Positions 1 through 37,921 of a stretch of 37,921 nt of DNA are shown one piece after another. The notes beneath the pieces are model-generated. The model had not been told where the DNA came from. It worked only from the letters and a program-made list of their open reading frames with translations, and ran no database searches. Every line of letters begins with the position of its first letter. Positions within the stretch are counted from its first letter, which is position 1. The stretch is from Phoronis australis (Eukaryota; Animalia; Phoronida): NCBI GenBank assembly GCA_002633005.1, contig NMRA01001226.1, forward strand, positions 1 through 37,921, written 5' to 3'. A program made the position numbers and the translations under genes.

Positions 1-348
1 ATGGACGATCAACGTTTAGAGCTAATTAACATACACTGGGGAAAGTGAACTTGTAAGGTGACATAAATGAAACATTGCTGACCCCTCTAAGACGCTAAAA
101 TACTTGTAATGATATCAAGAATCAACATGAGTGCTTCAGATTTTAAACGTGGCTGTAACAACAGAACATGCTTTGGCCGTTCTACGCAACTTTGAGAGTT
201 CATGAATGTAAAGCAGACGACTTTTAATTTGTCTTGCTTTTGAGACATTAAATTGCGAAAAAGATCAAGGAAATGTGTCCCTAAACATTTTAAACTATCC
301 TTATGTAAACAACTAGTTCAACTAAACAACCTGTGTGTCATTACTTAC

Positions 349-447
349 CTCATCACGTACATCTACACTGGCCTTGTTGGCCAATAACACCTTCACTGTG
401 TCTGTATGACCACACAGTGCTGCCCAGTACAGCGGTGTCCAGCCCAT
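349..447 (-). CDS. Ankyrin-repeat exon (99 nt, one repeat: MGWTPLYWAALCGHTDTVKVLLANKASVDVRDE)
   Basis: Acceptor ...attacatAG at 448-449 and donor GTaagt at 347-348. No stop codons. Matches the GxTPLHxAAxxGH...LL...A.V ANK consensus. Confidence 0.92.
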
Positions 448-805
448 CTATGTAATATATAATGGAGATGTGTGAATGGACGATCAACGTTTAGAGCTAA
501 TTAACATACACAGGGGAAAATGAACTTGTAAGGTGACATACATGAAACATTACTGACCCCTCTAAGACGCTACAATATGTGTAATGATTTCAAGAATCAA
601 GTGTTACAGATTTTAAAACGTTACAGAACATGTTACAACTCTACGCAGCTTTGGTTCTTCACCAAGAAAAGCAGACGACATTGAACTTATTGTTTTTGGA
701 CAATAAATTGTGAAAAATTATCAACAAAATGTGTTCCTAAACAGTTTTAATCATCGTGTTTGTTAACAACTAGTTCAACTAAACAACCTGTGTGTCATTA
801 CTTAC

Positions 806-904
806 CTCAGTACGTACATCTACACTGGCCTTGTTGGCCAACAACTCCTTCACTGTGTTTGTCTGACCACCCCCTGCTGCCCTGTGCAGCGGTGTCCAGC
901 CATC
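806..904 (-). CDS. Ankyrin-repeat exon (99 nt, one repeat: DGWTPLHRAAGGGQTNTVKELLANKASVDVRTE)
   Basis: Acceptor AG at 905-906 and donor GTaagt at 804-805. Carries the TPLH motif and is a paralog of exon 349-447. Confidence 0.92.
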
Positions 905-1460
905 CTATGTAATATATAATGGAGATGTGTGAATGGACGATCAACGTTTAGAGCTAATTAACATACACGGGGGAAAGTGAACTTGTAAGGTGACATAAAT
1001 GAAACCTTACTGGCCCCTCTAAGACGCTACAATACTTTCAAGAATCAAGTGTTGCAGATTTTAAAACGTTGCTGTAACAACAGAACATGTTGCAGACGTC
1101 GATTGCCAGAAATTACAGAGTTCCTGCATAACTTGACAGCGATCCCGCCATGTTGTATTTCTTCACCGATTTTCTGGCTTCGTGTTCAATATAAAGTTGT
1201 AACGTTGAATGGACGATTGTCATTAAGAATAGAAAAGTATCAACGTTAAGTCGACAAATATATTGTTGACACAATTCAAACCTCAATGTTTCATAAGATG
1301 CATATACACGGTACAGATTGAAAAATACATGTTGAAATCATGAGATATGAAAAGTGTATTTACACACAAAATATTTAGTTAAACTTCAGATAGTCTACAG
1401 CTTTTGTAATAAAGATAACATTGTCTTAATTCTAATGTCGTCTCAAGTAGTTTCTATTAC

Positions 1461-1556
1461 CTTGTCTCGCACGTTTACATCGACCCCACCCTGCACCAGC
1501 ACCCTCACCACCTCCGTCCTGCCCCTCCCTGCTGCCAGATGAAGTGCTGTGTGGTC
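1461..1556 (-). CDS. Ankyrin-repeat exon (96 nt: DHTALHLAAGRGRTEVVRVLVQGGVDVNVRDK)
   Basis: Acceptor ...ttgtttctgcAG at 1557-1558 and donor GTaata at 1459-1460. Matches the ANK consensus TALHLAA.G..EVV..L...G.DVN..D. GC-rich relative to its flanks. Confidence 0.9.
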
Positions 1557-2375
1557 CTGCAGAAACAATGAACAAGATATAGCAAACTTCACAATCATTA
1601 ACTTCACTGTGAATCTTAATTACTCATCATGCAAAGGTTGAAATACCACATTTGTACACATATTCTCTGTTAATTTGATGTGAGTAAAAGATCTAATTAA
1701 ATTTTCTTTTGTTAGCCACCTGAACGGGTATTTTGCTAAAAATAATTTTTGACACAAAATACCATGTATTGGACAGCAATGTTGAAGCTAAATGTGCTCT
1801 GTATGAAAGCAGCGATTATGAGGCTAAAACTTACGGGGCTGCCTGATATTCTTAGTATATCTACCCGAATACCTGCTGGGTGCATCAATTGATAAACACG
1901 GTGAAACTAAGTTATATGTCCAGTTTCACTTCTGCCCGAGGACCAAAATAGTTTCTAACGAATTTGGGTCATTAACAAACAGGAACGAAATTATGAAAAA
2001 AGCATCAATACATGATTAAAATGATATTGGAATTGGCTATTATTAAAATACATCTGAAGTATGAAGTAGTTTAAGGAATATTCAATTAGGCAATTTTTGG
2101 TAGGCCAATATGGTGTTTTACTGATTAGGAACAAATGCAGAGAGAACACATTCAACTTGTCAATGACTTGGTAACTGGTAAGTTAAACCTCCTAGAAAAG
2201 AATAAACCCTTCTATACAAATTAAGCACATGATGAAACACATTTTACCAAACCATTCTTCTTATAAGACTGATGGTCAATCAATCACGTGGTTCACATTT
2301 TGCCGAAAATCCACACGAATTGTTCTGATGTTCTGAGTCTCCAGACGTCGAGGCAGTTGCTTGGCCAAGCGAACT

Positions 2376-2510
2376 GCTGCTTTTAAAAAGAGCGTTTTGC
2401 CGGCCAGTTTTCGCGTGTACACGCGATAAATTGATACATTTGCCTGTTCTTGAATATATTTAAAGGGGCATTTCCTTATCACAAGGAGCCAATTAAAGAG
2501 ACTATGACCA
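2376..2510. repeat. ~130 bp segment present in inverted orientation at ~4850-4977 and continuing at 6545-6553
   Basis: The reverse complement of ~2410-2480 (TGTGATAAGGAAATGCCCCTTTAAATA...CAGGCAAATGTATCAATTTATCGCGTGTACACG) is seen at ~4874-4943. Confidence 0.85.
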
Positions 2511-2699
2511 TGACAAATATCATGAAACGTACTGCATCTTGAGTTTATCGACACGCGTTTGACATTGTAAATGCTGTGTTTCGGCATGGACACTATTTTC
2601 AAACTTGTATAAAAAGTTTGACATGATAAATGATTTACCTTATTCAACATATTGTTTTTGATGTTGCGTAAAGAACGAAAAGTCAAAAATATGCGGTGT

Positions 2700-4630
2700 C
2701 CAAGACTTTCATATTCAGTACGGAACGATCACGACCTTTTCATGACAAGCAAACAAGGACTACAAAAAAGTCAACATCAACATAAGCTGCCTCTACTTGC
2801 CGACGGCCACTTGGACCCGACGGTTGCTTGGATAAAATATAGAAAACAGACGTATAAGTAACGTGCACAAATGCAAAATTATGTGTCATAGAGTCATATC
2901 CTCCATACCAAAAATAATGATATCATGTTGCACCGCAAAAGTTAAATTTATCTTTTAATCAAATTCTCATGAAATTACCATCTCATCTAATACAGAGGAA
3001 TTCACTTTCCCTTGTTAATAAATTTACAGAAAAATCACGCATTTGCAGTTGACAGATTTTATTTTTGAAACTTGGAAATAAAAGAAAATGCTCTGTCATC
3101 AACAGAAATTAAAAATATTTACGAACAAAACTTGAAAAGACCAGGTGAGCTGGTTGAAATCTGTTTCAGTGGTGAAGAATTACATCCAATATTTCAATTT
3201 AGTTTGTTTATCGGGTTCCAAGCCTCTAATAAAAGATAATTTGGGAGTTAATAACTAGACATGCATTTGCACGTCAACACTGCATTTCATTTCACTGAAA
3301 TGTTCAAAACCTATATTTGAGCATTCAATGGCTTCTGAGTTAAATCAAGCAACGCAATAGCGATCGTTTCAATTGTGTTGAGAAATAAATGTTTAGTTCA
3401 CAATATATTAGTGACAATTAGAACAGAGAATCTAGTTTAAAGATCAAGAATTGGCCCATGTCGCTTCTTACTTTACAAGCGCAATTCCCAGACCCGAGTG
3501 TTCACTAGTTACATGTACCTACAGCAGGGTGATAATCACTCCTAGTGATAAATTTCATGACTCGCTTTCATCAAACGAGAGACAATGAAATTTGAAAAGT
3601 CAGCCCCACAACCATGACAAGAACGTCACTCTTTTAAAACACAGTTGCGTCGTCACCGTTAACTAACAGCTATTATTAAGCACATTCTCCACGCGTTAGA
3701 ATGTTGCAATAGTACAACTGTACAGACTCAAAGTCTCATGCAAGCTGAGGATTTGGCCACCGGTATAAACTTGCAATGTGCGGCTTGGAATTTCCAACAT
3801 ATGATTAGTGAGTTTTTATATGTACATGTACATTTCTGGCAGATACATGGCAAATATGGTGCAACTCCCATGGATCCTACTAACATTTACTTTGTTGCCA
3901 CAAGAAGTTCAAAGGAACACTAACAGAGAAAATTCCCATTGATGTATTGGTTGTAAACACACATGTAGCGCGTGAGTATGAAATAGTGCTGAATACGACT
4001 TTGACACGTTTTGTTGACTAGTTTTTGGATCCTTTTCAAATTTTACGATGGGCCGAAAAATGTTCTTAACCACAACAGAACACGTGATCACAGGTCACAA
4101 AACAGCGATGTATCCAGTAATTCTGCAACGATTAACTGAACAAATTATGTGGTGGAAATGCGTATTGTTTTAAGTAATGTGTTGAGATTGTCCAATTACA
4201 ATATCCTGGACAGTACCGTATTGCTACACTGTTCGGTCCCGTTGTTTGAGGTAAATGCAGGGAATCTTGATTTGGAAATATCAGGCAACAGCCTGTTTGA
4301 ACATGTTTCTCATTTTTCTTTTCATCGCAAACGACATCAAACGACTGAATGACAACCTAGGCATACTAATAGACGAACCTCAGCCACGACTTGGTTTTCA
4401 GCAGACCAGTTTTGGGCTGCAAAGTATTGCAAAGTAGACGCGACATTTATTGGAACAAGCACCCAGTGCTCTACAAATCGCCACCTTTAACTCGTGAATA
4501 TCTTCAATAAGGCGCCAATAGCTATGCCAATTGCCCACCTCTCCTTTAACTCTATGAAATTGATTTTCAAAACTGCAAGACGCGTTTAAAAAGCGCTTAA
4601 CAGATCAAAGTTTGGAGTCGCAGTGTTTTA
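2700..4630. repeat. Old intronic duplication, copy 1 (copy 2 at ~6660-8750)
   Basis: Colinear diverged blocks: 2722~6672 (GAACGATCACGA...CAAACAAGGA), 3905~7585 (AAGTTCAAA.GAACACTAAC), 4555~8674 (TGAAATT.ATTTTCAA.ACTGCAAGA.GCGTTTAA). Confidence 0.75.
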
Positions 4631-4648
4631 TGTTTACAGTGGTCGTCC

Positions 4649-4711
4649 TTAGGGTTAGTGTTTAAGGTTAAGGTGAGGGTTAGGGTTAGGTTTAGGATTA
4701 GGAATAGGGTT
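4649..4711 (+). repeat. Short degenerate (TTAGGG)n-like tract
   Basis: TTAGGGTTAGTGTTTAAGGTTAAGGTGAGGGTTAGGGTTAGGTTTAGGATTAGGAATAGGGTT. Confidence 0.7.
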
Positions 4712-5041
4712 CTCCTCTCCTCCGTCTTGAGAAGACGTGGCAGTGGTCTGGCCAGGCGAAGCGTTGCTTTCAACCCAATTTAGAACGTCTGCACGTCAAA
4801 TGAATGTCAGACAACTCAAATAGAAGAATTCTAGCTTGATGGTGATTGACCACGGTCTCTTTTATTGGTTCATTGTGATAAGGAAATGCCCCTTTAAATA
4901 TTTTCAAGAACAGGCAAATGTATCAATTTATCGCGTGTACACGTGAAAACTGTAGCCTAAGGCAAAGCGCTATTTTTCAAATTCATATTCAAATTCATGT
5001 ATTTCAACATTTAAGGCCTTGGACCACATGTTACATAAAAT

Positions 5042-6218
5042 TTACAGGATAACGCTGAGCAGCTTTTCCCTGAGAGCAGTGGCGTGAAATACAAATTTCA
5101 TTAGATTAATCTGAGCGATGGGCTCCGACATTTTCATTAGTTTTACAAATTTCTGTTTATTTGGTTCACGCCAGCACCACTCAGGTATAAATGCAGTTCT
5201 CAGAGAGCAGTACATTTTACAAACACATATAAAATGGTATTCATCTTCAATTAAGGACACACAGAAACAACACACACGTCCACATTTTGACTGAAAACGT
5301 TTAATTGAAAAACTTGCTTTCTGTGCCTGGTGAGACAAAGTTTCCGTAGCTTGCGTCCAGACTAACTTAGGTGTAAGGCAAATATCCAGGTACTTATATG
5401 ATGAGACGACATCAATTTTGTCATTTCCAAAATGCCATTTTTCGTATTTTCTCAATGGTCCGCCTTTCTAAATACCACTATTTTTGTTTTCGTAAGGTTG
5501 ACTTTCATACCCCAATCCTGACAGTATTCATGCAGAACGTTGTTGCTGTAGTTTAAATGTTGTCTCTGCACAACCAACTATATCATCAGCGTAAAGCAAC
5601 ATACAAATTTGAGGCACATTCTGATTTACGTAAATTCCGCTTATTAAAGATTCTCTTAAGTAATCAACAAACTCGTTCAAATAGTTACATAGTAAATAAA
5701 AAGGACTAAGCATACACCCTTGGCGAGTACCAATATTATTATTGAAAAAGTCAGTTAACCCACGCTCAGTTCTTACACACGCTCTTAGCTTTGAATACAT
5801 ACTTTTTATCAATTTTAAAACACTACCATGTATTCCTATTTTTTGAAGCCTATTCAACAAAAAATTATGTGAAATGCTGTCAAAGGCCCGAGAAAAATCC
5901 ACGTATATAGCATAAAATCTGCCCCTGCGCTTACTCAAGTACTTATGAACAATTCCTTGTAAGGTAAAAATTTGGTCTATTGTACTATACCTCTTTTTAA
6001 AACCAGCCTGAGCTTCGTTAAATAAGTCATTATCGTTGGCCCAACTTGTTAGACGAGCGTTTATGAGTTTCGTAAAAATTTTCCCGAGAACAGGCAGAAG
6101 TAAAATACCCCGATAATTATTTACGTCATTGACGTCCCCTTGCTTATGCAATGGAAATATTATAGCATCACACCAGGACTGAGGAACTTCCCCTGATCGT
6201 AGAGCACTATTAAAAATG
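5042..6218 (-). pseudogene. LINE ORF2 reverse transcriptase remnant
   Basis: Motifs NYRGILLL, QAGF, VDFSRAFDS, GTRQGCMLSP, LLYADD, YKYL and C-terminal CCFC..IEDEYHFICVC. Frameshifted around 5460-5530. Confidence 0.92.
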
Positions 6219-6285
6219 TTTGTACATTCCAGACTGTTGTACGTATTTCGCTTGTCCTTGAAGGCTCTGGGCCATGGCCAAACTG

Positions 6286-6534
6286 CTAGGCATTTCTGTA
6301 GATTTCATGCTTGATTTCTTTAACCATTTTCTCTGCATCATCGTAAATAAACTGTTTTCCACGCCAATAGAGCTTGTTGAATTGTATAGTTGCATTCTCC
6401 ATATTGTTTTCGTTTGAAAACGTGTACAGCTCCTTTCGTGCTTTTCTTACTTTCATCGAAAAATCTTCAGAGATATGAATTGATTCATTGGTAATTTTCT
6501 TCCTTTTGCTCATCACTTTGCGTTTGTCCTTCGA
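6286..6534 (-). pseudogene. LINE ORF1 C-terminal fragment
   Basis: KDKRKVMSKRKKITNESIHISEDFSMKVRKARKEL...IQFNKLYWRG resembles the I.I.EDF....R..RK.L...KL...G pattern of L1-like ORF1 proteins. It lies directly upstream of ORF2. Confidence 0.7.
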
Positions 6535-6659
6535 CGCTATTTTTAAGAGCAACGGTAAGAATTTTCTACTTCGTACCACAGATTTTAAGATAATAGATAA
6601 TTTACTTTAGGGTGTTGTTTTAAGAGGGAAATGTTAAAAATTTTGAATTTTCAAAGAAT

Positions 6660-8750
6660 TTCATATGCAAAGGGACGATCACGATTGCTTTGATGACAAA
6701 CAAACAAGGAGTACAAAAAAATTCTGCATCTTGAACATAAGCCGCACTTTGATGTAACGTCACGACTAGCAGACGGTCACTTGAATCACACGGTTAGTAA
6801 ATGGACAAAATAAATAAAAAATACGTACAGATGTGTACAAATGGAAAATAATGCTTAATAGAATAATGCACTCATAACCAAAATTATAAAAACATGTTGA
6901 ACCTTAAAACAACTGACTGTTTGAAAAATATCTTCATGTAAATAAAGCCTTAAAATATCGTTTTTTAGAAATCACCCAAGAAGTGCAATGCATCATGTGA
7001 ACATCAATCCATCTATTAATAGAAGACAATCTGGAAATCTATAATTAGACATGCATTTGAACGTCAACACTGTACTGCGTTTCACAATAATTTTCAAAAT
7101 CTGATATACAATGTTGCAATAAAGTTGCCGTGGGATTGAAATCAAGTCAACGTCGTTGTGTTCGTTTGAATTGTATCTGCTCCCCCCACCCCACCCTAAA
7201 AATGAAACAGTAAGGGCGTGAGGAAAAACTGAGTTCATTAATTAACTGCAGTAATGAAAGGCTTGGTTTGCAGTAAAATTTTAGAATTCCGGTTTATACT
7301 GGGTACGTGATCGCGAATGGCCGAGACAAAATGTCGCCCCCTTTGTGATATCCTAGATCCGCCACTGTATTGAATTCATTCTCGACACGTTACTAATGTA
7401 CTACTGTACACACCCAACTTTTCACACCAGGTGAGATTTTGGCCACTCGTATCAAGTCGCAATATGCGACTTGGAATTTTCAACATGACCGTACTGAGTT
7501 TTTACATGTACACCTCTTGGTTGAAACCTAGCAAATATGAATCAACTCATGAGGGTCTGAACAAAATTTTGTTGCTGCCGAATTAAGTTCAAAAGAACAC
7601 TAACGGAGAAGAGCCAGATAAATGTCTAGCGTTTGCAAACATACATGTATCGCGAAAACATGAAATAATCCAGAAAGGGTTTTTGTTGAAATGTACTTTG
7701 GTTACTTTTTTAAATATTCGGATGCGCCGAAGAATATTCCAGACCACGTGATAAAACGTCACAAAACGGTGACGTTTACGATCAAGTTACCAAACTTTGT
7801 CTTGGAAAAAACGTGTAAATGTTTTTGAGAAAATTGTCCGGATTATGAAATTTTATTATCCCAGATCATGGGCGACGCAGCACTGAGGAAAGTTAGGGTT
7901 ATAGCCCCTAGACCCCTTGTGGAGCACCGCCCGTAGTCCACGGGCACTGAAAACAGTGGGGGGTACAACCACCCCCAAACCACTATGGTGCGACGCCCGT
8001 GCAGATAATAAATCCCATTGCGACACTGCTTGGTTTTGTTCTTTGTGCTCACGGTCGAGTCCCGGCAAGGGATCGTGATTAGGTAATGTTAAGTAACGGC
8101 CTGTTTTCGCAAAAGACATAAAGCGAGTAAATTACAACCCTATGTCCACTAATAGGTAAACGACGTCTTTTTCAGCGGACAAAGTTTTGAGTTGCTACAT
8201 ATAACTAGTGCAACTTATTTTTAAACAAGCAGACATAAAGTTTTGAGCAATCATTTTATTCCTTTTATTCGCACACACCATGCCAATTTTTACTTCCCAG
8301 ATCATCAGTCATATGTCATTGATTTTTAAAACTTGCTTGGGAAAAAATATTGTTCCGACTGAAACGTCAGCCAAAAAGAGTTAAGAATTTTGAGGTTGGC
8401 TAGAAAACACGTGGATGTTAACGAAATCGACACATTCGCGCCTTGGTGGCGTGCGTTGGACAAAAATAAGGCGTTGCATCATTTCTTGCAATACCAGTCT
8501 TTTGATGTTTTAGTACGCAACCATTTGGTAAAAAAACTAAATTTGCGCCTTTTTTAATTTTGAAACATTTTGTAACAAGCGCCCACTGGCCTACTATTCG
8601 CCACCCTTAACTTTTGACTAAATTTCAATAAACCGCCAACAGCTGTAGACACCCCACCATTAATTTCCCTCACTGAAATTCATTTTCAACACTGCAAGAT
8701 GCGTTTAATATGCGGTAACCGGACCAATGTTTTGAGTCGCAGTGTATTAA
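6660..8750. repeat. Old intronic duplication, copy 2
   Basis: Same colinear blocks as 2700-4630, interrupted by copy-specific insertions. Confidence 0.75.
7867..8001. mobile_element. MITE, 135 bp
   Basis: Imperfect 13-bp TIR CATGGGCGACGCA / TGCGACGCCCGTG (11/13), flanked by direct CAGAT at 7862-7866 and 8002-8006. GC-rich. Confidence 0.65.
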
Positions 8751-9559
8751 GTGTGTGGGGGTCCACGGAGACATCAAATTCTGTAAGCGACCGCGTGGTT
8801 TGAAACTGTCATCTACGATGTCTATAGTCGGTCACACACTTATTGTGTTTAAGAACAAATTCGTTTTTCAAAAGAATCCCTTCTTTTATCAATATTTAAA
8901 AGCAAAGTCCCGGATTCGGTTGATGTCTCCGAAGGAGAAGTAACCCCTCCGACATGCATGTTGGGATCACGTGTCGTTTCTAGGTTAACATACATGTATA
9001 TTCTGTAAAATTGTATGGCACGTACAGTGTATCCGGTTCCAAGGAGCAAACTCGAATTACACGGTAATGTGAAGCCGCTCGGATTGAATATTATTTCGAA
9101 GCTCCAAGGGATTTCAATGGCGGTAGAGAAAAAAGCAGTTGCACCAAACAGTAAGAACTCAATTATACGACATGAAATTTAGGAATTACTTAACGCCGTA
9201 GGCAAAATCATAATCTCAGCATTTTGTTGACGGCTTAAAACTTAATTTGACGCATTTGGTTAATTTCTTGCAACCTGAATTTAGTGACAACTAGGTCCCA
9301 AATTGCTGATATGAAACGAGTTATTATTAGTTTTGCCTTTGCCATGACCAAAATGTTAAGCACTGCCTAAAAATACAATTGCTTGGAAAAATGAATTTCG
9401 GAGAAATAGTCAACAAATGATAAAACAAAAGCAAACAATAAGCAATGCTTCTGTTCATGTCATCCGTGTTATGTAGTGTAGGTGATCAAAAGATTTGATC
9501 AGTGGGGGTTAAAGTTTTCAGTATCCAATTACGTATTAAAGGTTATATAAAAATGTGAT

Positions 9560-11030
9560 AATGGACATCTTCAATCTACACATGCCATAGTCTTGAATAA
9601 CAACTTAGTCGCGTGAACCAGAACAAAACTTGTAACACCTTCTTCGCCTGTCCCCTGCTTAGATACTGCGAAAAAAGGCGAACCACCTTTTTCAGCTTAC
9701 ATCTTTACACCAAGTAGCAGCATTTTAGACCGCTAGGGAACTGTTTTGTTAGTACTGCAAAGCTATAAAAATATAACTCAACCATATTTTTCAAGTAGGA
9801 TGTAAAGCTTATATCCAGAAAAGAATCAAATTCTTACTTCCCCTCGTCAGGTCTTCATGTACATTGGACAAAACCTGTTTGATATCCGCATGGAGCTTGA
9901 TAAAACACAGACAAATTTATCAAAATTGGGGTTCAAGTCTGTGATGACTGAATGTACCAACTAAAACGATCACATTTACTGTATGCATATATTTATTAGC
10001 GCAACGATGAGTACACATGCGTTCTGGCCAACAGCCAGACCCGAACTGACCACGAGGTCTCTAACAACGATGGAAAAAACACGCCCACTCTTTAATAAAA
10101 CAGTTACCACAAAGTCAGAGTAATTTGCAGACACAAATGAGAGTGATGACTTGACTGAACTGTCCAATCCTTCGAGATCAGTATATTGCCACAATTTGCA
10201 TTGAATATTTTCAAATTATATTCAGTTGCAAAATGATTATTTCCTGAACAGTATCTGGAGTAAGATGTCCAAAGTGGGGCAAGTTACGTGTACACTAATT
10301 AAAATCACGTCAAGACAGCACCCCAAAACTCGCAGAAACTCGTTCCAAGAATAACATATTCTTCGACAGGATTGTATGGCGATGGTCCTAATGCCTAATA
10401 TCTCTGATCACCGCATATTACTAAATTAGGAGACAATCTACAACCGCGGTTAACAGGAAAGAATTTATAAATATACCATACTGCATGACAACATGCTGTG
10501 AATGTTCTAATAGTGTTTCAAATCGCTTTCAGGTATTTTCAGCAAAATTAGCAAAATAAAAGTTGAATCATTTGTTTCCGTCATAAATTAGAAACATCAG
10601 TCCAAGGATGTCTTGTTCAATAATATAGTGCATGGGGTCATATAAAATGTATGTCAACAATTCTCCGATAAAGCCTCCCCCCAAAGAGCATCAGAACTGG
10701 TTCAGCAACAAACACTTGAAAAACATGCATCAAGCAAAAAGAGAAGTCTCTAATTTTTTTTAGGTTTTCAGGAAATCGTTTTTTTTTTAATTCTTAGTGA
10801 TAAGCTTAATTATAGCATGATTTTGTGATTCAGTGAGTCCACTGTTTAAGCTATCCCTACCTAACAAAAGCATCATGTGACTTTGGAAAGACACTTGTCG
10901 ATGGGAGTGGCTTCGCCCCCAACAGACAACCTTGGCTACAGCCACGATTCTGGCTCGCAGTGTTTAGTACGCCCTGCCACACCAGAAGTTTGTTGAGACG
11001 GACAACTATACAGGCCCAAAAATTATTGGG
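9560..11030. repeat. Intronic tandem duplication, copy 1 (copy 2 at ~11150-13050)
   Basis: Matching blocks: 9567-9606~11153-11190, 10158-10296~11187-11334 and ~10370-11010~12285-13048. Copy 1 has a ~550 bp insert at ~9607-10157. Confidence 0.85.
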
Positions 11031-11149
11031 TTGGGCACAAATCATTTTTACTTCGCCAAACAACCCCCACCCTTCGCCACCACCTCCGCCACTCCCCCCT
11101 CTCCCACGTCTGCCCTAGGTGGGGGACACATTGGAGGATTCAGGGGTGG

Positions 11150-13050
11150 CCTTCTTCAATCTACCCAAGTCATAGTCTTGAATGACAACTGTCCAATCCT
11201 TTGAGATCATGCGGTATCTTACAGAAATTTGCATTGAATATTTTCAAATTCTATTCAGTTGCAAAATGATTTTTTCCTGAACAGTATCTAGAGTAATTAA
11301 GATGTTCAAAGTGGGGCAAGTTATGCGTGCACTACATGCGCGCAAGGAAGTGGGCTAAAAGGTCCGCCCCAGAGAGACAGAAAGTCCGAGAAAACGAGGC
11401 ATCAGTTCGTTAAACATGCGCAAACGCGTATTTCACAATGGCGATCCCATTTTTTTGTTTTTTTGAAGTCCGCCCAATTTTTGTTACCAAGAGGTCCACA
11501 AAGTCAGGAACTCGAGCCCCCCATATTGAAGGCTGAGTGCGCGCATGTACTAGTTTACTAGTTTGATTAACGTCCAGACAGCTCCCCCCCCCCCCTCCCC
11601 CCAGTGGAGCCCATGAGTTAACCACTGATTCAGCCTCATCGTAACAAGTAGCATCAGACGAGTCACATACAGATTTGCATAATTCTATGTATCCTGATTT
11701 TCGTCAATCCTCAAAATCTGAGAATTAAAAATGTGTCTGTGATATGTTACATAGTGAATTCTGAGGTTGCAGCATGATAAACAATTTTGCTCAGTTGAGT
11801 GTCTGAACTGAATCCTGCGCCCGCGGGTACTGCGAATGGCCAAATTACTTAAGTATGCAGAGCTTGTGTTTAAGTTTCAGCTTCTCATGGTTTACGGCAG
11901 TGATAATACGTCTGCTGTCTGTGAGTGGAATGTGGCCGAGCATTCGGTTATTTTGTTTTGTATTAAAATTTTGAAAGTTGTGTCGACCAGCCAAAATGAT
12001 GTTTTTGTTCAAAAGTCGACTCACTTTTGCCAAAGGTTTGCCTAAATATCCATAAATGGTTCCATTTAAGAACAGCACTGTCCGTGGCCTGGCATACAAA
12101 CAAGTAAATCGGTATAGAGTATCTTTGTTTGATACAAATGATGTTATCACCCTGAGTTGTGTAAACAAACTGCAGACTCTACAAGGGCAGGTCACCAGTG
12201 CAATTTCTCCTAACCTCCATTGGAGGGCGCCAGCATGCGTGTGACATCAGTGGACAAAAGGGTCTTGGACAACATTCACCATTCTGTATTAGGATGGCCC
12301 TGATTCCTTATATCACTGCTCACAGCATATCACCAAAATATGGATACATTCCACAAAAGCGGTTGATCGGAAAGAATTAAAATATACACCTTGCTGCATG
12401 ACAACATGCTTTGAGCTTTCTAACAGTGCTTAAAATCAATTGCAGGTATTTTTAGCCAAGTTAGCAAAATAAAAGACTAATCATTTGTTTCCGTTATAGA
12501 TTATAAACATCAGTACAAGGATACCTTGTTCAATAATATTGTGCATGGTGTCGTATAAAATGTATGTAAACAATTCTCCGATAAAGCCTCCCGCGAATTG
12601 GAATCAGAACTGGTTCAGCAACAACACTTGAAATAAATGCATCAAGCAAAAGGAGATGTCTCCAATTTTTTAGCCGTTCAAGAAATCGAGGCTTTTCTTC
12701 TAAGGGATAAGCCTATTTTATAGCATGAATTTTTGATTCAGTGAGTCCTCTAACCTAGTTCGCAGTATTCCCTAACAAAGGTATCATTTTTTTCAGAAAA
12801 CATTGCATTGGTAATCTATCGGAACTGGCAGGTTTTTCGCATTTCACGTTTTTCAAGATACCAGTTACATCGTTCACAATTAATTCTAGTTCCATTTTTG
12901 CTAACATCATGTATCTTTGGAAGGACACTTGCCAATGGGGGCTCTTCGCAACCAACACACGCCCTTGGCTACGGCCATGATTCTGGCTCGCAGTTATTAG
13001 TACGTGTACGCCCACCGCATACCAGAACTTGCTGAGACGGACAACTATAA
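11150..13050. repeat. Intronic tandem duplication, copy 2
   Basis: Shared blocks such as CAATTCTCCGATAAAGCCTCCC and ATCAGAACTGGTTCAGCAACAA. Copy-specific inserts at 11335-11547, ~11600-12270 and ~12785-12900. Confidence 0.85.
11335..11547. mobile_element. MITE with 10-bp TIR and TA flanks
   Basis: TA|CATGCGCGCA ... TGCGCGCATG|TA. Absent from the paralogous site near 10296 in duplication copy 1. Confidence 0.75.
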
Positions 13051-14375
13051 ATTGATCAGCAGGATCACATAAATCCATGAAGTCGTTTTTTTCAAGCTAT
13101 GGCAAACTTCAACTAAACATCATGCAAAGAATTCAACTTGTTTATGGAACAAAAACAAGGCATGTATCTAAACTACACGGTCACGGACGTAAAAACACGA
13201 CCCACGTACCTGCAAACTCCGTTCACTGACTCGCAAACATGGGATTGGACTCACAAAACATGATCCAAAAACAGCATCTGGTATGCTGAAGACCGCTAAA
13301 CAGGATCTAAACTTTTTAATCCCGACGCCTTACCGATCCTGCCACCTACAGGGAATTCTAATAACAACAATGCCTTAATTTCTGTGAACTTTCAGGAATA
13401 AACACTTGTGCGCGAAGGAAATTGGAAATTAAAAATGCCAGATTGTGAATGCTACAAACCAGAACCTTATTATTGAAGACAACGTCACCAACACACCCGC
13501 ATTTTCAGTTGTTAGAACGTCTTTCGAAATCCTATACATGTATGAACATATCCTATAATAAACTATATGTTCAAAACTAAAGTGAAGACACAAACCTTGA
13601 GTCAACAACATCAAAAGAGAGATCAACAAAGTATTCAAGGACACGTACACGTATGCAGCTTTTACTGCCGTAAAACTTACTTTTAAAGAAATGAATGCTC
13701 CTCACGCAGGGATATTCCTGAACTATGATTTTGTGGCACGAACGCGTGAAAATAAAAAGGCGCAAATACATTCAAGAGTGCAGCGTTTTAAAAGATGCGC
13801 TCGGGTGCATCTATTAAACGCAACAATCTTCCAAAAGATTCTAGACAACTTACATCAAAAGTAAGTAGTATGCGTATTTGTAGGAGCTCTACATGCATGT
13901 AGCGACTGAACTGAGGATTCGTAATCGACGGAATGTCGTCCTGTCTTTGCGCAGGTTATGCTCAGTATGCAATTGATAATAACGTTTTAACATAAACACT
14001 AGCTCCCTCAGTAACTGGTGGTCCGCGAGAGGAGCACTTAAGACTTCTTTTCTCGGAAAGCGCAAAGTCCAAAAAGTGGTCAGATTGAGAAATGAATATT
14101 CATGTTAATGGTAGGGAACCTCAAGGTCATATGAGGTCAAATTACGTGTACGTCAAACCCAATAACAAATGAATAAAATTAAATGTTTTTATTGTAACTA
14201 ATAGACAACAAAGTGATGGAATCGATTAATCCTATCTGCTATGGGAATAAAATGGTTAACATGTTTTGGCGACACCTATAATATTCAACATAAAGTCGTT
14301 TAATTTGAAAGGCAACGGTCGTAAAAAATATTTTCAAGGTTCATTTTAGGGGAGTGTTCATGTATGCATACTTAC

Positions 14376-14465
14376 ATCTCCGTACAGTGGTTGGTTAAGG
14401 TTCCATTTATTCTTGATCAATTTCTGAAGAGGCGCACAGTCGCCATCTTTCACGGTTTTTGTAAC
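14376..14465 (-). CDS. Probable coding exon 2, N-capping ANK-like repeat (VTKTVKDGDCAPLQKLIKNKWNLNQPLYGD)
   Basis: Strong acceptor tgttattattttcAG (14466-14467) and donor GTaagt (14374-14375). 90 nt, open and phase 0. The peptide resembles an ANK N-cap (VKDGD...LQKLI...NLN) and reads straight into DHTALH. Confidence 0.72.
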
Positions 14466-16387
14466 CTGAAAATAATAACAAATAAATATGAATTACATTT
14501 CACCCAGTGTACACGTGCTATCGCCATCGTGTCATTACATTGCTTCATACTTCCAAGTGACATTTAAACATCATATGAGCATCCCCGCAATTATGATATT
14601 AGTGTCGTCCCGCTGGAAATCTGACGCACTAAAAAACTACATTCGCATGTCTGCTTTTTCCTAGAATACCTTGAATCCAAATAGGGGGGCGGTGCAATAC
14701 CAGGGACCAAGACAGCGCCAAAACGGGCACAACGAAAGTCTGCAGTGGAGCTGAGAAGACGGAGTTTGTGCAAACGATGCATTTTTATAATATATGAATA
14801 AAAGTGCATCGGACTTTAAATAGTTGTTGAAAAGATTATATAGCGTAACCGAATGAAATTATTTGTTTCATGTAAGTCTCAAAGATCTTCTAATTATTCC
14901 TGGCAGTCGGCACATGTATAATTACGTGAAATTTTCCTAAATGTCTAAATACGCTTTGATACTCCGCTCACGTACTGAGAGCTCCAGCTGTTTTGGGGGA
15001 GAGGGTGGAGTTAATTAGTGTCCAAGTCCTCTGTAGTTGAACATCATACTTGAACTTTCTTAAACATAAGGCAGTAACTGAAGGTCACGTGGTCCATCAC
15101 ACCGGGAAATTATGGATCGGCATTGTCACTGTAAAGTAACCAGGATCCAAGTAACGAACATTCCCTCAGTGTATTTGTTGTCACAACGCGGTGTTGTGAA
15201 TTCCACATTGCCTTTTGTATATCGTCACTAGAACAAGAATACGACCCTTATGAAGGTAAAAGAATACAAAGATCTACATATAGGGCCTAAGCAGCGTTGC
15301 CTGTTCTTTGAAAAAGTAAACTGGCTTGTTCCCGGGGGCGTGTCGCTCAGATGGGTGAAAGTCTTAGAACTTGCCTCCTTACGAAGGAAGCGCATGTCCG
15401 TTCCAACAAAAAAAACTTTAAGGAGCTTTATTGACAAAATTACCAACAAAATAGAACCTTTATCGGTTTGATTTTCCACAAAAAAAATTCATTTTGGAGT
15501 ACACAAGTTCACTGGAAAATGTGTACAACATTCGTCAATTTCAAACACCAATAGAAATGCAGTTCATTAAGTTTCCATGGAACTTTTCGTGGACACTGCT
15601 CCCACGCAAATCAGTCACTTTTTGGGGTTCAATATCTAAATGGTTTAGCATCCTAATGTCCACGTGATTACAACGCGGCAGTCGAGCACCCCTCTCTCAG
15701 TTCTCACTGCTCTAGAGATGGGAGAAATGTATAGAGGGACAGTGAGATCAGACTGCTTGAATAATGACTGGTTTTACGTCAAGTTATTTTCATACAAAAC
15801 GAGGGTATATATAAACATTTCAACTTCTGGAACGCAGAGTGAAAATGGTTGAAAAAATAACAATCTGTAAGGCCGCCGTGACACCGATGAAGCTCCTTGG
15901 ATCATACAGTTGAAATGCTTGGATGATAATCAGTAGATTTCTATACACTAATCTTTTTCGTTAAAGCGAATGTCTCCTCCAACTGTCAGTTGTCTACATT
16001 TTCACTGCGAAGGAACAAAGCTGTTTCATATTTTGCAAAAATCAGAGTTTCGAAATACAGTTTATTTCATTTTGAAAAATTTTAACAAGTAAAAGATCAA
16101 TACGTACTTAATGCCTGTCTACAAAAACATACAGATGTGGGGTGGGGTGGACAAATAAATGCTGACTTGTAGAGCAAGATGTGTCATCTTGTTTAAACTA
16201 TTTTAATATCGATCACTAATAGAAAGTCAAAATGAATCAACATTCCGATAAGGCTCCAGCACAGTCAGTATGCCTTGAAAGAAGTACACATATGCAATGA
16301 ATGCTATAGGAGCACATGCATGTAGGTACACGGGTGTTAGACAAACAGTTTAGATTAACGTTGTTGATCGCACTTGATGGCTTCCTG

Positions 16388-16535
16388 ATTTTGACGTGTA
16401 TTAGCAGAAGTACATCGCATTGCATATACAATTCAACGTGTATTGGCTGGGTTACATCACATTGCATATACAATTCGACGTATATTGTGAGGGTTATATC
16501 GCATTGCATATACAGTGCAATTCAACGCGGGCGGG
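16388..16535. repeat. 42-bp tandem repeat, ~3 copies
   Basis: A(C/T)ATC(G/A)CATTGCATATACA at 16412, 16454 and 16496. Confidence 0.85.
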
Positions 16536-18194
16536 TGCAGCTACTTGAAACTGCATCTCGTTCAGTGACGTTAGGACTTCGTTCAAAAGCAAGACTTCGC
16601 GATATTACGTTAGGTATTGCCGTGTATTTTCAAAGAGAACACGTGATTCTGGTTAGATTTTAGGTAGGTCCTAGCGCTACTGACAGCACGCCAGGTTACA
16701 GCGTTCTAGTCACACGGCAAGTAAAAGAGTTGAATTATCTACCCCGGACCACGCGTTTGTGCAAATGGCAGTTGTCATCGAGCGTTGTACACATGAAAGA
16801 GGGCTTTCTTGTCTTTCATGCGCTGACAAAGGGTATGAGAAAGCTTTTTGAAAAACTAGACCTTAGGCAGTTACCTCAACCAATCAATGAAGAGCTGTCT
16901 GCAAAATGGCAAGTGACACTGGTAACGGGTCAATTCAACTACCTTCATTGGCCAAATTTTACAGCTATTTTAAGATTCCAGCTTGGCAGTCTTCTCAGAA
17001 ACAAGCGTAGAATCCGCAATAACGCCGGAGTAATGTTCCACTGCCGTGACATATGTGAATATTTTACTACTTATAAAGCTTTCTTGTTCTCCTGGGAAGT
17101 TTACTGAGAATGTAAATATCTTCAGCTTGCCAGTACATTTGCATGATGATAGAGGAGTACTGATCTGTGAATGGTTGTTTCCAGTCACGTGTCACTGGTT
17201 ACAACTGTGAACAACTCAGACCACCTCTTTCAGTTTCTGCTCGCCACAGAATACACGGTTACCGTCTACAGCTATTTAAAGTGTAGCTTAGGCCATGACA
17301 CAAATACACACGCGTAGCGCCGAACCACGTAAGTCTTTGAGTCAGTAGATATGAATTATTGAAAGCACGTGAGGGCTTTTACTCAGTTCTAGTAAACAAC
17401 CAACTTGCCCAATATTTGAAAACTGTACCAGCCGACAAAACCCGGGAGAGCATCTTTAGTCTGCCCCTAGCTACCCACACGTGGTGTATGCACACACCGT
17501 ATCCTCTTCCGTGCGATGCTAAACTAAAACGTAAATATTCACCCCAGGCACGGCGTATCAGCACAAAACTTTGAAGTGCGCATTTGATCGTTTATAACAT
17601 AGCACACTCATTTATATCTAAACGTGAATTGTAAACAATATTGTCAATAAAATAAATACGTAGCGACAACCTATCATTCTTCTGTAACAATGTACAATTA
17701 ACAATGAAATTAACACTGCGTGGTTTTTCACCTTTATATAAGTTTTGGTCTCTGCGATTACCGTACATAAATATACGAATAATGATTACAATGTTCACAA
17801 CCACGTGTTACTTTACAAATATTTCCATACATTTCAAATACTCTTTCGTTGAAAAGTCTATCAACATTCGTGTAACAAAAAACGGATGCCTCAATTTGAC
17901 ATAAACTGTATGTTCAACCACAAAATATTCTATAAATTCCGTTTCTCCTCTCTGCACTCATTGCTTCAGTGCCGTCGTGTGCGTATATGTTCTAGTTTTG
18001 TAATGTAAAATCTAACGCAGTTTCTAAAATTATTTTTTAAGCACAATACAAATGAGACACACAGACCACACCCTCTCGTCATAGGAATAATGACTTTCAG
18101 TAAACTGGGTTTTCAAGTTTTACAATCTTTTCAGTCTGTGTGACGAAGCAGTATATATATGCCTTAACCAGCATTGGTACGCTAGGTGAAAAAG

Positions 18195-18323
18195 TGTTCA
18201 GTGCGTCTACATACTGTAGTAGCGTACAGAGGTTTGGTGATGTTCAGTACGTCAACATAGTAGCGTGCAGAGGTTTGGTGATGTCCAGTGCGTCTACACA
18301 ATAGCGTGCAGAGGTTTAGTGAT
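18195..18323. repeat. ~41-bp tandem repeat, 3 copies
   Basis: Unit TGTTCAGTACGTCAACATAGTAGCGTGCAGAGGTTTGGTGA. Confidence 0.88.
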
Positions 18324-18802
18324 GGATGGGACTGCGTTTACTAGATGTCACTCTCTCTCTTCTCAAATGCACACTAACACTAAGAAAAGGGAAAACAGAT
18401 GCAACATAAAATACAAACCTCATTCAATTTAACTACAAATCAGCTACAATTTCGAAAAACAATATTTTTAGATGATTCCCGTTGTCAATGCTCTGTCGGC
18501 TCCCCTCCCTCTGCTACATGTACCCTACTGTGTCTATGTCACACTACATGAAAACACTATGTATACTACGTTAAGAACAATGGTGTACAGCTCCTATGTG
18601 TGTCTACGTCACACCCACTGCGTTTCCTAGATAAACTTCTCAAATGACACTGAGAAGCCCCCTACAACGGTTGTTTAATTAGTGCTGAAAAAGCAGTGGT
18701 TTCACAAATCTAGAGGCTCACATTAGATTTGAAAAACTTAGTCAATTCCCTATTTGGGGCTGTTTCATGCAAACGGCACTGAGCTCCGACACAACTGTTA
18801 TA

Positions 18803-18834
18803 TGACGTCAGGAAATTCCCAGTTCATGACGTAA
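18803..18834. promoter_or_regulatory. Candidate CRE/ATF + NF-kappaB motif cluster in intron 1
   Basis: TGACGTCA (18803-18810) abuts GGAAATTCCC (18811-18820, read as GGGAATTTCC on the minus strand), followed by TGACGTAA (18827-18834). Motif match only. Confidence 0.4.
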
Positions 18835-18930
18835 TTTGATGACAATAGGTGATTTATAATAAAGTCGTAAAAATATTACGAATTTTGCTGTGTTATACAT
18901 GTTGCTCTGAGTCGCTAAGGGTTTCGATAT

Positions 18931-19480
18931 TCAAGTCGGTAACAGGAGAACAGTGGACAGCATTAGTATATTGTAGATATTCTATTCGGTAACAGGATAG
19001 CAGTGGACAACTTTAGTATAACATAGATATTCTAGACGGTAACAGGATAACAGTGGACAATTTTAGTATAACATAGATATTCTTGTCGGTAACAGGATAA
19101 CAGTGGACAATTTTAGTATAACATAGATATTCTAGTCGGTAACAGGATAGCAGTGGACAACTTTAGTATAACATAGATATTCTAGTCGGTAACAGGATAG
19201 CAGTGGACAACTTTAGTATAACATAGATATTCTAGTCGGTAACAGGATAACAGTGGACAACGTTAGTATAACATAGCTATTCTGGTCGGTAACAGGATAG
19301 CAGTGGACAACTTTAGTATAACATAGATATTCTATTCGGTAACAGGATAACAGTGGACAACTTTAGTATAACATAGATATTCTAGTCGGTAACAGGATAA
19401 CAGTGGAAAACTTTAGTATAACATAGGTATTCTAGTCAGTAACAGGATAACAGTGGACAACTTTATTATAGTGTAGGTAT
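18931..19480. repeat. 50-bp minisatellite, 11 copies
   Basis: Unit TCTAGTCGGTAACAGGATA(A/G)CAGTGGACAACTTTAGTATAACATAGATAT in exact 50-nt register. Confidence 0.97.
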
Positions 19481-19929
19481 TCAAGGTTTAATAACCAACT
19501 GCGACAGACTCAACGGTGAGGACATAATGAGCACTGGCATGTCTTTTCCTTTTTGTAAATTAGCAATATAACAGTGATCTGCATAAATACGAAGTGCGTT
19601 GGATTTCAAAATATCCATACCTCCCTGTTTAGGATAAATACATACATGGAAAGGCATGTTTTACTCTTGTAAAATTGATTTCTTAAAATTGTTTATGGAA
19701 TAATTATGCTTCCCAGGCCTGTTCAAGTAACAAGCAAACGTACGTGTATCCTTTTCGAATTCGCAGTTTTAGTGTTGGCTAATGACAACCTCTGAAGCTT
19801 TTTCATGAGTCGCTGAAGGCTTCGATTCCTTGCTGTTCAAGGAAATTCGGGCTTGCGGGTTAACAGCGTTGTACATTAGGTATTCAAGGTCAAACATACG
19901 ATTGACAAAAGCACAGACACTGTACCTAC

Positions 19930-19995
19930 CTCTTCCTTTTCATCTTCGGTGAGGAGGTAACCTTCAGATCTGCCACTTGCCTTTTCAGCTGCCAT
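19930..19995 (-). CDS. Probable first coding exon (MAAEKASGRSEGYLLTEDEKEE)
   Basis: ATG in strong Kozak context (aagATGG). 66 nt open, ending at GAG|GTaggt (donor 19928-19929). Phase 0, compatible with exon 14376-14465. Confidence 0.65.
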
Positions 19996-20039
19996 CTTCT
20001 TTCAATGTGCCTTTGTATCTGTGCCAACTCTGTACGACG

Positions 20040-20110
20040 GGACTGTTATATTCAGGTTGTGATTCGTCATTGTAAAAACCCATTGACGTCATTTGTGTTA
20101 CCATTGGAGG
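20040..20110 (-). promoter_or_regulatory. Putative proximal promoter of the ankyrin gene
   Basis: On the minus strand: CCAAT (20103-20107), palindromic CRE TGACGTCA (20084-20091) and weak TATAA (20046-20050), all 50-110 nt upstream of the ATG. Confidence 0.35.
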
Positions 20111-20264
20111 GACTCGATTCTTGTTTGACGATCGATCAACCGTGTGTGATAAGGAATACTGGGTATGCCGGTCAGCCGAGTTGTTAACACCATAATTTTC
20201 CAGGCATACCGGCAGGTAGCGTTAGTGGAGGTCTAGGATCCAATTTTCAGATTCTCTCCTACGG

Positions 20265-20675
20265 TCACTATTCACCCAGTCTTTGTTGTCCCCAATCCCC
20301 TGTTTGTTGGCAATTTTGAAGCTCTCTTCATTGGATTATTTTTGTAATAGTTTGTGAGTTCCCAAAATCTCGGGATTATAATCTCTTTAAAAGCTGGCTT
20401 GGTGCCAAAGTCAGGTGGCACGTGCTCTCCAAAGGTTTGCGACATTATAAGTTACAATTTGGAATACAATTTCACTATTCACCCAGTCTTTGTTGTCCCC
20501 AATCCCCTGTTTGTTGGCAGCTTTGAAGCTCTCTTCATTTGGTTATTTTTGTAATAGTTTGTGAGTTCCCAAAATCTCGGGATTATAATCTCTTTAAAAG
20601 CTGGGTTGGTGCCAAAGTCAGGTGGCACGTGCTCTCCAAAGGTTTGCGACATTATAAGTTACAATTTGGAATACA
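20265..20675. repeat. Recent 207-bp tandem duplication (20265-20468 / 20472-20675)
   Basis: Two copies differing at about five positions. Confidence 0.95.
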
Positions 20676-22409
20676 TATCACTTCACAGCTTACCTGTAGA
20701 TGTAAGTACACACTTTTTACCAAAAATACCCGCAGAATATTTAATCTCAACACCACGGGTATTACGTAACGAGTATTACGTAACAGCTAAAACTGAATCG
20801 CATGTATTACAACTGTTTATGCATTTTTGACATCAAGGGCTAATTTCCAGTCACCTGCTGTCAATTAGGGACAGTCACTCAGTCGTGGTTGTCTCAACAC
20901 CAAGAATTATATCGTTGAAACTAAAATTCACCGCATTGTTAAATGATTTTTTATATCAAGTTTATTGGGAAAACAATACATGACAAGTATTGACCATTGA
21001 ATTTGATGAATAATTAGACGATTGTACACTTAATGTTGACTTATTTTATCCACTTAGATGTCGGTTACCATGGTCACATTCATTGAATATAATAGCATCT
21101 AAGTCGAACAACCACAAGAACTTGGTAGATTTTCTGAACGCTTTCCTCTTAATTCTTACAGGCTATCAATAATTATTACAGATATGGTATTTAAACAAAA
21201 ATTTAATCCAACGTTGGACGCAAAGATTTCTTTTCCACACAGTTTCGACNGTCTCTCTTAAATTTTGCATACAGAACGTCCGTCGTTGGCTCTACGATAC
21301 ATGTATAAGTTTCACGACGAGGTGACAAACAGTACTCATACCAGGCCTGTATGAAATTCCGTTGTCTAAATGAGCTCATTTCACAGTGTCACGTAGGCCA
21401 AGCTGTATTTTGGCGATAGTCTTCGAACAGCTAACTGGCTTGCTACAATTAACATCTACAGTGTGCACTTCGACGTTTCGTGTTACAGTTCCGACCCAAA
21501 TCGGTATATTCTGATTTGGGTCGTTCCGTAGGCCTAACAGAATTCAGATACTGTCGACCCATATCGGAATATATTTTTGATTGAATTCAAAACGTCCAAT
21601 TGATTACAAATCCTTATATTCGGTATGTTTTCATGCAATCTAGACTTTATTTCATAGCTTTTGATTACAGATACTCAGAACGTGTGTAAAATTTTCAATC
21701 TTTTGAGGTTGACCGAGTCAAAATCGCGGCGACCACTGGTTGCAGGATTTCATGACGAATTATTTTGAAAATTAATGAATTTGATTATAATTGCTGTGTA
21801 CAAAAAGATCAGGCTAATGTGCTGTAATGTTTCCACGTATTTTGCACCAAATTAAACGGTCTTTTGTCTCCGATTCCAATATAGAAGACACCCTCGACAG
21901 CGGCCCGTATCTGAATCACTCAGCGTTCACGCCTTCGGCTTCAAGAAGGCATGAATGCAAATTTCCCGACATCAAATTTTTTTAATCTTGCAAATGACAG
22001 TTGATAATAAACATTGCGAATTTGCCTGATAATAATTCGGAAGAAGACTTTTTTCCGGCTGTTTCGACGGCTCCAGTCACACTCCCGGAGATTTCCATGT
22101 TGGCCCGTGTTGGAATGTTTGCTAAATAATTAAATAAAAAAGTATAAAAGTAATGGTTTTGATGAATTTTACTATAAATTGACATGAAATGAACAACTAA
22201 TGTGTTTCCTTGATCTGTCACGTATTTTGCACTAAATTAAACGGCCAGTCATCGCCGATTCAATACGATGGAGACACGGTGAAAGTCAATTCGTCTTAGA
22301 CTTCAATTAGTAAAAGAGCCATCTCATTTTTTTTGCGCTAAAATGAGTTTGTAATGTGGCTATTGTATTCTCAAATGCCTGCTTAATTAACGTTTGGGGT
22401 AAGCTATGA

Positions 22410-23365
22410 CAGTGGCATATCTAGGATATCACAAGGGGCCCAACATTTTGTCCGAAAACATTTGTGCAAAGCACGATTAGATGCGCATAGCACCTAATGG
22501 GGGGAGGTCGGGAGGGGAGTTTGCCTTTATTCCTGAAGTATAATCCAAGTAAAAAAGGCAAAGAAATAGAAAAAAAAACGCGGAGAACGTGTCAAATATG
22601 AAAAACTGCTCATCCCACAGATTCGAACTCACGACCTGGCGGAGAGAACGCGCGTACTTTACCACTGCACCACCACTACTTCACTCCTAATTTGATAATA
22701 AGAGACCTACTTGTTTATGGTTCACAGCGTTTGCGAGCGAAACCCACTTCTTTTTGTATTGTTTATTACATTTTTTATATTTTGTGCAATCAGTTCGTAA
22801 CAAATTTGTTGTATTTAAATAGTCTTCAATTGCCCAAAACACCAAATCCGTTTTTTGTGTTGGCATTAATGACGCGATTGCTTTGGAAATCGTCTTAAAT
22901 TAAGATTTGACAACGAGAGAATTGTTGTTTCTGAGTGATTCACTAAGGCTTCGATTAAAATTGACATCTTATCAGCAGCTTCTGTTTTTTCATCGTCACT
23001 CAGATTCCATTTTAAAAAACGTGTAGTTTTCTTTATCGCACAGTGAAGCAGACGACGGAAACAGTCGTACAGCGCAGCGCCACTGCCGGTCTCCTGGGAT
23101 ATCGCGGGAGAGTCTATACTTAGCAATAGTTTCGTTACAATTGAGCCGTGTTCCGAATTTGACACTTGAAATCGGATCTGAGCCCCCATTCCCAAACACA
23201 CTAAAACTGCACACATTTAAATCTTGTTTCCGCCGCATAATTTTAATTACCGGGGTTAATTAATAAACTCAACATTTCCTTGTGCTCTTGCTGTCTTGTC
23301 TTTTGCGGCAGCCAAGGAAGGGGTGGGGGGCGAACACCTGGGCCACACCACCAAATCCGCTAATG
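22410..23365. mobile_element. Probable non-autonomous DNA element (or nested composite) with degenerate CAGTGGCGGAT-type termini
   Basis: The left end CAGTGGCATATCTAGGATATCACAAGGGG matches the reverse complement of ~7337-7367. The right end is AATCCGCTAATG and the flanks are TATGA/TATGG. Confidence 0.4.
22601..22680 (-). other. tRNA-derived Pol III promoter-like segment (pseudo-tRNA/SINE head)
   Basis: A box TGGTGCAGTGG (22662-22672), B box GAGTTCGAATC (22620-22630), then TTTTT. Acceptor and T stems do not pair, so this is not a functional tRNA. Confidence 0.6.
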
Positions 23366-26300
23366 TATGGCACCGTATGTTGATGTTTTTCGTCAATACA
23401 CGTATCTTATATATAAAATATGATCATTTTAGCACCATATTAGGCCTTTAAAAGTATTTTCAAAAAGTATTTTCCAGACGACCTACAAAACGTGGTCCAC
23501 CACCCATTGTAAAAGCGGACCGATTGAAAATCCCTGCCCTTGGGCCCTTAGAAAGTACGATCAAAACACAATCCTCCCACCACCCAGTTGCCGTCAATCT
23601 TTCTCTTTGTCTCCAGTCCCCTGTTGCGGGTCAAACCCACCAAAAATATGGACAGGCCTACCTTTATTTCAACAAAATTGCACAAGAAAAATAACACTTT
23701 TTAGATCTAATTCCATAATGTGTAAATTGAATGAATTATTACCAAACATATATATACTGCCAAAATTAGATTTAGACGGAGCCAAAGGAACTCAATACAC
23801 TCCTACAGGGCGCTGCAAAATCCGAAGAAATACGTCCGGTAATATCACGATCACCTTGGAACGGAGTAAGAAGAACTTCATCTCGGAAACTTCGATTACT
23901 GCTTCGTCTATTTCGAAGTGTAGAGATGAGTCCCAACGTCAGGATTCGTTTTATTGTGGCTAAGTTTGGGAACAGGCAACTTTTTAGCTAGGTTCATGCT
24001 TTGAAAATTAAGTTTACTGTAACAGGGCCCAGGATACACTGCCTTAGGAGTGAGGTTTCTCAAAATTCCTTCCGCTACAACGCTATTTGAGTTTTTGGTG
24101 GATGGTACAAGGACATACAGGTACGAGAGCTGACCTAATTTCGTGACCAAAATACGTCATGACTCACGGAAACACCAATTTTATGAAGAGTTATTTCAGA
24201 AAGGGTGTACTTGATGTTTGCTGTCACTGATATATCCACAGTTCGCCTGTTGAATATACTCAGGCGTTCATTAGTTGCGACATTTTCTCAAATTGTGCTG
24301 TATGGACGATAATGCCTCCCTCGCTTGTTGAAGCCCTCTAGCAAGATGTTTTAGAATTTTTTCGTATTAATGTGCATTCCTGTTAATTTTAGCCCGTTAC
24401 AGTTTAGGAGTTTTATTTTTTAAGCAAAAGGGGCAGAAGTTTTTGAGTACGATTACCAGTTAGACATGGCGTACACGGTCATCAAACGTTCCCACAGATC
24501 TAATAGACACTTTAAACATATATTATTAGATTGCAAACGGTCTGTCAACCAATGGCTCGATGTTAAGCAAACAAACCCTGGCAATTGCTCTACAGACACA
24601 TGTATGGATGCAACTGCTGAAATTCTTGGGGCAGATGGACTGTTACCTTTTGATAACCCTCGTCAATCCATGTTTAAACGTCCTTGGAAAGCAACTTTGC
24701 ACTCTGCATATTTCCCCACAAATCAGATAACCTAATTTATAAGAGTCTCCTCTATTTTCTTTAAGAGAATGCAAATGTCTAAAAATATCTAGTTAGAGTA
24801 AATAAGGACTATAAAAATCAAACTGTCAAACCTACATGTATTGACAACACAAAGGTAACACATCTAGTAGCAAAGTGTTAGGCCTTTCTCAAAACGATGA
24901 CAATTTAGACTGTGGTGCACTTCAGAAATATAAATGACCTAAAAAACTATTGAAAGTTCAGTTAAATTTGAAAATATTTTAGCTTGTGTAAGATTAGAAT
25001 TATTTGGGTTTAAGTTTTAGCTGAACCATCATGTGTTAAAGCCAACGTTACGAAATGAAGCGGAAGTGTTTATTTAACTTAAAAGAAGAGGTAAATTTTC
25101 TTCAGATTATGACACAGCAACCACTTTATAGAAGAATAGCGTTTCATTTCAGGGAACCTTTTTGTAAATGCTAACACACCAACCACTACAAGGACATACA
25201 AATAAGATACACGTCCAGGTATGTACACTGAAATCTAAAGCAACATTATCAACCACACAAAATGAGGGATGAATAAGTACATTTACCATTTACATGGACT
25301 CTACTACCCAACAGCGATCGTTTTCTTGCTTGGTGAATGGAGTTTGCTAAATGATACATTTCATCAACTACACGTTGTAAACGTACAATTTTGTGTGGAT
25401 TTTGAATTACCACTATGATTGTAGCAAGAATGCTAGTACACATTATGCTCCGAAATCACTCAATTTGCTGTCAGTGCAGACATTTTTTCTGGGTACATTG
25501 TTGTCTGACTTTGGAGATAACTCATTGCCATGGTAGAGCAACATGTTACACGGATCCAGTCGAATCTCCCAACGGACACAAATTCCGAACCGAAACATCA
25601 TCTGGAATCGCCAGAAAAATAAACGCAGCCTAAAGTGAGCCCGTGGGCATATTTTGGGATAACTTTACCAAAGTATGCAATCGGGCGCATCTCTTTTAAA
25701 ATCTTTTTGGAAAGTATTAAAATACTTTTGTAATAGCGTCCAGTGTAAAATTGTTATGTAATGTAGGTGGTTGTTAAATATTGTTTATTTTGGCCAGATA
25801 TTATATTCTTGATCACACACGTGACTATCATTTAAGGAGATATACTGGAATTTTCTTAGTAACTAACTGTATTTGCACAGCATAAAGTACAGTTTTAAAT
25901 AAACTGTGCTCACCGAGTGAAAATTAAAGGGTTGATAATTGTTAGTGAAATGCAACTACCATAGATAAAAAGATTTAAATTGGAACACAGAATGCTTGAT
26001 ACAATCTCCTAAAATACTGTTCCTTTACAAAAATACGGGAGATAACATTTTACGTTTTTGAAGAGCCTTTTTCCGAATATCCGCCAATAGAAATGCCTGT
26101 AGTATTGGAGAAGGCCTAAAACCCAACGTTTTCTATTGTACATCTAAGACAAGTTTGCATCCCCGGCATTGGAATAAAAAGCGGAATTCCGCCATTGATA
26201 ATAAGGCAGTTCATACAAAACATTTCCACCTTGTAATCAAGAATTAAAACTGCAAGGGCAGGGAGACAGCTTAATCAATGCTCAATATGAATATTTCTTT

Positions 26301-26534
26301 CATCCATATTTTATATGTTTCAGCGTCAGGAATTTAGAGCAAGAGACATGTCATTATGTTCTTCTAATTAAAAGTATCGGTCTTATCCCACATTGATCGA
26401 CCAGCCTATTGAAAAATTCGACCTATAGTTTAGGTAAACACCTGATCGATGGCGCTTGTTTTCCGACGTAGGAAATCAATTACTGGAAAAAATAGTCAGA
26501 GGTAAAATCATTGTGCAACTGATGCCAATGCAAA

Positions 26535-26785
26535 TTATATCAGATTAGCATGTTTTGACACGTGTTGACACAGTTGTAAGATCCATGGGATGTTTATAGT
26601 AAATATTGCTTTTAATGGATGGGCGAGGACGCTTTTGTAACGTGTATAAACAATTATAAGATCCATGTTACGTTTTTAGTTAATGTTTAATATATCAGAT
26701 TGGCGAGGCAGGTTATGTGACGTGTTCACAAGATAGTAAAGGTTCATGGGAACGTTTAATAAAGATATTTAAATAATGGGATGAT
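26535..26785. repeat. Degenerate 80-bp tandem repeat, ~3 copies
   Basis: CGTGT at 26561/26641/26721 and TAAGATCCATG at 26577/26657. Confidence 0.7.
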
Positions 26786-28544
26786 AATACGAAATGAAAA
26801 GTGCCGAGGATGTGCTCTCATGTTTTTGGAATGCGGACATCTAGTTGAATTTTTAACGAATTACAAAGTTTACTTTAAATGCAGTAGGCAATAACATTAT
26901 TCTACTTGATTAAACGCACTGTTATTGCATACATGTACTTAGGAGATTATTTTGCGAAATCAATCACATATAGATTCTAGCCTAATCCTTTATTTGTACT
27001 AGTTCCAAGACCAGCTCTAGTCCTCTGTTTCAGTGACGTAAGACAAAAAGTAATTGAAAATTTCAGGCTATGGAAGCACTTCCAGGATATGCAAATACCT
27101 GAAAATAAAAGAATCACCCTTTGGCATAGCTCTTGGAGACCCCCAGAAATTAACTGTAAATTTCAGCCAAGCACATATAAGGAGTATGAAAACGAAGGCA
27201 GGTGCTTCTCTCCTTACTTCTGTTGTTAAATTTCTGTTAGTTTGTATGAAAAACTTAGTCGAAAACAGTAGGGTGGATCGATCACTACGTGGGTGTCAGT
27301 ATTTGACTTCCTGTAGTATGTAGTCGGTAGGTGTCGCATTAGAGTAGTTCTTCATCATTTCCTGCCCTTTTATTAAGAAAATAATAGCGATTGTTATACA
27401 TGCAGCAGCGTAGCGTGTGTTTTAACCTAAAGAACATAGATTGGAACACTCTTTACGAAAATTATAGTATGTTACTAGAGAAAGTAATATTAGAAGTTTT
27501 ACGACTTGCATTGTGACATTCAAACCTTTCTACGGGCAGACGAGCGCTAATATTTTATTGGTAACCCGTTTTATACTCATGGCTAGTATCCCTTGCTATT
27601 AAATGCAGACGATCAAAGGGTGTTGTATTCTATGAACACTTTTTGAAGTTACCATCTGACGGAATGGAACCACCGTCAGACAGAACTCAGGAGGAAGAAT
27701 TTTGAGCATCTTTTGAATTGTCGAGGAATTTGGTGGGTACTCTTTGGTGTACAGGGCACGATTTCTCGCCATCCCTGCTGCAAAGTCTCAGCAAATTTGA
27801 TTTACCCTTTGAAAGGGAAAACGAAGTGAGATCAAGAATACCTACCAGATGAATTGTATACTTTTGAGTCGAGATGTGATGGAGTTTACAAAGGAAGACA
27901 AGTTGGCTACATGGGACGGGGGGGCAAACGCGAAATAAGCTCGTCTTGAAATAGAGCCACACCATTTTTTAAAATATTTGCCCACAAAACGCATACCCTT
28001 TTCGCCTTTCTCCATTGACAACATTGTTGTTTTTTTAGCGCAACAGTTGCTTTATAAGTTAAATGATCATATATATCAGCAATCGAAATTGTATTCCATT
28101 TTATTACCATTGCGGATGAGAATATTCGACTTTGTTATTTTTTGGCCTAAAAATTGCCGTCAGAAACTTTCAAATTGCAACACAATCCTTTGCTGTTGGG
28201 CTTGGTATAATTTGCTTTCATACACATGTCTTGAAGTATTCATAAAATATGATGAAAATTGCATATCTCAATCTGATGACTTTGTGGAATTTTCACTTTC
28301 AGAGAAAAGTATTCTTAAATGTTCTTGTCCGGTGCCATCGGTTAATAAATCAAAGCATAATGGTATCTCTGTTCAAACGCCATAATAAATTGCATAGCAA
28401 ACATGCTGTAAGTCTTCCAACATGGATATTGAGCTCCTTTCACGTATTACAAGTACTCAGTTCAGTCACTATAGAGATGTAATAAATGTGCAGTTATCAA
28501 TGGGCTTACGCGATGTAATATGTACTCGTTGAGCAATCAGACAG

Positions 28545-29135
28545 CAACAGATAAGCTTGAGAAAACCATATCTAGTCTGAATGCTCGTCTCACTAGAGAA
28601 TCTCCACACGTTGGAGCCACTTCGCCTACTCTCTTCAAAGTGTTCATCGACTGCATATTAAGGCAGCTGCTGGATAGCATACTTGTAGAGGCCTGAGCCA
28701 ATGAAATTGTCTTATATGTGTCAAATGTTGATGGTTGCACGTATACTTGTACAGGCCTATGCCTATGACATTGTCTTCAGTCTGTCAAGTGCTGATGCTT
28801 GCATATGTATATGTAATTGGACAGACCTATGCCAATGTCTAAGGGCCCCCATGGAAAGCATTGTGAATTGATGGCGTTACCCTCATCGTTAATATTACAT
28901 TAATAATAGATAAATAAGGCCCATGCCAATGACATTCTTCTGTGTGTCAAGTGTTGATGCTTACACGAGCCACAGTATTGTCTATTGTTATTCATTGGAC
29001 CGAGGCAATTAACTTGAGGATCAACACCAGTAAAATAAAATGGTTATAGTATTTACATTTGCGGCTGACTGCAATTCCCCTCACTGGATCACAATTTGTC
29101 AAGTCCGTTCCTTACCTGGCGATTCGGTTCCCAGT
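28545..29135 (+). pseudogene. Highly decayed non-LTR RT fragment (paralog at ~33965-34555)
   Basis: (A)PQVGATSPTL(F)KVFIDCILKQLLDNILVKACANDIVL resembles PQG..LSP.LF..FID...YADD. It is followed by HWTEAINLRINTSKIK and VKSVPYLAI, resembling RT domains 6-7. Confidence 0.6.
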
Positions 29136-29149
29136 GTACTTTAATTAAG

Positions 29150-30170
29150 CCTTAGTATTTTTGCAGTTGTGGGTGACATCTCATACACTTTTACCAATGG
29201 TTTTGTAATAGAGAGATAACGATACTTTTTCCATATCCTGACAGACTTGATGCATTCTCCTCTATCTAATGGCCACGCCATTAAAACACATTTACAGTCG
29301 TCGGCACATATCAACGCTTCGCTCCTGCATTTCAACATATAATTTGGATACATTAGATCATAATATAATTCAGAAATAGAACATTTTCTTCGAGCAATAT
29401 TAACATCGTATAAATGAGTTATCATCGACACAATGCAAAACAGTAAACACAATATATGCACGCGTAGCTACACAAATTATGCAGACATTTTTTATAATAC
29501 ACTTATATCGGTAACAAAAATGTACTCAATCCATGACGGCCAGTCATAATGTACTCAAATCACGACTGCCAGTTATAATGCACTCAATTCATGACTGCCA
29601 GTTATAATGTACTTTTGTAAAATGATAGGCTGATATGGAGACATTTGGCAACTTCTTTGCGAGTACATTAATGACGTCATTCAACAAGTCATTAGAATCA
29701 AAAATTTTAGAATGATGGTTATGAATCTGCTTTTGATTGTTGCTTATGATGCCCTTGATAGCGACTAAACCTTCCAAGGTGAGGAACAACCGAACTTTTA
29801 AATACCAATGATTGTACAAAATACGACTAACAGGTCGATTTGGGCTCATCCATTCTTGAAGAGGAGATACAAATTTGGAAAACTGCGTCTGAATTTTTCA
29901 AGCTATTATCAATCATGCTTAATTGGTGGCGTCTGTACTGGGTGTACATGTATGTTAAGGGATAGCGGATAGAGGATGCCGTTAGGAGGAGCAACTGCAT
30001 GATTTAGAGTACAACTCCTGTTGAAGCTGTACAATCGGCATGACAAAAACTTTTCATTATGTTTGACCGTGCCCCTGGAGGAGGTGGAGGGGGGCTGTTC
30101 TGGGCCTCAAAGTCTGCCTTTGTAATTGTCCCTATGTTACTGTCACAATGTCATCTTGACGTGTCATATC
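29150..30170 (-). pseudogene. Possible highly decayed PIF1-like helicase relic (paralog at ~34570-35590)
   Basis: Colinear motif traces across frameshifts: TASTG, LSMID, VFKS..PH...HRQ, L.KKLP....YH, HQACQDMEKV. Recognised by eye only. Confidence 0.35.
29519..29613. repeat. 29-bp tandem repeat, ~3.3 copies (also at ~34942-35036)
   Basis: Unit AATG(T/C)ACTCAATTCATGACTGCCAGTTAT. Confidence 0.9.
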
Positions 30171-30305
30171 ATTTGTTTGTGTCTTTTCTTTGTAGTATCA
30201 AAACTTCTTTTTAACATTAAATAGTTTTATTTGAGTTGATAAAATTGTATACGAGTATAAAAAATTTTGAATGGAAATGAGTCATTAACGTTCACAACTA
30301 CATNT

Positions 30306-33300
30306 GTTACAAAGTAATTCTCAGATGTGCTCAATATTAAACAGAAAGCCAGTGAAGAACAATGTTGTTGTCTTTACCTCCTTTTAGTATATTGATTTAC
30401 TGTAACAGTACAAGATACAGGTAGTGTACACTTAATATCTAGTCTTTTTCTTGCCATTTCCCAACAAAAGCTTGACGTGATGCATTATTTTTCTCTTAGT
30501 AGATTTTGCACACAAGAACTCATTTTAACTGAAGCCATTTTGTACTAATGGATGATTTTCATATCTTTGTGAAGGGGAAATTTCCACCCTCCCTAGAAAT
30601 GTTTTGAAGGAGCTACAGATATAATAACCATGTTGAGACGAACCATGTTTGAAGTTGACTGCGGTTTAGGTGGTAATAAGATATAATAAGGTAGTTCTTT
30701 AAACTAGCTGACCTATTTGAGTTACATAATTATTTTATTTCAGGTACATACTTACATCCATACTCTAGATGCCTGCAAGCAAGACTTTTTCACTGTTTGC
30801 TGTTTAACGCTAGATGTGATAAGGCAGGTGAAAGCTAGGGATCCACAAATAACGGAAGCTTTCCTACGCTCCGACAATGCCAATTGTTACCATTCTGCCG
30901 CCCTTCTGATTCATTTGTTCTACATAACTGGTAACACCGGCATCTCCATTCTGCGCTACGACTTTAGTGAAAGTCAGAAGGGAAAAGATATCTGTGACAG
31001 GAAAATCGCACCCTTGAAGGCCCATGCCAAGTACTTCGTCAATGAAGGCAACAACGTTCAAAATGCGGTCGACCTGAAACGTGCGCTAGAGTCTAGAGGA
31101 GATGTCAAAGGCTGTTAGGTGTCGTCCTGTAGTGTGAATGCCCCAAAGGTCCTTCCCAAGCACAGTATCCCAGGGAAAAGTTTGCTGACAAACTTTGAGT
31201 ATTCCGTAGATGGCATTCGAGCATGGAAGGCCCATAGAGTAGGGGAGGGAAAACTTGTCATCAACAAATCATGTAAACTGTTGCCTCTGAAAAGTCTTGA
31301 CCTTGCAACACTCGAGTATTTTACAACTCCAAGGGTTGAGTCGGGGCTGGTATCCCGTGAACGTCATACGAAGTTCACATGCACACACTGTGGGTGCTCG
31401 AAATCTTTTCCTACAGATGCTGAGCTAAGTGAGCACTTGGATGTTGGTGCTCATTCATCATCCCTCCAGAACGAGACTCAGTTCGACCACATTTCAAGAC
31501 AATCTGAGATTTTATCCACTACCACAGCTGAGTTGTCTGCCGTTTACGTTGTTGATCAAGTCGCCGCAGGATTGGGCCCTGAAAAGTACTAGAAAAGCGG
31601 TCCGCTTCTCTGAGAAGGTAAAGACTTAACCAGTGATATATTTTCTGAAGGTGAACAGTCAGGCAGAAAACAACAGCCAGCTGAGGTTGTGAAAAGATGA
31701 TGCGAGAAGCCAGGAATAAGCAAAGAAAAGTTTTCTCCTCTGTAGAGTGGCTGTCGGAGTAGCAGATTGCTGGATTTTTTCCCGTATGGTTGCCGCGTCT
31801 CGAATCGGAAATATTCAGAATAATGAAGATGCTGATGCTGCTGCTGCCCACGAGTTTGCCTCAATGATTGAGTTGAGCTTGAAGTCATGAATGAGTTATC
31901 ATCATAAAGTGTAGGAAATTATGAACATGTTTTAGTTGTTGTCTATTCTTACGATATTGTTGTGGTCATCATTATCGTAGCTAGGGGACTGGGGTCCACC
32001 CTGCGCGAAATTGGAAAAAATGGAATATGACGTGAATTAGGGGCTTCCATGGGGGAGAGATTTGAGTGGTGGCCGTTTGGGGAAAATAATCCAAGCCACT
32101 GATGGTCAACATTGAAATCTTCTGTCACTTTTACTAGCGTTTTTTGTTTTATGTTCAGTTTGAGACTGGTAAAGCATACTTTTTACATGATTGATTCTCT
32201 TGAAACTACTGAGATTTTTAAAGAAGTGATTATCTAGTTTTGAGAAACGTCTATCTTAGACATGTGTACTGAGCAAAATAAAAAGACTTTGTGTTTCAGT
32301 AGCTCTTGTTTTCTTCAAACAAAATGCAGTTTTTGAAGTGTTGTGTAGAAATGTATCATACACTAAACCTAGCATACCTTCAAGAAACTGTGATTTTGAG
32401 TCCCCGCATGAACGGAATTTACATGTTGTGAAACTTTTAGCTGGTAAGTCGCAACAACACCCAATTGCTTAAATACTGGTTTGGAAAGCCGGTATCTTGG
32501 ATATCACTGAAAGTATTATGTTTTCAATCGTAAATATCCGTACGTGTTATTTTTCTGAAATTGCAAATTCCACTGGCGCGCTGCCACCATGCTCGGTCGC
32601 TTTTGTGTAGTAAAAGAAGCATTGCGTGACACTTTGTATGTCCAATAACACGGCACTTCTGCTCGTATCCACCGTCCTCTTTTCACGTGTGATCTCGAAG
32701 ATCTTGATTAGTTTTAGTATAAACTTTACTAATGGTTTTATAGGACTTTTTCATGCGTATATACAGGGATTTGTCCTGGAGGTCTGAAAATGGTCCAGCA
32801 TGCACTGCAGGCAGTGTGTGGGATTGTTAGTCAGTTACGGTGTTTGAAAACTGGCCAAGCAATGGGTAATGGGCACCCTTAATAAGAATAAAACCTGCTT
32901 CCCTGAAGTATGAGATGGTGATGGGGTTGTATTATTAACTCATAAGTTCATTAAAATTGACTTTTTTGATTTCTGTAATCCTATAACAAATTTTTATTTT
33001 TGCACCCGCAAAATTGAAAATCCGCGAAGAAGAAATCTCTCATACAGCTTCCCATGATCTCCTTCGTCACTAATGTAGCAAAACGAATGATATTTGTTCT
33101 ATTTGGCATCTTGGTCGATAGAGAATTGCACAATCGAGTAGCGCCTCCTAGAGTCTTTTACTCAAACTGACAGTCACAGATTGGCAGAAAAATGTGTTAA
33201 GTGAGTTATGTAAAAAACTGACAGCACAAAAACTATGAAAGAGACAAGATTTTTTATTCTTGTGTTGGACTGAACAAAGACAGCAGTAACAGGTGGAAGT

Positions 33301-33735
33301 TAGCTCATGTTCCAAAAGAATCCGATATAGATTTGGGAGAGTGATAAAAATGCGTAAAAATGGCCTTAATAATAAGCAGTGAAAATGACATTTTTGTAGG
33401 CTAAAATGAGAGGACATAAAAAATCAAAAAATCCATCCGATCTAGTTTTTCTTGTACGTTATTCTTTCTTCTTTCTGCTATATAGTTATTTTTTCTATAG
33501 CGTGAAGCAATGATGTGTTGTTGCTGACAAAATGTCACCTACTTCCAAGTACTATTATTTGCTATTTTTCGGAAAAAGTACAAAGTGGTCGCAAAAAGGG
33601 TTTAAAAAAACTCGGAAACTCTTAAAAATTCAGGCTCAGGTTTCTTTTGACAAGGCCAGCTGACATGCTAAGTTTAAAAAAAATTGGTGATTTTGCATAT
33701 ATAGCCCACCATCTGGTTTTTATATGGAATTGCTC
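30306..33735 (+). mobile_element. Sola3-type DNA transposon, right half only
   Basis: Contains a transposase remnant. The terminus ...TATATGGAATTGCTC is followed by TTAA (33736-33739), consistent with the GAG...CTC ends and TTAA target known for Sola3. No matching left end was seen in the window. Confidence 0.72.
30744..31907 (+). pseudogene. Sola3-like transposase, 3' exon remnant
   Basis: Acceptor ttttatttcAG at 30742-30743. Motifs FLRSDNANCYH, RYDFSESQKGKDICDRKIAPLKAH and VNEGNNV, a C2H2 finger (CTHCGCSKSF.....LSEHLDVGAH) and WALKSTRKAVRFSEKVK. In-frame TAG at 31116-31118 and later frameshifts. Confidence 0.8.
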
Positions 33736-35711
33736 TTAAATGTTCTTCCTCGGTGCCATCAGTTAATAAATCAAAGCATAATGGTATCTCTGTTCAAACG
33801 CCACAATAAATTGCATAGCAAACATGCTGTACGTCTTCCAACATGGATATTGAGCACCTTTCACGTATTACAAGTACTCAGTTCAGTCACTAGAGAGATG
33901 TAATAAATGTGCAGTTATCAAAGGGCTTACGCGACGTAATATGCACTCGTTGAGCAATCAGACAGCAACAGATAAGCTTGAGAAAACCATATCTAGTCTG
34001 AATGCTCGTCTCACTAGAGATGCTCCTCAAGTTGGAGCCACTTCGCCTACTCTCATCAAAGTGTTCATCGACTGCATATTAAAGCAGCTGCTGGATAACA
34101 TACTTGTAAAGGCCTGTGCCAATGACATTGTCTTATGTGTGTCAAATGTTGATGGTTGCACATATACTTGTACAGGCCTATCCCTATGATATTGTCTTCA
34201 GTCTGTCAAGTGTTGATGCTTGCATATGTACATGTAATTGGACAGACCTATGCCAATGTCTAGGAGCCCCCATGGAAAGCATTGTGAATTGATGGCGTTA
34301 CCCTCATCGTTAATATTACCTTAATAATAGATGCATAAGGCCCATGCCTATGACATTCTTCTGTGTGTCAAGTGTTGATGCTTACACGAGCCACAGTATT
34401 GTCTATTGTTATTCATTGGACCGAGGCAATTAACTTGAGGATCAATATCAGTAAAATAAAATGGTTATAGTATTTACATTTGCGGCTGAATGCAATTCCA
34501 CTCACTGGATCACAATTTGTCAAGTCTGTTCCTTACCTGGCGATTCGGTTCCCAGTGTGCTTTAATTAGGCCTTAGTATTTTTGCAGTTGTGGGTGACCT
34601 CTCATAAACTTTTACAAATGGTTTTGTAATAGAGAGATAACGATACTTTTTCCATATCCTGACAGGCTTGATGCATTCTCCTCCATCTAATTGCCACACC
34701 ATTAAAAACACAGTTACAGTCTTGGGCACATATCAACGCTTCGCTCCTGCATTTCAACATATAATTCGGATACATTAGATCAAAATATAATTCAGAAATA
34801 GAACATTTTCTTCGAGCAATATTAACATCGTATAAATGAGTTATCATCGACACAATGGAAAACAGTGAAAACAATATATACACGCGTAGCTACGCAAATT
34901 ATGCAGACATTTTTATATAATCCACTTATATCGGTAACAGAAATGTACTCAATCCATCGCGGCCAGTCATAATGTACTCAAATCATGACTGCCAGTTATA
35001 ATGCACTCAATTCATGACTGCCAGTTATAATGTACTTTTGTAAAATGATAAGCTGCTATGGAGACATTTGGCAACTTCTTTGTGAGTGCATTAATGACGT
35101 CATTCAGCAAGTCATTAGAACCAAAAATTTTAGACTTATGGTTATGAATCTGCTTTTGATTGTTGCCTATGAGGCCCTTGATAGCGACCAAACACCCACA
35201 AGGTGAGGAACAACCGAACTTTTAAATACCAATGATTGTACAAAATACGACTAACAGGTCGATTTGGGCACATCCACTCTTGAAGAGGAGATGCAAATTT
35301 GGAAAACTGCGTCTGAATTTTTCAAACTATTATCAATCATGCTTAATTTGAGGGTTCTGTACTGGGTGTACATGTATGTTAAAGAATAGCGGATAGAGGA
35401 TGCCGTTAGGGGGAGCAACTGCATGATTTAGAGTACAACTCCTGTTGAAGCTGTACAATCGGCATGACAAAAACTTTTCATTATGTTTGACCGTGCCCCT
35501 GGAGGAGGGGGGGGCCTGTTCTGGGACTCTAAATCCGCCTTTGTAATTGTCCCGATTTACTGTCACATTGTCATCTTGACGTGTCATATCATTTGTTTAT
35601 GTCTTTTCTTTGTACTATCAAAACTTCTTTTTAATATTAAATAGTTTTATTTGAGTTGATAAAATTGTATACGAGTATAAAAACTATTTATTAACTTTCA
35701 CAACTACATCT
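33736..35711. repeat. ~2 kb direct repeat, copy A'
   Basis: Paralog of 28315-30305. Starts at the TTAA abutting the Sola3 right terminus. Confidence 0.95.
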
Positions 35712-36338
35712 CATCTTAACATATTTTTTTTAATTTGTGTAGTTGTAAGTAAGAATTGTTATTATCTGTAGGTATTTAGCCCAGATACAATGCCTCTTGG
35801 AGATTTCTGTTGAAAAATATTTTTATTGTACTGAATGATTCATAATAAACATTAAAAAATTAACATTTTTCTTCAGTTTCAGGAAATCACTTTCTTTCAA
35901 AATGAACAAAAAAGCCGGTAGCCCCTTTGCCTCGTTTTGGCCAATGTCCTGAGACGGCAAGCAATAAATTCTGCAGCTTTCAAACCAACAGGACACTGAA
36001 TTGGTACATTGTACTGACAATGTACCCGTGAATATGAGGAGACAATGATTTACTCAGTCTGACTTATATTGAGCCACATTTTGACATTCGTTGGATGCGC
36101 AATGTAAAATGCCGGTACATATGGTGACACACAAAAATGTGAGGGTTTTACCGTTGCCTGCCACGCCGCAGGTTGTAGATCAATGTTCACTTCATTTTCA
36201 CGAGCATGTCAGTGTGCAATAGAGCCGGGATGGTCACTGGTGAAGTACTGCTTATTGAAATCTCCATTCTGCAACCCTAGCACATAGATCGACTGGTGGT
36301 AAGACGTTGAAGTTCATGTGAACTTATTGTTACACTAA

Positions 36339-37780
36339 ATAAGTAAGTATAAGTATTTTTTTTAGAGTCACATGTGTTCAAGTAGATTTAAACAATTCAT
36401 ACGTAACAAAACAAGAACACCTAGTCCTATACGGGGCTTATTAGTCACTTTAGACACATGAAAAAACAAAAGAGAAACAAACAAGTGTGCACACATTGCA
36501 AGGGGACCAAAAAGAGAACACAATGATAAAAGTGATCATATAAAAAATCCTGATTTCAAAAATATTTTTGATAAAAACTCAAGTTTACTGATACCACATT
36601 TTGCATAACTGTTATTAATTTACCTTCACAGCTTTCTGCGCAAAACCAAGGATATTGAATCTCAATTTGAGTTCAAAAGGTGTTTCAGGCATATAAGAAA
36701 AACGGACACTCAAACAGAAAGAGTACTTCAGTTTCAACTTAACCAGTTTGACAAAGACAACTAATTCTACCATGAAAATCCAGAGAACAAAAACGCCCAA
36801 CCTTAACCAATAGCTGGGGGGATCCTGTTCTATTTTGAGCAAGAATTGACCTACTAGGTCCTGTTGAGTCTAAATGAACGTAAAACAGTATTCAACAAAA
36901 CATAAGTTCTTGACTTTGGTTTCAAACGGCAATCAAACAGCCACCTATTACAAGCCAAATAATGCAAAATATTCTCATAGCGAGAGAGATTAACTGAATG
37001 TACGAGAAAGTTACGAAAAAAAATCCGAAATTGCCAATTCCTCAAAACTTCAGATTACCGATTATTACTTCAGGCAGTGTAGTCCCACCAAAACATTCGA
37101 TATGTTAGTTTTTCTTACTCGGAATTAATAACACAATTCCACCTTCTCAGAAGCCCAATTTTCCGCCGAACACTGGGGAATTCCCACCCATAACATTTAA
37201 GAGCATGATTAGAAGCAAATATGTTAACGCCCAAGCAAAATATCGCGGCTCTATTCTGCATGATATTATAAGGCTGTAAACTAGAGCCACCCCAGAGACC
37301 TACACAATAATCACTACCAGACACAACACATGCATTGAATAATGTAATGAATGTTGTGTACCTCATATTTTTATTCTTTTTAAAAGTTTTAATTAAAACG
37401 CCGGAAGCTCTTGTGGCAGATTCTGAGTTTTAGCAGTTTGAGAAAACGTCAAATGTTCATTTAAAATTATTCCTAAATATTTGTAAATGGGCACATAGTC
37501 TAGATCTAATCGGCCAAAGCGAAAAGGATATAGACTAAGAGAGATACATGTATGCTTGGATCTGAAGTGTAATTTTCTCCTGACTGACAATTAGCCTCCA
37601 TTTAGTGTACCATTCGGCAACTATATTCCATAAAGCCTGTAAATTTCCTTCGCTTTCGGCAATTACTAATATTCATCGGTATAAAACAAAGATGAATCAT
37701 TATCCGAAACTAAATTTAACTGTTTAAATTTCGCTGCCAAATCTTTTATGAACAGTGCAAAAAGAGTAGGTGATAAAACA
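36339..37780 (-). mobile_element. Decayed 5'-truncated LINE (RT C-terminal half, RTE-X-like)
   Basis: Motifs PTLFALFIKDL, FYTDE (for YADD), NLQAL, YKYLGIILNEHL, DYCVGLWG, QNRAAIFCLGV and C..C...ETE..FLFECP. A-rich/(TACT)n 3' tail at ~36339-36363. Many stops and frameshifts. Confidence 0.85.
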
Positions 37781-37921
37781 ATGCAGACAACTGTACACGA
37801 ATAGGAGTCTTGGCGATATACATGTTCACTTTGTAAGAACATGTATCGTGTGTTAAGCTGGATTTATATTCTGAATGTTACATGTAGGAACGGACATCTG
37901 CTGCAGTTGGAATAGGTCGTC

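Follow-up and report, generated by a model that had tools for sequence, protein, structure and literature searches.

Ankyrin exon cassettes and the remainder of the window

The window, by which we mean the whole 37,921-nt stretch of DNA that was analysed (GC about 38%), contains at its left end (1-1556, minus strand) the beginning of a gene for an ankyrin-repeat protein, made of one-repeat, in-frame exon cassettes. The features of this region are as follows, beginning with the most upstream ankyrin exon.

1461..1556, minus strand: divergent ankyrin exon, 96 nt, phase 0, 32 amino acids; Pfam Ank E 9.2e-10
905..1460, minus strand: intron, 556 nt, GT-AG; common to paralogues, with variants in DNA and RNA runs
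806..904, minus strand: cassette exon A, 99 nt, phase 0, one ankyrin repeat
448..805, minus strand: cassette intron, 358 nt; ends conserved between units, middle diverged
349..447, minus strand: cassette exon B, 99 nt, phase 0; the reference for family-wide variation
1..348, minus strand: third cassette intron, truncated at the window edge some 28 nt short of where the next exon is predicted
761..805, with a copy at 304-348, minus strand: conserved donor-side flank, 1 mismatch per 45 nt between units
905..1033, with a copy at 448-576, minus strand: conserved acceptor-side flank, 5 mismatches per 129 nt between units

Exons 349-447 and 806-904 were each found to be 99 nt long, to lie between AG and GTAAGT, to open in phase 0 and to encode one ankyrin repeat. 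The Pfam Ank profile (PF00023) matched these exons with E values of 3.1e-10 and 1.3e-8, and exon 1461-1556 with 9.2e-10; the respective scores of 40.2, 35.1 and 38.7 bits lie above the curated cut-off of 21.1, which places all three exons among the ankyrin repeats. The offset between the tandem units is 457 nt, followed by one of 475 nt to a partial third unit beginning at base 1. A first-pass annotation made from the sequence had described tandem units of about 460 bp, each carrying a 99-nt phase-0 exon that encodes one repeat, and this description was borne out by the 457-nt offset and the Pfam matches. Because the partial third unit starts at base 1, the next cassette exon would be expected about 28 nt to the left of the window. 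Exon 1461-1556 precedes the other ankyrin exons of the window and lies outside the tandem unit. In intron 905-1460, the 150-190 nt on the acceptor side are homologous to the cassette introns, whereas the donor side is not.

These three were the only ankyrin exons found in the six frames of the 37,921-nt window using tblastn and a profile from 672 repeats, and a search of 1557-37921 yielded neither more ankyrin exons nor a convincing upstream exon. Inverted or inactivated repeat exons were absent from the introns and from the rest of the window, and neither a NACHT nor an effector domain was found within it. The C-terminal part of the ankyrin gene lies to the left of the window.

The remainder of the window consists of non-coding DNA with transposon relics. 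A decayed LINE with a piece of reverse transcriptase (RVT_1, E 5.6e-24) is located at 5045-6606 on the minus strand, 3.5 kb upstream of the ankyrin exons; among the 120 matches listed, only two of its relatives carry a species name, a carp and a sea-slug, both animals. Taken with the GT-AG introns and the GC content of about 38%, this makes an invertebrate animal the likely host. At 30711-31589 (plus strand), there are broken reading frames that have no Pfam match and probably represent a transposon relic, the first piece scoring 0.95 with DUF7869 clusters (Atlas). This relic is flanked by a 1.95-kb direct duplication (28313-30263 and 33734-35683, 94.7% identical) that contains 64-bp and 29-bp tandem repeats. 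There are also a 50-bp minisatellite of 10.9 copies and a 207-bp two-copy tandem repeat (18926-19470 and 20265-20682), and a 460-bp dispersed direct repeat (10381-10840 and 12293-12748, 82% identical) with additional shared pieces nearby. Finally, an inverted repeat of about 125 nt (2381-2502 and 4855-4981, 90% complementary, 2.35 kb apart) adjoins a TTAGGG-like run at 4649-4711 and probably represents non-autonomous elements.

Variation between the window exons and across the cassette family

The two cassette exons, 349-447 and 806-904, were compared and found to differ at 14 nt located in 10 of the 33 codons, with nine residue changes and one silent change (codon 21); the encoded repeats share 24 of 33 residues (73%). 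The first-pass annotation had given the same counts, and every codon change that it named is present. When evaluated by dN/dS, the pair showed an excess of replacement changes (a ratio of 3.7) that was not significant (Fisher p 0.11). Exon codon k was mapped to repeat position k+2 on the scaffold DxxGxTPLHxAA... given in the available part of PMC4308713, so that codons 1, 8, 11 and 12 correspond to repeat positions 3, 10, 13 and 14, and codon 32 to position 1. Codons 1, 11, 12 and 32 had all been assigned to the binding groove. The assignment holds for the first three, but position 1 is the framework Asp of the consensus and is not randomised (available part of PMC4308713). Three of the six library-type codons fall among the nine that changed between the window exons (p 0.19). 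On their own, the two window exons do not demonstrate selection.

From one unit to the other, 14 of the 99 exon nt are changed, as against 6 of 174 nt in the adjoining intron ends (p 0.0016, with boundaries chosen post hoc). Comparison of the whole cassette intron with the next gave 39 mismatches in 325 aligned bases (12%), located mostly in mid-intron and about equal to the exon divergence.

The wider family was evaluated in public reads comprising four DNA runs of one sample, three raw RNA runs and one contig run, all with the same species label, and one run from another organism. On one cassette (322-475), at an identity of at least 80%, there were 442 RNA reads in run X6, 588 RNA reads in run X8 and 119 DNA contigs in run X1. 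Most of these reads and contigs were less than 95% alike to the cassette, and a given variant was found in up to 30 distinct X1 contigs. Therefore, this cassette is one of many within a single sample. The summed X1 contig depth was about 2000 over the acceptor flank, relative to about 15 for a single-copy allele; although it hints at a hundred or so cassettes, this value is not a copy number. In a second subfamily, represented by 261 reads in X8, only the first half of the exon is similar; the second half differs and its alignments are clipped at base 391. The constancy of codons 22-31 is therefore valid for one subfamily only. Run X5, from the other organism, had a single contig with a depth of 2 over 403-475, which is too weak for a family in a second species. 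When metagenome contigs were scanned for exact copies of the two conserved intron flanks, no match was obtained.

Family variation was scored for variants present at 8% or more, using the 80% identity cut-off and alignments clipped at the exon ends and at base 391. The result is an expression-weighted, read-level proxy that pools paralogues and alleles, as distinct from a tree-based dN/dS. Forty of the 49 variants were listed, of which 38 were exonic, and 17 of the 33 codons were without any. Codons 1, 3, 8, 11 and 12 had four listed variants each and codon 33 had two; these hot codons correspond to repeat positions 3, 5, 10, 13, 14 and 2, all on the binding face. Moderate variation was also found among the listed variants at repeat positions 1, 16, 18, 19 and 21-23, and position 33 was without a variant. 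With either a-priori set of positions, 15-16 variants per run fell in 6 of the 33 codons (p 0.0003-0.002 in the worst case, in which all unlisted variants were placed outside these codons).

The first and second positions of the six library-type codons were variable at 10 of 12 sites in X8 and at 9 of 12 sites in both X1 and X6, whereas the four-fold silent sites in framework codons were variable at 2 of 15 in X8, 2 of 15 in X1 and 1 of 15 in X6 among the listed variants. The contrast holds when the unlisted variants are placed at silent sites in X8 (3 of 15, p 0.0016) and X1 (4 of 15, p 0.017), but it is lost in the worst case for X6, where eight unlisted variants give 9 of 12 versus up to 7 of 15 silent sites (p 0.14). 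The mean site diversity for the listed variants was 0.37-0.40 in the library-type codons and 0.02-0.03 at the silent sites. No indels inside exon 349-447 were listed in the family reads, and the acceptor flank 448-475 had no variant among the 40 of 49 listed. Therefore, although diversification on the binding-face codons, as claimed in the first-pass annotation, is not significant from the two window exons, it is supported by the family-wide reads: the silent sites, framework and intron ends are near-fixed while the binding-face codons are hypervariable. By the same read-level proxy, hypervariable sites lie on the concave binding face, in the manner of fungal HIC repeats, at positions 2, 3, 5, 10, 13 and 14.

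Such a pattern might be expected of an ordinary recent exon or gene duplication under relaxed constraint, the binding face varying because ankyrin repeats tolerate change there. In line with this explanation, the same positions are of high entropy in unrelated ankyrin repeats (846 repeats from unrelated fetched proteins; also the available part of PMC4308713), whole-repeat exons are frequent in repeat proteins (available part of PMC3995336), and the pairwise comparison of the window exons gave no significant result. However, the hot sites are about ten times more variable than the silent sites, and relaxed sites should not exceed silent ones. Furthermore, equally tolerant positions off the binding face are without a variant here: position 17 (codon 15) has an entropy of 2.56 in the 846 unrelated repeats, which is as variable as the binding positions, yet no variant was found there in the cassette family among those listed. 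Tolerance alone therefore does not explain the hot spots, and we consider relaxed constraint an unlikely explanation.

Transcription, splicing and the origin of the variants

The numbers of RNA reads on bases 1-1800 were 789, 767 and 1312 in the three runs, and the first mate nearly always matched the plus strand; in the majority of stranded libraries, this orientation indicates minus-strand RNA. Reads at least 99% alike to the window numbered just 13 of 789, 7 of 767 and 15 of 1312. In X6, the RNA depth changed from about 18 to 255 at the left edge of exon 349-447 and from about 200-300 to 43 at the right edge, and these sharp steps support the exon boundaries. Joints were also found in which the end of a cassette exon is connected to that exon's own start, and these are exon-to-exon splices of family members. 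The 12 junction types listed, of 26, were read by hand, and all were in frame: seven were exact, four were one codon longer and one was two codons shorter. The two-codon-shorter form of the repeat was found in 25 reads in X6, and the length variants sit at the exon joint, in the beta-turn. In the listed junctions, codon 1 encodes M, D, W, V, Y, L or F, codon 33 encodes E, G, K, R, D or V, and codon 3 encodes W, Q or M. Several further first-exon types were revealed by loose read ends. The modular, in-frame cassettes that had been postulated from the window thus exist in the family as transcribed and spliced units, with 12 of 12 listed junction types in frame. The window's own joints, 447-806 and 904-1461, were absent among the 15 joints listed of 47.

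Intron RNA from the minus strand was also abundant in X8, with a depth of about 86-177 at 1081-1440 and of up to 160 at 481-660, comparable to that of the exons; it consists of abundant unspliced or intron-retaining transcripts of paralogues. A separate observation concerns 822-862 (plus strand), a 41-nt piece of exon 806-904 that was the only part matched by 59-83 reads in each of the three RNA runs. In these reads, the piece has fixed, unrelated flanks (agreement 1.0) that are absent from the window. It seems that a fragment of the exon has been captured by a different transcript, which runs antisense to the cassette family and could be a source of small RNAs.

One joint, 444-1464 (12 reads in X6), connects a variant of exon 1461-1556 to a cassette exon resembling the window's second. 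We rejected it as proof of exon skipping because its letters differ from the window on both sides, and therefore it derives from another allele or paralogue. A rearranged form matching this joint was present in DNA run X1 as joint 609-1057, which may represent the loss of one unit or, equally, a paralogue with a converted intron end.

These data bear on the possibility that the diversity is made mainly by alternative splicing. In that case, individual cassettes would be selected or left out of transcripts, and the conserved ends of the introns would act as splicing signals and not as recombination arms. Every exon is in phase 0, joint 444-1464 does link the first exon to a cassette like the window's second, and alternative splicing occurs in brown-algal LRR exons (available part of PMC11378527). 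However, the letters of this joint and its matching form in DNA argue against it, and alternative splicing alone leaves the codon-level hypervariability unexplained, which makes this explanation quite unlikely.

Joints 609-1057 and 1036-304 were both present in DNA, and the junction set of X8 differed from those of X6 and X7, alleles and paralogues being inseparable in this comparison. Among the eight cassette-to-cassette joints listed, seven recurred at similar counts in X6 and X7 with 0-1 reads in X8, and the eighth was found in X8 only. Fixed gene sets, either heritable or specific to a tissue, would account for the seven joints common to X6 and X7 better than random change in somatic cells. 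It was also found that the variant letters in RNA are mostly present in the X1 DNA contigs, the exceptions being 3 of the 40 variants listed.

Somatic rearrangement or hypermutation of the cassettes would provide each individual with an acquired repertoire. Such a process would be consistent with the very many junction and codon variants per sample, the multi-base changes at hot codons and the X8 junction set unlike those of X6 and X7, and it has been proposed for Ectocarpus (available part of PMC3341825). The recurrence of joints in X6 and X7 and the presence of most RNA variant letters in DNA argue against it, and the available part of PMC11378527 reports no somatic recombinant even in brown algae. 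We therefore regard a somatic origin as extremely unlikely. It also seems quite improbable that there is a genome-wide pool of ankyrin cassettes, with intron ends as swap arms, from which rows are assembled during life, either somatically or by combinatorial splicing; if this were true, such a natural DARPin library would be an anticipatory receptor repertoire.

A probable heritable repertoire and its relation to known systems

The reading that we favour, and consider reasonably probable, is that the cassette copies are kept alike by recombination while their binding-groove codons are diversified by selection, resulting in a heritable repertoire of binders. Homogenisation is suggested by the near-fixed state of the silent sites and intron ends in many copies, and diversifying selection by the multi-state binding-face codons. 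An equivalent regime is known from fungal ANK arrays (available part of PMC4986451). A corollary of this reading is that gene conversion or unequal crossing-over through the common intron ends would homogenise and shuffle the cassettes, and that positive selection would diversify about six codons facing the binding groove, thereby producing the hot spots. The variants would arise in the germline and not somatically, and the rows of cassettes might serve as a heritable library of binders against changing targets, for example pathogens. Because of the phase-0 symmetry, whole cassettes can be gained, lost or exchanged in frame, which is a property of the design and not an observed event.

The protein may be an intracellular sensor of non-self or of pathogens, with a signalling domain encoded to the left of the window, and we judge the chances for and against this role to be about even. 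The window contains no effector domain, and no close relative was found among 361 fetched proteins, which yielded generic ankyrins only (best match 21 of 33 identical residues); a sensor role is therefore proposed by analogy only. The same regime of homogenisation and diversification could instead reflect a non-immune conflict, such as allorecognition, gamete recognition or the control of selfish elements. The window names no ligand, tissue or effector, and fungal HIC receptors act in allorecognition (available part of PMC13449251), both of which would accommodate such a role. However, direct evidence for it is lacking and the closest analogues in exon design are candidate pathogen receptors (available part of PMC3341825), and so we think a non-immune role very unlikely.

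The cassette family bears on how invertebrates, in the absence of antibodies, generate diverse repertoires for recognition. The diversification signal in the cassette family is strong and directly testable, and there are close analogues in fungi and brown algae. With units this short and RNA this plentiful, germline diversification could be told from somatic or splicing-based diversification by long-read sequencing of a single animal.

Exons of 99 nt occur in vertebrate ankyrin genes. Exons that span whole repeat units are common in repeat-protein genes (available part of PMC3995336), and animal ankyrin proteins usually change their number of repeats readily (available part of PMC5100051). The cassette family resembles ordinary animal repeat-protein genes in that the exon is the repeat unit and its gain or loss keeps the frame, but most such human arrays are long conserved (available part of PMC3995336), whereas here the intron ends are near-identical and the binding codons hypervariable. 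No animal ankyrin family with both the cassette design and a hypervariable face was found in the open full-text literature, a scope that leaves subscription papers and supplements outside.

The hot spots of the family coincide with positions that engineers randomise in ankyrin libraries. In the classic DARPin set, these are positions 2, 3, 5, 13, 14 and 33. The ANK-N5C library randomises positions 2, 3, 5, 10, 13 and 33, with position 14 as framework (available part of PMC4308713). The cassette family is like these designed libraries (ANK-N5C, PMC4308713; DARPins, PMC8683736; available parts) in having a fixed scaffold with variation at 2, 3, 5, 10, 13 (and 14), and unlike them in being natural and genomic and in having no variant at position 33.

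The ANK arrays of fungal NLRs have five positively selected sites, mostly on the concave face, and are polymorphic in repeat number (available parts of PMC4986451 and PMC13449251). As in the accessible account of Podospora anserina Pa_3_8560, the cassette repeats are near-identical with few hypervariable positions, located in the inner helix and beta-hairpin. Both systems include some repeats of non-canonical length, and in the accessible accounts of the fungal NLRs concerted evolution and repeat exchange have been proposed. The difference is that here every repeat has an exon to itself and the intron is duplicated along with it, and that the host is likely an animal. Relative to the fungal HIC criterion of a 2014 paper (more than 85% identity over at least 100 residues), the two window repeats are identical at 24 of 33 residues (73%), the full array lying outside the window.

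The ROCO-LRR and NB-ARC-TPR candidate receptors of brown algae likewise have one repeat per symmetric exon and form a multigene family, and the cassette family also resembles them in its probable selection on the binding face and probable recombination within and between loci (available parts of PMC3341825 and PMC11378527). In contrast to those receptors, the repeat type here is ankyrin only and not LRR or TPR, the exon is 99 nt in phase 0 as against 72 nt in phase 2 for the ROCO LRR (in the accessible descriptions), and this window has no inverted or dead repeat exons. Because the repeat type differs from the algal ones and a nucleotide-binding domain would be outside the view of the window, we have not filed the family in either known class. 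Taken together, these comparisons indicate that the cassette family joins the hypervariable ANK regime of fungi with the one-repeat-one-exon layout of brown algae, and likely does so in an animal.
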